Positions 1-64,000 of a stretch of DNA of 64,000 bases are shown one piece after another. The DNA is from Nitrospirae bacterium JdFR-86 (GTDB lineage Bacteria > Nitrospirota > Thermodesulfovibrionia > Thermodesulfovibrionales > JdFR-86), in contig MTOV01000004.1 in NCBI GenBank assembly GCA_002011815.1, positions 41,872 through 105,871 of the forward strand, read 5' to 3'. The notes beneath the pieces were generated by a model. It was given only the letters and a program-made list of their open reading frames with translations, ran no database searches and was not told the DNA's origin. A program made the translations under genes and the position numbers. Numbering within the stretch: position 1 is the first letter of the stretch; each line of letters opens with the position of its first letter.

Positions 1-729
1 GTGGAAGTGCCGATGGGCATAACGCTGAGGGAGATAATCTACGACATAGGCGGCGGCATTATCGGCGATAAGAAGTTCAAGGCAGTGCAGACCGGAGGTC
101 CTTCAGGCGGATGCATACCAGAGAAATATCTTGACATGCCTGTGGACTTTGACTCCCTGAGGGAAGTCGGCTCGATGATGGGCTCAGGTGGAATGGTCGT
201 CATGGATGAGGACACCTGCATGGTGGATGTCGCAAAGTTCTTCCTATCGTTTACGCAGTCAGAGTCGTGCGGAAAGTGCCCGCCGTGCAGAATAGGCACA
301 TACCAGATGCTTGAAATACTCGAAAGGATTACCACAGGAAAAGGAAGACCTGAAGACATAGACGAGCTTGAAAGAATCGGCAGGCTTGTAGAAAAGGCAT
401 CTCTCTGCGGTTTGGGACAGGGTGCTCCTGTTCCTGTTCTTTCCACCATTAAATACTTCCGTGAGGAATACGAAGAGCATGTGCACGACAAATACTGCCG
501 TGCAAAGGTCTGCCGCGGGCTTGGCACATTCGTCATAAACTCCGAGGAGTGCATCCTCTGCGGTCTGTGCAAAGAGGCGTGCGCATACGATGCAGTAAAG
601 GAAACACCAAGGGAATATTTCATAGATCAGGATTACTGCACGAAGTGTAAAGCCTGCTACACGGCATGTCCTGTGGATGCAGTAAAGATAACAAAACAGC
701 CGAAGAGCACGGTTGAAACCAAGACTTAA
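1..729 (+). CDS. NuoF/HydB-like NAD(P)H-oxidising flavoprotein subunit, C-terminal part (5' end cut by window edge), with a 2x[4Fe-4S] ferredoxin tail
   Basis: The translation has the NuoF-type N3 cluster motif [11 protein letters not shown]...SLCGLGQ. Two CxxCxxCxxxCP ferredoxin motifs follow ([28 protein letters not shown]). The ORF is open from base 1. Confidence 0.8.
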
Positions 730-750
730 AGATTTAACTCTGGAGGTCAG

Positions 751-1350
751 ATGACAGAGGTAAAAGAGAAAAAGACTGAGGAAATAAAAAAAGAAGCTGA
801 AGAGATAGGATGTCCTGTAAAACGGGCTCTTTATTACATAGAAGAGTTTTTAAACGGTCCTATGTGCGGCAAGTGCTTCCCGTGCGAATTCGGAAGCTAT
901 GAGGCAAAGATTATACTTCAGAACATCATAGCCGGCGAAGGCACGGAATCCGACCTGCTTGCCCTCAGAAAGATTGCTGATGAGATGCTTGAGATATCAA
1001 GGTGCAAAAAAGGCAAGGACACTGCAAAGTTCATCCTCGAATGGATGGGGACAAACGCTTATAAGGAACACATCGAAGGCAGGTGTCCTGAAAAAGAGTG
1101 CAAGGCGCTTGTCGAATACAGGATTATTCCTGAAAAGTGCATCATGTGCGGGCTCTGTCTGGAGGCGTGCAAAGACAACGCTATAATCGGTGAGAAAAAG
1201 GTTTCATACAGGAGCGGTTACCTGCCCTTTGAGATAAGGCAGAAAAGATGCACAAAGTGCGGTGAATGCATAAAGGTATGCCCTGTAGAGGCAATTGAAA
1301 TCATAGATGTAAAGGTCAAGGAAACAGAGACTGTTTCAGCAGGCAAATAA
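751..1350 (+). CDS. Stand-alone NuoF C-terminal-like Fe-S protein (N3-type 4Fe-4S domain plus 2x[4Fe-4S] ferredoxin domain)
   Basis: MCGKCFPCEFG...SRCKKG parallels the N3 motif of the upstream gene. Ferredoxin motifs CIMCGLCLEACKDN and CTKCGECIKVCPVEA follow. SD ctGGAGGtcag lies before the ATG. Confidence 0.7.
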   Translation: MTEVKEKKTEEIKKEAEEIGCPVKRALYYIEEFLNGPMCGKCFPCEFGSYEAKIILQNIIAGEGTESDLLALRKIADEMLEISRCKKGKDTAKFILEWMGTNAYKEHIEGRCPEKECKALVEYRIIPEKCIMCGLCLEACKDNAIIGEKKVSYRSGYLPFEIRQKRCTKCGECIKVCPVEAIEIIDVKVKETETVSAGK

Positions 1351-1383
1351 CCCTTTTGTTAAGGTTTAAAAATAGGAGGATTT

Positions 1384-3402
1384 ATGTCAAAGATGGTAAA
1401 ACTCACGATAGACGGCAAGGAAGTCCAGGTTCCTGAGGGGACAAACATTATAGACGCTGCTGAACTTGCCGGCATTCATATACCTAATCTTTGCTATCTC
1501 AAGGGCATGAAAGGCATTGGTGCATGCAGGCTTTGTCTTGTCGAAGTAGAGGGTGCAAAGGCGCCTGTGATTGCATGCAACATAAAAGTCAAAGAAGGCA
1601 TGCAGGTAACCACAAAAACGGAAAAGATTAATGAGGCGAGAAAATTCGTCATAGACCTCATACTTTCCATGCACCCGCTTGACTGTATGACATGCACAAA
1701 GGCAGGTGTGTGCAGGCTTCAGCAATATGCCTATGATTTCGAGATAAAGGAGTCATCTTTTACAAGAAAGAAATTCGGCTATCCTACGGACGAAGCGAAC
1801 CCGTTTATCAAAAGAGACCCTGACTACTGCATCCTTTGCGGAAGGTGCGTAAGAGTCTGCAAGGAGCAGGGAACCAACGTGCTTGAGTTCATGGGCAGGG
1901 GTATCGGTGCAAAGATTACGACTGCAAACGACAAGCCTCTTCAGGAGTCAGAATGCACATTCTGCGGAAGCTGTGTTGATGCCTGTCCTGTAAATGCCCT
2001 GCTTGAGGCTGACAGATGGCGTAAAGGCAGAGAATGGGAATACGAAAAGGTCAACTCGGTCTGCCTTCTCTGCGGCAATGGCTGTGACATCACTGTAAGC
2101 ACAAAAGACGGCAAAGTGCAGAAAATAAACTCAGCACAGGCTGAAGGCTCTGCTGAAAAATACATCTGCGCTTACGGCAGGTTCGGCTTCGACTGCATAG
2201 AGGCAGATACACGGCTTACAACACCCATGAAAAAGGTAAACGGCGAGCTTAAAGAGACTACATGGAAAGACGCTCTGGAGACTGTTGCAGAAAAACTCAA
2301 AGAGGCAGGAAAAGACACAGGCTTTATAAGCACTGCAGGCATACAGAACGAGGATGCCCTTACACTAAAGAAGCTTGCAAAAGACGTAGTTAAGACAAAC
2401 AATTACGACACTACAATGAGTCTTTATGCAGATGCGGACTGTCTTAAGAACTCCCAGTCTGCTGACATTGACAAGGCAGACCTTATTGTTCTCGTCGGGC
2501 TTAATCCATCGCAGTGGAAAAGGGTTCTGCCCCAGCTTGACGCATCTGTAAGAAAGAGGGTTGAAAGAGGTGCAAAACTCATAGTTATAAACTCTTCCGA
2601 GACGAAGATAGCAGAGGTGGCTGCCGTAACTCTTACAGGTGATGAAATATCGAGCTTGAAAGCACTTGCAAAGGCTGCTATAGAGAAAGGTCTGAAGGCG
2701 GATAAAAAACTGGAATCCGCTGTAAGTGATGCAAGCGTTTCTGAAGATGTGGAAAAGGCAGCAGCTCTGTTTGCTGAAGCGAAGTCCCCTGTTATATTCA
2801 CCTCCCCTTCCCTTTTTGAAGCGGCCTCCAACATATCGCTCATAAAGGGAAGCGTGGTTGCTGTTCCTGCTGAAAGCAATGCAAAGGGAATTGCCCTTAT
2901 GGGTCTGACCACAGAGGGCAAGACCTATAAAGAGATGGTCTCAGGCGGGCTGAAGGTGCTTTATGCCGTAGGCGAAGTCCCGGTAAACAAAAGACCGGAT
3001 GTGGATTTTCTGATAGTGCAGAACTCTCATCTTACAGAGCTTGCAAAACAGGCAGACGTGGTTCTGCCGTCAGCTGTCTTTCTTGAGTCAGCAGGCACGA
3101 TAATAGACTACATGGGAAGGCTTAAATACCTCCCGGAGGCAATAGAGCCGCAGGGTGAGGCAAAATCCCACAAGGACATCTTCATCCAGCTTGCCAAGGT
3201 TATGGGCGGTTCGATAAAGAGACCGACTGAAACCGAGGTCAAGAAGGCAGCAAAGGTAAAGGTTAAGCCTTCGCTTAAGCCGTTTGAGAAAAAAGAAGGG
3301 CTTGATGTCTCACCTGACGAGATAATCGAGTCGGTCAATGCCTCTGTGATAAACGGCTCAAGGCTTCTGTGGCTTAAAGAGGCAGAGAAGGCTGCTGTTT
3401 AG
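1384..3402 (+). CDS. NuoG-like Fe-S subunit (2Fe-2S, 4Fe-4S, and a short molybdopterin-oxidoreductase-like domain with no obvious catalytic Cys/Sec)
   Basis: The N-terminal 2Fe-2S region has CYLKG..GACRLCLVEV..ACN. Then come HPLDCMTCTKAGVC, CILCGRCVRVC, CTFCGSCVDACP and the MopB-type CLLCGNGC motif. SD aatAGGAGGattt precedes the ATG. Confidence 0.75.
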   Translation: MSKMVKLTIDGKEVQVPEGTNIIDAAELAGIHIPNLCYLKGMKGIGACRLCLVEVEGAKAPVIACNIKVKEGMQVTTKTEKINEARKFVIDLILSMHPLDCMTCTKAGVCRLQQYAYDFEIKESSFTRKKFGYPTDEANPFIKRDPDYCILCGRCVRVCKEQGTNVLEFMGRGIGAKITTANDKPLQESECTFCGSCVDACPVNALLEADRWRKGREWEYEKVNSVCLLCGNGCDITVSTKDGKVQKINSAQAEGSAEKYICAYGRFGFDCIEADTRLTTPMKKVNGELKETTWKDALETVAEKLKEAGKDTGFISTAGIQNEDALTLKKLAKDVVKTNNYDTTMSLYADADCLKNSQSADIDKADLIVLVGLNPSQWKRVLPQLDASVRKRVERGAKLIVINSSETKIAEVAAVTLTGDEISSLKALAKAAIEKGLKADKKLESAVSDASVSEDVEKAAALFAEAKSPVIFTSPSLFEAASNISLIKGSVVAVPAESNAKGIALMGLTTEGKTYKEMVSGGLKVLYAVGEVPVNKRPDVDFLIVQNSHLTELAKQADVVLPSAVFLESAGTIIDYMGRLKYLPEAIEPQGEAKSHKDIFIQLAKVMGGSIKRPTETEVKKAAKVKVKPSLKPFEKKEGLDVSPDEIIESVNASVINGSRLLWLKEAEKAAV

Positions 3403-3428
3403 CGTTCAAGGCTATAGCTTCTTAAAAA

Positions 3429-3455
3429 GGCGGGGACTGAAACCCCGCCTTTTTA
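3429..3455 (+). terminator. Rho-independent terminator after the nuoG-like gene
   Basis: GGCGGGG (3429-3435) pairs with CCCCGCC (3443-3449) around a 7-nt loop, followed by TTTTT. Confidence 0.75.
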
Positions 3456-3504
3456 TTGTGTTTATTTTTTCTGCGTATCTCCTATAAAATATCCCAGTAA
3501 GAGT

Positions 3505-4248
3505 ATGGAAGACGTATACAGCATAAAGCTCCCTGTATTTGAAGGACCTCTTGACCTTCTTCTTCACCTCATCAAGGAGAACAAGGTAGATATATATGAC
3601 ATCCCGATTGCATTAATCACACGGCAGTATCTTGAGTATCTGGAATTGATGAAGGAGCTTAACCTTGAGATAGCCGGAGAGTTTCTTGTAATGGCGGCTA
3701 CGCTTATACACATCAAGTCAAGGATGCTTCTCCCTGTGGAGGAGACCGCTGATACCGAAGAGGCAATGGATCCAAGACTGGAGCTCGTGCAGAGACTGCT
3801 TGAGTATCAGGCGTTTAAGGATGCAGCCCTCGGTCTTAAGGAAAGGGAAGAGGAACGTGTGGGAGTGCTTCAGAGAGAGCCTCTTTATGAAGATGGCGAA
3901 GATGACTCCGAAGAACCCTACCTGTTTGATGTCAGCCTCTTTGACCTTATAAGTGCCTTTAAAAGAATACTCGATAAAGCGCCTCCTGAGTTCAAAACCG
4001 TAACAAAAGAGACGCTTACAATAAAGGACAAGATGTCACTTATCATAGAGGTAATCCAGAACAGGGATGCAGTGCGCTTTGAGGAATTATTCGCACAGGG
4101 GATGACAAAGGCGCATCTTATTGTCACCTTTGTTGCCCTGCTTGAGCTTCTGAGAATCGGGCTTGCAAAGGTATATCAGGAAAAAGAGTTCGGGACTATC
4201 TGGATTATCAAGCCCACTGACTCGCCCCACCCTATAGCTTCCAATTAA
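3505..4248 (+). CDS. scpA: Segregation and condensation protein A
   Basis: The N-terminus FEGPLDLLLHLIKENKVDIYDIPIALITRQYLEYL is the typical ScpA signature. Length is 247 aa. Confidence 0.9.
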   Translation: MEDVYSIKLPVFEGPLDLLLHLIKENKVDIYDIPIALITRQYLEYLELMKELNLEIAGEFLVMAATLIHIKSRMLLPVEETADTEEAMDPRLELVQRLLEYQAFKDAALGLKEREEERVGVLQREPLYEDGEDDSEEPYLFDVSLFDLISAFKRILDKAPPEFKTVTKETLTIKDKMSLIIEVIQNRDAVRFEELFAQGMTKAHLIVTFVALLELLRIGLAKVYQEKEFGTIWIIKPTDSPHPIASN

Positions 4249-4298
4249 AGCTTTGTGCTTTTCGAGGATTGCATTATAATATTTATAATCAACTACCC

Positions 4299-6302
4299 AT
4301 GGAAACCGAATTCTTAAAAGCATTGGTCTTGGCAGTCGGCGTCTCTGCGCTTTCTATCTTTCTTTTCCAAAGCATCAGGATGCCGTCTATCGTGGGGTTT
4401 ATTGTCGCAGGCATTCTTATCGGTCCTCACGGTTTTGGGATAATCAAGAATGTAGGCGAGATCGAGCTGCTGGCTGACCTCGGCATCATACTTCTGCTTT
4501 TTACTATCGGGATTGAGTTTTCAGTTACGAATCTTCTCAGGATGTGGAAGGCTGCTTTATGCGGCGGAGGCGGGCAGATTACCCTGACTATACTGGCTTC
4601 GGCTGCCATTGCATATCCTTTTATAGGAGAACTGAACAAAGCAGTCTTTTTCGGTTTTCTTATTGCCCTGAGCAGCACTGCCATAGTCCTTAAAATGCTT
4701 TTCGAAAGGGGCGAGATAGATTCCCCTCAAGGACGAATGATGACAGGGATACTGATATTTCAAGACCTCTGCGTAGTGCCTCTTATGCTCCTGATACCTG
4801 CCCTTTCCGGCAAAGGCGTGGAAATTTCCGCCATAGGCACAACAATTATAAAGGCAGCCATTATCATAGCAGCCGCACTTCTGGCTGCCAAATGGATAGT
4901 GCCTGAACTCTTACACCGCATCGCCCACACAAAAAGCAGGGAACTCTTTACCATTACAATCATATTTATGTGTCTTGGCATTGCGCTTCTTACATCGAAG
5001 TTAGGGCTTTCCCTTGCCTTGGGAGCATTTCTTGCAGGGCTTATAATCTCAGAGTCTGAATATGCATATGCTGCAACAGCCGAGATACTTCCTCTTAAAG
5101 ACAGTTTTATGGGACTGTTCTTTGTATCAATCGGCATGCTAATGGATGTCAGTTATACAGGTGCCAATTTGACAAAAGTCTTAGTGGTCGTCCTAGTAAT
5201 ATTTGGTATTAAGGCACTTACTACAGCGGTTTCAGTGCTGTTTGCCTCGTCTTCTCCGAGGACTGCAGTGCATGCAGGTCTTGGGCTTGCGCAAATCGGG
5301 GAGTTCTCGTTTGTGCTGGCAGCCGTTGGGAGAACAGCAGGGCTTATATCCGGCGACAGCTATCAATTGTTTTTGTCAGCCTCTGTAGTTTCGATGGCGA
5401 CAGCTCCTTTTGTCATCGGGACTGCACCTGTGGCAGCCATGTGGCTGACGGCGAAAAAACCACTCAGGCGGCTTGCACTTGTGAAAAAAGAGGAAGGTTT
5501 TCCAAGAAAGCAGTCAGACCACGTCATAATAATTGGTTTTGGCTTGACAGGCAGACATCTGGGATGGGCATTAAGCACAGCAGGCATACCCTATGTTGTT
5601 CTCGATTTAAACGCCGACCTTGTCAGGCGGGAAAGGAAAAAAGGGCATCCTGTATATTTCGGCGATGCAACAAGCAGGGAGATACTCCATAAGCTTCGCA
5701 TAGACAGGTCACGGCTTCTCGTGATTGCAATCTCAGACCCTGTATCTACAAGAAAGATTCTTTCCCTTGTAAGGGACGAAAATCCTGACGTCTACATAAT
5801 CGTCAGGACAAGATATGTGGCTGAAGTCGAAGACCTTATGAACCTCGGTGCTAATGAGGTCATCCCTGAAGAGTTTGAGACTTCCATAGAGATATTCTCA
5901 AGAGTCCTTAGCATTTACAGCGTTCCTAAAAACGTAATCACAGACCGCATTGAAGACATAAGAAAGAACAGCTATAAGGTGTTCAGGACTCCTTCTGAAC
6001 TGCATCATAAGATATTAAAAGAAAGGCATGCACTGCTAAGCGAGATAGAGACGGAGACGTACCTGATAAAGAAAGGCTCCCATCTGGCAGGACACTCCCT
6101 GCGGCAACTCCAATTGAGGGCTAAGACAGGAGCTATGGTCATGGCAGTGCAGAGAAAGAACGAAATCCATCAAAACCCTGAACCGGATTTCGTTCTAAAG
6201 GAAAATGACATTATTCTACTTGTCGGTAGAAAAGCAGACATAAGCCGTGCCATAGAATATATGGAGTCTGACATGCTATTGACAGTAAAGTATCACAGAT
6301 AA
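4299..6302 (+). CDS. CPA2-family monovalent cation:proton antiporter (Kef-type) with C-terminal TrkA-N and TrkA-C (RCK) domains
   Basis: The N-terminal half is multi-TM. The Rossmann motif HVIIIGFGLTGRH and a C-terminal TrkA-C-like segment follow. The start is moved from the track's 4269 to ATG 4299 (METEF...), which sits 9 nt after TATAAT at 4284-4289. Confidence 0.85.
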   Translation: METEFLKALVLAVGVSALSIFLFQSIRMPSIVGFIVAGILIGPHGFGIIKNVGEIELLADLGIILLLFTIGIEFSVTNLLRMWKAALCGGGGQITLTILASAAIAYPFIGELNKAVFFGFLIALSSTAIVLKMLFERGEIDSPQGRMMTGILIFQDLCVVPLMLLIPALSGKGVEISAIGTTIIKAAIIIAAALLAAKWIVPELLHRIAHTKSRELFTITIIFMCLGIALLTSKLGLSLALGAFLAGLIISESEYAYAATAEILPLKDSFMGLFFVSIGMLMDVSYTGANLTKVLVVVLVIFGIKALTTAVSVLFASSSPRTAVHAGLGLAQIGEFSFVLAAVGRTAGLISGDSYQLFLSASVVSMATAPFVIGTAPVAAMWLTAKKPLRRLALVKKEEGFPRKQSDHVIIIGFGLTGRHLGWALSTAGIPYVVLDLNADLVRRERKKGHPVYFGDATSREILHKLRIDRSRLLVIAISDPVSTRKILSLVRDENPDVYIIVRTRYVAEVEDLMNLGANEVIPEEFETSIEIFSRVLSIYSVPKNVITDRIEDIRKNSYKVFRTPSELHHKILKERHALLSEIETETYLIKKGSHLAGHSLRQLQLRAKTGAMVMAVQRKNEIHQNPEPDFVLKENDIILLVGRKADISRAIEYMESDMLLTVKYHR

Positions 6303-6352
6303 GGCAAATCAGTGTATTATAATATCTATTTAAAAATTGCACGGTTTGCAAG

Positions 6353-7045
6353 ATGAGCATAATTCTAAAGGCATTAAAAAGAGCAGAGGCTTCAAGACCT
6401 GAAAAAAAGGTATTGTATGTAAGCACTTTCAGCGGTGGAGTCAAAAAGATATGGGGTATGCTCTCTGTCGTCCTTTTTGCATCAAGCCTGGGATTTCTTA
6501 CAGCCGTATACTTGATGCACGACAATACAGACACAAAACCGCAGTTTGAAGAAAAGCCAGTGCCTATGCCGGATAAAGTGAATCCCGTTTCAAAGCCTGA
6601 CGCCTCAGGGCTTTATAATGAGGCAATTATGCATATCAAAGGAGAAAGATATGCACAGGCGGAAAAACTCCTGAGAAATGCTCTAAGTATAGAGCCTGAA
6701 AATGCCGGATTTTACAACCGTCTTGGTTTTGTGCTCAGAAAACAGGAAAAATACAAGGAAGCTATTTCAGCATATAGAAAGGCTATACTGCTGAAGCCTG
6801 ATTACTACGAAGCAATGAACAATCTTGCCGTAGCACTCGAGGCGATAGGACAAGAAAACAAGGCTGAAGACATCTATAAGAAAATACTCTTAAAGAAGCC
6901 GTCCATTGCGGAAGTCCATTTAAACTATGCCCTTCTGCTTGAATCACAGGGCAGAAAAGAAGAGGCAATAAGCCATTATCACACGTTCCTTAACCTTTCG
7001 CAGGATGCAGAACTGAAAGAATTTGTCAGGAAAAGACTGAAATAG
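6353..7045 (+). CDS. Membrane-anchored TPR-repeat protein
   Basis: One N-terminal TM helix (MLSVVLFASSLGFLTAVYLM) is followed by repeated TPR-like units (A..Y..AL...P....A..NLG). Confidence 0.7.
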   Translation: MSIILKALKRAEASRPEKKVLYVSTFSGGVKKIWGMLSVVLFASSLGFLTAVYLMHDNTDTKPQFEEKPVPMPDKVNPVSKPDASGLYNEAIMHIKGERYAQAEKLLRNALSIEPENAGFYNRLGFVLRKQEKYKEAISAYRKAILLKPDYYEAMNNLAVALEAIGQENKAEDIYKKILLKKPSIAEVHLNYALLLESQGRKEEAISHYHTFLNLSQDAELKEFVRKRLK

Positions 7046-7047
7046 AG

Positions 7048-8037
7048 ATGCTTGTTTTAGGGATAGACACCTCCTGTGACGACACATCAAGCTCTCTGCT
7101 TGATATCTCTGATAACGGAGTGGAGATAATCTCCAATATTGTCTCAAGTCAGGCGGAGATTCACCGCAAATACGGCGGTATTGTGCCTGAGCTTGCCTCA
7201 AGAAGACATATTGAGATGATATGGCATGTCGTAGATGAGGCGCTAAAAGGCACAAAACCTGAAGAGCTTTCTGCTGTTGCCGTGTGTTATGGTCCAGGGC
7301 TTATAGGCTCGCTCCTTGTAGGCTGTTCATTTGCAAAGGCTATGTGTTATTCAGCAGGCATTCCGCTTGTTGCAGTCAATCATCTTGAAGGGCACATCCT
7401 TTCGGTGTTTCTGGCTGGTGAAAAACCTGAATTTCCGTTTCTTGCGCTTATTGCCTCAGGCGGGCATACATGTCTTTACAGGGTTGATGACTATCTGAAA
7501 TACACTGAGCTTGGAAGGACAAGGGATGACGCTGCAGGTGAAGCATACGACAAAGTCTCAAAACTCCTTGGATTGAGCTATCCCGGAGGACCGCAGATAG
7601 ACCGGATGGCAAAAACCGGAAACCCGAAAGCCATAAAGTTCCCAAGGGCTTATCTGCCCCAGAGCCTTGATTTCAGCTTCAGCGGCCTTAAGACTGCCGT
7701 AATGCTGACAATAAGGGACAACCCCAGGCTCAATGTCAATGATATTGCTGCATCCTTTCAGGCATCTATAGTTGACGTGCTCGTGAGAAAGACCGAATGG
7801 GCAATAAAAAAGCACAGGATAAAACGCATTGCCCTTTCCGGAGGAGTAGCCGCCAACAGCGAATTAAGAAAAAGAATGACTGAGATGGCAGAGGAAAGGG
7901 ATGCTGAGCTTTACATCCCTCCTGTCTCGTTCTGCACAGACAATGCTGCCATGATAGCTTTGGCAGGTTACCACCATTTTATACGGGGTGACACAGCGGG
8001 GCTTGACCTCAACCCCAGGGCATACCTTCCGCTTTAG
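7048..8037 (+). CDS. tsaD: tRNA N6-adenosine threonylcarbamoyltransferase
   Basis: The translation reads MLVLGIDTSCDDTS..., VCYGPGLIGSLLVG, NHLEGH and SGGVAANS. Length is a typical 329 aa. Confidence 0.95.
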   Translation: MLVLGIDTSCDDTSSSLLDISDNGVEIISNIVSSQAEIHRKYGGIVPELASRRHIEMIWHVVDEALKGTKPEELSAVAVCYGPGLIGSLLVGCSFAKAMCYSAGIPLVAVNHLEGHILSVFLAGEKPEFPFLALIASGGHTCLYRVDDYLKYTELGRTRDDAAGEAYDKVSKLLGLSYPGGPQIDRMAKTGNPKAIKFPRAYLPQSLDFSFSGLKTAVMLTIRDNPRLNVNDIAASFQASIVDVLVRKTEWAIKKHRIKRIALSGGVAANSELRKRMTEMAEERDAELYIPPVSFCTDNAAMIALAGYHHFIRGDTAGLDLNPRAYLPL

Positions 8038-8083
8038 TTGTCTTCCTTGTATTCTCTGCACAGTTTCATTATTATAATTTCTG

Positions 8084-8755
8084 ATGTTTCAGCTCAATGA
8101 TATAAGCATCTTCAACACTCTTTCAGCCTCTGACATAAAGGAGATAGAGCATTACTTTATCCGCGAGCGGTATAAGAAAAAGGAGACAATATTTTCCGAG
8201 GGAGACCCTTCAGAGTGGTTTTACATCGTACTTGAAGGAAAGGTGAAAATCACCAAGATTTCACAGGACGGCAAAGAGATTATACTTGAGATAATACCAC
8301 CCAGGGATTTTTTCGGGGGCGTCGCAGTTATTCGCGGCTTCCCCTACCCTGCAAACGCTATAGCAATGGAAGATACAGAGGTGATAAAAATATCCAAGAG
8401 CAACCTGATGAAGGTGCTCGACAGGTTTCCGGCTGTTATGTATTGCATGGTTCAGAACCTTGGCGACAGGATTAAGGGCACGCACGAAACACTGAAAAAC
8501 ATAGCACTGGAAAAAGTAAGCTCAAGAATTGCCTCTCTTCTTATAAAACTCTCTGAGCAGACAGGCACAAAGACAAAAGAAGGCATACTTATAAACCTGA
8601 AGCTTACGAAACAGGACATAGCCGAGATGGTCGGCACCACAGTGGAAACCTCTATCAGGACAATAAGCCGGCTTAAAAAGCTCGGAATCATCACGGAAAA
8701 ATCCGGCAAAATAACTATAAAGGACATTGAACGACTCAAGTCCCTGAGTTATTGA
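8084..8755 (+). CDS. Crp/Fnr-family transcriptional regulator (no FNR-type N-terminal Cys cluster)
   Basis: There is a cNMP-binding-like beta-roll (FSEGDPSEWFYIVLEGKVKI) and a C-terminal HTH (LTKQDIAEMVGTTVETSIRTISRLKKLG). TATAAT at 8073-8078 lies 5 nt before the ATG. Confidence 0.85.
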   Translation: MFQLNDISIFNTLSASDIKEIEHYFIRERYKKKETIFSEGDPSEWFYIVLEGKVKITKISQDGKEIILEIIPPRDFFGGVAVIRGFPYPANAIAMEDTEVIKISKSNLMKVLDRFPAVMYCMVQNLGDRIKGTHETLKNIALEKVSSRIASLLIKLSEQTGTKTKEGILINLKLTKQDIAEMVGTTVETSIRTISRLKKLGIITEKSGKITIKDIERLKSLSY

Positions 8756-8793
8756 GGAGACTATGTAGTCAGCGGCTACAGATTAAGATGATT

Positions 8794-8812
8794 AAGGAGT
8801 CTATGACTCCTT
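8794..8812. terminator. Hairpin between convergent genes (possible bidirectional terminator; lacks a clean U-tract)
   Basis: AAGGAGTC (8794-8801) pairs with GACTCCTT (8805-8812) around a 3-nt loop. It overlaps the stop of the minus-strand gene. Confidence 0.35.
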
Positions 8813-9208
8813 CCCGAATACAGTGGTTGTTATATTGTAGAAGAACAGCAATATAGAGAACGCCTCGACGACACCGAAGACAACTGTAAGCGTTTTATAG
8901 ATGCCTGCGTCAGTGCTGTACTGCATAAGCGTATAGAACAGGAGCATTCCTACAAGCCCTATGTTGGCAAGCCAGAATTGAAGCTCTCCCATCGAAGTGC
9001 TTTTTAACAGTCTTCCTGCGAACCTTGGCAGTATGTGGTAGCCGACGCCGTATATCATCATGGAGACCCAGCCCAAAAGCATAAGATGCGAATGCACAAA
9101 TTTCAATCTGAGTAGCTCCGGATATCCAATCATCAACACGCCCAATACCGCTGCCATGGCAAGATACACAATGCTCATCAGAATAAAATTCTTTACGAAT
9201 CTGTCCAT
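8801..9208 (-). CDS. Small 4-TM membrane protein resembling a fragment of heme-copper oxidase/NO-reductase subunit I
   Basis: Four hydrophobic helices are present. The segment FVHSHLMLLGWVSMMIYGVGYHILPRF resembles the HxH-containing helix of HCO subunit I. SD AGGAGG lies 6 nt before the ATG. Confidence 0.5.
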   Translation of the reverse strand: MDRFVKNFILMSIVYLAMAAVLGVLMIGYPELLRLKFVHSHLMLLGWVSMMIYGVGYHILPRFAGRLLKSTSMGELQFWLANIGLVGMLLFYTLMQYSTDAGIYKTLTVVFGVVEAFSILLFFYNITTTVFGKES

Positions 9209-9284
9209 CCTATTCCTCCTTTTAAAGATTTTCTATAACTCCATGCTATCAGGAAAACCTGCTGATTACCATGATTCAGGTCAT

Positions 9285-9298
9285 ATGACGTATATCAT
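9285..9298. promoter_or_regulatory. Candidate CRP/FNR-family operator (aTGAc-N4-aTCAt; core TGA-N6-TCA)
   Basis: ATGACGTATATCAT sits inside a longer imperfect inverted repeat, AGGTCATATGA-N6-TCATAGACCT (9278-9304). GTCATATGA recurs at 9280 and 9310. Confidence 0.3.
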
Positions 9299-9353
9299 AG
9301 ACCTGCCCTGTCATATGAGATACGATAAGGGTAAAAGAAAAAAGGAGGTCAAG

Positions 9354-9566
9354 ATGATGACGACAAAGAAAAAGGTTACAAAAGACTCAATCATAGGGGA
9401 TGTGATAAAAGACAATCCCGAGGCGGCAAAGGTGATTGAGAAGTATTTCGGCAGCGGGTGCTTTACATGTCCGGGAATAAGAGTGGAGTCAATCAGCTTT
9501 GGCGCTATGATGCACAATGTAGACCCTGAAAAAATCGTAAAAGAGATAAACGAACTGGAGGACTAA
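9354..9566 (+). CDS. DUF1858 / ScdA-N-terminal-like small redox-associated protein
   Basis: The 70-aa product starts MMTTKKKVTKDSIIGDVIKDNPEAAKVIEKYFGSGCFTCPG... Strong SD AAGGAGG (9342-9348) precedes the ATG. The track ORF from 9060 is an artefactual 5' extension over the minus-strand gene. Confidence 0.65.
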   Translation: MMTTKKKVTKDSIIGDVIKDNPEAAKVIEKYFGSGCFTCPGIRVESISFGAMMHNVDPEKIVKEINELED

Positions 9567-9567
9567 C

Positions 9568-9696
9568 ATGGAGCTCAAGTGTTTTGTATGCGGCACTGAA
9601 GAGAAATCCACAGTGTATCTCAGGTGCGTACACGAAGGCAAAGAAAAGTTCGTATGTGTCAGGTGTCTTCCTGTGCTGATTCACGGCGCACACTAA
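9568..9696 (+). CDS. Small Cys-rich (CxxC...CxxC) zinc-ribbon-like protein, 42 aa, absent from the ORF track
   Basis: It translates to MELKCFVCGTEEKSTVYLRCVHEGKEKFVCVRCLPVLIHGAH. SD GGAGGA (9557-9562) lies 5 nt before ATG 9568. The ORF starts 1 nt after the upstream TAA. Confidence 0.55.
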   Translation: MELKCFVCGTEEKSTVYLRCVHEGKEKFVCVRCLPVLIHGAH

Positions 9697-9713
9697 CCTG
9701 ATATGCGGATAAT

Positions 9714-10919
9714 TTACTGTTCTTTCTTTAGTGTAAGAAAGGCTAAGGACTCTATGTGGTAGGTGTTGGGGAAAAAGTCTATCATCCTTACAGAGTCTAT
9801 ATTGTATTTATCTTTTAATTTTCTCAGGTCTCTTGCAAACGTTGAGGGATTACAGGAGATATAGACTATCTTTCGAGGGCTTATCTCCAGCACCTTTTTC
9901 ATTGCCTCGTTAGTCAGTCCGGGTCTTGGCGGATTGAGTATCAGTGCTTCGAAGTCTCCTTTGACCTTTGCTTTTTCAGCCTTTGCCTTTATGAACTTGA
10001 ATTTGCGTATATTGTTCATCGAGGCATTTCTCTGTCCGTCTTTTATTGCATAAGGGTTGTCTTCGACTGCCACTGTCTCCGAGGCAATCGAAGCAAGGGG
10101 AAGAGAGAAATTTCCTGCACCGGCATAAAGGTCAAGAATTCTTATCCCCTCAAGGTCTTTTAGTTCTTCTGTGATTATATTGACTACCTGTGTGTTTAAA
10201 TCCCAGTTGCTCTGGAAGAAGCTCCATGGGGAAACGGTATAAACCAGTCCATTAAGGTCAAGGCTCACATAGCCGTTTGCCCTGTAGCTTCCGTCCTGAA
10301 AGGCAATGCCTGAAAACCCTGCTTCAGCAAATTGCTCTGCCAGGGTCTCGTCAAAATCCTTTCCGATTATCAGTGCCAGAGGTGAATCTCCGTATGTTAC
10401 ATGAACTTCTTTTATGCCTGACAGGTCTAAATGTTTCAGTTTTCTCAGCATTTCGTTTATTTCTTTTACCATAAGAGGGCATTCATCTATTGCAACGACG
10501 TCTCTTGTACCTTCTTTATAAAACCCGATACTGCCGTCCTTTGACACTTTAAACTGCGCTCTTCTGCGGTAGTTAAAATTTCTTCCGGTTACAGGAGGCA
10601 AAAGCTCGATTTTTATATCTCCTATTCTTTCGAGACAGTCCGTAAGGATTTCAGTTTTCATTGAAACCTGTTTTTCGTAAGATACAAACTGGAGCTGACA
10701 CCCCCCGCATGCACCGAAATACCTGCATAACGGTTCAACTCTGTAAGAGGAAGGCTCGATTATATCGGTGACCGAGGCTACAGAGTAATCCCTCTTTTTT
10801 TCATCTATAGACACCTCGACGACTTCGCCCGGGACAGCGCCTTTAATAAACACAATCCCGTCGTTTCTTGATATAACGAACCCTCCGTAAACTGGAGCTT
10901 CTGCTTTCAGGACCGGCAT
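9714..10919 (-). CDS. RumA/RlmD-type 23S rRNA (uracil-C5)-methyltransferase with TRAM domain and 4Fe-4S cluster
   Basis: The TRAM-like N-terminus reads GGFVISRNDGIVFIKGAVPGEVVEV. The cluster motif CRYFGACGGCQLQ plus a downstream ECP Cys is present, with SAM motif LDLYAGAGNFSLPLA. The start is set to ATG 10919, which overlaps the receiver stop (TAATG). Confidence 0.85.
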   Translation of the reverse strand: MPVLKAEAPVYGGFVISRNDGIVFIKGAVPGEVVEVSIDEKKRDYSVASVTDIIEPSSYRVEPLCRYFGACGGCQLQFVSYEKQVSMKTEILTDCLERIGDIKIELLPPVTGRNFNYRRRAQFKVSKDGSIGFYKEGTRDVVAIDECPLMVKEINEMLRKLKHLDLSGIKEVHVTYGDSPLALIIGKDFDETLAEQFAEAGFSGIAFQDGSYRANGYVSLDLNGLVYTVSPWSFFQSNWDLNTQVVNIITEELKDLEGIRILDLYAGAGNFSLPLASIASETVAVEDNPYAIKDGQRNASMNNIRKFKFIKAKAEKAKVKGDFEALILNPPRPGLTNEAMKKVLEISPRKIVYISCNPSTFARDLRKLKDKYNIDSVRMIDFFPNTYHIESLAFLTLKKEQ

Positions 10920-11266
10920 TATTTGCTCAGGAGTTTCCTTATCATGGATTTTAACTCTGACAGGTCTGCCGACTTGACGAGATAAGCCTCCGAAGCCCAT
11001 ACAGCGAAGTCGTCCCTGTAGTCGTATGCCGTTGACATTATAATGGGTATTCTTGGCTTCAGCTCTTTCATCCGTCTCAGAAGACTTATTCCGTCTATGT
11101 CAGGCATAAGTATATCCAGAGTCACGAGGTCAGGCTCTTCTTTTTCGAATATTTCCATTGCTTCTTTGCCAGTGCCTGCCACCAGCACTTCATATCCTTC
11201 CTCTTCAAGTTCTTCCTTATATAATCTCAGAATATGAGCATCGTCATCCACGACCAACACCTTCAT
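10919..11266 (-). CDS. Single-domain CheY-like response regulator (receiver only)
   Basis: Conserved receiver residues are intact: MKVLVVDDD, TLDILMPDIDG, IIMSTAY and YLVKS. SD GGAGG lies inside the kinase 3' end, and the gene starts 1 nt after the kinase stop. Confidence 0.9.
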   Translation of the reverse strand: MKVLVVDDDAHILRLYKEELEEEGYEVLVAGTGKEAMEIFEKEEPDLVTLDILMPDIDGISLLRRMKELKPRIPIIMSTAYDYRDDFAVWASEAYLVKSADLSELKSMIRKLLSK

Positions 11267-11267
11267 T

Positions 11268-14200
11268 TTAGCCCTCCTTTAATGGCAAATAAACTTTAAA
11301 TTTTGTTCCCTGTCCTATCTTACTTTCGACAGTAATCCTGCCTTCGTGTTCCTCTACGATCCTTTTGGCTATGGCAAGCCCAAGCCCTGTGCCCATGGGT
11401 CTTGTAGTAAAGAACGGATCAAAAATCCGGTTCAGGTCTTCAGCTTTTATGCCGCAGCCTGTGTCTGAAATCTCCAAGACTCCGCTTCCGCCCTCTTTGT
11501 ATGTCCTTACCGTAATAGTGCCGCCGTCAGTAGCCTGATTCGCATTTGCAATAATATTCAGCACAGCTTCTTTAATCCTGTCAGGGTCTATTATCATCTT
11601 AATCCCTGGCTTGTAGAAGTCTTTAATCACCTTATTCCCCCGCTCTGAGAACTCTGTGCTCAGGAGTTCGATTGTGTTTCTTGCAATGTCATTAAGGTCA
11701 ACGAGCTTTCTTGCTATTCTCACATCCCTCACGAACCCAAGTATTTCCTTCAGGATGCCTTCAAGCCTGCGTACTTCGTTGGATATTATGCGTGCGTAAT
11801 CTTTAAGATTCCCTTCGAGCTTGCTTTCGAGTCTTTTTGCGAAACCGCCTACAGAGACAAGAGGGTTTCTTATCTCGTGCGCAACCTTTGCAGCGACTTC
11901 ACCCAAGGCAGCCATTCTTTCTGCAGACTGGAGTTTTTCGCGCAGGACTTTCAGTTCTGTAATGTCTCTCACGACATGAACTGTGCCGAGGAAATTGCCG
12001 TCTGTATCGAATATCGGAGATGTGGATGTAAGAAACGTGCCGTTCAGATGCGGGTCTTCAAGTTCTTCAACGTATGGCTTCATAGTCTCGACTGTTTTGT
12101 GATGAGGGCACAGAGGCCATGGCTCATCCATACCGTGAAATACCTCATAGCACTTCCTGCCTATTATTGACTTTTCAGGAATTCCAAGCTTGGTGACAAC
12201 AGACTGGTTCACATTCTTGATTATATATTCTTTATCAGTAAAGAACACCATGTCCGATATGGACCTGAATATATTTTCCAGTTCTGCCTCTGCCAACGAG
12301 ACCTGCTGGAACAGCCTTGCTGCCTCTATGGCAGAGGCAACCTGATCTGCAAATCCAATAAGAAATTTCATATCCTCGTCTGTTATAGGCTTCTTGTTGA
12401 ATAAATTATCAACCCACAACACCCCTATGACCTTGTCTCTCGAAACGAGTGGCACTACTGCATATGCCTCTGTTCCCAACTGCTGGATAAGAAGTGAGTC
12501 AGAAGACGGTTCAGCCTTGACATCCTTTACATTAAAAGCTGTCTTCTGCTTGACAGCCTTTGTAAGGACTGTATCCACCTCAAGCGGGATTTCCAGCCCG
12601 ATGCTCAGCCTGTCAAGAAAAGAGTCTTTTCTGAGAGGACCTTCCTCTATGTCGCGCATTATCTCACGAAGGGTTCTCTTCTCTATGGACAGTTTTTCCC
12701 ATATATGCCATGCCTCTTCAGGGCTTGAAGGCCCTACACCCATTACGCCTTTAAGGGTGTTCTTCTCCTCGTCAATAAGGAACAGTATTGCTCTGTTGAA
12801 GCCCAACCCGTCGCTCATCGTGACAGCTGTAAGCACCATTCTTAAAAGCCTGTCGAGTTCAAGCGTGCCCCTCATTGCAGAGCTTATGAAAAACAGTCTT
12901 GAAAGCTCCTGATTTCTTCTTATCAATTCTTTTTCCACGCGCTTTTTGTCTGATATATCCCTTGATATACCGCTTATTCCGATAATCTCACCGGTAACGT
13001 CTTTTATAGGTGAAAGTGTCAAGCTCACTTCTATCAGTGTGCCGTCTTTTCTTTTTCTAAACGTCTCCAGTTTAAGCACTTCCCCGTTTTTTATCTTCTG
13101 TATGTTTTCTTTTTCAAATTCCATGAGCGAGTCAGGGATAAAAGGCAAGAATTTTCCAATAACCTCTTCTGCCTTATATCCGTATATCTCTTCTGCTGCC
13201 GGATTCCATGACTTTATAATCCCGTTAAGGTCAGATGTAACTATGGCGTCTGCTGAATTATTTATCAGACTTTCCATGTATTCCTTAGTCTGCATGACTT
13301 CTCTGTAAAGCCCCATAATCTCTTCCTGATAAAGCACCCTGTCGGTTATATCCTGTATGAAGACGACTGCTTCCACTACCTCGCCGTCTTCGTTTTTAAC
13401 AGGGTAGGAAGTCAGTTCTGCATAATTAAGACCGCTTGACTGGGTTATGGAATTAATATCTCCGGTGTCAAACGTTGCCTTTGCAGCGCAGTGAGGACAA
13501 ATACCGCCTTTTCCATGAAAAACTTCAAGTGCGCTTTTGTGGACTACTTCCTGAAGAGGTTTATCTATCCATCTTTCGATATATTTATTTGCAGCCAGAA
13601 CGACATAGTTTTTATCGAGGGTTATTATTCCGCCCTGAACACTTTCAAATAACAGGTCAAGTCTCTTTTTTGCTTCGAGTATCTCGGCTTCTCTTCTTTG
13701 TTTTTCTTCCTGCATTCGTGCCTTGTCTATTGCTATGGCGGATATAGAGGCAAATCCTTCTGCCACATTAAGGTCATCAAGGGAAAAGGGGATTGCCTCG
13801 CCTTTGTCATCGAGTTTGTCAAAAAGTCCGAGTGTTCCGATGATTCTGTCTCCGACTTTTAAAGGCACGGATATTGCCGATTTTGCTGCTATTGCTGCTC
13901 CTCTCATCTCTTCAGGCATCTTTGATATGTCTTCTACAAACAGTGACCTGCCTTCTTTTGCCACCCATCCTGCAATACCTTTTCCAACGGGTAAAGCCGT
14001 GTCTTTTTGCATTTCGTCCAATGGTCCAAAGTATGATTTAATCTTTAACAAACCGTCCTCAAGAAGTCTTATTACACATCCTCTGGCATTAATCAACTTT
14101 GCAATTTCTGCAGCGATAGTTCTCAGCAGTTCGTCTGGCTCGTAAACGGATGTTAACGCCCTGCTTAATTCATAAACAATACTCAGTTGTTTTAACTGGT

Positions 14201-15446
14201 TTTTCGTCTCTTCATAAAGTTCTATATTCCTTACTGTCGTGCTTATTGTATGTGCCAGGATCATGGCTGTATCTATTTCGTCCTTTGTAAAACCTTTTGG
14301 TTCGTATTTTCCCAGCACCAAAAGTCCACGGCAGGTCTGGTCACGCACTATAGGGATAATCATTAAAGAGCCAGCAGTCTTGCAGATGATATCTGCTTCA
14401 GGGAACTTGCTTGTATCGTCGACAATGACAGGCTTAAGGGTTTCGAGTACCTGCCTGGCTATCTCTGAATCGATAGGAAGGCACACATCAGCAGGCATAT
14501 CTTTCATATTGCAGGATTCAAGACAGAAAGCCTTTTTTTCAATCTTAAGCAGAAAGACTGCACATAGGTCTTTCTCCATTTTATTTGCTATGACTTCCAC
14601 CATGAGGTTTAACGCCTCTTTGAGTTCAGGCGTCATGCCTGCTATTTTTGCCACTGCAAGGAAGAGTTCTGTCTCTTTAAGTTTGCGTTTTATCTTGATG
14701 TCTGACTCTTCAAGGCTTTCCACCATGTCGTCGAATCTTCTTGCGATTGTTCCAAACTCGTCTTTTCGTTCGGAACCTATCCTGTAGCTGAGGTCGCCGG
14801 AAGCAACCCTTTCCGTAGCATTAAGCATTTCTTTATACGGTTCTTCAAGTATTCTGCGCATGAGCACCACGAGGAAGACTGAGGTCAAAAGAGTAAAAGC
14901 GATAAGCAAAGACAGATAAAATGTCATATTTCTTCTTATTTTTTCGCCTGTAGCGATAACATCCATCGTGGAGTTTATTGACTCCATGTGCAGCACATCC
15001 ATTTTTGAAAGAATTGATGCTTCTTTTGCATCCAGTGTTTCCAGAGCCTTTAGCACCTTGGCGTTACCTATTGGTCTTTTGGTGGAGATTATTGTCTTTG
15101 CGGTCTTTTTCAGTTTTTGAAAGTCCAGTCCTATAGCCTTGATCGCCTGTTTATCTTCTTCAAGCCTGTCAAGTTCTCCGAAACTTTTATTGACTTTCGA
15201 GAGGCTTTCGTGAAACCGTCTTTTATAAACGGCATTGCCTGTTAGTGCCCAGCCTTTTGTCGCCCTTGAAAACTCCAGTATTGATTCTCTCAAATCCTGA
15301 TGGAGCTTATGTCTTTGCACCTCCAATGCAAGAACATTGATGTTTTCATCCAGACTGCTGAAGATATAAAACGCACCTATACCGAGAATTGCGGCAGTGG
15401 CAAGAAACGCAAGCATAAAAAGTATAATCTTGAGTCTGAGACTCAC
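11268..15446 (-). CDS. Large membrane sensor histidine kinase (2 TM + helical sensor, HAMP, 3 GAF, 3 PAS, HisKA, HATPase_c)
   Basis: Two TM helices lie at about aa 7-30 and 176-196. The H-box AAKVAHEIRNPL and a C-terminal ATPase with DTGCGI...GTGLGLAIAKRIVEEHEG are present. The GTG start overlaps the glgA stop (GTGA). Confidence 0.9.
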   Translation of the reverse strand: MSLRLKIILFMLAFLATAAILGIGAFYIFSSLDENINVLALEVQRHKLHQDLRESILEFSRATKGWALTGNAVYKRRFHESLSKVNKSFGELDRLEEDKQAIKAIGLDFQKLKKTAKTIISTKRPIGNAKVLKALETLDAKEASILSKMDVLHMESINSTMDVIATGEKIRRNMTFYLSLLIAFTLLTSVFLVVLMRRILEEPYKEMLNATERVASGDLSYRIGSERKDEFGTIARRFDDMVESLEESDIKIKRKLKETELFLAVAKIAGMTPELKEALNLMVEVIANKMEKDLCAVFLLKIEKKAFCLESCNMKDMPADVCLPIDSEIARQVLETLKPVIVDDTSKFPEADIICKTAGSLMIIPIVRDQTCRGLLVLGKYEPKGFTKDEIDTAMILAHTISTTVRNIELYEETKNQLKQLSIVYELSRALTSVYEPDELLRTIAAEIAKLINARGCVIRLLEDGLLKIKSYFGPLDEMQKDTALPVGKGIAGWVAKEGRSLFVEDISKMPEEMRGAAIAAKSAISVPLKVGDRIIGTLGLFDKLDDKGEAIPFSLDDLNVAEGFASISAIAIDKARMQEEKQRREAEILEAKKRLDLLFESVQGGIITLDKNYVVLAANKYIERWIDKPLQEVVHKSALEVFHGKGGICPHCAAKATFDTGDINSITQSSGLNYAELTSYPVKNEDGEVVEAVVFIQDITDRVLYQEEIMGLYREVMQTKEYMESLINNSADAIVTSDLNGIIKSWNPAAEEIYGYKAEEVIGKFLPFIPDSLMEFEKENIQKIKNGEVLKLETFRKRKDGTLIEVSLTLSPIKDVTGEIIGISGISRDISDKKRVEKELIRRNQELSRLFFISSAMRGTLELDRLLRMVLTAVTMSDGLGFNRAILFLIDEEKNTLKGVMGVGPSSPEEAWHIWEKLSIEKRTLREIMRDIEEGPLRKDSFLDRLSIGLEIPLEVDTVLTKAVKQKTAFNVKDVKAEPSSDSLLIQQLGTEAYAVVPLVSRDKVIGVLWVDNLFNKKPITDEDMKFLIGFADQVASAIEAARLFQQVSLAEAELENIFRSISDMVFFTDKEYIIKNVNQSVVTKLGIPEKSIIGRKCYEVFHGMDEPWPLCPHHKTVETMKPYVEELEDPHLNGTFLTSTSPIFDTDGNFLGTVHVVRDITELKVLREKLQSAERMAALGEVAAKVAHEIRNPLVSVGGFAKRLESKLEGNLKDYARIISNEVRRLEGILKEILGFVRDVRIARKLVDLNDIARNTIELLSTEFSERGNKVIKDFYKPGIKMIIDPDRIKEAVLNIIANANQATDGGTITVRTYKEGGSGVLEISDTGCGIKAEDLNRIFDPFFTTRPMGTGLGLAIAKRIVEEHEGRITVESKIGQGTKFKVYLPLKEG

Positions 15447-16876
15447 CCCGTAACCTTTCTTACAAGTTTTCTATAAAGTGCTACATACTCTTTGGCAGAC
15501 TTCTCCCACGAGAATCTCTGCCTCATGCAATTAATAACAATTTTCTTCCACTTTGTCTCGTCGGTATAGACACAGATAGCCCTTTTGAGACATTCTTCAA
15601 GAGCTGACGAACTATATTCTGTAAACAAAAAGCCGGTGCCTTTTCCGCTCAGATGGTTGTAGTCCTCAACTGTATCTGCAATACCGCCTGTAGCCCTTGC
15701 TACAGGCACAGTGCCGTATCGCATTGCAATCATTTGTGTCAGACCGCAGGGCTCATATTTCGAGGGTATAAGAAGCATGTCAGAGCCGGCATAGACACGG
15801 TGGGCAAAAGTCTCGTCATAGCCTATATTAAGGGAAAGGCAGTCCGGGTATTTTTTTGCAATCCCCCTTAATTCTTTGTGTATAGCCTCTTCGCCTTTTC
15901 CAAGGATGATTACGTTTACCCCGTATGAAAATATCCTGTCGATTACTCCCATAAAGATATCAATTCCTTTTTGGGAGGACAGCCTGCCCACCATGCCGAC
16001 AAGTGGTGCCTTTCTGTTCTTGAAAGAACACTCTTTTACCAGATAACTCTTGCACTTTGCCTTGCCTGTAATGTCCCGAACGTCGAACTTTGCAGGAATC
16101 AGGTCATCCTCTGCTGGATTCCATTCCTTATAGTCTATGCCGTTTATGATGCCTGTGATATCATGAGCCCTGTGTCTTAAGACACCGTCGAGTCCAAATC
16201 CGTATTGTTCACTAAGTATTTCTTTTGCATAATTTGTGCTCACGGTAGTTACGAAGTCCGCCGTTGTGATTCCTGCCTTGAGAAGGTTTATCTGCCCGTA
16301 AAACTCTATTGTCTTTGGGGTAAAGAGTTCCATGTCAAGCCCTGTAAGCAGCATAGCGGATGCAGGGAATATGCCCTGATAGCCGAGGTTGTGAATCGTC
16401 ATCACCGTAGCAGTCTTTGAAAAGGACTTTTTATAAATGCTCTTTACATAAAGGGGTATGAGTCCTGTCTGCCAGTCGTTACAGTGCAGGACATCCGGCT
16501 TGAAGCCTAAGGCGTCACATGCCTCAAGCACTGCCCTTGAGAAGAATATAAATCTATGGGCATTGTCAGGGTAGTCGCCCTCGGATGTGCCGTAAAGCTC
16601 TTCTCTGTCGAAAAATTCGTTGCATTCGATAAAAAATACCGAATCCTTGTATGAAAATATCTTAGCAGTGTAGTTTTTGTTGCCGACAGGCACTGTTATT
16701 TCGTGCCCTGTATCATTCAGGTCGAATCGGTCTTTTATTCCCCTGTAGAGGGGAAGTGCAAGGCGGGCGTCCACCTTCAGGTTCCGGATTTCCCTGATGA
16801 GGGTTCCCATGACATCGGCAAGCCCCCCTGTCTTTACAAAAGGGATAGCCTCAGAAGCAACAATCAGTATCTTCAT
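15443..16876 (-). CDS. glgA: Glycogen synthase (ADP-glucose type)
   Basis: The N-terminus is MKILIVASEAIPFVKTGGLADV. HCNDWQTGLIP and the C-terminal EPCGLTQMIAMRYGTVPVARATGGIADTV follow. Confidence 0.95.
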   Translation of the reverse strand: MKILIVASEAIPFVKTGGLADVMGTLIREIRNLKVDARLALPLYRGIKDRFDLNDTGHEITVPVGNKNYTAKIFSYKDSVFFIECNEFFDREELYGTSEGDYPDNAHRFIFFSRAVLEACDALGFKPDVLHCNDWQTGLIPLYVKSIYKKSFSKTATVMTIHNLGYQGIFPASAMLLTGLDMELFTPKTIEFYGQINLLKAGITTADFVTTVSTNYAKEILSEQYGFGLDGVLRHRAHDITGIINGIDYKEWNPAEDDLIPAKFDVRDITGKAKCKSYLVKECSFKNRKAPLVGMVGRLSSQKGIDIFMGVIDRIFSYGVNVIILGKGEEAIHKELRGIAKKYPDCLSLNIGYDETFAHRVYAGSDMLLIPSKYEPCGLTQMIAMRYGTVPVARATGGIADTVEDYNHLSGKGTGFLFTEYSSSALEECLKRAICVYTDETKWKKIVINCMRQRFSWEKSAKEYVALYRKLVRKVTG

Positions 16877-16898
16877 ACAGAAATATTCTTTGTTCCGC

Positions 16899-17894
16899 CT
16901 AAATCTTTGCCTCTCTCATAAACCTTGCAGCTTCCTCCGGTGGAGTAGGATTTATGTAAAACCCTGAGCCCCACTCAAAGCCAGCTATCTTCGTAAGCTT
17001 GGGCATGACCTCTATGTGCCAGTGATAATACTCATTCTGCTCATCGTTGAACGGGGAGGTATGTAACATGAAATTGTAAGCGGGCGCATCCAGTATCTTG
17101 TCGAGTTGCTTCAGCACTTTCTGGAACAATTCAGCAAGCTCAGCAAAACTGTTGTTACGGTGGGTAAAAGCAGACTCATGAGTTTTTGGAAGTATCCATG
17201 TCTCAAACGGAGACCTCGGAGCAAAAGGCGCTATGGCAATATAATTTTCGTTCTCGCATACAACTCTTCTTCCGTCAGACAGTTCCTGATACACTATATC
17301 GCAGAAAAGACATCTTTCCCTGAGTTCATAGTGTTTTTTTGCTCCCTGTATCTCGTCCTTTACTGTTCTCGGCACTATGGGAAGGGCTATAAGCTGGGTG
17401 TGAGAATGCTCAAGCGAAGCACCTGCTGCTTCGCCCTCGTTCTTGAATATCAGGACGTGTTTTATCCTTGTGTCTTTCTTAAGCTCGGTCAACCTTTTGT
17501 AATACGCCCACAGCGTGTCCTCAAATGCGCTCTGGGGCATCGTTGCAAGTGAAAGGTTATGGTCAGGCGTCTCTACTATTACTTCATGGGCACCTACTCC
17601 GTTCATCTTATCGTATATCCCTTCACCCTTTTTATTGAGCATACCGTCCATCTGAAGGGCAGGAAATTTGTTCGGCATGACCCTTAATGACCAGCCCGGA
17701 GTATTAGGCTCAGAACCATCTCTTCTGAAAGCCAGTATCTCCGGAGGTGTCGTATACTCATTGCCGGGACAGAAAGGACAAAAACCGCCCTTCTTCTTCT
17801 GTGACGGTGACACAAAATCAGTAGGCCTTTTTCCCCTTTCCACGGATATAATCACCCATCTTCCAAGTACAGGATCTTTTCTTAATTCAGGCAT
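16899..17894 (-). CDS. GalT-family nucleotidyltransferase (galactose-1-phosphate uridylyltransferase-like; possibly an ADP-glucose phosphorylase type)
   Basis: The zinc motif CPFCPGNE and the active-site SLEHSHTQLIALP (HxHxQ) are present. SD GGAGG precedes the ATG. Confidence 0.85.
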   Translation of the reverse strand: MPELRKDPVLGRWVIISVERGKRPTDFVSPSQKKKGGFCPFCPGNEYTTPPEILAFRRDGSEPNTPGWSLRVMPNKFPALQMDGMLNKKGEGIYDKMNGVGAHEVIVETPDHNLSLATMPQSAFEDTLWAYYKRLTELKKDTRIKHVLIFKNEGEAAGASLEHSHTQLIALPIVPRTVKDEIQGAKKHYELRERCLFCDIVYQELSDGRRVVCENENYIAIAPFAPRSPFETWILPKTHESAFTHRNNSFAELAELFQKVLKQLDKILDAPAYNFMLHTSPFNDEQNEYYHWHIEVMPKLTKIAGFEWGSGFYINPTPPEEAARFMREAKI

Positions 17895-17976
17895 ACGACC
17901 TCCACATGAAAATGAACGTAAGCAACTGGATTTTTTAAAATTTTATTTATTATATCATAATGAGCTATAATCCCAT

Positions 17977-18951
17977 ATGAAGCCTACATTTCACCATAAA
18001 CCTGTAAACGGACCTTTTGAAGACCCCTGCCTTTACGTAAGACTTCTTAGAGAAAAAAGGGCGCTCATGTTCGATGCAGGAACAATAGGCAGACTCAGCC
18101 TCGGTGATATCCTGAAGATAACCGATATCTTTATAACTCATACCCATATTGACCACTTTATTGGTTTTGACACCATTCTAAGAGGGCTTTTAAGAAGACC
18201 GCAACACTTAAATGTTTTTGGTCCTACCAATATAATCGAATGCATAGAAGGAAAACTCAAGGGCTACACATGGAATCTCATAGAAGAATATCCGCTCAGG
18301 CTTGAAGTATTCAGCATAGACGGTGATGTAATGCGGCATTCGAGCTTTTACGCAGAAAGACGTTTTGAGAGACTGGACAGAGAGGATAAGCCTTTCTCAG
18401 GCATTGTGCTTCAGGATGCATCATTTAAAGTAAAAGCCGTAAGCCTCAGACACGACATACAATGTCTTGGGTTTTCCCTTGAGGAGGACTTCCACATAAA
18501 CATTGACAAAGCCGCCCTTCTAGATATGGGGCTTCCGGTAGGTCCATGGCTTTCAGAGCTAAAACGGGCTATAAGAGAAAACGCTCCTGAGGACAAGGAA
18601 TTTGTGGTATCAGGCAAAACATACACATTTAAGGAACTCAGAGGGATTGCAAAAATCACAAAAGGTCAAAAAATATCCTATGTTATGGATGTTGCCCCTG
18701 ACGATGAGAACATTAAAAAGATACTCGAACTGATACAGGACTCTGACACTTTTTACTGCGAGGCATACTTTTTAGATGCTGACAGAGAACGCGCAGTTGA
18801 GAGGAACCACCTTACTGCAAAACTTGTCGGAAAGATTGCAAGGGAAGGAGGCGTTAAAAACCTTGTTCCAATGCACTTTTCCCCGAAATACAGGAACTCC
18901 CCTGTCTCTCCTGAAGAGGAAGCAATGGAAGAGTTCCTGAAGGGTATTTGA
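17977..18951 (+). CDS. MBL-fold metallo-hydrolase (RNase Z / phosphodiesterase-like)
   Basis: The HTHIDH motif and overall beta-lactamase-fold pattern are present. TATAAT at 17966-17971 lies 5 nt before the ATG. Confidence 0.7.
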   Translation: MKPTFHHKPVNGPFEDPCLYVRLLREKRALMFDAGTIGRLSLGDILKITDIFITHTHIDHFIGFDTILRGLLRRPQHLNVFGPTNIIECIEGKLKGYTWNLIEEYPLRLEVFSIDGDVMRHSSFYAERRFERLDREDKPFSGIVLQDASFKVKAVSLRHDIQCLGFSLEEDFHINIDKAALLDMGLPVGPWLSELKRAIRENAPEDKEFVVSGKTYTFKELRGIAKITKGQKISYVMDVAPDDENIKKILELIQDSDTFYCEAYFLDADRERAVERNHLTAKLVGKIAREGGVKNLVPMHFSPKYRNSPVSPEEEAMEEFLKGI

Positions 18952-18955
18952 CCTT

Positions 18956-18983
18956 TTGACAAAACCGCACCGGATGATATAAT
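18956..18983 (+). promoter_or_regulatory. Near-consensus sigma70 promoter for tRNA-Ser
   Basis: TTGACA (18956-18961) is followed by a 16-nt spacer and extended -10 TGaTATAAT (18975-18983), about 40 nt upstream of the tRNA. Confidence 0.6.
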
Positions 18984-19021
18984 ATACCGTAAGGTATTGA
19001 AAATTAACGATTTAAACGGCT

Positions 19022-19115
19022 GGAGAGATGTCCGAGTGGCCGAAGGAGCACGATTGGAAATCGTGTGTGGGGTGTTAAAGCCCCACCGTGGGTTCAAATC
19101 CCACTCTCTCCGCCA
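19022..19115 (+). tRNA. tRNA-Ser (anticodon GGA), CCA encoded
   Basis: Acceptor GGAGAGA pairs with TCTCTCC. The anticodon stem is CACGA/TCGTG with loop TTGGAAA. There is a long variable arm (GTGGGG...CCCCAC), a T-arm GTGGG-TTCAAAT-CCCAC and 3' GCCA. Confidence 0.95.
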
Positions 19116-19189
19116 CCAGGATTTAAATCCATTACGCTTATCTCCACAAAGACAGGATATCCCTCAACCTCAAAAGGTATTATTCTTGC

Positions 19190-19735
19190 CTAAGTTTTAG
19201 CTGATATACCGCCTGAGACTATAAACGCCATAACAGTGCTACCATCGGCATCAATAGGGGTTATCTGCTCCCTGGGCACTACGATGAGGTTTCCGGCGAA
19301 GTTGTATGACTGCGGAAGATACACAGCCACGCTGTCTTTAAGTCCCAGACTACTAAGGCTCTCATTCGTTACAAAACCGATGACCCGAACAGGGCTTCCA
19401 GGAGAGATTGCAACAGACACCGGCTTGTTAAAGCCTTTTTTGTCTCCGACAAATGCCCCTATGAGGTCTTTTATTGCTGTGTAAATCATCTTCACGAGTG
19501 GCAGACGGCTGAATATATGGTCAATGAGCCGTATTGCTCTCCTTGTCAGAAAATTTGAAGTAGCAAAGCCGATTAAGGTTATAAGGGTAATTGTCATCGC
19601 AAAACCAAGTCCAGGAATCTGAAAGCCAAAGAGCCTGTCTATTTTCACAAACACGATGTAAACTATATAAATCGTTGCAACAACAGGAACAAGAACGGCA
19701 AGCCCGTTAAAGAAATATCTTGTAAGCCTTCCCAT
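19190..19735 (-). CDS. DUF502-family membrane protein
   Basis: Two N-terminal TM helices are present, with IPGLGF, RLPLVKMIY and IGFVT motifs typical of DUF502. SD AGGAGGG precedes the ATG. Confidence 0.7.
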   Translation of the reverse strand: MGRLTRYFFNGLAVLVPVVATIYIVYIVFVKIDRLFGFQIPGLGFAMTITLITLIGFATSNFLTRRAIRLIDHIFSRLPLVKMIYTAIKDLIGAFVGDKKGFNKPVSVAISPGSPVRVIGFVTNESLSSLGLKDSVAVYLPQSYNFAGNLIVVPREQITPIDADGSTVMAFIVSGGISAKT

Positions 19736-19809
19736 AAACCCTCCTTTCGGAATTATGTCCGTTTTAGAATTATAACAAACGCCTTTCCAAATTTATTAAA
19801 ATACAGCCT

Positions 19810-20931
19810 ATGGCTGCTCTTACTCAAAAGATAAAGGAAAGAATCCTGCGTGAGGGACCTATTACTTTCGAGACTTTTATGGAGATGGCACTTTATTATC
19901 CGGACATTGGATATTACACATCAAAGGACACGGAGATTGGCAAAAAAGGAGATTTCTATACGAGTCCTCATCTTCATCCCATATTCGGTGCAATGCTCGG
20001 CAGGCAAATAGAAGAAATGTGGGGAAAAATGGGCAAGCCAGCGGATTTCAGGATTGTAGAAATCGGCGGTGGCAAAGGCTACCTGTGTAAGGACATGCTC
20101 GACTACCTGAAAAACAGAGAAATCTTCAGACACCTGAGTTACATCCTTGTAGAACTCAATCCTTATCTAATGGAGAAACAAAAGTCCATGCTTTCAGAGT
20201 ATGCCGGAAAGATTGACTGGGTGTCATCTATAAAAGAACTCAAAAACATCAGGGGCGTTATCCTGAGTAACGAGCTTCTGGATTCAATGCCTGTTCATGT
20301 AATCCAGATGCAGGAAGAACCAAAGGAAGTCTATGTCACAGTAAAAGAAGACGAAATCACAGAGACTTTAGGACAGTTAAGCACACCTGATATTCTGGAG
20401 TATCTTAAGGAGTTTTCAATAAACCTTTCTGAAGGCTACCGCACAGAGATAAACCTCAGGCTGAAGGAGTGGCTTGAAGAGATTTCAGATGTTCTTACAG
20501 AAGGCTTTGTCATTACGATTGATTACGGCTACCCTGCATGGGACTTCTACAGCGAAGAAAGGACAAGAGGCACGCTTCTTTGTTATTACAAACATGAGTT
20601 CAATGAAAAGCCTTATGAAAACATCGGAAAGCAGGACATCACAAGCCATGTGAATTTTTCAGCTTTAAAGAAATGGGGTGAAGAACTCGGTCTTAAGAGC
20701 ATTGGTTTTTGCCGGCAGGGAATATTTCTTGTATCTCTGGGAATTGACGAGGTGATAACAGAGCTATACGGTGATTCGCCTGATTATGGTTTTGAGGTTG
20801 CAAAGATAAAGGGTCTTATCATGCCTGGCACGATCGGCGAGACACACAAGATAATGGTTCAGTATAAGGGAAAAGGCAGTCCGGAGCTAAGAGGATTCGC
20901 CATAAAGAATCAATTAAAGATACTTTCTTAG
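19810..20931 (+). CDS. MidA/NDUFAF7-like (DUF185) SAM-dependent methyltransferase
   Basis: Motifs are GPITFETFMEMALYYPDIGYY, GDFYTSPHLHPIFG and IVEIGGGKGYL. TAAAAT at 19797-19802 lies 7 nt before the ATG. Confidence 0.75.
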   Translation: MAALTQKIKERILREGPITFETFMEMALYYPDIGYYTSKDTEIGKKGDFYTSPHLHPIFGAMLGRQIEEMWGKMGKPADFRIVEIGGGKGYLCKDMLDYLKNREIFRHLSYILVELNPYLMEKQKSMLSEYAGKIDWVSSIKELKNIRGVILSNELLDSMPVHVIQMQEEPKEVYVTVKEDEITETLGQLSTPDILEYLKEFSINLSEGYRTEINLRLKEWLEEISDVLTEGFVITIDYGYPAWDFYSEERTRGTLLCYYKHEFNEKPYENIGKQDITSHVNFSALKKWGEELGLKSIGFCRQGIFLVSLGIDEVITELYGDSPDYGFEVAKIKGLIMPGTIGETHKIMVQYKGKGSPELRGFAIKNQLKILS

Positions 20932-21669
20932 CCTTTCCATACTCTTCATTACATCCTGAGGAGTGCGTGCCTCTACTGTGTAGACGATATTCTTTCCTTT
21001 CAGTGATTCGAACAACTCGCTGAAGTTGAACGTGCCGTCTTCGACAGGCAGATGGGAATCAAAACTTCCGTCGTTGTCATGAAGGTGGAGTTCTATGATA
21101 TAAGGGCTCAGACTCTCAAGCCAGGCTGAAAGCGGCTTTGTGGTGAAAAGATTACAATGTCCTGTATCAAAGCATATACCGAAGGTTTCAGAGTTAAGCT
21201 CCTCCATTAGAAGTCTCAGGTTGTCGGGCTCATCCTCGAAGATATTCTCTATAGCTATTTTTGTTTCTGCCTCATGAGCCTTTTCGCTGAGTTCGCGCCA
21301 TGTCTTCAGGCTGCTCTCAAGCCAGGTGTGGACATTGTGGGCATATTTCCATTTTTCGTAGCCTGAATGAAACACCACATTTCTAGGTCTCAGGTGTTTT
21401 GCAATATCAAGAACATGGGAAAATCTTTCAAGGGTCACACCTCTAATTTTTGCATCAACTGCACCAGGAGACAAATCCATATGCGGTGCATGGAGCGTCA
21501 GCGAGGGGTTGTAGTCAAGGTCTGCCTTAAGCCTGCTTATATCAGCAGGTTTTAGAGAGTCAAGGCTTTCTGCACTAAAAAAGATTTCAAGGTTCAGGCG
21601 CTCCTGCCTTATAAAACTGATGTGCTCTTTTAGTCTGTCATAAGGAACACGTATATGGAGTGCTGACAC
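20914..21669 (-). CDS. Xylose-isomerase-like TIM-barrel protein (sugar phosphate isomerase/epimerase family)
   Basis: Motifs include VVFHSGY, IAIENIFE, CFDTGHCN and ELHLHDNDGSFDSHL. The GTG start overlaps the FmdB-like gene stop. Confidence 0.7.
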   Translation of the reverse strand: MSALHIRVPYDRLKEHISFIRQERLNLEIFFSAESLDSLKPADISRLKADLDYNPSLTLHAPHMDLSPGAVDAKIRGVTLERFSHVLDIAKHLRPRNVVFHSGYEKWKYAHNVHTWLESSLKTWRELSEKAHEAETKIAIENIFEDEPDNLRLLMEELNSETFGICFDTGHCNLFTTKPLSAWLESLSPYIIELHLHDNDGSFDSHLPVEDGTFNFSELFESLKGKNIVYTVEARTPQDVMKSMERLRKYL

Positions 21670-21938
21670 TATGCTGCTGCTTCCGTTTTCTTCTCGGATT
21701 TGGATTCTTTCTTTTCAGAAGATTCTTTCTTTTCAGCCTCCATAGCTTTTTTCCTCTCAGGAGAGGCATAATCCGTCACATACCAGCCGGAGCCCTTCAG
21801 CACAAACGAGGTATTGGATATGAGCTTGGTTACGCTGCCTCCGCAGTCAGGGCATGTCTTTAGAGGCTCGTCGCTGAATTTCTGCAGGACTTCGTGTTCT
21901 TTCCCGCAGTCAAGGCATTTATACTCATAAATAGGCAT
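21669..21938 (-). CDS. FmdB-family zinc-ribbon protein with a Lys/Glu-rich tail
   Basis: [34 protein letters not shown] is the classic FmdB/CxxC-x-CxxC N-terminus. SD AGGAGGG precedes the ATG. Confidence 0.8.
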
Positions 21939-22020
21939 CTTAAATCCCTCCTTGATACAGCTTTTAATTATATCCTAATCCTCTGGATGTGGTCAATAAC
22001 CACACACTGAAATTCGCCTC

Positions 22021-22049
22021 TTTACATCGTTCTACGATGCGGGTATAAT
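22021..22049 (+). promoter_or_regulatory. Sigma70-type promoter abutting the start codon (leaderless candidate)
   Basis: TTTACA (22021-22026), a 17-nt spacer and TATAAT (22044-22049). ATG 22058 lies 8 nt downstream and there is no SD. Confidence 0.5.
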
Positions 22050-22057
22050 TTTAATCG

Positions 22058-22621
22058 ATGGAGAAAAAGGTCATATATTTTGAGAAGCCTGGCAGAGACA
22101 ACACTTTAGCGTGTCTTGAGGTTGTAAAGAAGGCCGTCAAGGACTACAAGGACGTTGTAGTCGCCTCCACAAGCGGTGAAACAGGGCTTTTGTTCTCAGA
22201 TGCTTTGAAAGGCAGCGGGGTAAACCTTGTAGTGGTAACGCACTCAGCAGGGTTCAAAGAGCCTAACACCCTGGAGATGCCTGCTGATGTAAGGGAAAAG
22301 ATACATGCAAACGGTGCAAGGGTTTTCACCGGTCCTATGCTTACGCATTCGCTGGATACTGCGTTTGCAGCAAAATTCAGCGGTACTTATCTGACGCATA
22401 TTGTTGCCCAGACGCTCCGCAGGTTTGGAGAAGGGACAAAGGTCTGCTGCGAGTGCGTGATGATGGCTGTTGACGGAGGACTCATCCCTGAAGGAAAAGA
22501 GGTGCTGGCTGTCGCAGGCACTGCAAGAGGGGCAGATACCGTTACTCTGATAAAATCAGCAGCATCCAAGAGGTTTCTGGAACTCAGGGTGCTTGAAATA
22601 CTTGCCAAACCGCGGGTTTAG
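22058..22621 (+). CDS. Stand-alone pyruvate-kinase C-terminal (alpha/beta) domain-like protein
   Basis: The 187-aa product starts MEKKVIYFEKPGRDNT...VVVASTSGETG and resembles stand-alone PK_C-domain proteins. This is recognition from memory only. Confidence 0.5.
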   Translation: MEKKVIYFEKPGRDNTLACLEVVKKAVKDYKDVVVASTSGETGLLFSDALKGSGVNLVVVTHSAGFKEPNTLEMPADVREKIHANGARVFTGPMLTHSLDTAFAAKFSGTYLTHIVAQTLRRFGEGTKVCCECVMMAVDGGLIPEGKEVLAVAGTARGADTVTLIKSAASKRFLELRVLEILAKPRV

Positions 22622-22646
22622 CCAAACCCGAGAATTCTCTTCTGGT

Positions 22647-23825
22647 TTAAGCCTTATTCAGTGCTCTTTTTATACCTTTTGTTGCCTGTCTGATTCTCTG
22701 TTCGTTTTCGACCAGGGCGAACCTTACGTATTCGTCTCCGCCTTCTCCAAAGCCTATTCCCGGTGAGACTGCAACACGTGCTTCTTTCAGCAGAAACTTA
22801 CTGAACTCAAGAGAACCCATTTTCCTGAACGGCTCTGGTATCCTCGCCCATACGAACATTGTGGCTTTTGGAGGCTCGACTTCCCAGCCTGCCCTGTGCA
22901 GTCCTCTGATAAGCTCATTTCTCCTTGACCTGTAGATTTTTACAAATTCACTTACACAGTCCTGCGGACCTCTGAGGGCGACTATGCTGGCTATCTGTAT
23001 CGGCTGGAACATCCCGTAATCAAGGTAGCTTTTTATTTTTATAAGTGCGCCTACGATGTCTTTATTCCCCACGCAGAATCCTACTCTCCAGCCTGCCATT
23101 GAATAACTCTTTGTCATGGAGAAAAACTCAACAGCTATGTCTTTTGCTCCGGGCACCTGAAGAATGCTCGGCGCTTTATATCCGTCGAAGACAAGGTCGG
23201 CATAAGCAAAATCATGGACAATGATGATATTGTTCTCCTTTGCGAAATCTACTATTTTGCGGAAGAAATCAAGCTCCTCGACGACTTCTGTAGTAGGGTT
23301 GTGCGGATAGTTTATTATCAGCATCTTGGGTCTTGGCCATGTCTTTGTGTAGGCTTTTTCCATCTCTTTGAAAAAGTTAATCCCCGGACCTATCGGAACG
23401 CTTGTCACTTCACCGCCTGCGATTATCACGCTGTAGGGATGGATGGGGTAAGCCGGAGCTGGCGTCATAACCACATCGCCGGGCTGAATAGTGGCGAGTA
23501 TCAGGTGTGAAAGCCCTTCTTTTGAGCCTATTGTCACCACCACTTCTCTTTCAGGGTCAAGGTCTACATCATATCTTCTTTTATACCACTCTGTGATAGC
23601 CACCCTTAACTGGGTAATACCTTTTGATGCTGAATACCTGTGGTTTTTCGGGTTCTTGGCTGCCTCGCAGAGCTTGTCAATCACGTGTTTTGGTGCAGGC
23701 AAATCCGGATTGCCCATACCAAGGTCGATAATGTCTTCTCCCCTCCTGCGGGCCTCCAGCTTGAGGTTGTTTACAATCGAAAAGACATAAGGAGGAAGTC
23801 TTTTTATTCTGTTAAACTGAAACAT
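22647..23825 (-). CDS. Class I/II PLP-dependent aminotransferase (AspC/AlaT-like, COG0436 type)
   Basis: Motifs are RLPPYVF...[18 protein letters not shown] and [14 protein letters not shown] (PLP Lys). The start is set to ATG 23825 ([15 protein letters not shown]) with GGAG 6 nt upstream. The track ORF extends to 23852. Confidence 0.85.
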
Positions 23826-24681
23826 TTGCAACTCCATACATTTCTTCTGCATTCATAGAGCTTCTTACAAGCGGAGATGAAGCCACAAACTTAAACCCCA
23901 TACCCAAAGCCGCTTCCCTGAGCCTTTCAAAGACTTCAGGATGCACATACTCTTTTACAGGCAGGTTCTCTCTTGACGGTCTGAGATACTGCCCTATGGT
24001 GAGGAAGTCGCAGTCCGCCTCTCTTAAATCCGTCATGACGTCAAGCACTTCATCGTAATCTTCGCCGAGTCCGAGCATCAGTCCTGACTTTGTATTCACT
24101 GTCGGTGAAATCTCTTTTGCCTGTCTGAGAAGTCTGAGCGAGCGGGGGTAGTCTGCCTGAGGGCGCACCGCCGGATAAAGCCTTGGCACAGTCTCCACAT
24201 TATGGTTAAAGACATCTGGTTTTGAATCGAGCACGGTTTTTAGTGCACTGAAATCTCCTTTGAAATCAGGGGTAAGAACCTCTACTTTTGCATAGGGTAG
24301 ATGTTTTTTTATTGCTGTCACTGTTTTTGCGAAATGTTGAGCACCGCCGTCTTCAAGGTCGTCTCTTGTTACGGATGTAACAACCACGTATTTAAGTCCC
24401 ATCTCTTTAGCTGCCAGTGCAACCTTTAAAGGCTCATCTTTGTCAGGGGGCAATGGTGCAGCCGATTCCACTGAACAGAAACCGCAGTTGCGGGTGCAAC
24501 AGGAACCAAGTATCATGAACGTCGCAGTTGGCTTTGAAAAGCATTCTGACTTGTTCGGGCACCTTGCCTCCTCGCACACTGTGGAAAGGCCATAGTCCCT
24601 GAGCAAGCTCTTAAGCCCGTGCAGTTCAGAGTGCTTATGCCTGATTTTTATCCACTCAGGGAGTCTCATGTTGTATAACAA
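23812..24681 (-). CDS. lipA: Lipoyl synthase
   Basis: Motifs are [12 protein letters not shown], the radical [11 protein letters not shown] and TSVTRDDL. The first ATG is at 24669 (MRLPEWIK). The 24681 start in the track is a TTG. Confidence 0.95.
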
Positions 24682-24782
24682 TAAATTGAAAAGCAGGGCT
24701 TTGTCAAATCCGCGTTGAAAGGCTTATTATATATAAAAACAGCAAGACGATATGCTAAAATAGGTCTGATTAATCTGGTTTT

Positions 24783-24913
24783 TCTGTTTTTTGCAGCCAG
24801 GCAATGGCCCTGCGCAACAGGAAGGTGTGAACCCCGCCAGGTCCGGAAGGAAGCAACGGTAAGCATTATTCCTGTGTGCCGCAGTAAGCCGTTGCCTGAC
24901 TGGAGAAAACAGA
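24783..24913 (+). ncRNA. ffs: Signal recognition particle RNA (4.5S-type)
   Basis: CCAGGTCCGGAAGGAAGCAACGGTAAGC matches the conserved SRP domain IV (GGAA tetraloop near 24845-24848). Long helix 5 pairs 24798-24808 with 24888-24898 and 24783-24790 with 24906-24913. The ends are approximate. Confidence 0.8.
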
Positions 24914-24941
24914 CGCAAACAATGAAATCTGCCTTTCCAAT

Positions 24942-26528
24942 ATGAGTTATCTTGTTCTTGCAAGAAAATGGAGACCCCAGGGGTTCGATGACCTCATCGG
25001 ACAACAGCCTATAGTTAAAATCCTTACAAATTCAATAACTACAGGCAAGATTGCGCATGCATACATATTTTCAGGTCCAAGAGGAGTCGGTAAAACATCC
25101 ACCGCACGGATACTTGCAAAGGCACTCAATTGCGAAAAAGGCCCCACTCCCTCTCCCTGCGGTACATGTACTTTCTGCACATCCATAACAGACGGTCATT
25201 CGGTGGATGTGATAGAAATAGATGGTGCATCCAACAACAGCGTGGACGATATAAGAGACCTGAGAGAAAGGGTAAAATACGCACCTTCAGGCGGAAGATA
25301 CAAGGTATATATAATTGACGAGTCCCACATGCTTTCGACACAGGCATTCAATGCACTTTTAAAGACCCTTGAAGAGCCACCGCCTCATGTAGTGTTTGTC
25401 ATGGCTACTACAGCACCGAAGAAGATACCGCTTACTGTGATGTCCAGATGCCAGCATCTGCCATTTAGAAGGGTGTCTACACAGGCGATTAAGGAACGAC
25501 TGCGGGTTATATCGGACTCAGAGGGTATAAACATCTCTGACCACGCCCTCACCATGATAGCACGGGCAGCTGACGGAAGCATAAGGGATTCCCTTACGAT
25601 TCTTGATCAGGTCGCCTCTTTTTCAGCAGATGTCAATGAATCCGATATAAAAGGTCTTTTAGGCATGGCGGACTTCAGCGCCCTGTCGGAAATCTCAGAT
25701 GCAGTCATAGAAGGCGACAGAAAACAAATACTTACCTCAGTAGCCGAACTCGTAGACAGGGGAACAGACCTGAGGGCTTTCACAAAAGACCTGATAAAAT
25801 TCTTCAGAGACCTGCTTGTAGTAAAACTCCTGAGTGCCCCTGAACAGATGCTTGATATAAGCGAAGAAGAATTCCACCTGCTGAAGAACAGGGCAGAAAA
25901 AACCTCAGAAGAGCATCTGGCTTTAATTTTTTCAGAGCTGATAAAGATGGAATCAGATGTAAGAACGTCTTTTTCCCCTCGTGTCGCCCTTGAAATGTCT
26001 CTTATAAAGATAAGCTATCTCAGCACATTCAAACCTGTAAGTGAAGCGATAGAGGCACTTTCAAAAATAAAAACAACACCCAGGCCGGAACTGCCTGCAG
26101 AACCCATACAAAAAGAGCTATCTGCTCCTCAGGGTATTAAAACTGACGAACCTTTAAGCGGAGAATCGCTCCTGAGACTGATTGGCGATAAAATCGGTGA
26201 TCCGAGGATTTCATCCAAGCTCCTGAGTGCAAAACCTGAACTGAACGGCAATACCCTCACCCTTACCTTCAACAGCGCTGAGGCAGACATTTTTGCAAAA
26301 TCAATCAAGGACAATCTGGCTAGGATTTCAGAGATAGCGTCAGACATTTGCAAATCACCTGTAAAGATAAAGATAAATGTTCATCATCAAAAAACACCCG
26401 CGAAAAAAGACCTTAAGGAGAAGGCACTGTCAGAGCCTTTAATCAAGGACGCTCTTGATTTGTTTGACGGCAGGGTCGTTGATGTAAGGCTCGTAGGAGA
26501 TAAAGAAAACTTTAAAAACGGAGGATGA
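24942..26528 (+). CDS. dnaX: DNA polymerase III subunit gamma/tau
   Basis: Motifs are LARKWRPQGFDDLIGQ, the P-loop GPRGVGKTS, the zinc module CEKGPTPSPCGTCTFC and YIIDESHML. Confidence 0.95.
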   Translation: MSYLVLARKWRPQGFDDLIGQQPIVKILTNSITTGKIAHAYIFSGPRGVGKTSTARILAKALNCEKGPTPSPCGTCTFCTSITDGHSVDVIEIDGASNNSVDDIRDLRERVKYAPSGGRYKVYIIDESHMLSTQAFNALLKTLEEPPPHVVFVMATTAPKKIPLTVMSRCQHLPFRRVSTQAIKERLRVISDSEGINISDHALTMIARAADGSIRDSLTILDQVASFSADVNESDIKGLLGMADFSALSEISDAVIEGDRKQILTSVAELVDRGTDLRAFTKDLIKFFRDLLVVKLLSAPEQMLDISEEEFHLLKNRAEKTSEEHLALIFSELIKMESDVRTSFSPRVALEMSLIKISYLSTFKPVSEAIEALSKIKTTPRPELPAEPIQKELSAPQGIKTDEPLSGESLLRLIGDKIGDPRISSKLLSAKPELNGNTLTLTFNSAEADIFAKSIKDNLARISEIASDICKSPVKIKINVHHQKTPAKKDLKEKALSEPLIKDALDLFDGRVVDVRLVGDKENFKNGG

Positions 26529-26529
26529 G

Positions 26530-26871
26530 ATGTCCAAAAAAATGCTTGGTGACATAATGCGTCAGGCGCAAAAGCTTCAGGCTGAAATGATTAAAATGCA
26601 GGAGGAGGCAAAGAAAAAGACAGTAGAGGCAACAGCCGGCGGTGGAATGGTCACTGTGGTTGCCAGTGGCGGAGGCGAGATAGTCTCAATAAAAATAGAC
26701 AAGGAAGTCGTTAACCCTGATGACGTAGAGATGCTCGAAGACCTCATAATGGCTGCCACTAATGAAGCCTTAAGGAGGGCGCAGGAAATGGTCAATGAGG
26801 AGATGTCAAAACTTACCGGCGGACTTCAGATACCCGGACTCGATGCTCTGGGTAACCTGTTTGGAAAATAA
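26530..26871 (+). CDS. ybaB: YbaB/EbfC nucleoid-associated protein
   Basis: The 113-aa product has MRQAQKLQAEMIKMQEE...GGGMVTVVASG. It sits in the conserved dnaX-ybaB-recR order. Confidence 0.9.
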   Translation: MSKKMLGDIMRQAQKLQAEMIKMQEEAKKKTVEATAGGGMVTVVASGGGEIVSIKIDKEVVNPDDVEMLEDLIMAATNEALRRAQEMVNEEMSKLTGGLQIPGLDALGNLFGK

Positions 26872-26876
26872 AATCC

Positions 26877-27470
26877 ATGTCGCAGGGAATTGTAGAAAAC
26901 TTAATCCAGCAGCTGATGAAACTGCCTGGCATCGGCAGAAAGACGGCACAGAGGCTCGCCTTCTTTATACTTGCGATGCCTGACGAGGATGCAAAGTCCC
27001 TCTCAGAGGCAATCAGCAACATAAAGCAAAAGGCACGGTTTTGCAGCCAGTGCTTTAACATCACAGAGTCAGAGATATGTTCTATATGCAGTGACGAAAG
27101 CAGGGACCGCAAAAAGATATGCGTTGTCGAAGAGCCAGGCAATATCTTCGTCATAGAAAAGTCCGGCAGTTTCAAAGGGCTTTATCATGTGCTTCTGGGT
27201 GCTCTTGCTCCGATTGACGGCATAACACCTGACAAGCTCAAGATAGCCGAGCTTCTGGAAAGGGTAAAAACAAACGGCACTGAAGAAGTCATCATTGCCA
27301 CAAACCCGAATACTAAAGGCGAAATGACTGCCCAGTATCTGAAAGAAGTATTAACGCCTTTCAACGTGAATGTTACGAGAATAGCCTATGGCCTTCCCAT
27401 GGGCAGTGATATAGAGTTTGCTGATGAGGTAACCCTCAGAAAAGCCATGGAAGGAAGAAGACAACTATAG
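26877..27470 (+). CDS. recR: Recombination protein RecR
   Basis: Motifs are LIQQLMKLPGIGRKTAQRLAF, the zinc finger CSQCFNITESEICSIC and a Toprim segment. Confidence 0.95.
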   Translation: MSQGIVENLIQQLMKLPGIGRKTAQRLAFFILAMPDEDAKSLSEAISNIKQKARFCSQCFNITESEICSICSDESRDRKKICVVEEPGNIFVIEKSGSFKGLYHVLLGALAPIDGITPDKLKIAELLERVKTNGTEEVIIATNPNTKGEMTAQYLKEVLTPFNVNVTRIAYGLPMGSDIEFADEVTLRKAMEGRRQL

Positions 27471-27481
27471 GCTCCGGACTT

Positions 27482-27934
27482 TTATAGCATTTCAGGAACG
27501 ACCATCCATTCGACTGCCCATTTATCTTCTTGTTTTTTAAGGCATACAACCCCGCCCATCTTGAAATTGACCACTTGTGCCTCTGGATTTCCACAAAGAA
27601 GATGTGATGCAAGTTTTCCAAGGTGAGGCAGGTGTCCGACAAGCATTATATTTTTATCAGACTCCTTGAGCCGTTCCGCCCATATGGCAGGGTCATCCAA
27701 TGGGGCAAGCCCGTCTTTTTCAGACACGCCCTCTCCGGCTTTGACATGTTTTGCAAAAATCTCTGCTGTCTGCCTGGCTCTTAATTTCCCGCTATGGAAT
27801 ATGGATTCTACCTCAATGGATGAAACAAAGGACGCAACTTTCTCAACATCCCTGGTGCCTTTTTCAGAAAGTGGTCTCTTGGGGTCTTCCTGCTCACTTT
27901 TTGATTCACCGTGCTGGATAAGATAAAGATACAT
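27482..27934 (-). CDS. SixA-like histidine phosphatase superfamily protein (RHG motif reads QHG)
   Basis: The N-terminus is MYLYLIQHGES. SGKLRARQTAE and MLVGHLPHL follow, at 150 aa, a SixA-like size. Confidence 0.7.
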   Translation of the reverse strand: MYLYLIQHGESKSEQEDPKRPLSEKGTRDVEKVASFVSSIEVESIFHSGKLRARQTAEIFAKHVKAGEGVSEKDGLAPLDDPAIWAERLKESDKNIMLVGHLPHLGKLASHLLCGNPEAQVVNFKMGGVVCLKKQEDKWAVEWMVVPEML

Positions 27935-27965
27935 AATTCAATCCCCCCTGCCCTTTTTTAGATTT

Positions 27966-29279
27966 TTAACCGTTCGTTATCCTTTCTCCCCAGTTCTTTG
28001 CTTTTTTCAGTATTTCCTTTTCATCGGCGTTCAGAAGTTTTCCATCGTTCAGCACCATTTTTCCGTTTACCATCACAGACTCTACGTCCGAGGGTCTCAT
28101 CGAATAGACTATATGGGAGTATATGTTATAAAGCGGGGTAAGGTGTGGTTTTTCAAGGTTGATTATGATAATATCGGCTGTCTTTCCTGGTTCAAGGCTT
28201 CCGACATCCTGAAGTCTGAGAGCCTCTGCCGCCCATCTGGTCGCCATTAAAAGGACTGTTTTTGCCTCGAGCGCAGTCGGGTCTTTTGATACTGCCTTAT
28301 GAACCTTTGCAGCAGTAGACATCTCACCCAGAATATTCAGGTCATTGTTGCTTGCTGCACCGTCAGTGCCAAACGTCACCTTTATACCGGCTCTAAGCAT
28401 CTTTAACACCGGTGCAATACCTGAGGCAAGTTTAAGATTGCTTTCTATACAGTGAGAAACGCTAACATTCTTTTCAGCCAGTATATCTATTTCTTCATCA
28501 GTAAGCCATACGCAGTGGGCAGCCAGAACCCTTTCGCTCAAGAAGTCAATCTCATTAAGAAGCATTCCCGGAGTCTTGCCGTATTTGTTCTTTATTTCAT
28601 ATACTTCCCATTCTGTCTCAGACAGGTGGATATGAACAGGAACATTGTGTCTGATGGCAATAGCCTTTGCCTTTCTCAATGTTTCAGCGCTACAGGTGTA
28701 TACAGCATGAGGGGCAACACAAGGGGTAATCAATTCGTCTTCTTTCCATTTGTCTATGAACCTTTCTGCCTTTTCAAGACAGTCTTCGGCTCCTGATGTC
28801 GTTTTTGTTGGAAAATCAAGGATACCGGCTCCAAGGACAGCCCTCATGCCGAGCCTTTTAGTTGTTTCAGCTGCAACGTCCTCGAAAAAATACATGTCGT
28901 TATAAGTGGTAATTCCTGCCTTCAGCATCTCGATGCAGGCAAGCTCCACTGCATCGTTTATGAACTCGGTACCGAGCCACTTGTTTTCTGCAGGCCATAT
29001 ATGCCCTTCAAGCCATTGTTTCAAAGGAAGGTCATCAGCCATCCCCCTGAGCAAAACCATTGCCGCATGAGTATGGGTGTTTATCAAGCCCGGAAGTATT
29101 GCCCGTCCGCTGCCGCCTATAAGGCTTTTCGTCTCGTATTTCCGGGAGATTTCCTTAAATGCTCCTATTTCGATTATTTTACCGTTGCTTATTGCCAGGG
29201 CAGTGTCCTTGAGGACACCAAGTGTCTCATCCATGGGGAGCACATATTCCCCATATACTATATAGTCTGCCTTTTTCAT
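27966..29279 (-). CDS. mtaD: 5-methylthioadenosine/S-adenosylhomocysteine deaminase (amidohydrolase)
   Basis: Motifs are PGLINTHTHAAMVLLRGMADDLPL, HLSET and GTDGAASNN. Confidence 0.85.
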   Translation of the reverse strand: MKKADYIVYGEYVLPMDETLGVLKDTALAISNGKIIEIGAFKEISRKYETKSLIGGSGRAILPGLINTHTHAAMVLLRGMADDLPLKQWLEGHIWPAENKWLGTEFINDAVELACIEMLKAGITTYNDMYFFEDVAAETTKRLGMRAVLGAGILDFPTKTTSGAEDCLEKAERFIDKWKEDELITPCVAPHAVYTCSAETLRKAKAIAIRHNVPVHIHLSETEWEVYEIKNKYGKTPGMLLNEIDFLSERVLAAHCVWLTDEEIDILAEKNVSVSHCIESNLKLASGIAPVLKMLRAGIKVTFGTDGAASNNDLNILGEMSTAAKVHKAVSKDPTALEAKTVLLMATRWAAEALRLQDVGSLEPGKTADIIIINLEKPHLTPLYNIYSHIVYSMRPSDVESVMVNGKMVLNDGKLLNADEKEILKKAKNWGERITNG

Positions 29280-30946
29280 GATTTCAGCCTATTTACGACT
29301 TCTTCAGGTTTAACTTTAATCGCTTCTTTTGTTCTTCTGTCTCTTATTTCCACCATTCCCTCCTTCAGGTTTCTTTCGCCTATAACGACCTGTTTTGGAA
29401 TGCCTATGAGGTCTGCATCCTTAAATTTTACGCCTGCGCGTTCATCCCTGTCATCCATCAGCACATCTATGCCTGATTCATTAAGTCGTTTGTAAATATC
29501 TTCTGCGACCTCAACTGTCCTGCCGTCTTTCATGTTAAGGGGTATTAATTCCACATCAAAAGGTGCTATGGCTTTAGGCCATATAATGCCGTCTTTGTCA
29601 TTGTTCTGCTCTATGGCTGCTGCTGCGATTCTTGCAGGACCTATGCCGTAACTGCCCATCACAATCGGTTTTTCATGACCGTTGGCATCAAGATAGAAAG
29701 CCTTCAACGGCTCTGAGTATTTTGTGCCAAGCTTGAATATATTTCCAATCTCTATACACCGCTCTATTCTTAATGGCGCACTGCATTTCGGGCATCCATC
29801 GCCAGCCTTGGCTACATGGATGTCGTGCCAGTCTGCATTGAAATGCACGCCTGGTCTGATGCCTTTTGTGTGATAATCCTGCTTGTTCGCCCCGCTTATG
29901 TACACGCCTTCTTTAATACTGGAGTCTGCGATTATTCTTACCTTCTGGTTCATTGGTCCGATAAAGCCGGCTTCCACGCCGAGTATGTCCTTTACTTCTT
30001 CCTTAAGAGCCGGTCTAAAAGAGCCTATTATTCGTTCCATCTTTTTTTCGTGTAATTCCTGGTCTCCTCTTACAAGAGCCAGAACAGGCTTGTCTGAAGC
30101 TATAAGCAGAAGGCTTTTTATGAAATACTGAGGGCTTACATTGAGAAATTCAGAGACTTCCTCGACAGTTCTTTTCTCCGGGGTATGCACGTCTTCAAGA
30201 TTCCAGTCTTCAAACTGCACTGGCGGAGGCACTGACTGTGCAAGCTCCACATTGGCAGCGTATCCACAACTGTCGCAGAGTGCGATTTCATCCTCACCTG
30301 CAGCAGCAGGTGCCATGAACTCATGTGCAGTAGCCCCTCCCATCATGCCTGGGTCTGACTCCACCTGATAATACTTCAGCCCGCATCTCTGGAATATCCT
30401 GTGGTAAGCCTCCTCGTGAAGATTGTAGCTTTTTTCAAGCCCTTTCTCATCGGTGTCGAAACTGTAGCTATCCTTCATCAGGAATTCTCTTGTGCGCAGG
30501 ATACCGCTTTTGGGTCTTGCTTCATCCCGAAGTTTTGTCTGTATCTGATACCATATCTGGGGAAGTTCCCTATAGGAGCGTATCTCCCTTGAAGCGAGCC
30601 ATGTCATAATCTCCTCGTGGGTCATTCCAAGACACATGTCGCGCCCGCCTCTGTCCTTTAATCTGAACATCTCTTCTTTTATTTCATACCATCTGCCTGT
30701 CTGCTGCCATACCTCTGCAGGGTGAAGTGCAGGCATCGAGACCTCCTGCGCACCTATGGCATCCATCTCCTCCCGCAAGATGGCGTTTATCCTGTTAAGG
30801 ACTCTCCAGCCCAAAGGAAGAAATATGTAAAGACCAGCAGCAAGCTGTCTCACATACCCTGCCCTTACCATAAGCCGGTGGCTTACGGCTTCTGCATCTG
30901 AAGGGTCTTCTCTTAATGTGGGAATAAACATCTTTGAAAAACGCAT
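29276..30946 (-). CDS. proS: Proline--tRNA ligase
   Basis: The product starts MRFSKMFIPTLREDPSDAE and has class II motifs. The start is set to ATG 30946 with GGAGG 5 nt upstream. The track ORF starts at 30961. Confidence 0.95.
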   Translation of the reverse strand: MRFSKMFIPTLREDPSDAEAVSHRLMVRAGYVRQLAAGLYIFLPLGWRVLNRINAILREEMDAIGAQEVSMPALHPAEVWQQTGRWYEIKEEMFRLKDRGGRDMCLGMTHEEIMTWLASREIRSYRELPQIWYQIQTKLRDEARPKSGILRTREFLMKDSYSFDTDEKGLEKSYNLHEEAYHRIFQRCGLKYYQVESDPGMMGGATAHEFMAPAAAGEDEIALCDSCGYAANVELAQSVPPPVQFEDWNLEDVHTPEKRTVEEVSEFLNVSPQYFIKSLLLIASDKPVLALVRGDQELHEKKMERIIGSFRPALKEEVKDILGVEAGFIGPMNQKVRIIADSSIKEGVYISGANKQDYHTKGIRPGVHFNADWHDIHVAKAGDGCPKCSAPLRIERCIEIGNIFKLGTKYSEPLKAFYLDANGHEKPIVMGSYGIGPARIAAAAIEQNNDKDGIIWPKAIAPFDVELIPLNMKDGRTVEVAEDIYKRLNESGIDVLMDDRDERAGVKFKDADLIGIPKQVVIGERNLKEGMVEIRDRRTKEAIKVKPEEVVNRLKS

Positions 30947-31135
30947 CCAAACCTCCAGCAATCAAAATAGGCCTAACAGATAGAATAATTTTTTTATAGA
31001 CGTATTGCAAGAAGGGAATATACACCCCTTTTTAAGAAAAAAATTATACCAGCAAAAATTAGGACTAAAAATTATTGTCAAAGTGTGCCAAAATTATGGT
31101 AACTAATTAAATACTTCATACAGGAGAGAGAAGCC

Positions 31136-32548
31136 ATGAAGATTAAAAGAATCTCATTTATAGAGGCGAAGTCGCCAGGGGCTCATATTTTTAGCAAATT
31201 TCCGATTCCAAGGCTTGGTGCAGTCCTGCTGTCTACAATCCTGAAAGACCGGGGCTATGAAGTAAAGGCATTTATAGAAGACATTGCCCCCCCTGACTGG
31301 TCTTATATTGAAAATTCCGATGTTGTATGTATCTCCACTATTACTTCCACTTCTCTGAGGGCATACACGATTGCAGACAGACTCAGGGAAAAAGGAATCC
31401 CTGTTGTAATAGGAGGAGCGCATCCCTCTTTCCTGCCGGAAGAAGCGCTTGAACACGCCGATTATGTAGTGCGGGGAGAAGGTGACCTTACACTGCCTGA
31501 ACTGATCGAGTATCTTGAAAAAGGGACTCCTGAAATCAGTTCAATAAATGGACTTAGTTATCGAAACAGCAATGGCTCTGTTGTCAATAACCCGCCAAGA
31601 CCGCTTCTTGAAGACCTTGATATGCTGCCTATCCCTGACTTCGGACTTGTCCACAACTGGCAGGCTTCCAATATTTACCCAATCTCAACATCAAGGGGGT
31701 GTCCGTTTAATTGCACCTTCTGCTCTGTGATACGCATGTTCGGGAGAAGATACAGAACCAGGTCAGTCGAAGCAGTGCTGGAGGAACTGAGACACGTCAA
31801 CTCTGTCTCAAAGGCAAGCAAGTTCTTTGTAGATGACAATTTCGCTGCAAACAAGAAACGGACAAAGGAATTACTGCGTGCCATGATTGCCGAAGGCATA
31901 AACTTCAAGTGGTCTGCACAAGTAAGAACAGACGTCGCAAAGGACAAGGAACTCTTAAGACTGATGGCTGATTCACACTGTGAAGTCGTTTACATCGGGT
32001 TTGAGTCTGTTAACCCAAAAACCCTTGAAACGTTTAACAAGAGACAGAATCTCGATGAGATTATAGACTGCATCAGAGCAGTAAAGGAGCACGGGATTGA
32101 AATCCACGGCATGTTCGTATTCGGCGCTGATACGGATACTGCGGACACCCTGAAAGAGACTGCAGACTTCGCAATAAAACACGGCATTGATACTGTGCAG
32201 TTTATGATGCTTACCCCTCTTCCAGGCACACCATTCTTTCATGAGATGAAAGAATCAGGCAGGCTTCTGCATACCGACTGGAGTAAATACGATGCCCACC
32301 ATGTCGTATATAAGCCTCTTCTTATGGATCCCCAGACACTTCATATCGAAAGCCTCAAGGCAATGGGGCGGTTCTACTCATGGAAATATATATTCAGACA
32401 CCTTGCAAATTTTGATTTCTTCCATGTATTAATCGGACTGTACGGCAAGAAGGCAGTAAAAAGGGCACTCAATGAAGCTATTGACTATCTTAGTTCTATA
32501 AATACCCTTATGGATTTTCCTACTCCGAAGCGGCCGACAAACCCATAG
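31136..32548 (+). CDS. B12-binding-domain radical SAM protein (COG1032-like), substrate unknown
   Basis: The N-terminal cobalamin-binding-like domain has VCISTITSTS...VVIGGAHPS. The radical SAM motif is SRGCPFNCTFCS. SD GGAGAG precedes the ATG. Confidence 0.8.
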   Translation: MKIKRISFIEAKSPGAHIFSKFPIPRLGAVLLSTILKDRGYEVKAFIEDIAPPDWSYIENSDVVCISTITSTSLRAYTIADRLREKGIPVVIGGAHPSFLPEEALEHADYVVRGEGDLTLPELIEYLEKGTPEISSINGLSYRNSNGSVVNNPPRPLLEDLDMLPIPDFGLVHNWQASNIYPISTSRGCPFNCTFCSVIRMFGRRYRTRSVEAVLEELRHVNSVSKASKFFVDDNFAANKKRTKELLRAMIAEGINFKWSAQVRTDVAKDKELLRLMADSHCEVVYIGFESVNPKTLETFNKRQNLDEIIDCIRAVKEHGIEIHGMFVFGADTDTADTLKETADFAIKHGIDTVQFMMLTPLPGTPFFHEMKESGRLLHTDWSKYDAHHVVYKPLLMDPQTLHIESLKAMGRFYSWKYIFRHLANFDFFHVLIGLYGKKAVKRALNEAIDYLSSINTLMDFPTPKRPTNP

Positions 32549-32655
32549 ACGGGTATTTAGTCTTCCACTGGTTAGCTTTATGAATTTAGGAATTTGGTGT
32601 ATAATATTAATGCATTTGTCCAAAAACAGAACTGTTTAAAATAAAGGAGGATTAA

Positions 32656-32988
32656 ATGGCAGAAGGTATTGTAACCGTTACTACATCCACCTGGGAAAAA
32701 GAAGTACTACAGTCTGAAGGACTTGTAATGGTTGATTTTTGGGCTGTCTGGTGCGGTCCATGCAGGATGATAGCACCTACTGTGGAAGAACTTGCAAAAG
32801 AATACGCAGGCAAATTAAAGGTTGCAAAACTTAATACGGACGAAAATCCTGACATTGCCAGCAGATATAAAATAATGGGCATACCAACTATTATGTTTTT
32901 CAAAAACGGAGAAAAACTCGACCAGATAGTAGGAGCAGTTCCAAAACCTCAGTTAAAAGCAAAGATTGACTCTCTTCTTACAGCCTGA
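32656..32988 (+). CDS. trxA: Thioredoxin
   Basis: VDFWAVWCGPCRMIAP is present. The product is 110 aa with SD AAGGAGG. Confidence 0.95.
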   Translation: MAEGIVTVTTSTWEKEVLQSEGLVMVDFWAVWCGPCRMIAPTVEELAKEYAGKLKVAKLNTDENPDIASRYKIMGIPTIMFFKNGEKLDQIVGAVPKPQLKAKIDSLLTA

Positions 32989-33011
32989 CAATAAATTGTC
33001 GTTCTGAGAAT

Positions 33012-33500
33012 ATGAAAAAAACCTTAGCTGTTATAGTTCTGGTATTTTTTGTCCTGCTGTCTGGGTGCGAGAAAAAGGTTCCGAGGGTAAACAGTCCTGC
33101 CCCTGATTTTATCCTTAAAGATATTGAAGGCAAATCCGTAAGGCTTTCAGACTACAGGGGCAAGGTCGTGGTGCTTGAGTTCTGGGCTACATGGTGTCCA
33201 CCATGCAAGCTGGCTATACCGGAGTTCAACTCATTGTATGAAAAATACATAGGCAGAGAGTTTGAGCTTCTTGCCGTCTCAATAGATGAAGACTCATCAG
33301 GACTGCGCTCGTTCGCAAAAGAGTACGGCATTAGCTATCCAGTGCTTGCTGACAACAAGAATGTTGCTGAGCTTTACGGAATAACGAATATACCTACCAC
33401 CATCATAATCAACAAGGAAGGTATAATTTCCAATAAACATCTTGGGTATGTGCCTGGAATGGCAGAACTTCTTTCAGAAGATATAGAGGCGCTTCTTTAA
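33012..33500 (+). CDS. TlpA/ResA-like thiol:disulfide oxidoreductase lipoprotein
   Basis: The lipobox is LLSGC. The redoxin motif is VLEFWATWCPPC. Confidence 0.8.
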   Translation: MKKTLAVIVLVFFVLLSGCEKKVPRVNSPAPDFILKDIEGKSVRLSDYRGKVVVLEFWATWCPPCKLAIPEFNSLYEKYIGREFELLAVSIDEDSSGLRSFAKEYGISYPVLADNKNVAELYGITNIPTTIIINKEGIISNKHLGYVPGMAELLSEDIEALL

Positions 33501-33501
33501 A

Positions 33502-34818
33502 ATGTTTGAAACACTAAGCGAAAAACTCGAGTCTGTATTTAAGAAACTTAAAAGCAAGGGACTTCTAAAGGAAGAGGATGTAGATGTAGCCCTGAAGGAA
33601 GTCCGGGTTGCACTTCTTGAGGCTGATGTAAACTTCAAGATTGTAAAAGACTTTATACAAAGAGTAAGAGAAAAGGCAGTAGGCAAAGAGGTTCTTGAGA
33701 GTCTCACCCCAGGGCAACAGGTTGTAAAGATAGTGCATAATGAGCTGTGCGACCTTCTTGGAGGCACATCAAGCAAAATCTATCTTTCTCCCACACCGCC
33801 AACAGTGATAATGCTCGTAGGGCTTCACGGCTCTGGAAAGACAACAACTGCTGCAAAAATCGGCATGCTCTTCAAGAGAGAAGGCAGGCGTCCTATGCTC
33901 GTAGCAGCAGACCTGCAAAGACCAGCAGCCATTGAACAGCTGGTCACGCTCGGCTCCCAGACAGGCATACCTGTGTTCCATTCAAAAGAGATAAAAGACC
34001 CTGTAACCCTCTGCACCGAGTCAATAAAAAACGCAAAACTCGAAGGAAGAGATATAGTAATCTTCGACACTGCGGGAAGACTTCACATTGACGACACCCT
34101 CATGGCAGAACTCGAAAGGATAAAGAATGCGACAACACCAAAAGAGACCCTTCTGGTTGCCGATGCGATGACAGGTCAGGATGCCGTAAACATCGCAAAG
34201 AAATTCAACGAAACTATAGGCATAGACGGCATAATCCTCACAAAAATGGATGGCGATGCACGTGGTGGCGCTGCACTGTCCATAAAGGCTATTACAGGCA
34301 AGCCCATAAAATACATAGGTGTCGGGGAAAAAATAGACATGATAGAGCCCTTCCATCCAGACAGGATTGCAAACGCAATACTCGGAATGGGCGATGTCCT
34401 GACTCTTATAGAAAAAGCCCAGAGGGCGTTCGATGAAAAAGAGGCTCAAAAACTTCAGGAAAAAATACTCGGTGAATCATTCACTTTCGAAGACCTAAGA
34501 GACCAGCTCAGAAAAATGCGCAGTATGGGGCCTCTTGAAAACCTGCTTAACATGATACCCGGCTTCAGTAAACTCAAAGGAATTAAAATTGACGAAAAAG
34601 AGCTTGTTAAGGTAGAAGCAATAATAAATTCAATGACATCTGAGGAAAGAAGAAATCACAATATCTTAAACGGGAGTCGCAGAAGAAGAATCGCGCTGGG
34701 AAGCGGCACAACCGTTACAGATGTCAACCGCGTTATAAAGCAATACATGGAAATGAGAAAGATGCTCAAGATGTTCAAAAAAGGAAAGGGCAAAATACCA
34801 AAAATTTTGCCCTTTTAA
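33502..34818 (+). CDS. ffh: Signal recognition particle protein Ffh
   Basis: Motifs are MFETLSEKLESVFKKL, GLHGSGKTTT, DTAGRL, TKMDGDARGG and a Met-rich M domain. Confidence 0.95.
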   Translation: MFETLSEKLESVFKKLKSKGLLKEEDVDVALKEVRVALLEADVNFKIVKDFIQRVREKAVGKEVLESLTPGQQVVKIVHNELCDLLGGTSSKIYLSPTPPTVIMLVGLHGSGKTTTAAKIGMLFKREGRRPMLVAADLQRPAAIEQLVTLGSQTGIPVFHSKEIKDPVTLCTESIKNAKLEGRDIVIFDTAGRLHIDDTLMAELERIKNATTPKETLLVADAMTGQDAVNIAKKFNETIGIDGIILTKMDGDARGGAALSIKAITGKPIKYIGVGEKIDMIEPFHPDRIANAILGMGDVLTLIEKAQRAFDEKEAQKLQEKILGESFTFEDLRDQLRKMRSMGPLENLLNMIPGFSKLKGIKIDEKELVKVEAIINSMTSEERRNHNILNGSRRRRIALGSGTTVTDVNRVIKQYMEMRKMLKMFKKGKGKIPKILPF

Positions 34819-34867
34819 ATTCAACTCTATAGTTAAAAGCCGCCTGCCGTTTCTTTACAGCCTGAGA

Positions 34868-35155
34868 TTATTGCTCAGGTGGATTTAAAGCTTCTCTTAA
34901 TGCCTTGCCTGTTTTAAAGCGGATTGCCTTTTTCGGTGGAACGTCAACGCTTTCACCTGTTTTCGGATTCCGTGCCTTTCTGGCTTTTCTCTCCTTAACC
35001 CTGAAATTTCCAAATCCCCTTATCTCTATTTTTTCGCCTCTTCGTAAAGCCTCCTTAATGCTTTCAAAAACCGTTTCTACGACTATTTCGGTCTGCTTAA
35101 GCGTAAGCCCCTCTACCCTCTCCGCTACCTTCTCGATGAGAGCTGACCTTGTCAT
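34868..35155 (-). CDS. ihfB: Integration host factor beta-like / HU-family DNA-binding protein
   Basis: MTRSALIEK...GEKIEIRGFGNFRVKERKARKARNPKTGE is IhfB-like. It lies downstream of rpsA, as in the known cmk-rpsA-ihfB synteny. Confidence 0.8.
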   Translation of the reverse strand: MTRSALIEKVAERVEGLTLKQTEIVVETVFESIKEALRRGEKIEIRGFGNFRVKERKARKARNPKTGESVDVPPKKAIRFKTGKALREALNPPEQ

Positions 35156-35164
35156 ATTACCTCC

Positions 35165-36016
35165 TTAAGGACTGAGTATGTATTTTATTTTTATATGCGG
35201 AAACATTTCTGATATTTTCCCTGAGAAGCTTTCTCTGAGCATATCAAAAACAGAAATCTTTTCTTTTTTGCTTACGACATCTGGTTCTCCTTTTATACCG
35301 GCAAGCTTTGCGGAAATCATAATGGCATCCTCGAGATTGCCGAGTTCGTCAACAAGTCCTATCTCCTTTGCCTGTCTTCCTGTGAATACTCTTCCATCGG
35401 CAATCTTTCTGACCTCCTCAACTGGCATGTTTCTTCCCTCGGCAACAGCCTTTATGAACTGCTCATGAACATCCTCCAGCACTCCCTGAAGGATGCGTCT
35501 TTCTTCCTCTCCGAGTTTTCTGAAAACAGAAGCCATGTCCTTGTATCTGCCGCTTTTTATCACTTCTGTTTTTATGCCGACTTTATCCATAAGGCCTTCC
35601 AGATTAGGTATCTCCATGATGACCCCTATCGAGCCTGTCAGTGTGCCCGGGTTGGCAACAATTTTTGTAGCAGGAGCTACAATATAATACCCGCCTGAAG
35701 CTGCCACAGAGCCCATTGAAGCGACTACCTTCTTTTTGGATACAGCTTTTTTAACCTCCTCGTATATCTCCTGGGACGGTGCAACAGCACCACCAGGACT
35801 GTCCACCCTGAGCACTATAGCCTTTATCGAAGGGTCTTTTACATACTCCTTAAGTTCCTCTATATGTTTTCTCGAATCGATTATAGGACCTTCTATGCGC
35901 ACAAGGGCAACTTTGTCCCGGATAGTAACGCCCTTGCGTTCGACCACTGCAATCAGGGCGCTGATTACAATAAGGAAAATGAATATCCCAAGCACTATAA
36001 GGCAGAGCTTTTTCAC
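35165..36016 (-). CDS. sppA: Signal peptide peptidase SppA (36K type)
   Basis: An N-terminal TM helix is present, with VLRVDSPGG, SGGYYIVAPATKIVANPGTLTGSIGV and the Ser/Lys dyad context. Confidence 0.9.
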   Translation of the reverse strand: MKKLCLIVLGIFIFLIVISALIAVVERKGVTIRDKVALVRIEGPIIDSRKHIEELKEYVKDPSIKAIVLRVDSPGGAVAPSQEIYEEVKKAVSKKKVVASMGSVAASGGYYIVAPATKIVANPGTLTGSIGVIMEIPNLEGLMDKVGIKTEVIKSGRYKDMASVFRKLGEEERRILQGVLEDVHEQFIKAVAEGRNMPVEEVRKIADGRVFTGRQAKEIGLVDELGNLEDAIMISAKLAGIKGEPDVVSKKEKISVFDMLRESFSGKISEMFPHIKIKYILSP

Positions 36017-37584
36017 TCCTCAATCCTCTTTACATTTTTCATGCTAAGCCCCATTTTCCTGTTCGTCAAGTCAATTTTTATTATTCGCGCCCAGAGCTCA
36101 TCGCCTTCCTTGATGGGTTCTTCTGTCTTTATTATCTCTGAAGAATATATAAGTCCTTCAACCTCCCCGTCGAATTCAACAAATATACCAAAATCCGTTA
36201 TTCTAAGCACTTTGCATTTAACTTCGTCACCGAGCTTGAACTTCTTTGGTATTTCGTTTATCCACGGGTCTGGGGTGAGCTGTTTTATTCCGAGTGCCAT
36301 TCTTTCTTTTTCAGGCTCGATGTTCAACACCACGGCTTCAACAGTCTGTCCTTTTTTCAGGACTTCCGACGGATGCCTTATATGTTTAGTCCATGAAAGA
36401 TCAGATATATGTATAAGTGCATCGACCCCTTCGGCAAGACCGACAAACGCCCCGAACTCTGTAATCCCCCTTATCTTTCCGGTTATTACCTGCCCTACCC
36501 TGTATCTTTCTGAGACAAGCTGCCATGGACTCGGCTTAAGCTGTTTAATGCTAAGAGAAAGTCTCCTTTCAGCCTTATCTGTCTTTAACACCAGCGCCTC
36601 GACTGTCTGTCCTATAGTGAGATACTTTGAGGGATGTTTTGGTCTTGAAGCCCAGTCGATTTCTGTAGCATGCACAAGACCTTCAAGGTCTTCCTCTATT
36701 TCTATGAATGCACCGTAGTCTGTTATGCCAACCACTTTTCCTGTCACCTTTGTCCCTGGAGGATACTTTTCATCCACATTGCTCCATGGGTCAGGTCTTT
36801 TTTGTTTATATCCGAGTGTGACTTTTTCGTTTTCCTTATCATATTGCAACACAATGACTTCTATCTCATCACCGACAGCGAAATGTGAGCTTGGATGCGT
36901 TATCCGTCCCCAAGAGATATCTGATATATGCAGCAGTCCGTCAACTCCGCCGAGGTCAACAAACACGCCGTAGTCTGTTATATTCTTAACCACTCCTTTC
37001 ATAAGAGCGCCTTCTTTTAGTTTTTCGAGCGTTTCTGCTCTCTTCTTCTGTCTTTCCTCTTCAAGATACAGCCGTCTGGAGACAATGACATTAGAGCGCC
37101 GACTGTTTATCTTCAGAACCTTGAATAACATTTTCTGCCCCATAAGGGCATCGATATCTTTTACAGGTCTAAGGTCAACATGCGAGCCAGGGAGAAAAGC
37201 CCTGACACCTGATATATCCACGAATGCTCCACCTTTGGTCTTTTCGACAATAGTGCCTTCTATTGGTGTATTGTTTTTTAGACATTCTTCCAGAGTTGCC
37301 CATGCTTTTATTTTCGATGCCCTCTCTTTCGAGAGTATCAGCATGCCTTCTGCATCCACTATATCTTCAACAAACACCTCTATGTCATCGCCTTCTTTGA
37401 GCCCTGAAAGCTCTCCTGCCGAGAACTCAGACCCACGTATAATCCCTTCTGATTTATATCCGACATCCACAATAACACTGTCTGGTTTTATCGATATTAC
37501 CTTTCCGGTTAGTATCGAGCCGACCTCGATGCCGTGGAATGTCTCGGCATAGAGTCTTTCAAGCTCTTCGTTTTTAAGTTCCAT
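36013..37584 (-). CDS. rpsA: 30S ribosomal protein S1
   Basis: There are six S1-domain repeats (G..V.G.V..I..FGAFV.L....GL.H.SE). Confidence 0.95.
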   Translation of the reverse strand: MELKNEELERLYAETFHGIEVGSILTGKVISIKPDSVIVDVGYKSEGIIRGSEFSAGELSGLKEGDDIEVFVEDIVDAEGMLILSKERASKIKAWATLEECLKNNTPIEGTIVEKTKGGAFVDISGVRAFLPGSHVDLRPVKDIDALMGQKMLFKVLKINSRRSNVIVSRRLYLEEERQKKRAETLEKLKEGALMKGVVKNITDYGVFVDLGGVDGLLHISDISWGRITHPSSHFAVGDEIEVIVLQYDKENEKVTLGYKQKRPDPWSNVDEKYPPGTKVTGKVVGITDYGAFIEIEEDLEGLVHATEIDWASRPKHPSKYLTIGQTVEALVLKTDKAERRLSLSIKQLKPSPWQLVSERYRVGQVITGKIRGITEFGAFVGLAEGVDALIHISDLSWTKHIRHPSEVLKKGQTVEAVVLNIEPEKERMALGIKQLTPDPWINEIPKKFKLGDEVKCKVLRITDFGIFVEFDGEVEGLIYSSEIIKTEEPIKEGDELWARIIKIDLTNRKMGLSMKNVKRIEE

Positions 37585-38459
37585 CAGCCTGCCTTCCTCC
37601 TATATCCTTCAATTTTTCTTTTCACATCTTTTATTATCCAATCAGGAGTCGAAGCCCCTGCTGTTATCCCTACTTTTTTTGCTTTTGAGAACCATTCTTC
37701 TTTTAGTTCTGAAGCCGTCTCTATATGATATGTAGGAACAGATAAAGAACTGCATAGATTTGCAAGCTGCGTGGTATTGGCACTGTTTCTGCCGCCGACT
37801 ATTACCATAACATCTGCTGTCTTCGCCATCTCTTCTGTTTCTTTCAGTCTGAGAGCAGTGGAATTACATATTGTATTATATACTTTTAGTTCTTTTGTCC
37901 GCTCAACTGCCACTGCAAGCAGTTCTTTTAATGTCTCTATCTGCTGGGTGGTCTGAACCACAATACCGACTTTGCCTTTAAGTGTGGGAAAATCTTTTCC
38001 GCTCCTTACTACTACAACTCTTCTGCCGGCATAACTCATCAGCCCTTTTACCTCGGGATGATCCCTGTCTCCAAGTATAACCACTTTATAACCTTCTTCC
38101 CTAAGAAGTTTAGCATAATGTTGAGCCTTTTTTACAAATGGACAGGTTGCGTCTATTGTCTTATAGCCTGCTTCGGTGAGCTTTTTCATAACCTGAATTG
38201 GCACTCCGTGCGTCCTTATTATAACGGCTTTGACATTCTTATTTTTGAGCTCTTTTATATCATTCACAGGCGTCACGCCCTCTGCCATGAGCTTCTCCAC
38301 GACCTGCGGATTATGTATAATCGGTCCAAGTGTATAAACCCCGCCGTGGCTCTTTTTCGCTACATCAAAGGCTATATCTATAGCCCTTTTGACCCCGAAA
38401 CAGAACCCTGCTCTTTTTGCCACGACTATCTTCATGCCTTGCTTTACTCCCTGCTTCAT
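37584..38459 (-). CDS. ispH: 4-hydroxy-3-methylbut-2-enyl diphosphate reductase
   Basis: Motifs are AGFCFGVKRAI, GPIIHN, DATCPFV and GASTP. An alternative start is ATG 38435 (MKIVVAK). Confidence 0.95.
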   Translation of the reverse strand: MKQGVKQGMKIVVAKRAGFCFGVKRAIDIAFDVAKKSHGGVYTLGPIIHNPQVVEKLMAEGVTPVNDIKELKNKNVKAVIIRTHGVPIQVMKKLTEAGYKTIDATCPFVKKAQHYAKLLREEGYKVVILGDRDHPEVKGLMSYAGRRVVVVRSGKDFPTLKGKVGIVVQTTQQIETLKELLAVAVERTKELKVYNTICNSTALRLKETEEMAKTADVMVIVGGRNSANTTQLANLCSSLSVPTYHIETASELKEEWFSKAKKVGITAGASTPDWIIKDVKRKIEGYRRKAG

Positions 38460-39055
38460 GCCTTACCCCTGCTGTCTGATTTTAACCTTTTCATTGCATC
38501 TATCACGGCACGGGTTATGTCCTCGTCATTGCTGTTCACTGTTATAGGGTCTCCGAATTTCACAATAACCTTTGCCGGTCTTATGAACCATGCACCGACT
38601 GGAAGCGCCCTGTCAGTGCCCTCTATAAGAGCAGGAACAACGCTTGCACCGCTCATTCTGGCAAGCAGTTCCACACCTCTTTTTACGTCGTTTATTTCGC
38701 CTCCACTGCGTCTGCCTCCCTCTGGAAACATCACAATAAGCTGTCCTTCTTTCAGCCTTCTTACTGCTTCTTTTATGGTTGACGGCTGCGGTCTTCCGCG
38801 CCTGACAGGAAATGAAAACGCCCTTACGAAGCGACCAAGCAACGGCACCTTAAATAATCCTTCCTTTGCCATGAATGTGGCACGCCTCTTTAAAGCCACG
38901 CCAATCAGAGGCGGGTCAAGATAACTCGAGTGGTTGGCAGCCACTATAACACCGCCTTTTTCAGGGACTTTCTCTGCGGAAAAAACTTCAAGCCTGTTAA
39001 ATATCTTAAACCCTATATAAAAAAGGAATTTAAAAAAATTGTACCAGCTTTTCAT
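38456..39055 (-). CDS. plsC: 1-acyl-sn-glycerol-3-phosphate acyltransferase
   Basis: The acyltransferase motifs AANHSSYLDP and FPEGGRS-like (MFPEGGRRSGG) are present. Confidence 0.85.
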   Translation of the reverse strand: MKSWYNFFKFLFYIGFKIFNRLEVFSAEKVPEKGGVIVAANHSSYLDPPLIGVALKRRATFMAKEGLFKVPLLGRFVRAFSFPVRRGRPQPSTIKEAVRRLKEGQLIVMFPEGGRRSGGEINDVKRGVELLARMSGASVVPALIEGTDRALPVGAWFIRPAKVIVKFGDPITVNSNDEDITRAVIDAMKRLKSDSRGKA

Positions 39056-39708
39056 TCTTCCGTTTTCACGGCTCTAAGTACTTTTTTTATAACCTCCTCT
39101 ATGGACAAATCAGATGAATCTATAAAAATTGCATCCTCTGCTTTCTTAAGTGGAGCGACATCCCGGGAGGAATCCCTCCTGTCCCTTGCAATAACATCCT
39201 CACGTGCCTTTTCCATACTGACAGGTATACCGTTTTTCTGAAGCTGCAGATACCGCCTTTTTACCCTCGCTTCAACTGATGCATCAATATAGAATTTCCT
39301 CCATGCATCCGGGAAAACCACTGTAGTCATATCCCTGCCTTCTGCCACAAGGTTATCGTTTGCTGCAGCGTTTCTCTGCACAGGGAGCAAAAAATCCCTT
39401 ACAGGTTTTCTTGCAGAAAACACAGAGGAATAATGTCCTATCTCAGTAGTCCTTATCTCTGTCGAGACATCCTCTCCGTCAAGAAATACCTTACCTCCAG
39501 AGAAGCGAACCGATATCTTATTCAACGCCTCAATGAGACGTTCATCGCTGTCATCAGGCTTTATGCCTTGTCTTACCAGTCCCAAAGCCACAGCCCTATA
39601 CAGTGCTCCTGTGTCAAGATATTTAAAGCCGAGCATCTCTGAAAGCATCTTTGCCACTGTGCTCTTGCCTGCACCTGAGGGTCCGTCTATTGCTATAACC
39701 CTGCCCAT
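39052..39708 (-). CDS. cmk: Cytidylate kinase
   Basis: IAIDGPSGAGKSTVAK...YLDTGALYRA is present. Confidence 0.95.
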   Translation of the reverse strand: MGRVIAIDGPSGAGKSTVAKMLSEMLGFKYLDTGALYRAVALGLVRQGIKPDDSDERLIEALNKISVRFSGGKVFLDGEDVSTEIRTTEIGHYSSVFSARKPVRDFLLPVQRNAAANDNLVAEGRDMTTVVFPDAWRKFYIDASVEARVKRRYLQLQKNGIPVSMEKAREDVIARDRRDSSRDVAPLKKAEDAIFIDSSDLSIEEVIKKVLRAVKTEE

Positions 39709-40988
39709 TATCCAGTCAGCTCCTTTAGAGTGCTGAAAAATTCAGGATACGATATGTTCACTGCCTCTGCATTGTGTATGGTTGTCTTCCCATGAGCTGT
39801 CAGTGCAGCTATGGAAAAAGCCATTGCTATTCTGTGATCTCCATAGGTTTCAATATCCGCGCCTTTAAGTGTGGCACTTCCTTTTATGCTCAAGCCGTCA
39901 TCGTATTCTTCGACCTCAGCACCCATTTTTCTGAGCCCTTCTGCCATGGCTTTAATCCTGTCAGACTCCTTCACTCTTAATTCCCCTGCTCCTTTAATAG
40001 TCGTAACGCCTTCTGCCTGAGAGGCGACAACGCAAAGCACAGGAAATTCATCTATAAGCGAGGGGATTGTCTCTGCACCTATGTCTATTGCCCTGAGTTC
40101 TGAATATTTGCAGTAGAGGTCAGCCACAGGCTCGCCTGAAACCTCCCTTGTATTCTCTACACTTATATTTGCTCCCATTTCCTGAAGAACATTAAGAAAT
40201 CCTGCTCTCGTGGGATTTATACCCACGGACTTTACAGTCAAATCCGAATCTTTTACCAGAAGTGCTGCAGCGATAAAAAACGCTGCTGACGAGAAGTCTC
40301 CGGGCACATCAACCTCGATGCCTTCAAGTTCTATTCCGCCTTTAACCCGTATGCTGAGACCACTAACATCTACATCCGCTCCATATGAAGGGAGCATCCT
40401 TTCCGTATGGTCGCGGGATTTCACAGGCTCAATCACTTCAGTAACGCCGTCGGCATAAAGCCCTGCAAGCAATATCGCTGATTTCACCTGTGCGCTTGCA
40501 ATCGGCATCTCGTATCTTATTGGATTAAGTCCGCCTCCTCTCACAGCAATAGGAGGATAACTGTCATCCTGCCTTGCCATTATCTGTGCTCCCATCTGCC
40601 TTAAAGGTTTTATCACCCTGCCCATGGGTCTTGTCCTTAATGACTCATCACCTGTAAGCACAGAAAAGAACGGATTTCCTGAAAGAACTCCTGTAAGAAG
40701 CCTCATCGTAGTGCCTGAATTCCCGCAATCAATAACAGAAACAGGCTCTTTAAGACCAAAACGCCCTTTGCCTTCTATGATTACCTCTTTGTCTTCACTT
40801 ATGTCCACCCCAAGTGTCCTGAATGCATTAAGGGTGCTCAACGTATCAGCTGCTTTTAGTAGATTTCTTATAATGCTTTTGCCCTTTGCTATCGAGGACA
40901 GCATTATTGCCCTGTGAGAAATGGACTTATCAGGAGGAGAGATTATTTCACCTTTAAGCCTTGAGGCTTTATTTATCTCAATTTTCAA
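39708..40988 (-). CDS. aroA: 3-phosphoshikimate 1-carboxyvinyltransferase (EPSP synthase)
   Basis: Motifs are PPDKSISHRAIML, LDCGNSGTTMRLL, LRTRPMGR and DHRIAMAF. Confidence 0.95.
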   Translation of the reverse strand: MKIEINKASRLKGEIISPPDKSISHRAIMLSSIAKGKSIIRNLLKAADTLSTLNAFRTLGVDISEDKEVIIEGKGRFGLKEPVSVIDCGNSGTTMRLLTGVLSGNPFFSVLTGDESLRTRPMGRVIKPLRQMGAQIMARQDDSYPPIAVRGGGLNPIRYEMPIASAQVKSAILLAGLYADGVTEVIEPVKSRDHTERMLPSYGADVDVSGLSIRVKGGIELEGIEVDVPGDFSSAAFFIAAALLVKDSDLTVKSVGINPTRAGFLNVLQEMGANISVENTREVSGEPVADLYCKYSELRAIDIGAETIPSLIDEFPVLCVVASQAEGVTTIKGAGELRVKESDRIKAMAEGLRKMGAEVEEYDDGLSIKGSATLKGADIETYGDHRIAMAFSIAALTAHGKTTIHNAEAVNISYPEFFSTLKELTG

Positions 40989-41829
40989 TGCTTTCCCTCA
41001 GTGCCCGAGCTTTGCTGAATGCCTCTCTGAGACACTCTGAATCACTTGTCTTAAGGCACAGACTTAATTTATCTATATTAACTTTAAAGAGTTCTATAAA
41101 CTTCAAAAGGTTTTCTCTGTTAAGGAGACTTATATCGCACCAGATATCAGGTGAACTTGAGGCTATCCTTGTCGTATCCTTAAAGCCCTGCCCTGCAAAC
41201 CTGAGATAAGATGCATCTATATCAGCCACGGTATTGACCAGTGCATAGGCAACAAGATGAGGAACATGGCTGACAAGTCCGTATATTCTGTCGTGCTCTT
41301 CAGGGGTCATTATCTCAACGATTGAGCCGAATGTTCTCCAGATTTCTGCGATTTTTTCAACAGCGTTGTCATCGGACTTTTCCGTTCTTGTTATGACACA
41401 CAATGCGCCGTTGAAGAGTTCTCCTGTCGAAGCATCAACACCTGAGCGCTCACTGCCTGCTATTGGATGACACCCCACAAAGCGCACTCCGTCAGGCATA
41501 AGAGCTTCCATTTCATAGAGGAGATCTCCCTTTACGCTGCCGACATCAATAACTATAGCGCCGTTTTTCAATGATTCTTTTATCTCAGCAGCAAGGGATG
41601 TAAACTTTCCAACAGGTGTGGCAAAGACCACGAGGTCAGAGCCCTCACATGCTTTTTTGGCGTTCATCTCATAGGAGTCAATTATTGCCCTTTCCTTTGC
41701 CTTAATGAGGTTGCTTTCTGTTCTTCCATAACCTGTCACATGAGTGCACAGTGCATGTTTTTTCATTGCGAGGGCAAAAGACGCACCTATGAGTCCGACG
41801 CCGAGTATGGTTATTTTTTCAAATCCCAC
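40978..41829 (-). CDS. tyrA: Prephenate dehydrogenase
   Basis: The Rossmann motif ILGVGLIGASFA is followed by GCHPIAGSE. Confidence 0.85.
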   Translation of the reverse strand: MGFEKITILGVGLIGASFALAMKKHALCTHVTGYGRTESNLIKAKERAIIDSYEMNAKKACEGSDLVVFATPVGKFTSLAAEIKESLKNGAIVIDVGSVKGDLLYEMEALMPDGVRFVGCHPIAGSERSGVDASTGELFNGALCVITRTEKSDDNAVEKIAEIWRTFGSIVEIMTPEEHDRIYGLVSHVPHLVAYALVNTVADIDASYLRFAGQGFKDTTRIASSSPDIWCDISLLNRENLLKFIELFKVNIDKLSLCLKTSDSECLREAFSKARALRESIEN

Positions 41830-42855
41830 TTATATCTCCCTTCCGACCGCCTTTGCTATAGGCTGAAGTTCGGACATAAGCTGCTCGAATGCATCCGGTT
41901 TTAAAGACTGTTCTCCGTCTGAGAGTGCTTCTTCAGGTTTGGTGTGCACTTCTATAAGGAGTCCGTCAGCGCCTGCTGCCACTGCTGCCTTTGCCATTGG
42001 AGAGACAAGGTTCCATTTACCTACACCATGGCTGGGGTCTACGATTACAGGCAGGTGAGTCAACTGCTTAAGAACAGGAACAGCACTTAAATCAAGAGTG
42101 TTTCTCGTAGCGGTCTCAAACGTCCTTATGCCTCTTTCGCAGAGAATCACCTTGTGGTTGCCGCGGGACATTATATACTCTGCTGCCATAAGCCATTCCT
42201 TTATGGTTGCAGAAAGCCCTCTCTTCAAAATGACAGGCTTGTCACTTAAGCCTATCTCAAGAAGCAGTCTGAAGTTCTGCATATTCCTTGCGCCGACCTG
42301 AATTATATCTGCATATTTCTGGACAACCTCCAGGTCTCTTGGATCCATCAGTTCTGTTACAACAGGAAGCCCTGTTCTTTCCCTTGCCTCTGCAAGATAC
42401 TTAAGCCCTTCTTCACCAAGCCCCTGAAACGAATAAGGCGATGTGCGGGGTTTGAATGCACCGCCTCTTATAAACGATGCACCTGCTTTTTTTACTTTCT
42501 CGGCAATGCTCATCAGGGTTCTTTTGTTCTCCACTGCACACGGACCGGCAATCACACATATCTTTTTACCGCCTATACGGGTTCCTCTTACATTTATATG
42601 TGTATCGGTCTTTTTAAACTCCCTGCTTGCAAGCTTGTAAGGCCTGAGAATTCTCATTACATTCTCAACGCCTTCCATTGCGCGGACGGAGTCTTCCTCT
42701 TCTTCTGTTATCTTCGAGGTGTCTCCTATTACTCCTATGATGGTTCTCTCCGTCCCCTTGGAAACGTTAGCCTTAAGCCCCCAACCCTCAAGTTTCTTAA
42801 TGATATGTTTAAGATGCGATTCTTTTGCATCAGGTTTTAAAACAATTATATCCAT
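41830..42855 (-). CDS. aroF: 3-deoxy-7-phosphoheptulonate (DAHP) synthase, type I-beta with N-terminal ferredoxin-like regulatory domain
   Basis: The product is collinear with the Thermotoga-type DAHPS architecture: MDIIVLKP..., [27 protein letters not shown]. Confidence 0.85.
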
Positions 42856-42875
42856 TGGTCTCTCCCCTCTATGTT

Positions 42876-43949
42876 TTATTTTATGACTGTCCTCAAGGCC
42901 TCTATAAACCTTTTGTTTTCCTCCGGCAGTCCCACAGTAACCCTTATTGCCTGCGGTCCCATAGGTCTGACTATAACGCCCTGTCTTAAAAGTGCCTCAT
43001 ACACTGCCTGCGAATCATTTATAACAATATATATAAAATTAGCCTCTGTAGGGACAAACTCAATCCCTAAGGACTTAAACTCACTGTAAAGATAACGCTT
43101 GCCCTGTTCGTTTATCTCCCTGGAATATTTGAGGTGTTCCCTGTCATCCAATGCGCCGAGTGCAGCAGCCTGTGCAAGAGAATTTGCATTAAAAGGCTCT
43201 CTTATTTTATTCATCTCATTTATTATATCCTTCTTTGCTATGCCGTAGCCAATCCTGAGCCCGGCAAGACCGTATATCTTTGAAAATGTCCTCAGGATAA
43301 GGACATCCCTGCCTGCCCTGAAGTGTTTAACACTGTCTGCATATTCAGGATTAGTGACATATTCATAATATGCTTCATCCACTACGACAAGTACGTGGTC
43401 GGGAAGCCGTTGCATGAGTCTGTCGAATTCCTCTTTTGTATTTATAGTGCCTGTAGGGTTGTTCGGATTCGCTATAAAGAGCATGCGTGTCTTTTCTGTA
43501 ACAGCATCAGCCATGCTTTCGAGGTCGTGCCTGAAATCTTTAAGTGGTATCTCTATTGCCTTTGCGCCTTGTGCCATGACAGCCATGGCATAAACCACGA
43601 AAGAGGGCTTAGCCATTACTGCCTCATCACCGGGTGTAAGGAACGTCCGCACGGCAATGTCTATTAATTCATTAGAGCCGTTTCCCAGTATCAGTTCGTC
43701 TTCATCCACATCAAGCATCCCGGACAGCTTCTTTTTAAGATAATACCCCCCGCCGTCAGGATATCTGTTAAGGCTTTCGATGCTGCCCTTCAAGGCATTG
43801 ATGGCTTTTTGGGAAGGTCCAACCGGGTTTTCATTGGATGCGAGCTTTACAGAGTTTTTTATTCCGAGCTCTCGTTCAAGCTCTTCTATGGGTTTACCCG
43901 GTACATACGGCTTTATGGCTGAGACATATTCCGGCGGTCTTATCATCAA
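42876..43949 (-). CDS. hisC: Histidinol-phosphate/aromatic aminotransferase
   Basis: Motifs are [19 protein letters not shown] and [16 protein letters not shown]. It is embedded in an aromatic amino-acid cluster. Confidence 0.85.
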
Positions 43950-45013
43950 TCACCGCATGGATAAGAGCCCAGAATCTTAAGGAAAAGGCATTCGTTTTTC
44001 ACTTCCTCGATTGCCTTTTTGAGTTTTCTGCTTTCTATGTGCCCTTCCATGTCAACGAAAAATATATATTCCCATGCTTTCCTTTTCGAGGGTCTGGACT
44101 CTATCTTGGTGAGATTTATTTTCTGCCGTTTAAACGGCGACAGTATGTCATAAAGCGCACCGGGTCTGTCCTTGACAGAAAACATTATGGATGTTTTGTC
44201 CTTGCCTGTCTTGGGAGGGAACTCTTTTGATATAACGAGAAAGCGTGTAAAATTGCGTCTGTTGTCTTCTATATGTTTTTCCACGAAATGGAGGTCATAC
44301 ATTCTTGCTGCAAGCTCACTGGCTATGGCAGCAGCGTCTTTGTCGCGGGAAGCCAGCTCTGCTGCCTTTGCCGTACTTGTGGACTCAAGTACGGGTATTT
44401 CAGGCATATTAGCCTCGAGCCATCTCCGGCACTGGGCAGCAGCCTGTGGATGCGAATATATCTTCTTGATTTTAGACCTGTCCCCGCTCTTTGAAAGCAG
44501 GTTGTGCGAGACCTCAAGCATCACCTCTGCAGCTATCTTCAGGTCGTAGTCTATGAACATATCAAGTGTGTAACTGACAACGCCTTCGCTCGAATTCTCT
44601 ATGGGCACTACCCCGAATTCCGCCTTTCCTGTATCCACTGCCTCGAACACGCCTTTTATGCTTTCAAGAGGAACGAAAGACGCAGATGAGCCAAAATGCC
44701 TGAGTGCCGCAAGATGCGTAAATGTGGCAAGAGGACCAAGACACGCCACCTTAAGCGGCTCTTCCAGAGACAGCGATGCCGAAAGTATCTCCCTGTAGAG
44801 TGTCTTCAAGGCGTCATTCGGAAAAGGTCCTTTATTCAGTCTTGTAAGTCTTTCGATTATCTCCTGCTCTCTTCTTGGGGAATAAAACTTTGCATTCTTC
44901 TTGCGCTTTATGCGGGCGATATCAAGAACAATCCGTGCTCTTCTGTTCAGGGCATCGAGTATCTCCTCGTCAATTGCATCAATCTTTTTCCTTAATTTTT
45001 CAATCTCTTTCAT
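43946..45013 (-). CDS. pheA: Bifunctional chorismate mutase / prephenate dehydratase (P-protein) with ACT domain
   Basis: The N-terminal CM helix is LRKKIDAIDEEILDALNRR. PDT motifs (GVVPIENS, TRF) are present, and the product ends GSYP. Confidence 0.95.
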   Translation of the reverse strand: MKEIEKLRKKIDAIDEEILDALNRRARIVLDIARIKRKKNAKFYSPRREQEIIERLTRLNKGPFPNDALKTLYREILSASLSLEEPLKVACLGPLATFTHLAALRHFGSSASFVPLESIKGVFEAVDTGKAEFGVVPIENSSEGVVSYTLDMFIDYDLKIAAEVMLEVSHNLLSKSGDRSKIKKIYSHPQAAAQCRRWLEANMPEIPVLESTSTAKAAELASRDKDAAAIASELAARMYDLHFVEKHIEDNRRNFTRFLVISKEFPPKTGKDKTSIMFSVKDRPGALYDILSPFKRQKINLTKIESRPSKRKAWEYIFFVDMEGHIESRKLKKAIEEVKNECLFLKILGSYPCGD

Positions 45014-45089
45014 AAACCCATCCTGACTCTAAAGGTTAGTTTATAAGAATACAAATATTTTTCTTAATTTTTCAAGGGTTTTGCCATGC

Positions 45090-45111
45090 AAAAAACCTGC
45101 AGGCAGCCTGC
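45090..45111 (-). terminator. Weak terminator-like hairpin with U6 tract on the minus strand
   Basis: The minus strand reads GCAGG-CUG-CCUGC followed by AGGUUUUUU (plus-strand A-run 45090-45095, stem 45099-45111). It lies upstream of pheA and downstream, in minus-strand sense, of the convergent pair. Confidence 0.35.
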
Positions 45112-45156
45112 GGTGAAATTCACATTTTATTCAAACTCTTGTAGTAAAGTAAAAGT

Positions 45157-45618
45157 ATGAAGAAGAAGTTTAAATATTCAGGTGGAGCTCTAATCGGGTT
45201 TTTGCTCGGTTTTATTATAATTCATCCGTTTTCAATGGTCTTTCAGGATATGGTTCACCCTACGATTAAGCCTGATTTTAAAGCACTTCTCAATGTGTTT
45301 AATCCGCATCATCTTCCTATGGCTTTTTTCTTTGGTCTTCTGGGCGTAATATTCGGAGTCACCATTGTCTTTTATCTTACTGCCCTTACAAAGGAAAGAG
45401 AGCGGGTTAGACTTCTTGAGGAGTTGCTTCCTATCTGTGCTTATTGCAAGAAAATAAGAGATGACACAGGAAAAGAAAAAGGCAAAGGCGAATGGTATGA
45501 GATAGAGCAATATATCTCAAAAAAGACCAACACGGATTTTACACATGGTGTATGTCCTGACTGCTTCAAAAAATTAATAAAAGAACTCGAAGGAGAGGCA
45601 GAACCGCAGGGTTCGTAA
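45157..45618 (+). CDS. 2-TM membrane protein with C-terminal Cys4/His module (CxxCKKIR...W..IE.Y...FTHGxCPxC)
   Basis: Hydrophobic helices lie at about aa 8-30 and 55-77. The C-terminus reads LLPICAYCKKIRDDTGKEKGKGEWYEIEQYISKKTNTDFTHGVCPDCFKKL. Confidence 0.6.
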   Translation: MKKKFKYSGGALIGFLLGFIIIHPFSMVFQDMVHPTIKPDFKALLNVFNPHHLPMAFFFGLLGVIFGVTIVFYLTALTKERERVRLLEELLPICAYCKKIRDDTGKEKGKGEWYEIEQYISKKTNTDFTHGVCPDCFKKLIKELEGEAEPQGS

Positions 45619-45626
45619 TACAGTCT

Positions 45627-46793
45627 TTACGCCCTCTGTTTTGACAGCTCTTCATACATTCTTGCATTGTCTATTGCAATGCCGCAGACCTCGGCAAGTG
45701 AGGCTGCAAAGTGTATTTCCTCTTCGTTAAATTTCCGGTGCACACCTGTCAGCAGCCTGAGCACACCGAGCAGTCTTCCCCTGGCAACTATAGGCAAGGT
45801 AAGCATGCTTTTTATGCCTTCTTCAGCAGCCTCTTTCTGATAAATCACCCTTGGATCAGAAGATACATCATATATAGCCGTTGGTTTTAATTGAAGTGCC
45901 TCCCGGACATTAACCTCTGTATCCACTGGTCCACGGCTTAAGTATTTTTCACTAAGGCCATGAGCAGCAACCAGCAGAAGTTTATCTCCGGTCTCATTCA
46001 GAAGCCTTATGGTGGCAGCCTTAAGGTTCATAACCTCAGGCAGTTTCCTCACTATTAAATTGAGCACCTCTTCGAGCTTCAATGTAGAGCTTACAGCTTT
46101 GGTTACAGCTTCAAACACCCGGAGGTATTCTTTCTCTTTTGAGATTCTTGTCTTAAATATCCTTGCATTGTTGATTGCAATCGCTGCCTGCTCTGCAATT
46201 GCCGCTACAAAATTAAGGTCTTCCTTTGTGTATTTTACAGGCTCTGAAGTATACATCCTGAGAACACCTATTACGTTATTGTCTATTCTCAAAGGGACAG
46301 AAAGAATACTTCTTATGCCTTCTTTTATAGCCTCTTCCTTATACTTAGCCCCCTCATCCCTTGTTATGTCATAGACCGACACTGCCTTTCCTTTTAAGGC
46401 ATCCTCTATGCTTGCATCGCATTCTACAGGACCTTTGTTTACATAACTTTCACTCAGACCGTGAAAGGCGGCAACCTCGAGTTTATTGGTCTCCGTGTCC
46501 AGCAGTCTCAACATGCTCGCCTTTACGTTCATCACTTTAACGACGTTTTTAACGATGAGATTCAGAACCTCATCAAGCGAAAGGCTGGAACTAATCGCCT
46601 TGCAGATGTCCTGATAGCTTTCAAGATACACTTTCTTTTCAAAAATCTTCTCAGCGCACGTAGGACACATGCTGTGCGTGAAGACACCAAAGCCTATGTT
46701 CGTAAGATACTCCTCTATGTTTTCCCAGTTGTCTCTCTCGGTTCTTATCTTCTTGCACCATGAACAAATAGGTATAAGGCTCTTATCAGACAT
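45627..46793 (-). CDS. Tandem-GAF protein with N-terminal Cys4/His module (same module as the 45157 gene)
   Basis: The N-terminus is LIPICSWCKKIRTERDNWENIEEYLTNIGFGVFTHSMCPTCAEKI. Two GAF-like repeats follow (LDEVLNLIV...; LEEVLNLIV...). An SD is present. Confidence 0.7.
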   Translation of the reverse strand: MSDKSLIPICSWCKKIRTERDNWENIEEYLTNIGFGVFTHSMCPTCAEKIFEKKVYLESYQDICKAISSSLSLDEVLNLIVKNVVKVMNVKASMLRLLDTETNKLEVAAFHGLSESYVNKGPVECDASIEDALKGKAVSVYDITRDEGAKYKEEAIKEGIRSILSVPLRIDNNVIGVLRMYTSEPVKYTKEDLNFVAAIAEQAAIAINNARIFKTRISKEKEYLRVFEAVTKAVSSTLKLEEVLNLIVRKLPEVMNLKAATIRLLNETGDKLLLVAAHGLSEKYLSRGPVDTEVNVREALQLKPTAIYDVSSDPRVIYQKEAAEEGIKSMLTLPIVARGRLLGVLRLLTGVHRKFNEEEIHFAASLAEVCGIAIDNARMYEELSKQRA

Positions 46794-46919
46794 AATCCGT
46801 ACTCCACTCCCAAAAAACAGTTATCGTTAATTATACTAATACCAATTTAGCCAGCACAACTCAGAAGGGACCTGTAATCGCCTTCGGCAAAGGAACAGAA
46901 CACCTGCTGTTAAGTTAAG

Positions 46920-46949
46920 TTTACAGTATTTTCTTTAAAATGTTAAAAT
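46920..46949 (+). promoter_or_regulatory. Sigma70 promoter with extended -10 abutting the cooC-like start
   Basis: TTTACA (46920-46925), an 18-nt spacer and TGtTAAAAT (46941-46949). GTG 46958 lies 8 nt downstream. Confidence 0.5.
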
Positions 46950-46957
46950 TTTAAATT

Positions 46958-47740
46958 GTGAAAATAGCGGTCACAGGCAAAGGTGGTGTGGGAAAGACAA
47001 CAATCTCCGCCACATTAAGCCATATCTTTGCAGAGGAAGGGAAGCGGGTACTTGCTGTCGACGCTGACCCTGATGCAAACTTAGCCTCTGCATTCGGAAT
47101 CAGCAGGGAGAAAATCTCAGAGATTAAGCCTATAGCAGAGATGACAGAACTTATAGAGGAACGGACAGGAGCAAAACCCGGAACTTTAGGCGGGATATTC
47201 AGACTCAACCCGAAGGTCGACGACATACCAGAGGAATACGGATACAAGTTCGATGGCATAACCCTGCTTATAACAGGCAGGTCAAAGGAGGCGGCATCAG
47301 GCTGTTATTGTCCTGAAAACGTATTCCTCAGAAGGCTCCTCCGGCATCTTGTAGTCGAAAGGGACGAAGTAGTGATTATTGATATGGAGGCAGGCATCGA
47401 ACACCTGACAAGAGGCACGGCAGAAGCAGTTGACGCATTCGTTGTTGTCGTAGAACCCGGACAGAGAAGCATACAGACTGCGCTGACAGTTAAAGAAATG
47501 GCAAAAAGCCTCGGCGTTAAAAACGTCTTTGTAGCGGCAAACAAGGTCAGGGGCGAGCAGGATGTGAATTTCATAAAACAGGGCATCAAAGACATGATAT
47601 TTATCGGGGCGTTAAGTTATGATGCCTCCATACTTGAGGCTGACATGAAAGGCATCGCACCTTATGAAAACTCCCCTGCCCTTGTTAAAGAAGTTAAGGA
47701 GATGAAAAACAGCCTTGAACAGCACCTTGGAAACAGTTGA
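46958..47740 (+). CDS. cooC: CooC-type Ni-insertion ATPase (CO dehydrogenase maturation factor family)
   Basis: The P-loop MKIAVTGKGGVGKTT and the CooC-type CxC motif (SGCYCPEN) are present. The start codon is GTG. Confidence 0.8.
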   Translation: MKIAVTGKGGVGKTTISATLSHIFAEEGKRVLAVDADPDANLASAFGISREKISEIKPIAEMTELIEERTGAKPGTLGGIFRLNPKVDDIPEEYGYKFDGITLLITGRSKEAASGCYCPENVFLRRLLRHLVVERDEVVIIDMEAGIEHLTRGTAEAVDAFVVVVEPGQRSIQTALTVKEMAKSLGVKNVFVAANKVRGEQDVNFIKQGIKDMIFIGALSYDASILEADMKGIAPYENSPALVKEVKEMKNSLEQHLGNS

Positions 47741-48308
47741 TTTAAAGAGATCAATACGGAGCAATACCCTTAAAAAAAGGGACGCCATACCTCTGCCTGT
47801 AAGGCGGGTAAAGGACTCTGCTATAAAAAACAACTTATTCTCTCTAGCAAAATTTAAAGACGCAGGCAGGATACTCCTTTACGCATCGTTCAGGTCAGAG
47901 GTTGATACCCTAAGAATCATACAGGAGTCCCTGCAGATGGGGAAAAAGGTCATGCTTCCGAAAGTCAAAGACGACACGCTGGAAATATACGAGATTAACA
48001 GTATGGAGGAACTCGCACCCGGTTACATGGGAATCCCTGAGCCTTCTTCCTCCATTGAAAGAGGGATTAATGACGTCGATATGGTTATAATACCTGGTGC
48101 AGCTTTTGACACGAGTGGCTCAAGGCTCGGCTATGGAAAAGGATATTACGACAGACTGCTTTCAGGCGTAAAAGACAAACCACTCGTAGCACTGGCATAC
48201 GAGGAGCAAATTGTTGAGAACATCCCCCGTGAAACACACGATATAGGGGTTGATATTATAATAACCGACAAAAGGATTATAGACTGCCATGGACATAGAA
48301 AAAATTAA
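47715..48308 (+). CDS. 5-formyltetrahydrofolate cyclo-ligase
   Basis: Motifs are [15 protein letters not shown]..., [25 protein letters not shown]. The TTG start overlaps the cooC 3' end, so the exact start is uncertain. Confidence 0.8.
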
Positions 48309-48849
48309 AAAAGGTGTAAGACTCATACTTGAGGGCATAGGGGAAGACCCTGAACGAGCAGGGCTTAAGGACACCCCGAGACGTGTCGCCAAGATGTACG
48401 AAGAGATATTCTCAGGGCTTAGAACACCTGCTGAGGAACTGCTCAAACCTATAGAAGGAGAAACACATGATGAAATGATACTCCTTAAAGACATTCCATT
48501 TTACTCTGTGTGCGAGCACCATCTCCTTCCATTCATCGGAAGAGCGCATATTGCATACATTCCCTCAGGCAGCATTGTCGGGCTTAGCGAGCTTGCAAAA
48601 GTGCTTGAACATGTCGCCAAAAGACCTCAGGTTCAGGAAAGGCTCACATCACAGCTTGCCGACATGATAATGCAAAAACTCAAGCCAAAAGGCGCTATGG
48701 TGATAATAGACGCAGAACACCTGTGTATGAGCATGAGAGGGATTAAAAAACCCGGCTCAAGAACCGTTACATCAGCCGTACGTGGAATCTTCAGGACAAA
48801 AGCATCTACAAGAGAAGAGATGCTTGAACTCATAAAGAAAAAGATCTAA
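48289..48849 (+). CDS. folE: GTP cyclohydrolase I
   Basis: Motifs are [27 protein letters not shown] and QVQERLT. Confidence 0.95.
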
Positions 48850-48859
48850 AGGAGGAAAC

Positions 48860-49726
48860 ATGGCAGCTGAAATTATCGACGGTAAGAAAGTAGCAGCAGA
48901 CATCAAGGAGAAACTGAAAAAGGAAATCGAAGACCTGAAATCAAAAGGCATCACTCCCGGACTTGCAGTTGTGCTCGTAGGAGAAAACCCTGCATCCAAA
49001 AAATACGTGGCAAACAAGGAAAAGACATGCGAATCCTTGGGAATCAAGAGCCTGGGACACAAACTGCCTGAATCCACCACACAGGAAGAACTCCTGAAAC
49101 TCATCGACGACCTTAATGCAGACCCCAGTGTGCACGGCATACTCGTTCAGCTTCCTTTGCCGAAACACCTTAATGAAAAAGAGGTAATGCACCGTATTGC
49201 ACCTGAAAAAGACGTGGACGGCTTTGGACCTGACTCCCTCGGAAGGCTCGTGCTTGACGAGCCAGGCTTTATACCCTGCACCCCTCATGGTGCAATAAAG
49301 ATGCTTGAAGCATACGGAATTGACCCTAAAGGAAAAAACGCTGTTGTCGTAGGCAGAAGTATTATAGTAGGAAAACCCCTTGCACTGCTTCTGCTTAGAA
49401 AACACGCAACAGTTACTATATGCCACAGCAGAACAGCTAATCTCAAAGAGGAATGCCTTAAGGCAGACATCCTTTGCGTTGCCGTAGGCAAGGCAAAGAT
49501 GATTACAGGCGATATGGTAAAAGAAGGAGCCGCTGTCATAGACATCGGTATAAACGTTACACCTGAAGGCAAACTCGTGGGAGACGTGGATTTTGAAGCT
49601 GCAAAAGAGCGTGCAGGATACATAACCCCTGTCCCTGGTGGCGCAGGACCAATGACCATAGCAATGCTCATGTACAACACAGTGCTTGCTGCAAAGATGA
49701 AGGCAGGCATGACATTAGACTTTTAA
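48860..49726 (+). CDS. folD: Bifunctional methylenetetrahydrofolate dehydrogenase / methenyl-THF cyclohydrolase
   Basis: Motifs are IIDGKKVA, GLAVVLVGENPAS, GILVQLPLP, VVGRSIIVGKP and PVPGGAGPMTIAML. Confidence 0.95.
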   Translation: MAAEIIDGKKVAADIKEKLKKEIEDLKSKGITPGLAVVLVGENPASKKYVANKEKTCESLGIKSLGHKLPESTTQEELLKLIDDLNADPSVHGILVQLPLPKHLNEKEVMHRIAPEKDVDGFGPDSLGRLVLDEPGFIPCTPHGAIKMLEAYGIDPKGKNAVVVGRSIIVGKPLALLLLRKHATVTICHSRTANLKEECLKADILCVAVGKAKMITGDMVKEGAAVIDIGINVTPEGKLVGDVDFEAAKERAGYITPVPGGAGPMTIAMLMYNTVLAAKMKAGMTLDF

Positions 49727-49742
49727 ATAAAGGAGCAGAGGC

Positions 49743-50408
49743 ATGATAATCACGAAGAAAAAAGATTTTCAGGAATTGATGGAAAACATCAAGAACTACA
49801 AGAGCTTCTTTTTGCTTGGCTGCTCTGAGTGCGCAACACTCTGTGGCACAGGCGGAGAACCTCAGCTTCAGGAGATGAAAGAGGCACTCGAGGCTGAGGG
49901 CAAGGAAGTGACAGGTACCTTCGTGGCAAAGACAGGCTGTCAGGTGCTTGGCACCAAGGTCGAACTTAAACCCCATAAGGATGCCATCAGCAAGGCTGAA
50001 TGCATCATCGTCATGTCCTGCGGTGCAGGCACGCAGACAGCAGTGGAGCTTTACGAAGACAAGCCTGTCTATCCTGCAAACGACAGCATGTTCCTCGGAA
50101 ACATGACGCGCCTTCAGATGTTCGACGAAAGATGCTCCCTCTGCGGAAAGTGCATTCTGGACAAAACAGGCGGAATATGCCCTATTACCGCATGTCCTAA
50201 AGGGCTTCTCAACGGACCCTGCGGAGGCTGTAAAGACGGCCACTGCGAGATAAGCCCTGATATAAAATGCGCATGGGTAAGAATCTACGAGAGGATGAAG
50301 AGGCTCGGCAAACTTCAGGAACTCTGCGACACCACACTTGAGGCAAAAGACTGGTCAGCAAGCCAGAAACCAAGAACTCTAATAGCAAGGGAGGAGAAGA
50401 AAAAGTGA
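49743..50408 (+). CDS. metV: MetV-type methylene-THF reductase C-terminal-domain (Cys-rich) protein
   Basis: The protein is Cys-rich (CSECATLCGTGG, CSLCGKCILDKTGGICPITACPKGLLNGPCGG). It lies directly upstream of metF and overlaps it. Confidence 0.75.
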   Translation: MIITKKKDFQELMENIKNYKSFFLLGCSECATLCGTGGEPQLQEMKEALEAEGKEVTGTFVAKTGCQVLGTKVELKPHKDAISKAECIIVMSCGAGTQTAVELYEDKPVYPANDSMFLGNMTRLQMFDERCSLCGKCILDKTGGICPITACPKGLLNGPCGGCKDGHCEISPDIKCAWVRIYERMKRLGKLQELCDTTLEAKDWSASQKPRTLIAREEKKK

Positions 50409-51286
50409 GCTTCAGAGATGTTTTAAACTCAGGAAAATTCGTCGTTACCGCAGAGGTAGGTCCCCCAAAGGGCACTGATATAAGCGAAATGATCCACCAT
50501 ATGGAGCTTCTTAAAGGAAAGGTGGATGCCATAAATGTCACGGACAATCAGTCAGCAGTAATGCGCATATGCTCGATGGCAGTCTGTAAAATCGCGCTTG
50601 AGCACGGGCTTGAACCCATACTTCAGATGACATGCCGTGACCGCAACCGTATAGGTCTTCAGTCAGACCTCCTGGGGGCAAGCATACTCGGCATTAAAAA
50701 CGTCCTGTGCATGACAGGCGACCATGTATCAGCCGGAGACCACAAGGGCGCAAAACCAGTCTATGACGTCGAGTCAGTTCAGCTTCTTAAGATAGTAGAC
50801 AGCCTCAACAACGGCAAGGACATGTCTGGAAACGAACTTAAAGGCTCAACCGATTTCTTCCAGGGAGCAGTCGTTACGCCAGAGGCTAACCCGCTTGAAC
50901 CACAGCTTATGAAATTTGAAAAGAAAGTCAAAGCCGGTGCAAAGTTCTTCCAGACACAGGCTATATACGACATAGAAAAGTTCAAAGAATTCATGAAGCA
51001 CGCAAGGAAATTCCCGGTGAAGGTGCTTGCAGGGTTCGTCGTGCTTAAAAGCGCAGGCATGGCTAAATTCTTAAATAACAATGTTCCTGGAATAAGAGTG
51101 CCTGAAGAGCTCATAGAAGAGCTTAAAGCAGCAGGAAAAGAAAAAGCCCTTGACACAGGCATGGACATCACCGCAAGACACATCAGACAGCTGAAAGAAG
51201 AAGGTATATGCGACGGCGTGCACATAATGGCAATCGGAATGGAAGACAAAGTGCCTGAAATAATGCAAAGGGCAGGTCTTCTCTAA
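50405..51286 (+). CDS. metF: Methylenetetrahydrofolate reductase
   Basis: Motifs are VTAEVGPPKG, INVTDN, TCRDRNR, LCMTGDH and FFQTQAIYD. Confidence 0.9.
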   Translation: MSFRDVLNSGKFVVTAEVGPPKGTDISEMIHHMELLKGKVDAINVTDNQSAVMRICSMAVCKIALEHGLEPILQMTCRDRNRIGLQSDLLGASILGIKNVLCMTGDHVSAGDHKGAKPVYDVESVQLLKIVDSLNNGKDMSGNELKGSTDFFQGAVVTPEANPLEPQLMKFEKKVKAGAKFFQTQAIYDIEKFKEFMKHARKFPVKVLAGFVVLKSAGMAKFLNNNVPGIRVPEELIEELKAAGKEKALDTGMDITARHIRQLKEEGICDGVHIMAIGMEDKVPEIMQRAGLL

Positions 51287-51333
51287 GAGGGGGGACACAG
51301 TCCCTTTTAAACTGATATGAAAGCTTATAAACT

Positions 51334-51355
51334 AAAGGGGGCTGCTGCCCCCTTT
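51334..51355 (+). terminator. Strong hairpin after metF (A3-stem-U3, possibly bidirectional terminator)
   Basis: AAAGGGGGC-TGCT-GCCCCCTTT forms a 9-bp stem with a tetraloop. A weaker GGGAC-ACA-GTCCC-TTTT hairpin lies at 51292-51308. Confidence 0.5.
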
Positions 51356-51375
51356 AAACTCAAAAGGGAAAGGGT

Positions 51376-51597
51376 ATGAAAACTCTGCTCAGGTGCATTG
51401 TCATGGCTTGCCTTGTCATAGCTCTTGCCTCCTGCTCTGACGGAGGTAAGAGATTGTATGAGACAGCACAGTTTGAGGAGAAACAGAACAACCCTGAACA
51501 CGCTGCAGAACTCTACGAAGAGATAATAGAGAAATACCCTGAAAGCGAATTCGCCGCAAAAGCCAGAGAACGCCTCAAGGATATAAAAACCCGTTAG
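51376..51597 (+). CDS. Small lipoprotein with a TPR/YbgF-like helical hairpin
   Basis: There is a signal peptide with lipobox LASC and an SD GGGAAAGGG. The product is 73 aa. Confidence 0.55.
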   Translation: MKTLLRCIVMACLVIALASCSDGGKRLYETAQFEEKQNNPEHAAELYEEIIEKYPESEFAAKARERLKDIKTR

Positions 51598-51599
51598 AT

Positions 51600-53108
51600 A
51601 TGTCAGAGAACATCCTGATAAGGGGTGTCAACTGGGTCGGAGACGCAGTTATGACCCTGCCGGCAATAAAGGCGATAAGGAAATCCATGCCTGGCAGAAA
51701 ACTCCACCTGCTCGTCAAACCATGGGTGTCCCCTGTGTTTGAAAAAGACCCTCATATTGATGAGATTATCTTATACGATGACCGATATCAGGGTATCAGA
51801 GGGAAATACCGCCTTTCAAAGACGCTTAAAGAAAAAGGATTCTCACTTGCAATACTGCTTCAGAACGCATTCGACGCTGCACTTATAACATACCTCGCAG
51901 GAATACCAGAAAGAATCGGCTATGCAAGAGACAAAAGAGGCTTTCTTCTTACAAAGCCTATCCCGTATGAAGGCGAAGACAGAAAGATGCACCATATAGA
52001 CTACTATCTCGAACTCCTAAAAAGAGCAGGCATTGACGCCCCTTTTTCAGAGCCATGGCTTTATCTGAGCATGGAAGAAAGACTATGGGCAAGAGATATC
52101 CTGAAAGATATGAAAAGACCGGTTATAGGAATCAGTCCTGCTGCCTCATACGGACCTGCAAAACACTGGCGCGCTGAAAGATTCGCCAAGGTGGCAAAAA
52201 GAATAATCAAAGAGCTTAACGGAAGCGTGGTCATATTCGGAAAAGGCATCACGGATGCAACCGTGCAGCTCTCCCAGATATCAAATGATAAAACCCGCCT
52301 GCTTTATATGGTGGACAAGACCACACTCAGGGAACTTATAGCCTTAATCTCGGAATGCGATGCCCTGCTTACCACTGACTCAGGTCCTATGCACATAGGC
52401 TATGCCGTTAAAACACCACTCATTGCAATATTCGGCTCTACAGACCCCTCGCTTACAGGACCAGTGGGAAAAGGAAACATCGTTATAAAAAAAGACATAG
52501 AATGCAGCCCCTGCTTTGAAAGAGAGTGCAAAAAACCACAGATGAGATGCATGGAGGAGATAACAGCAGAGGAGGTGTTTAACGCCATCAAGAGCCTCCT
52601 GCCGAAAAACAAAGCCGTCTTCTTCGACAGAGACGGAACACTCTGCAAGGAGGCTAACTACCTCAACAACTGGGATGACTTTAAAGTGTTTCCTGAAGTA
52701 AGTAGTCTTAAGTTATTGAAAGATAACAATTTTAAACTTATAGGAGTTACCAACCAGTCAGGGATTGCAAGGGGTATTGTGGACGAAGGATTTGTAAGGC
52801 AGGTCAATGCCCTGTTTATTGACGAGTATGGTTTTGATGATTTTTATTATTGTCCTCATCTGCCTGAGGAGCACTGCCCATGCAGAAAGCCAGAGCCTGA
52901 GATGCTTCTTCAGGCACGGGTTGAGCATGGAATAGACCTTAAAGGCTCGTATGTCGTAGGAGACAAAGAAATTGATATGCTTCTTGCAAAGGCAGTAGGG
53001 GCAAAAGGTATACTCGTTCAGACAGGACAGGAAAGAGAATCAAGCACTGCAGACTTTATAGCCAGAGACCTTAATGAGGCGGTAAACTGGATTTTAAACA
53101 CTTTATAA
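51600..53108 (+). CDS. Fusion of ADP-heptose:LPS heptosyltransferase II (WaaF-like, GT9) and D,D-heptose 1,7-bisphosphate phosphatase (GmhB, HAD)
   Basis: The N-terminal GT9 part has NWVGDAVMTLPAIKAI...TDSGPMHIG. The C-terminal GmhB part has FFDRDGTL, the zinc motif CPHLPEEHCPCRKP and VGDKEID. Confidence 0.85.
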   Translation: MSENILIRGVNWVGDAVMTLPAIKAIRKSMPGRKLHLLVKPWVSPVFEKDPHIDEIILYDDRYQGIRGKYRLSKTLKEKGFSLAILLQNAFDAALITYLAGIPERIGYARDKRGFLLTKPIPYEGEDRKMHHIDYYLELLKRAGIDAPFSEPWLYLSMEERLWARDILKDMKRPVIGISPAASYGPAKHWRAERFAKVAKRIIKELNGSVVIFGKGITDATVQLSQISNDKTRLLYMVDKTTLRELIALISECDALLTTDSGPMHIGYAVKTPLIAIFGSTDPSLTGPVGKGNIVIKKDIECSPCFERECKKPQMRCMEEITAEEVFNAIKSLLPKNKAVFFDRDGTLCKEANYLNNWDDFKVFPEVSSLKLLKDNNFKLIGVTNQSGIARGIVDEGFVRQVNALFIDEYGFDDFYYCPHLPEEHCPCRKPEPEMLLQARVEHGIDLKGSYVVGDKEIDMLLAKAVGAKGILVQTGQERESSTADFIARDLNEAVNWILNTL

Positions 53109-53164
53109 AACCCTGCCCTATCACTTAAAATAAAGGAACTTTAATTCAAAAATAAGGAGATGCC

Positions 53165-53800
53165 ATGAAGGAAGACGTAATGACAGAGGTTCTTCAGTCG
53201 GTTATAACCTATGTAAGGGAAAACCATGCAGAGGAAATAGACAAGGCGTATGAGTATTTCTGGGAGGAAGAATACCCTGAGGACTTCCTTACCGGCACTG
53301 CACTGGATATAGCATTCGTAAACTTCGAGGACTGGCTCATCTGCGACTATAAAACACAGGAAGGCAATACTTTCATTGACCTGTACATAAAGCAGAAAGA
53401 AGACTTAAGTGAAGACAAACTCCATATACTCGAAGCAATGAAAACCTCTGTAATAAGCATATACGAAGTAATCTCAGCAAACACCGCTCTCAGGCTCAAA
53501 GACCTGCTTCTTAATGAAGAAATCCACATGGGCAAAAACATCATAGGAAAGCTGAATCAGGGTGATATATTCGCCACAAGGGTTCTAAAACTGGGTAATG
53601 AATACACCATTGGAAGATGCATTTATCCGTATAGTCAGAGGTTTAAGGACACGCTGTTAGGTTATGTGGACAAGCAGTTTAATCGTTATGTAAAGAACAA
53701 AAACCCTGAAGGCACGATGAAAGAGTTTCTTAAAGACGAGGCATACCTGTTTAACACCATCTGGATTAACAACCTGTTTAAACTCAGCAGAAAGGCTTAA
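53165..53800 (+). CDS. Hypothetical cytoplasmic protein (no family recognised)
   Basis: The ORF is 211 aa with strong SD AAGGAG and a non-repetitive, plausible globular composition. It lies between two heptosyltransferase genes. Confidence 0.5.
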   Translation: MKEDVMTEVLQSVITYVRENHAEEIDKAYEYFWEEEYPEDFLTGTALDIAFVNFEDWLICDYKTQEGNTFIDLYIKQKEDLSEDKLHILEAMKTSVISIYEVISANTALRLKDLLLNEEIHMGKNIIGKLNQGDIFATRVLKLGNEYTIGRCIYPYSQRFKDTLLGYVDKQFNRYVKNKNPEGTMKEFLKDEAYLFNTIWINNLFKLSRKA

Positions 53801-53808
53801 ATTCAAAA

Positions 53809-54813
53809 GTGCTCGTCAGAGCGGAAAAGATACTCATCGTAAAGCCGAGTTCTCTGGGTGATGTCATACACAGCCTGCCTTTTCTTAATGTCATAAGGAA
53901 ATGCCTTCCAGAGGCTGAAATACACTGGGTTATCGCAAAGGGGCTCCATGAGCTTCTTGAAGGGCATCCAATGCTCAGCAAGCTCTGGATAATCAACAAA
54001 GACCAGTGGAAAAACATCTCAGAGGCAAAAAACACTATAAAAGAAGTAAGAACACTGTTCAGAGACCTCAAGAACGAAAGATTTGACCTTGTGATAGACC
54101 TTCAGGGGCTTTTAAGAAGCGGGTTTATCACAAGGGCGACAAAGGCAAAGACAAGAATAGGGTTCAAGGAAGCAAGGGAAGGAAGCAGGTTCTTTTACAC
54201 GCACAAGGTAAAAGGCGGAAAAGACATCCATGCAGTTGACAGGTATCTGAAGATTGCATCTTATCTCGGCTGTGAGGTCTCAGAAATAAAGTTTCCGCTT
54301 CAAGTCCCTGAATCAACATACTCCCAAACAATACCAAAAGGAGACTATGCCGTATTAGTGCCCGGTGCAAGGTGGAGGACAAAGAGATGGTCTCCTGAAA
54401 GGTTCGGAAAACTTGCCTCGCTCCTTCCGTGTAAATCCATTGTGATTGGAAGCAAATCAGACATTGAGCTTTCAGACATTGTGGTAGAGAACTCCAGGGG
54501 AAAAGCCGTATCCCTTGCAGGCAAGACAAACCTGAAAGAGCTCGTAGCAGTGATAAAAAACGCGAGATTCATGGTAAGCAATGATTCCGGTCCGATGCAC
54601 ATAGCTGCTGCACTTGATGTTCCGGTCTTTGCCTTATTCGGTCCTACAAGCCCGTTGAGGACAGGACCATACGGTAATGGGCACACCATAATAAAATCAG
54701 ACATCCCCTGCGCTCCGTGCTTTAAGAAAAACTGCGAAATTCCGGAATGCATGGAGTTAATCACCGTAAATACGGTCTTCAACACCATAATAAAAAAGCT
54801 GAATCTGATATAA
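53809..54813 (+). CDS. GT9 heptosyltransferase (WaaC-like, heptosyltransferase I)
   Basis: Motifs are KILIVKPSSLGDVIHSLPFLNVIRK..., NDSGPMHIAAAL. The start codon is GTG. Confidence 0.8.
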   Translation: MLVRAEKILIVKPSSLGDVIHSLPFLNVIRKCLPEAEIHWVIAKGLHELLEGHPMLSKLWIINKDQWKNISEAKNTIKEVRTLFRDLKNERFDLVIDLQGLLRSGFITRATKAKTRIGFKEAREGSRFFYTHKVKGGKDIHAVDRYLKIASYLGCEVSEIKFPLQVPESTYSQTIPKGDYAVLVPGARWRTKRWSPERFGKLASLLPCKSIVIGSKSDIELSDIVVENSRGKAVSLAGKTNLKELVAVIKNARFMVSNDSGPMHIAAALDVPVFALFGPTSPLRTGPYGNGHTIIKSDIPCAPCFKKNCEIPECMELITVNTVFNTIIKKLNLI

Positions 54814-54814
54814 T
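54806..54814 (+). promoter_or_regulatory. Consensus extended -10 (TGaTATAAT) overlapping the waaC-like stop, 6 nt before the nrdJ ATG
   Basis: The sequence ctGATATAATctcaacATG has no SD. The stop TAA lies at 54811-54813, inside the hexamer. Confidence 0.4.
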
Positions 54815-54820
54815 CTCAAC

Positions 54821-56521
54821 ATGGAGCTTACAGAAAACGCCCTTAAGGTTCTCAGGGCAAGGTATCTTCTTAAGGACGAAGCCGGCAATGTCATCGAGAC
54901 ACCTGAGGGCATGCTCAGACGTGTAGCGCACACTATAGCCTCTGCTGAAAGCCAATACGGAGAAGACCCTAACCAGTGGGAGGAAGAGTTTTTCAATCTT
55001 ATGGATTCCCTTAAATTCCTTCCCAACTCCCCTACCCTCATGAATGCAGGAAAGGACATCGGGCAACTTGCCGCATGCTTTGTGCTTCCGGTTGACGACT
55101 CAATGAAAAGCATATTCGACACTCTTAAGCATGCCGCCCTGATACTTCAGAGCGGAGGAGGCACTGGTTTTTCCTTCTCCAGACTAAGACCGAAATCCGA
55201 CATCGTGCGCTCAACAGGAGGCATAGCAAGCGGTCCTGTTTCGTTCATGAGGATATACAACACTGCAACAGATGTCATAAAACAGGGCGGGGCAAGAAGA
55301 GGAGCCAATATGGGCATCCTCAGGGTTGACCATCCTGACATACTGGACTTTATAAAGCTTAAACGGCACCTGGGAGAACTGACGAACTTTAATATATCCG
55401 TATCAGTCACAGACGCATTCATAGAGGCAGTAAAAAAAGACGAGGAATACGAGCTTATCAATCCAAGAAACAACAAGCCCTCCGGAAAAATAAAAGCACG
55501 ACTGGTATTTGACGAACTCGTAAGAAGCGCATGGGAGACAGGAGACCCTGGCATTATATTCATAGACAGAATCAACAGAGCCAACCCTACCCCGCATATA
55601 GGAACCATCGAAAGCACAAATCCCTGCGGAGAGCAACCGCTCCTTCCGTATGAGGCATGCGTGCTCGGCTCTATAAACCTCTCGAAATTCGTCAAAGAGG
55701 GCAAGATAGATTACAACAGCCTCCGTGAGGCCATCAAAACATGCGTACGGTTTCTCGATAACGCAATAGATGTCAACAAATACCCGCTTCCTGACATAGA
55801 GAAGATGCACAAAGGCAACAGAAAAATAGGTCTTGGAGTGATGGGATGGGCAGACACGCTCATACTGCTCGGCATACCGTATAACAGCAAAAAAGCGTTT
55901 GCACTTGCAAGGGAAGTCATGAGATTCTTTCAGAAGACCTCAAGAGAGGCGTCTTCAGAGCTTGCAGAGAAAAGAGGCGTGTTTCCTAATTTCAAAGGCT
56001 CTATATTCGATGCACCCGGAATGCCAAGATTAAGAAATGCAACACTCACGACCATTGCACCAACAGGCACATTGTCTCTACTTGCAGACTGCTCAAGCGG
56101 AATAGAACCCCTGTTCGCCCTTGCATTCAAAAGACTGATACTTGATACAGAGCTATACGAGATAAACAAATACTTCTTTGAGAAAGCCAGGGAAAGAGGG
56201 TTTTACTCAGAGGAGCTTAAGGAGAAGGTGATAGCCAAAGGCACTCTTAAAGGTGTAAAAGGCGTGCCGAAAGACATAAAAGCACTTTTTAAGACTGCCC
56301 ATGAGATTCCTTTTGAAGACCATATCGAGATGCAGGCTGCATTTCAGGAATACACTGACAATGCTGTCTCAAAGACCATAAACATGTCAAAAAAGGCAAC
56401 ACCTGAAGACGTTGCAAAGGCATACCTTCTTGCCTATGACAAAGGCTGTAAGGGTATTACAGTATTCAGATATGGAACAGGTAAAAAAGGCACACTTCTT
56501 AGACTTTCAGAGACGGACTAA
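54821..56521 (+). CDS. nrdJ: Class II (adenosylcobalamin-dependent) ribonucleotide reductase, short form
   Basis: Motifs are NSPTLMNAG, LAACFV, the thiyl-radical loop STNPCGEQPL and GCKGITVFRYG. At 566 aa it has no Cys-rich C-terminal tail. Confidence 0.9.
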   Translation: MELTENALKVLRARYLLKDEAGNVIETPEGMLRRVAHTIASAESQYGEDPNQWEEEFFNLMDSLKFLPNSPTLMNAGKDIGQLAACFVLPVDDSMKSIFDTLKHAALILQSGGGTGFSFSRLRPKSDIVRSTGGIASGPVSFMRIYNTATDVIKQGGARRGANMGILRVDHPDILDFIKLKRHLGELTNFNISVSVTDAFIEAVKKDEEYELINPRNNKPSGKIKARLVFDELVRSAWETGDPGIIFIDRINRANPTPHIGTIESTNPCGEQPLLPYEACVLGSINLSKFVKEGKIDYNSLREAIKTCVRFLDNAIDVNKYPLPDIEKMHKGNRKIGLGVMGWADTLILLGIPYNSKKAFALAREVMRFFQKTSREASSELAEKRGVFPNFKGSIFDAPGMPRLRNATLTTIAPTGTLSLLADCSSGIEPLFALAFKRLILDTELYEINKYFFEKARERGFYSEELKEKVIAKGTLKGVKGVPKDIKALFKTAHEIPFEDHIEMQAAFQEYTDNAVSKTINMSKKATPEDVAKAYLLAYDKGCKGITVFRYGTGKKGTLLRLSETD

Positions 56522-56536
56522 AAGGAGGACTGGAAT

Positions 56537-57265
56537 ATGATATTAGGCGTGAATATTGACCATGTAGCCACATTAAGACAGGCAAGGCGAGGCATCGAGC
56601 CTGACCCGCTTATGGCTGCCCCGCTCGCAATCTTAGGCGGTGCAGACGGCATAACCGTGCACCTCAGGGAAGACAGAAGACATATAAACGACAGGGACTT
56701 GAGACTCCTCAGAGAAATCGTGCCTGTCGAACTCAATCTCGAAATGGCAGCCACTAAAGAAATGTTAAACATCGCCTCGAAAATAAAACCCGATATGGTC
56801 ACACTCGTGCCTGAAAAAAGACAGGAGCTTACCACAGAAGGCGGACTGGATGTCAAAGCCCAGAAAAAAAAGATTAAGGATGCGATAAAAAAACTTCAGG
56901 ATGCAGGCATACCAGTAAGTCTTTTCATAAACCCTGAGACAGAAGACATCGAAATCTCAAAAACCATTGGTGCAGACATGATAGAGATACACACAGGCAT
57001 GTATGCAAATGCAAAAGGGAAAAAGCAGGAAAAAGAACTCCAGAGGATTTACAAATCAGCAAGCTATGCAAAAGACATTGGACTCCTTGTCAATGCAGGG
57101 CACGGGCTTAATTATTTCAATGTCCAGAAGATAGCCGCAATCAGAGGGCTTAGAGGGCTTTACATAGGGCACAGCATTATCTCAAGGGCAGTGCTCGTGG
57201 GTCTTGAAAGAGCAGTAAGAGAGATGAAAGAGCTTATTGCATATTCTGAAGCAGTCGAAGAATAG
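56537..57265 (+). CDS. pdxJ: Pyridoxine 5'-phosphate synthase
   Basis: Motifs are [29 protein letters not shown] and EIHTG. SD AAGGAGG precedes the ATG. Confidence 0.95.
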
Positions 57266-57267
57266 TT

Positions 57268-57642
57268 ATGATATACGGAGTCGGCATAGACCTCGTAAAG
57301 ATAGAAAGAATCAAAGAAGTCACGGAGAAATGGGGAAAGAGGTTTCTCGAAAGGGTATTTACCGAAAATGAAATATCCTACTGCTATGAAAAGAAGAACC
57401 CTTATCTTTCCTTAGCAGTCCGCTTTGCAGCAAAAGAGGCACTCATTAAAGCCATAGGCTCTGAGATACCCGTATCTCTTACTGATATAGAAGTGGTCAA
57501 CTACGGAAACGGAAAACCCTCCATAAAGGTGCACGGAAAACTAAAGCAATTCCTTGAGAGCAAAAACATCCATGACATCCACCTGAGCCTCAGCCATGAA
57601 AAGGAATACGGAGTTGCAAGTGTGGTGCTGGAGAGTGGTTAA
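57268..57642 (+). CDS. acpS: Holo-[acyl-carrier-protein] synthase
   Basis: Motifs are MIYGVGIDLVKIERI, FAAKEALIKA and SLSHEKEYG. Confidence 0.95.
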   Translation: MIYGVGIDLVKIERIKEVTEKWGKRFLERVFTENEISYCYEKKNPYLSLAVRFAAKEALIKAIGSEIPVSLTDIEVVNYGNGKPSIKVHGKLKQFLESKNIHDIHLSLSHEKEYGVASVVLESG

Positions 57643-58062
57643 TTACTCCCCTATAATCTTCACAAGCACCCTTTTCCTTCTTCTTCCGTCGAATTCGCCG
57701 TAGAATATCTGCTCCCATGTGCCTAAATCGAGTTTTCCGTCTGTAACAGCCACCACTACCTCACGACCCATGAACTGCCTTTTTATGTGAGCATCCCCGT
57801 TGTCCTCGCCTGTTCTGTTATGCCTGTATCTTGAGACAGGCTCATGAGGGGCAAGCGTTTCAAGAAAATCGTCATAATCCTGAATAAGACCTGGTTCGTC
57901 ATCATTGATATAAACACTTGCTGTTATGTGCATGGCATTCACAAGGCAGAACCCTTCTTTTATACCGCTCTTTTTCACAGCCTCAGCCACCTGCGGGGTG
58001 ATGTTTATATACGCCCTTCTGGTTTTCGTGTTAAACCACAGTTCCTCACGATATGACTTCAT
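57643..58062 (-). CDS. yjbQ: YjbQ/UPF0047-family protein (secondary thiamine-phosphate synthase enzyme)
   Basis: Motifs are [27 protein letters not shown] and GTWQ. The product is 139 aa. Confidence 0.85.
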
Positions 58063-58139
58063 AAGAGCCTCCTTATCAATAAGCTTTAAGACGATATTAA
58101 TTATTTCTTACCTTTTAATCAATATGATATTATTCAATT

Positions 58140-58808
58140 ATGCCTTACAGGAAAACCGTCTTTCTTTTAATACTGGGCATTGTCCTCAGCCTGCCTGTGG
58201 CTTTGCAGGGAGAGCCTTCTTCAATCGTGTTCGACTTCAATGGAAAGCCTGACAAAAACAATGTCCCTGCAGGCTGGAAACTCAAAGTAAAAAAAGGAAA
58301 GGCAGACTTCAGGATATTTACAGAAGGCGATGAAAAAGTCCTCTGTTTTAAGAGTGTTAAATCCTCTTTTTCATTCCAGAGGAAAATAAATGTGGACATA
58401 CGCAGGTATCCATACATGATAATGAAATGGAAGGCTATAAGATTGCCTGCTGGTGGTGATGTCCGCAAAGGCAAGACCAATGATCAGGCTTTGCAGACAC
58501 TGATTGCGTTTAAAGGCAAAAAGGTCTTAAGCTATGTCTGGGACACCACAGCACCAGTAGGAACGGTAACTGATGAGTCTGTCCCCTGGCCTATAAGCCT
58601 TAAGATAAAAGTCCTTACAGTAAAGTCAGGAGATGCTGAACTCGGTCAATGGGTTACAGTCACGAGAAACATCTACGAGGACTTTAAGGAACTCTTTGGC
58701 TCTGAGCCTCCGCCTGCCGAGGGCTTAAGGGTGCAGATAAACTCCCAGCACACAGGCACTACTGCTGAAAGCTGTTTTGGAAAAGTAGTATTCAAAAAAA
58801 TGTTATAA
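58140..58808 (+). CDS. Secreted protein, probably DUF3047 family
   Basis: A signal peptide (LLILGIVLSLPVALQG) is present. YMIMKWKAIRLPAGGDVRKGKTNDQALQTLIAF resembles the DUF3047 core. The family call is from memory. Confidence 0.5.
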   Translation: MPYRKTVFLLILGIVLSLPVALQGEPSSIVFDFNGKPDKNNVPAGWKLKVKKGKADFRIFTEGDEKVLCFKSVKSSFSFQRKINVDIRRYPYMIMKWKAIRLPAGGDVRKGKTNDQALQTLIAFKGKKVLSYVWDTTAPVGTVTDESVPWPISLKIKVLTVKSGDAELGQWVTVTRNIYEDFKELFGSEPPPAEGLRVQINSQHTGTTAESCFGKVVFKKML

Positions 58809-58815
58809 TCTGCCT

Positions 58816-59352
58816 ATGCAGGAAAAATTCGACCGCGAAAAACTCATAATGGAGAAAGTTCGTATGGCGGATGAGGCAGAGATGATTCAGACAGAAGCCA
58901 TAAAACAGTACGTGCTCGAATTCCTGAAGACTGAAAAAGGCTACCTTCCAGAAGACATAGAAATAGACAAGAAATTTCAAATCAGCGTAAGCGACAGGGT
59001 CGAGACCGCATCCGTTGACTTCATCATAAACCTCGAAGGAAAAAGATTCATGACAGTGAAATGCTCCCTTGCGCTTGATTCAAGAGAAAGACATATACTG
59101 GCTTTCAGCAGGGTCGTGGATTCATACCAGATTCCGCTTGCTGTGGTCACAGACGGAAAAGAAGTGCGGATGATAGATACTGTATCAGGCAAGACCATCT
59201 CAGAAGATATAAACTCCATACCGTCAAGACAGGAAGCGTTAAGCCGTATTAAAGACGTGGAGTTCAGGGAATACCCTGCTGAAAAAATGGAAAAGGAAAA
59301 GAGAATCCTTATGGCGTTTGAATGCATCAGCTGTCCTGTAGATAAGTCATGA
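58816..59352 (+). CDS. HsdR-N-terminal-domain-like (PD-(D/E)xK-fold-like) small protein
   Basis: The pattern ...ASVDFIINLEGKRFMTVKC...PLAVVTDGKEV... resembles HSDR_N_2 proteins. The acidic residue of the ExK motif is Thr here. The stop overlaps the HDAC start (ATGA). Confidence 0.45.
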   Translation: MQEKFDREKLIMEKVRMADEAEMIQTEAIKQYVLEFLKTEKGYLPEDIEIDKKFQISVSDRVETASVDFIINLEGKRFMTVKCSLALDSRERHILAFSRVVDSYQIPLAVVTDGKEVRMIDTVSGKTISEDINSIPSRQEALSRIKDVEFREYPAEKMEKEKRILMAFECISCPVDKS

Positions 59353-60272
59353 AAAAAGTCGGCTTTATATATGACGATATATTTCTCAAGCACAATACAC
59401 CACAGTGGCATCCGGAATGCAAGGAAAGACTCATCTCTATAATCAATACCCTCAAAGGCTCTGACATCTGGAACGACCTCATACACATAGAACCCCAAAA
59501 AGCAGACTTTAAAGACATAGAGGCTGTCCATGTTCATTCATATGTCGAAAGGATTAAAACATTCGGGAAGGGCTATGCAGACCCTGACACATACATTTCA
59601 GAGGGGACTCTTGAGGCTTCGCTTTATGCTGCTGGTGCAGTAATAGAGGCAATCCAGAGATGCCACAGCGGAGATATACAGAGAGCATTCTGCGCAGTCA
59701 GACCTCCGGGACACCATGCAGAAGCAAACAGGGCAATGGGCTTTTGCATATTCAACAACATAGCAGTCGGCGCAAGATACGCACAGAGAATCGGATACAA
59801 AAAAGTTTTTATCATAGACTTTGATGTCCATCACGGAAACGGCACACAGCATATGTTTGAGGAAGACGACACTGTGTTCTACCTGAGCACTCATCAATAC
59901 CCGCACTACCCTGGCACTGGAAGTGAATCTGAAAAAGGCAAGGGCAAAGGCACAGGGTTTACAGTCAATATCCCTATGTCAGCAGGCTCAGGAGATGAAG
60001 AATACATTTATACCTATCGCAATACCGTGCCACGTCTTATTAAGGACTTTGCTCCAAATATCATCCTTGTCTCTGCAGGATACGACATACATATAAAAGA
60101 CCCGCTTTCTCAAATCAGAATCACAGAAGAAGGACTAAAAAACATCATCAAGGGCATACTGTCAGGCGCAGAAGTGCCTGTTGTCTTTTCACTTGAAGGC
60201 GGTTATGACCTTCAAGCCCTTGCAGATTCTGTTTTGCTTACTGTTAAAGAGCTCCTTGTTGACTCTGATTAA
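59349..60272 (+). CDS. Zn-dependent histone deacetylase-family protein (AcuC / acetylpolyamine amidohydrolase-like)
   Basis: Motifs are AVRPPGHHAE, GFCIFNN, IDFDVHHGNGTQ and SAGYD. Confidence 0.9.
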   Translation: MKKVGFIYDDIFLKHNTPQWHPECKERLISIINTLKGSDIWNDLIHIEPQKADFKDIEAVHVHSYVERIKTFGKGYADPDTYISEGTLEASLYAAGAVIEAIQRCHSGDIQRAFCAVRPPGHHAEANRAMGFCIFNNIAVGARYAQRIGYKKVFIIDFDVHHGNGTQHMFEEDDTVFYLSTHQYPHYPGTGSESEKGKGKGTGFTVNIPMSAGSGDEEYIYTYRNTVPRLIKDFAPNIILVSAGYDIHIKDPLSQIRITEEGLKNIIKGILSGAEVPVVFSLEGGYDLQALADSVLLTVKELLVDSD

Positions 60273-60277
60273 AATAA

Positions 60278-60286
60278 TGTTAAAAT
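60278..60286 (+). promoter_or_regulatory. Extended -10 (TGtTAAAAT) 5 nt before the receiver-SPOR gene ATG
   Basis: The sequence aaTGTTAAAATaagtgATG is the same 9-mer as at the cooC-like promoter. There is no SD. Confidence 0.4.
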
Positions 60287-60291
60287 AAGTG

Positions 60292-61620
60292 ATGCAGAAT
60301 AAGACTATCCTTGTAATAGACAAGGACTCTAAGGCTGTCTCCACTATTACATCCACGCTTGAACCTAAGGGATATTCTGTGTTCTCTGCCTCAAGTGCAG
60401 ATGTAGGACTTATAATGGCGAAAAAAATGAACCCCTCTCTCATCTTCGTTAATCTTGCAACACCAGGGACAAACGGACTGGAAATATGTAAAAGAATACA
60501 CGGGATTGATTATCTTAAAGACGTGCCTATAATACTTCTAACCCTTAGGGAAGGAAAACTAAACCCACAGTACAGAACCCTTTACGGCATTGTCGGATTC
60601 CTTAAGAAACCGTTAAATCCGGAAGAAATTATCCTAAAGACCAATCTTCTGCTCACACCGGACACTGAAGAGACAATCCAGACAGAACAGCCAGAACCTG
60701 AGGCAGAGCAGGAACAGACACTACAACCTGATGAAACAGAACAGAAAACCGAAGAACCATCCTCTGAGCCGGTAGAGAAAGAGCCAGAAACCGGCGAAGA
60801 ACCACCCGCAGAAACAACAGAAGCTCCACCTGAAACCGAAGAGGAAACACTTATAGAACCTAAAGAAGCATTGTCCGAAGCAGAGAAAAAAACACTCGAT
60901 AAGGCAATAGAAGCCCTGTCTGATACAGAAAAAGAATCTCCTGCTGAAAGCACTGAAGAAACCCCTGAAACTGAGAAACAAGAAGAGGAGAAAGAGGAAG
61001 AGAAAGAAGAAGAAGAAAAGGAAGAGGAAGAATTTGAAACAGTCTTGAAAAAAGAAACCGAGGAAGACTCAACTCCTCCGGTGGAAATAGAAAATCCTGA
61101 CTTCGTGCAAAAGAAAAAGACAACGAAAATGACTCTGCCTATTGCAGCTACAGCCGTAGTAGTAATTGCGCTTATAGTGTTCTTTTACACATTCACAGGG
61201 AAAAGCAAGAAAGAAAACATACCTGCACAGCCTGCCATAGCACCAGAAGAAACAGTGCTTCCTGCCTTACCTGAAAAACCGAAAGCAGAGACCGAAGCCC
61301 TCTTACCTGAAGAAACACCCCAGCCTGCTGAGCCTGAAAAACAAACTCAGGAGAGTAAAGACACAACAGCTCTTCAGAAAAAATCTTATTATATTCAGTT
61401 CGGTGTATTCAGGTCAGAGAAAAACGCAAAAGCTCTTGCAGGAAAACTAAACAATGAAGGGCTTGAAGTCTCTATCCTCAAGAGCACTCTTAAAGGCAAA
61501 ACAGTTTACAGAGTGCTTTTAACAGATGAGTTCGACAGCAAACAGACTGCACTCAAAAAAGCCGCACAGATTAAACGCACAAAGAGGCTCGATACAGCAG
61601 TATTCTCTTTAGACTCGTGA
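60292..61620 (+). CDS. Pseudo-receiver domain / acidic low-complexity linker / TM / SPOR-domain protein
   Basis: The receiver fold reads ILVIDKD...LIFVNLATPG...IILLT...FLKKP, with Asn54 where the phospho-Asp is expected. An E/P/T-rich region follows, then TM LPIAATAVVVIALIVFFYTF. The C-terminal SPOR reads YYIQFGVFRSEKNAKALAGKL...YRVLL. The start is taken as ATG 60292. Confidence 0.75.
   Translation: MQNKTILVIDKDSKAVSTITSTLEPKGYSVFSASSADVGLIMAKKMNPSLIFVNLATPGTNGLEICKRIHGIDYLKDVPIILLTLREGKLNPQYRTLYGIVGFLKKPLNPEEIILKTNLLLTPDTEETIQTEQPEPEAEQEQTLQPDETEQKTEEPSSEPVEKEPETGEEPPAETTEAPPETEEETLIEPKEALSEAEKKTLDKAIEALSDTEKESPAESTEETPETEKQEEEKEEEKEEEEKEEEEFETVLKKETEEDSTPPVEIENPDFVQKKKTTKMTLPIAATAVVVIALIVFFYTFTGKSKKENIPAQPAIAPEETVLPALPEKPKAETEALLPEETPQPAEPEKQTQESKDTTALQKKSYYIQFGVFRSEKNAKALAGKLNNEGLEVSILKSTLKGKTVYRVLLTDEFDSKQTALKKAAQIKRTKRLDTAVFSLDS
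60980..61032. repeat. 53-nt uninterrupted polypurine tract (GAA/GAG-rich) inside the acidic linker coding region
   Basis: Read directly: every base from 60980 to 61032 is A or G on the plus strand. It encodes EEEKEEEKEEEEKEEEE. Confidence 0.9.
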
Positions 61621-62847
61621 CTGCTTTTTTATATTCGGCGTTCCTGCTCTGATAAAACTTACGATTATTAAACCGATAAGGAAGAAAAGCGTAACTGACA
61701 AAATTGCAGGTCTCTGGCTTTCCATTGTCGCTGAAATATACCCGAACAAAAACGGACCGATGACTGACGAGGACTTTCCTACCATTGAGTAAACACCGAA
61801 GTATTCGGATTCGTGTCCGCGAGGAATGAACTGGATAAAAAACGCCCTTGAAGCTGCCTGCACTGTCCCAAGCCCAATACCTGCCACTGAGGCTATAAAC
61901 CAGAAATGGATTTTTTCAGTCACAAAAAAGGCAAACACACAGACAGCACTCCAGAGAACCAAAGATATCAAAACGACTTTTTTCGGTCCCCAGAAATCAA
62001 CAGGCCTTGCCATAACAAAAGCACCTATAAGCGCTGTCAGCTGCACAGCTATATAAAGCAATATCAGTTCCTCTGGTTTAAACCCCAACGTGGTGGCGGC
62101 AAACAGGCTTGAAAACACAATAACCGTGCTTACGCCGTCTGCATACATGAGATAGGCAATAAGAAATTTTCTTGATTCCCTGTCCTTCCATATCTTCTTC
62201 AGGGTATTCCATGTGTATTTCATACCTGCTGACACTGCATCCCTGAATCTCCCTGTCCTTCTGTCAGGAGGAAGATAAACAAAGGCAGGAATCGAACACA
62301 GGGCAAACAACCCTGAGACCATAAGCCATGTCTCATTCAAAAGCCCTCTGTTTACAAGCGGCATTGCAAACATAAGGGACAGTATCGAACCAGCATACCC
62401 CACGGCATAACCCCACGAGGACACCCTGCCCTGATATTCCTTTACTGCTATCTCAGGCAGAAAAGAATTGTAAAAAACCATTCCGCCTTCCATTCCAATA
62501 TTTGCTATGACAACAAGCACAAATCCCTCTATTACCATCCCTTTTTGAAGAAACGAAAGCATGGCAACAGATGATATGCACAAAAGCGTGAAGCTGAAGA
62601 GAAACCTCTTTCTCATACCGAAAAAATCAGCAATGCCGCCTAAAACAGGCGAGGTCAAGGCTATCGTTATCATGCTTAAAGAAACCGCCCTGCCCCACCA
62701 TAAATCCCCAATGCCGGTTTCATTGCCTACGATATGATTTGCATAATACACAGGGAATATAACAGCAGCAATAACAGCAGAATAAGTGGAATTTGCAAAA
62801 TCAAAAAGACACCAGCTTATTATCTGCTTTTTGTTGGCAATAGGCAT
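61609..62847 (-). CDS. MFS transporter (UMF1/Atg22-like family)
   Basis: There are about 12 TM helices. The N-terminal WCLFDFANSTYSAVI motif is typical of UMF1-type MFS. Confidence 0.85.
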   Translation of the reverse strand: MPIANKKQIISWCLFDFANSTYSAVIAAVIFPVYYANHIVGNETGIGDLWWGRAVSLSMITIALTSPVLGGIADFFGMRKRFLFSFTLLCISSVAMLSFLQKGMVIEGFVLVVIANIGMEGGMVFYNSFLPEIAVKEYQGRVSSWGYAVGYAGSILSLMFAMPLVNRGLLNETWLMVSGLFALCSIPAFVYLPPDRRTGRFRDAVSAGMKYTWNTLKKIWKDRESRKFLIAYLMYADGVSTVIVFSSLFAATTLGFKPEELILLYIAVQLTALIGAFVMARPVDFWGPKKVVLISLVLWSAVCVFAFFVTEKIHFWFIASVAGIGLGTVQAASRAFFIQFIPRGHESEYFGVYSMVGKSSSVIGPFLFGYISATMESQRPAILSVTLFFLIGLIIVSFIRAGTPNIKKQSRV

Positions 62848-62938
62848 ACAACACTACTGTAATATTCACTGTCTAAATTGTCAAAAGGGACACAGGCTTT
62901 TTCTATATAAGTCCTCTGCTAAGGTATAATAGAAGTCT

Positions 62939-63439
62939 ATGGATGACGAAATCCTTGAAGTGGTAAACGAGCAGGGAGAAGTCTTAAGACTTGCACCCCG
63001 GTCTGAAATACACGGAAACCCCTCGCTGATTCATCGCGTGGTGCATGTACTTGTCTTTAACGAAAAAGGTGAACTGCTTCTGCAGAAGCGTTCATTAAAA
63101 AAAGACGTTGCACCGGGCAGATGGGATACATCCGTCGGCGGACATGTAAACCCCGGAGAAAGCCTCATTGAGGCAGCTAAAAGAGAAATGAAAGAGGAAC
63201 TTGGAATAGATTCCGAGCCTGAGTTTCTCTACTCTTATATCCATACGAACCCTTATGAGACAGAGCTCGTCTACACGTTTTCATGCACGTATGAAGGCAG
63301 TGTCTCATTCAATAAAGACGAGATTGATGAGGTCAAGTTCTGGAGTATCGAAGAAATCATGGGACACATGGATGGAACAACCCTGAGCGATAACTTCAAG
63401 CAGGAAATCTCCACCTACCTGAGTAAGATAAAACAGTAA
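62939..63439 (+). CDS. NUDIX hydrolase (Idi-like subfamily architecture, lacking the Idi catalytic Cys)
   Basis: The Nudix box is GGHVNPGESLIEAAKREMKEELGI. TATAAT at 62925-62930 lies 8 nt before the ATG. Confidence 0.85.
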   Translation: MDDEILEVVNEQGEVLRLAPRSEIHGNPSLIHRVVHVLVFNEKGELLLQKRSLKKDVAPGRWDTSVGGHVNPGESLIEAAKREMKEELGIDSEPEFLYSYIHTNPYETELVYTFSCTYEGSVSFNKDEIDEVKFWSIEEIMGHMDGTTLSDNFKQEISTYLSKIKQ

Positions 63440-64000
63440 CTATACCCCTCGCCTGTCAGCACCGAAAATATACTTATGCATCTGAAGGTTAAGCCTTACA
63501 TTAAGCCTGTCCTCAAGAATCCACTTTGAAAGTGTCTCTGGATGAAGTCTGCCGAATGCAGGAGACAGAGAAACCTTGCACCTTTCTGCAAGCGAATGTA
63601 TTGCCATGAAGTCCTTTGCCCAGTCGTAGTCAGCCCTGTCAAGAATAACGAATTTTACTTCATCGGACGGCCTAAGATAATCAAGATTAGATAAATCCAT
63701 TTTTTCGAACATACCGCTTTGAGGGGTCTTTATATCAAGTATCAGTGTTGCCCTTGGGTCAACATCCTTAATGCTTACGCTTCCGTTTGTCTCTACAAGC
63801 ACGGTATAGCCTTCATCTGCAAGCCTTTTTATCAGATGAAAGACTTCTTTTTGAAGAAGCGGTTCTCCGCCTGTAATCTCCACAAGACTAATGCCTGCAC
63901 TTAAGACCCTGCCCATTATCTCGTCCTCTGAAAGCTCTGTGCCTTCGTCATAAGCATAAGTCGTATCGCAATACACGCACCTGAGATTACATCCGGAAAG
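63440..64000 (-). CDS. queE: 7-carboxy-7-deazaguanine synthase (radical SAM), N-terminus beyond window edge
   Basis: The reverse translation at the window edge gives ...GCNLRCVYCDTTYAYD (CxxxCxxC). ITGGEPLLQ follows. The ORF is open to base 64000. Confidence 0.85.
   Translation of the reverse strand, partial: LSGCNLRCVYCDTTYAYDEGTELSEDEIMGRVLSAGISLVEITGGEPLLQKEVFHLIKRLADEGYTVLVETNGSVSIKDVDPRATLILDIKTPQSGMFEKMDLSNLDYLRPSDEVKFVILDRADYDWAKDFMAIHSLAERCKVSLSPAFGRLHPETLSKWILEDRLNVRLNLQMHKYIFGADRRGV

What the first reader, a model, noticed from the sequence alone, without database searches (positions are those of the whole stretch)
45157..46793. Convergent gene pair sharing an uncharacterised Cys4(+His) module, with stop codons only 8 bp apart
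Both proteins carry the same roughly 45-55 aa module.
- P1 C-terminus: PICAYCKKIRDD-x11-WYEIEQYI-x9-FTHGVCPDCFKKL.
- P2 N-terminus: PICSWCKKIRTE-x3-WENIEEYL-x8-FTHSMCPTCAEKI.

Four Cys and one His are invariant, which suggests a Zn-ribbon-like metal site. In P1 the module follows two TM helices. In P2 it precedes two GAF domains. Neither protein has a recognisable output domain (no kinase, cyclase or HTH).

The genes converge with only 45619-45626 between the stops and no terminator there. From memory, this CxxCKKIR...FTHGxCPxC motif recurs at the termini of PAS/GAF sensor proteins in anaerobic bacteria, and I know of no functional study; I cannot verify that here.

Hypothesis: the module is a shared interaction or nucleic-acid-binding output. 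It would link a cytoplasmic GAF sensor to a membrane partner.
Basis: partly seen in the sequence, partly recalled or inferred. Interest (0 to 1): 0.6.

Follow-up and report, generated by a model that had tools for sequence, protein, structure and literature searches.

The report
Unnamed zinc-finger output module of sensors
Two neighbouring genes each carry a small, strongly conserved four-cysteine module that proves to be a very large, apparently unnamed family sitting where the output domain belongs in bacterial sensor proteins, but the two genes being side by side looks like coincidence rather than a partnership.

Summary
P1 (45157-45618 +, 153 aa, two TM helices) and P2 (45627-46793 -, 388 aa, two GAF domains) converge with 8 bp between their stops. 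Both carry the same ~50-aa module, C-x2-C-KKIR...W..IE.Y...F[TS]H[GS]xCPxC.

A profile built without either family finds only these two copies in the window (E 5.5e-26 and 2.7e-19). The Cys4+His pattern holds in 235 of 240 homologues.

The module matches no Pfam-A or NCBIfam model and no PDB sequence or fold, and I found no paper on it. Yet a profile recovers 25,110 cluster representatives across many phyla. It is joined only to sensor or relay domains (REC, PAS, GAF, MASE6, HAMP, dCache, Reg_prop), never to a known output among those seen, and a heptad coiled coil precedes it. AlphaFold gives a confident treble-clef-like fold.

Best reading: a Zn-stabilised, dimeric output module. Its target is unknown, and I think a shared cellular partner is likeliest.

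The proposed P1-P2 partnership is not supported. In three syntenic versions of this locus the gene facing P1 differs (P2, a methyltransferase-like gene, or PhzF). Three P2-orthologue contexts lack P1.

The module family deserves attention. The gene pair itself does not.

The parts
45157..45618 (+). P1 gene: 153-aa membrane protein made of two TM helices, a helical linker and a C-terminal Cys4His module
   Evidence: The ORF is. A 100%-identical protein, P0001, is in public data as 'hypothetical protein'. About 80 orthologue clusters of 143-167 aa always combine this TM region with the module.
45181..45246 (+). P1 TM helix 1 (about aa 9-30), containing invariant H23, P24 and S26 and near-invariant M27
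   Evidence: Hydropathy is. Conservation is in alignments A1 and A7.
45313..45390 (+). P1 TM helix 2 (about aa 53-78), preceded by invariant H52 and containing invariant P54, M55, A56, F59 and G60
   Evidence: Hydropathy is.
45376..45429 (+). P1 linker helix (aa 74-91, ...LTKERERVRLLEELL) leading into the module
   Evidence: Family-wide, the 21 residues before the first Cys show a heptad a/d hydrophobic pattern at -21, -17, -14/-13, -10, -7 and -4/-3 in 141 sequences. P1 fits this only partly: R81 lies at -13, where the consensus is Leu.
45430..45576 (+). P1 copy of the Cys4(His) module (aa 92-140): PICAYCKKIRDD-(GKEKGKGE insert)-WYEIEQYI-x9-FTHGVCPDCFKKL
   Evidence: BLASTP and independent HMM at 5.5e-26. 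The AF2 model has pLDDT 89 and shows knuckle, beta-hairpin, helix, then CPDC at a helix N-terminus.
45619..45626 (.). 8-bp spacer between the convergent stop codons
   Evidence: Sequence. No consensus terminator is found there.
45598..45644 (+). Modest RNA hairpin spanning both stop codons, with no T-tail
   Evidence: The 111-nt RNA fold of 45570-45680 that contains it gives z=-1.98 on the + strand and z=-0.89 on the - strand. It is weak and of uncertain meaning.
45627..46793 (-). P2 gene: 388-aa cytoplasmic protein made of an N-terminal Cys4His module followed by two GAF domains
   Evidence: ORF and Pfam. Orthologues of 387-398 aa are 73-81% identical, and ~550-aa three-GAF relatives are found in Thermodesulfovibrionales/Nitrospirota.
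46644..46772 (-). P2 copy of the module (aa 8-50): PICSWCKKIRTERDNWENIEEYLTNIGFGVFTHSMCPTCAEKI
   Evidence: BLASTP and independent HMM at 2.7e-19. In the full-length AF2 model the secondary-structure order matches the P1 module (E15-17, E23-25, H26-32, H44-50).
46173..46583 (-). P2 GAF domain 1 (aa 71-207)
   Evidence: Pfam GAF_2, GAF and GAF_3 all match.
45633..46076 (-). P2 GAF domain 2 (about aa 240-387), joined to GAF1 by a long helix (aa 190-235)
   Evidence: Pfam reports two stretches. Foldseek matches tandem-GAF modules of PDE5, PDE2, CyaB2 and phytochromes at E down to 4e-16.

Best explanation
P1 and P2 are two independent members of a very large, apparently unnamed family of bacterial signalling proteins. 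They share a ~50-aa Cys4(+His) module, predicted but not shown to bind zinc.

**Module anatomy**
- It starts with a CxxC knuckle, followed by a beta-hairpin carrying the conserved KKIR(D/E)(D/E) patch and then a short helix (W..IE.Y).
- A loop ending in F[TS]H[GS] comes next, and a second CPxC sits at the N-terminus of the last helix.
- This is a treble-clef-like arrangement.

**Position in proteins**
- In C-terminal copies a three-heptad coiled coil runs straight into the module (L..AL..VK.L.GLLPIC).
- The module is the only non-sensor part of thousands of one-component sensors and response regulators. Examples are PAS, GAF, dCache, MASE6 and Reg_prop sensors, and REC-module proteins.

**Proposed mechanism (inferred)**
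- The sensor or receiver changes the register or packing of the dimeric coiled coil.
- That repositions a pair of Zn-folded modules and switches their ability to bind a target encoded elsewhere in the genome.
- The module surface is nearly the same across paralogues and phyla, and its net charge is slightly negative. I therefore favour a shared cellular partner, most likely a protein (about 0.35-0.4), over paralogue-specific DNA operators (about 0.2-0.25).

**The two proteins here**
- P1 is a minimal membrane sensor. Its invariant His/Met residues (H23, H52, M55) are placed at the outer ends of its two TM helices if the positive-inside topology is right. It is possibly metal-responsive.
- P2 is a cytoplasmic tandem-GAF sensor, presumably ligand-binding.
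- Their convergent adjacency reflects a variable gene slot next to a positionally conserved P1. It is not a conserved partnership.
For: **Family size and spread**
- The profile of alignment A2 finds 25,110 cluster representatives at E<=1e-3 and 19,728 at E<=1e-10, out of 1.84 billion.
- More than 599 stretches were found in species genomes of many phyla.

**Output position**
- In 107 representatives and 62 genome-encoded members, the co-occurring Pfam families listed are all sensor or relay families. They are REC, PAS, GAF, MASE6, HAMP, Reg_prop/Y_Y_Y, dCache, PocR, CHASE, 4HB_MCP, DUF4118, HisKA_7TM, TPR and SBP.
- No HisKA/HATPase, GGDEF, EAL or HTH appears among them.
- Nine of the ten large members scanned (522-990 aa) show sensor domains only, for example Reg_prop-Y_Y_Y-module and dCache-PAS-module. 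The tenth has no Pfam hit at all.

**Two-component embedding**
- Upstream neighbours are enriched for REC (11), HATPase_c (6), HisKA (5) and Hpt (2). No other partner is conserved.

**Coiled coil**
- A heptad hydrophobic pattern was measured in 141 sequences.

**Fold**
- The AF2 model of the P1 module has pLDDT 89. The P2 module shows the same secondary-structure order.

**Paired modules**
- 45 of the top 150 representatives contain two module matches. The four inspected with two full motif copies (P0242, P0243, P0247, P0249) are covalent duplicates of a sensor-module unit.

**Conservation and charge**
- Invariant residues are listed.
- Mean net charge of the module is -0.85 to -2.1.

**Adjacency not conserved**

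**P1 sensor region**
- It is found only fused to the module.
- Metal-related neighbours occur in four independent contexts.
Against: **No direct evidence**
- There is no experimental evidence for metal binding, dimerisation or any target.
- The target is not identified by gene neighbourhood.

**Limits of the structural evidence**
- AF2 coordinates could not be inspected, so the ligand set is unresolved: Cys4, or Cys3His with one free residue.

**Limits of the census**
- It used the top-scoring representatives and 62 crudely called genes.
- Only the 25 most frequent Pfam families per set were listed, so rare fusions to known outputs cannot be excluded.

**Awkward cases**
- In P2 the module is N-terminal. 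In some relatives (P0204, P0240) it is internal, between PAS and GAF domains. That fits less neatly with a terminal output at the end of a coiled coil.

**Weak arguments**
- High surface conservation could reflect folding constraints of a tiny Zn domain rather than a shared partner.
- The slightly negative net charge is only weak evidence against nucleic-acid binding.
- InterPro, CDD and ECOD, and the subscription literature, could not be consulted, so 'unnamed' is provisional.
Confidence: 0.6

Rival explanations
1. First reader's model. P1 and P2 are a cognate pair, and their modules heterodimerise. This would tether the cytoplasmic GAF sensor to the membrane protein and couple their signals.
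For: - They are the only two module genes in 64 kb and they are immediately adjacent.
- One P1 orthologue (L003) has another module protein, a TM-PAS-PAS-module protein of 407 aa, convergent about 640 bp away.
- Natural two-module fusions suggest that modules act in pairs.
Against: - In syntenic loci the gene facing P1 is a methyltransferase-like gene (L083, L084) or PhzF (L093, L094), not P2.
- Five further P1-orthologue contexts and three P2-orthologue contexts have no second module gene within the 5-6 kb of flank held on each side.
- P2's closest orthologue is far more similar (81%) than P1's (63-65%), which argues against co-inheritance as a unit.
- In L003 a DsbA-like gene lies between the two module genes.
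- Only 7 of 82 sources held at that stage (81 loci plus the window) carried two ORFs matching the motif, and that count includes the window, its duplicate L001 and at least one doubtful match in L030.
- The inspected two-module fusions are duplicated like-with-like units, which supports homodimers rather than heteropairs.
Confidence: 0.1
2. The module is a zinc-finger DNA- or RNA-binding domain. The family would then be a new class of transcription or RNA regulators, with membrane-anchored members acting like ToxR/CadC or the Bacteroides hybrid two-component systems.
For: - By general knowledge of the field (Ulrich 2005 and Galperin's censuses, from memory), most one-component and response-regulator outputs bind DNA.
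- The KKIR basic patch next to the first knuckle is conserved.
- The knuckle plus hairpin resembles that of the rRNA-binding protein L36 locally (PICEYCKVIRRN, E=0.13, not significant).
- No partner gene is conserved in the neighbourhood, as expected if the target is a DNA site.
- A dimeric coiled coil would present two modules to a repeat.
- Small Cys-rich response-regulator outputs in archaea (HalOD2) have been predicted to bind DNA or RNA (PMC5847659).
Against: - The module's net charge is negative on average.
- Its surface is almost invariant across thousands of paralogues, whereas operator-specific factors usually diversify their recognition residues.
- There is no significant sequence or fold similarity to any nucleic-acid-binding structure.
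Confidence: 0.22
3. The module is an input rather than an output. It would be a thiol/zinc redox switch or an Fe-S or metal sensor, comparable to RsrA, Hsp33 or Fur-family sites, that adds a redox or metal signal to the attached sensor domains.
For: - There are five conserved potential ligands (Cys4 plus His), one more than a structural Zn site needs.
- The H-x2-C-x2-C arrangement recalls the Fur-family HHxHx2Cx2C motif. There the Cys pair is structural and the His residues are regulatory ligands (PMC11672702).
- A non-significant local match exists to the PerR C-terminal CxxC (E=0.26).
- The module is abundant in anaerobes.
- P1-family neighbours are often metal-related.
Against: - The proteins would then consist only of inputs with no output at all. 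This would include response regulators and 900-aa periplasmic-sensor receptors whose only cytoplasmic part is the module.
- The module is also common in aerobic phyla.
- A conserved coiled coil feeding into the module is typical of transmitter or output junctions.
Confidence: 0.12

Closest known systems
HalOD2 and TackOD1, Cys-rich candidate output domains of archaeal response regulators (Galperin et al. 2018, PMC5847659)
   Same: They are small, predicted Zn-binding CxxC-based domains. They were found by census as the only non-REC part of response regulators, and their function is unknown.
   Different: - HalOD2 has two CXXC motifs 20-25 residues apart and occurs in only a few halobacteria. 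TackOD1 has 11 Cys.
- Neither description mentions KKIR, W..IE.Y or H-x2-C-x2-C.
- The present family is bacterial, far larger and also attached to PAS, GAF and membrane sensors.
- No sequences of these domains were compared directly.
Treble-clef zinc fingers (structural class; examples such as the ClpX N-terminal Zn-binding domain are cited from memory)
   Same: The layout is predicted to be the same: a CxxC knuckle, a beta-hairpin, and the last two ligands at the N-terminus of a helix.
Bacteroides-type hybrid two-component systems (Reg_prop-Y_Y_Y-TM-HisKA-HATPase-REC-HTH_AraC; architecture from memory)
   Same: Some family members have the same periplasmic Reg_prop/Y_Y_Y sensor. That it is followed by a single TM helix was seen by eye in P0249 only.
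   Different: A coiled coil plus the ~50-aa module replaces the whole cytoplasmic kinase-receiver-HTH block.
Tandem-GAF regulatory modules of PDE2/5/6, cyanobacterial CyaB2 and phytochrome GAF-PHY
   Same: The body of P2 (two GAF domains joined by a long helix) matches them by Foldseek, with E from 4e-16 to 1e-12.
   Different: In those proteins the GAF pair controls a C-terminal catalytic domain. P2 has none, and its only other part is the N-terminal module.
Fur/PerR-family structural Zn(Cys4) site with adjacent His ligands (HHxHx2Cx2C plus a C-terminal Cx2C)
   Same: Two CxxC pairs probably form an S4 site, with a His just upstream of one pair (PMC11672702). There is a local, non-significant match to the PerR C-terminus.
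   Different: The fold context differs, there is no winged-helix domain and there is no significant homology.

Membership tests
Cys4(His) signalling module (unnamed; defined here by profiles A2 and the independent HMM) | Significant match to a profile built from family members other than the P1 and P2 subfamilies | tested here: met
   P1 scores 5.5e-26 and P2 scores 2.7e-19. There are no other hits in the six-frame window at E<=0.01.
Cys4(His) signalling module (unnamed) | Invariant P-[IM]-C-x2-C-K-K-I-R ... W ... H-x2-C-x2-C | tested here: met
   Both copies carry every invariant residue.
Cys4(His) signalling module (unnamed) | Heptad coiled coil immediately upstream (C-terminal type) | tested here: inconclusive
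   The family-wide pattern is clear. P1 keeps L77, V84, L87, L90 and L91 but has R81 at -13. P2 has the module at the N-terminus, so the feature does not apply; there a helix follows the module instead.
Cys4(His) signalling module (unnamed) | Binds one Zn(II) per module | not testable with these tools
   This needs metal analysis of purified protein.
GAF domain (Pfam PF13185/PF01590/PF13492) | Match above the Pfam gathering score | tested here: met
   P2 matches GAF_2 at 132 bits against a cut-off of 28.6, in two stretches.
Classical zinc ribbon | Both CxxC knuckles lie on beta-hairpins that form a three-stranded sheet | tested here: not met
   The second CPxC lies at the N-terminus of a helix in both AF2 models. 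Matches to Pfam zinc-ribbon models were below their cut-offs wherever a cut-off was shown. The zf-C4pol and Zn_ribbon_HMPTM matches in the census are listed without cut-offs.
ZAS anti-sigma factor domain (zf-HC2) | H-x3-C-x2-C motif in an all-helical anti-sigma domain | tested here: not met
   The spacing here is H-x2-C-x2-C, the fold contains a beta-hairpin and there is no Pfam hit.
LIM domain | C-x2-C-x16-23-H-x2-C-x2-C-x2-C-x16-21-C-x2-(C/H/D), forming two Zn sites | tested here: not met
   Only the first part of the pattern is present, the spacer is 27-35 residues and the second finger is absent. There is no Pfam LIM hit.
HNH / His-Me finger nuclease | Catalytic His at the end of beta-1 and a metal-binding Asn/His in the helix of a beta-beta-alpha motif | tested here: not met
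DksA/TraR C4 zinc finger | C-x2-C-x17-C-x2-C after a coiled coil, with a Pfam zf-dskA_traR match | tested here: not met
   The spacer between Cys pairs is 33-41 residues, and there is no Pfam hit.
Cognate two-gene signalling pair (conserved neighbours) | Adjacency of the two genes conserved in related genomes | tested here: not met
   Syntenic loci carry a different convergent gene. P2 orthologues lie elsewhere without P1.
Response-regulator / one-component output domain (functional class) | It is the sole non-sensor, non-receiver domain of the protein, and it transmits the signal to a target | tested here: inconclusive
   The architectural half is met. Transmission to a target cannot be tested here.

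The most novel reading that the evidence does not exclude
The module is a previously unrecognised major class of bacterial signalling output. It would be a dimeric, Zn-folded ~50-aa effector through which thousands of PAS, GAF, REC and membrane sensors in many phyla act on one shared cellular hub. Candidate hubs include RNA polymerase, the ribosome (the first knuckle and hairpin locally resemble L36) or a protease or adaptor. This would work much as many chemoreceptors converge on CheA/CheW.
Probability: 0.3. Interest if true: 0.8.

Novelty: new variant of a known kind. Interest (0 to 1): 0.55.

Why it matters
If the module is an output domain, then tens of thousands of sensor proteins and response regulators now labelled 'PAS domain protein', 'GAF domain protein', 'response regulator' or 'hypothetical' have a defined, testable effector end. 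A whole branch of signalling in Desulfobacterota, Nitrospirota, Acidobacteriota, Verrucomicrobiota, Planctomycetota, Spirochaetota and others also lacks a known target.

Finding that target would explain what these sensors control. The module is small, so biochemistry, structure determination and interaction screens are straightforward.

For annotation, a profile such as A2 could be turned into a domain model straight away.

The specific gene pair in this window, by contrast, does not appear to be a system of its own.

Tried and rejected
**Database look-ups for the module: nothing above threshold**
- Pfam-A and NCBIfam scans of P1, P2 and eight other module proteins gave only sub-threshold matches to assorted zinc fingers.
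- PDB sequence searches with a single sequence and with the profile gave nothing significant. The best matches were the L36 knuckle (E=0.13), 7yjw 'Membrane protein' (E=0.29, which did not recur with a second query), PerR (E=0.26) and EXOG (E about 1).

**Literature: nothing on this module**
They covered motif strings (CKKIR, HGICP and others), HXXCXXC variants, zinc-ribbon or CXXC response-regulator outputs, MASE6 and 7YJW.
- The only related text concerns the archaeal HalOD2 and TackOD1 domains.

**Searches for a partner or an alternative architecture**
- Neighbourhood analysis of 61 upstream and 60 downstream genes found only two-component partners.
- I tested whether P1's TM sensor occurs with other outputs. 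It does not, and is always fused to the module.
- The module is essentially absent from viral contigs, with 4 loci.

**Other points considered**
- A canonical intrinsic terminator at the junction is absent.
- Readings as LIM, ZAS, HNH, DksA or a classical zinc ribbon were each rejected on motif spacing or predicted topology (see the membership table).
- Chance similarity or low complexity was rejected by the independent-profile E-values.
Full report
**1. The observation**

The ORF list and sequence confirm the two genes. P1 runs 45157-45618 on the + strand (153 aa) and P2 runs 45627-46793 on the - strand (388 aa). Only 45619-45626 lies between the stop codons.

BLASTP aligns P1 residues 90-140 with P2 residues 6-50 at 39% identity, E=2e-11. 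To avoid circularity I built a profile from 156 module sequences that exclude both the P1 and P2 subfamilies. In the six-frame translation of the whole window it hits only these two ORFs, at 5.5e-26 and 2.7e-19. A profile that includes them finds nothing else either.

P2 has two GAF domains. P1 has two hydrophobic segments, about aa 9-30 and 53-78, and a +4 N-terminus, so the module should face the cytoplasm.

No consensus terminator lies at the junction. A modest hairpin spans both stops; the 111-nt fold around it gives z=-1.98, and it has no T-run.

**2. Conservation**

The pattern C..C-x(15-60)-H..C..C occurs in 119 of 120 proteins found with P1 and in 116 of 120 found with P2. In a 55-sequence module alignment these positions are invariant: P, C, C, K, W, H, C, C. 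I, K, I, R, E, Y, F and P are at least 90% conserved.

**3. Is it a known domain?**

- Neither Pfam-A (2025 copy) nor NCBIfam (2026) covers the module in P1, P2 or eight other carriers. Only sub-threshold matches to miscellaneous zinc fingers appear.
- PDB sequence searches with single sequences and with the profile give nothing significant.
- Ten literature searches found no description of it.
- The nearest published thing is the census of archaeal response regulators, which names small Cys-rich candidate outputs HalOD2 and TackOD1 (PMC5847659).
- I could not consult InterPro, CDD, ECOD or the subscription literature, so 'unnamed' is provisional.

**4. Size and spread of the family**

A profile search of 1.84 billion cluster representatives returns 25,110 proteins at E<=1e-3 and 19,728 at E<=1e-10. 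These come from Desulfobacterota, Nitrospirota, Acidobacteriota, Verrucomicrobiota, Planctomycetota, Gemmatimonadota, Bacteroidota, Spirochaetota, Cloacimonadota, Myxococcota and others. The module is thus not confined to anaerobes. It is almost absent from viral contigs.

**5. Architecture**

I scanned 107 representatives and 62 genome-encoded members against Pfam.

- The listed partner families are REC, PAS, GAF, MASE6, HAMP, Reg_prop/Y_Y_Y, dCache, PocR, CHASE, 4HB_MCP, DUF4118, HisKA_7TM, TPR and solute-binding domains.
- None of the listed families is a kinase core, cyclase, phosphodiesterase or HTH.
- Of ten large members (522-990 aa), nine contain sensor domains only and one has no Pfam hit. 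Examples are Reg_prop-Y_Y_Y-module, SBP-GAF-module, four PAS-module and dCache-PAS-module.
- In 141 sequences the 21 residues before the first Cys show a clean heptad pattern, hydrophobic at -21, -17, -14/-13, -10, -7 and -4/-3. This ends in the conserved L-x-G-L-L-P-I-C.
- 45 of the top 150 representatives carry two module matches. The four inspected with two full motif copies (P0242, P0243, P0247, P0249) are duplicated sensor-module units in one chain, which fits a functional dimer.
- Upstream neighbours of module genes are enriched only for two-component parts: REC 11, HATPase_c 6, HisKA 5, Hpt 2. Downstream neighbours show nothing conserved.

Together these results place the module in the output or transmitter position of one- and two-component proteins, with the target encoded elsewhere.

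**6. Structure**

AlphaFold2 on P1 aa 86-153 with the 55-sequence alignment gives pLDDT 89. The order of elements is:
- a CxxC knuckle;
- a beta-hairpin (I100-D102 and E112-Y114);
- a helix (I116-S123);
- a loop with H130;
- CPDC at the N-terminus of the last helix.

The full-length P2 model (pLDDT 80.5) shows the same order in its N-terminal module, followed by helices and two GAF domains joined by a 45-residue helix. The body of P2 matches tandem-GAF regulators such as PDE5, PDE2, CyaB2 and phytochromes, with E down to 4e-16.

**7. Are P1 and P2 partners?**

*P1 side*
- P1 keeps its position in relatives. The block aroF-hisC-pheA | P1 | x | cooC-like ATPase-5-FTHF cyclo-ligase-folE-folD-DUF5981-MTHFR recurs in L001 (this genome), L083, L084, L093 and L094.
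- Gene x, convergent with P1, differs between them. It is P2 here, a 232-234-aa methyltransferase-like protein in L083/L084, and PhzF plus an outer-membrane protein in L093/L094.
- In L093 the PhzF gene even overlaps the end of P1 by 6 nt, so tight convergence at this spot does not depend on the partner.
- Other P1-orthologue contexts (L002, L082, L086/L095, L096, L097) contain no second module gene. L093-L097 were judged from gene tables and sizes only, not by a motif scan.
- Only L003 has a second module gene. It is a TM-PAS-PAS-module protein, separated from P1 by a DsbA-like gene.

*P2 side*
- P2 orthologues at 75-81% identity lie in three unrelated contexts without P1.
- P2's nearest relatives are much closer (81%) than P1's (63-65%).

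I give it about 0.1.

**8. Mechanism**

*Shown*
- Conservation of the motif.
- The output-position architecture.
- The coiled-coil junction.
- A confident compact fold prediction.
- The lack of a conserved neighbour.

*Inferred*
- Zn binding.
- Dimerisation.
- A signal-dependent change in target binding.

*Nature of the target*
- The module surface is nearly invariant across paralogues and phyla, and its net charge is slightly negative (-0.85 to -2.1). This favours a common cellular partner over paralogue-specific operators.
- The conserved KKIR patch and the high prior that bacterial outputs bind DNA keep nucleic-acid binding alive, at about 0.22.
- An input role as a redox or metal switch would leave these proteins with no output, so I rate it at about 0.12.

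**9. P1 as a sensor (side result)**

- The P1 subfamily comprises about 80 clusters of 143-167 aa. Its 2-TM region is never found without the module.
- H23, P24, S26, H52, P54, M55, A56, F59 and G60 are invariant. If the positive-inside topology is right, these sit near the outer ends of the two TM helices.
- Orthologue neighbourhoods include:
  - MerR-YHS-YHS/HMBD P-type ATPase directly upstream, with CueP nearby (L082);
  - a YHS-domain oxidoreductase overlapping the stop codon (L002);
  - Met/Gly-rich secreted proteins on both sides in L095, and one downstream in L086. The upstream one in L095 is a weak Metal_resist match;
  - a Metal_resist-like gene upstream (L003, 26.7 bits, just under the cut-off).
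- This suggests, but does not show, an envelope metal (Cu/Ag/Zn) sensor. The window's own neighbourhood has no such genes.

**10. Verdict**

The finding is real. Its main value is that it points to a very large signalling module that appears to be unannotated. The convergent pairing and the 8-bp spacing appear incidental.

I class it as a new variant of a known kind: standard sensor architectures with an undescribed small Zn output domain. Interest is 0.55.

Noticed in passing
window 45181-45390 (P1 TM region); loci L082, L002, L003, L086, L095: The P1 subfamily has invariant H23, H52 and M55, plus P24, S26, P54 and near-invariant M27. These lie at the presumed outer ends of its two TM helices. 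Orthologues lie next to MerR-YHS-Cu-type P-type ATPase with CueP nearby, a YHS-oxidoreductase, Met/Gly-rich secreted proteins and Metal_resist-like genes. This suggests a minimal envelope metal sensor.
   Followed up: partly
window 45619-46950 compared with L083:5449-6147, L084:5463-6167 and L093:3841-5475: The slot between P1 and the cooC-like ATPase gene is variable in otherwise syntenic loci. It holds P2 here, a methyltransferase-like gene in L083/L084, and PhzF plus an OMP beta-barrel gene in L093/L094. This looks like a local hotspot of gene turnover.
   Followed up: yes
proteins P0241-P0285 (e.g. P0242, P0243, P0247, P0249): 45 of the 150 top-scoring representatives contain two module matches. 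The four inspected with two full motif copies (P0242, P0243, P0247, P0249) are tandem duplications of a whole [membrane or periplasmic sensor-coiled coil-module] unit in one polypeptide. These may be covalent dimers, or unsplit or fused gene calls.
   Followed up: partly
P0204 (aa 131-167) and P0240 (aa 142-178): In some relatives of P2 the module is internal, with the order PAS-module-GAF. The module can therefore sit between two sensor domains, which is awkward for a purely terminal output model.
   Followed up: no
module residues PIC..CK.IR (P1 aa 92-101); PDB 5myj chain B8: The first knuckle and hairpin resemble ribosomal protein L36 locally (PICEYCKVIRRN; profile E=0.13, not significant). 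A typical REC-type module (not the window's copies) gave weak, non-significant matches of its GYW..IE.Y helix to an EXOG segment (E about 1) and of its second knuckle to the PerR C-terminus (E=0.26).
   Followed up: partly
window 45598-45644: A hairpin spans both convergent stop codons on the + strand; the 111-nt fold of 45570-45680 that contains it gives z=-1.98. It has no T-tail. It might act as a weak bidirectional transcript-end structure.
   Followed up: partly
window 46958-49726 and L001:7802-12130: Downstream of P2 lies a cooC/MinD-like ATPase followed by 5-formyl-THF cyclo-ligase, folE and folD. The identical locus L001 shows that DUF5981 and MTHFR follow. This conserved C1/folate cluster may be tied to the Wood-Ljungdahl methyl branch in this Thermodesulfovibrionales-like genome.
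   Followed up: no
window 24801-24898 (+) and 19022-19115 (+): The window contains a bacterial small SRP RNA (75 bits) and a tRNA-Ser(GGA). These are ordinary features, recorded for completeness.
   Followed up: no
L086:5551-5928; L095:5500-6210 and L095:4463-4840: Secreted proteins made of MGPGMMGGYGGYG-type Met/Gly/Tyr repeats, with a C-terminal helical region, flank P1 orthologues. The repeat protein itself has no Pfam family; the other flanking protein in L095 is a weak Metal_resist match.
   Followed up: partly
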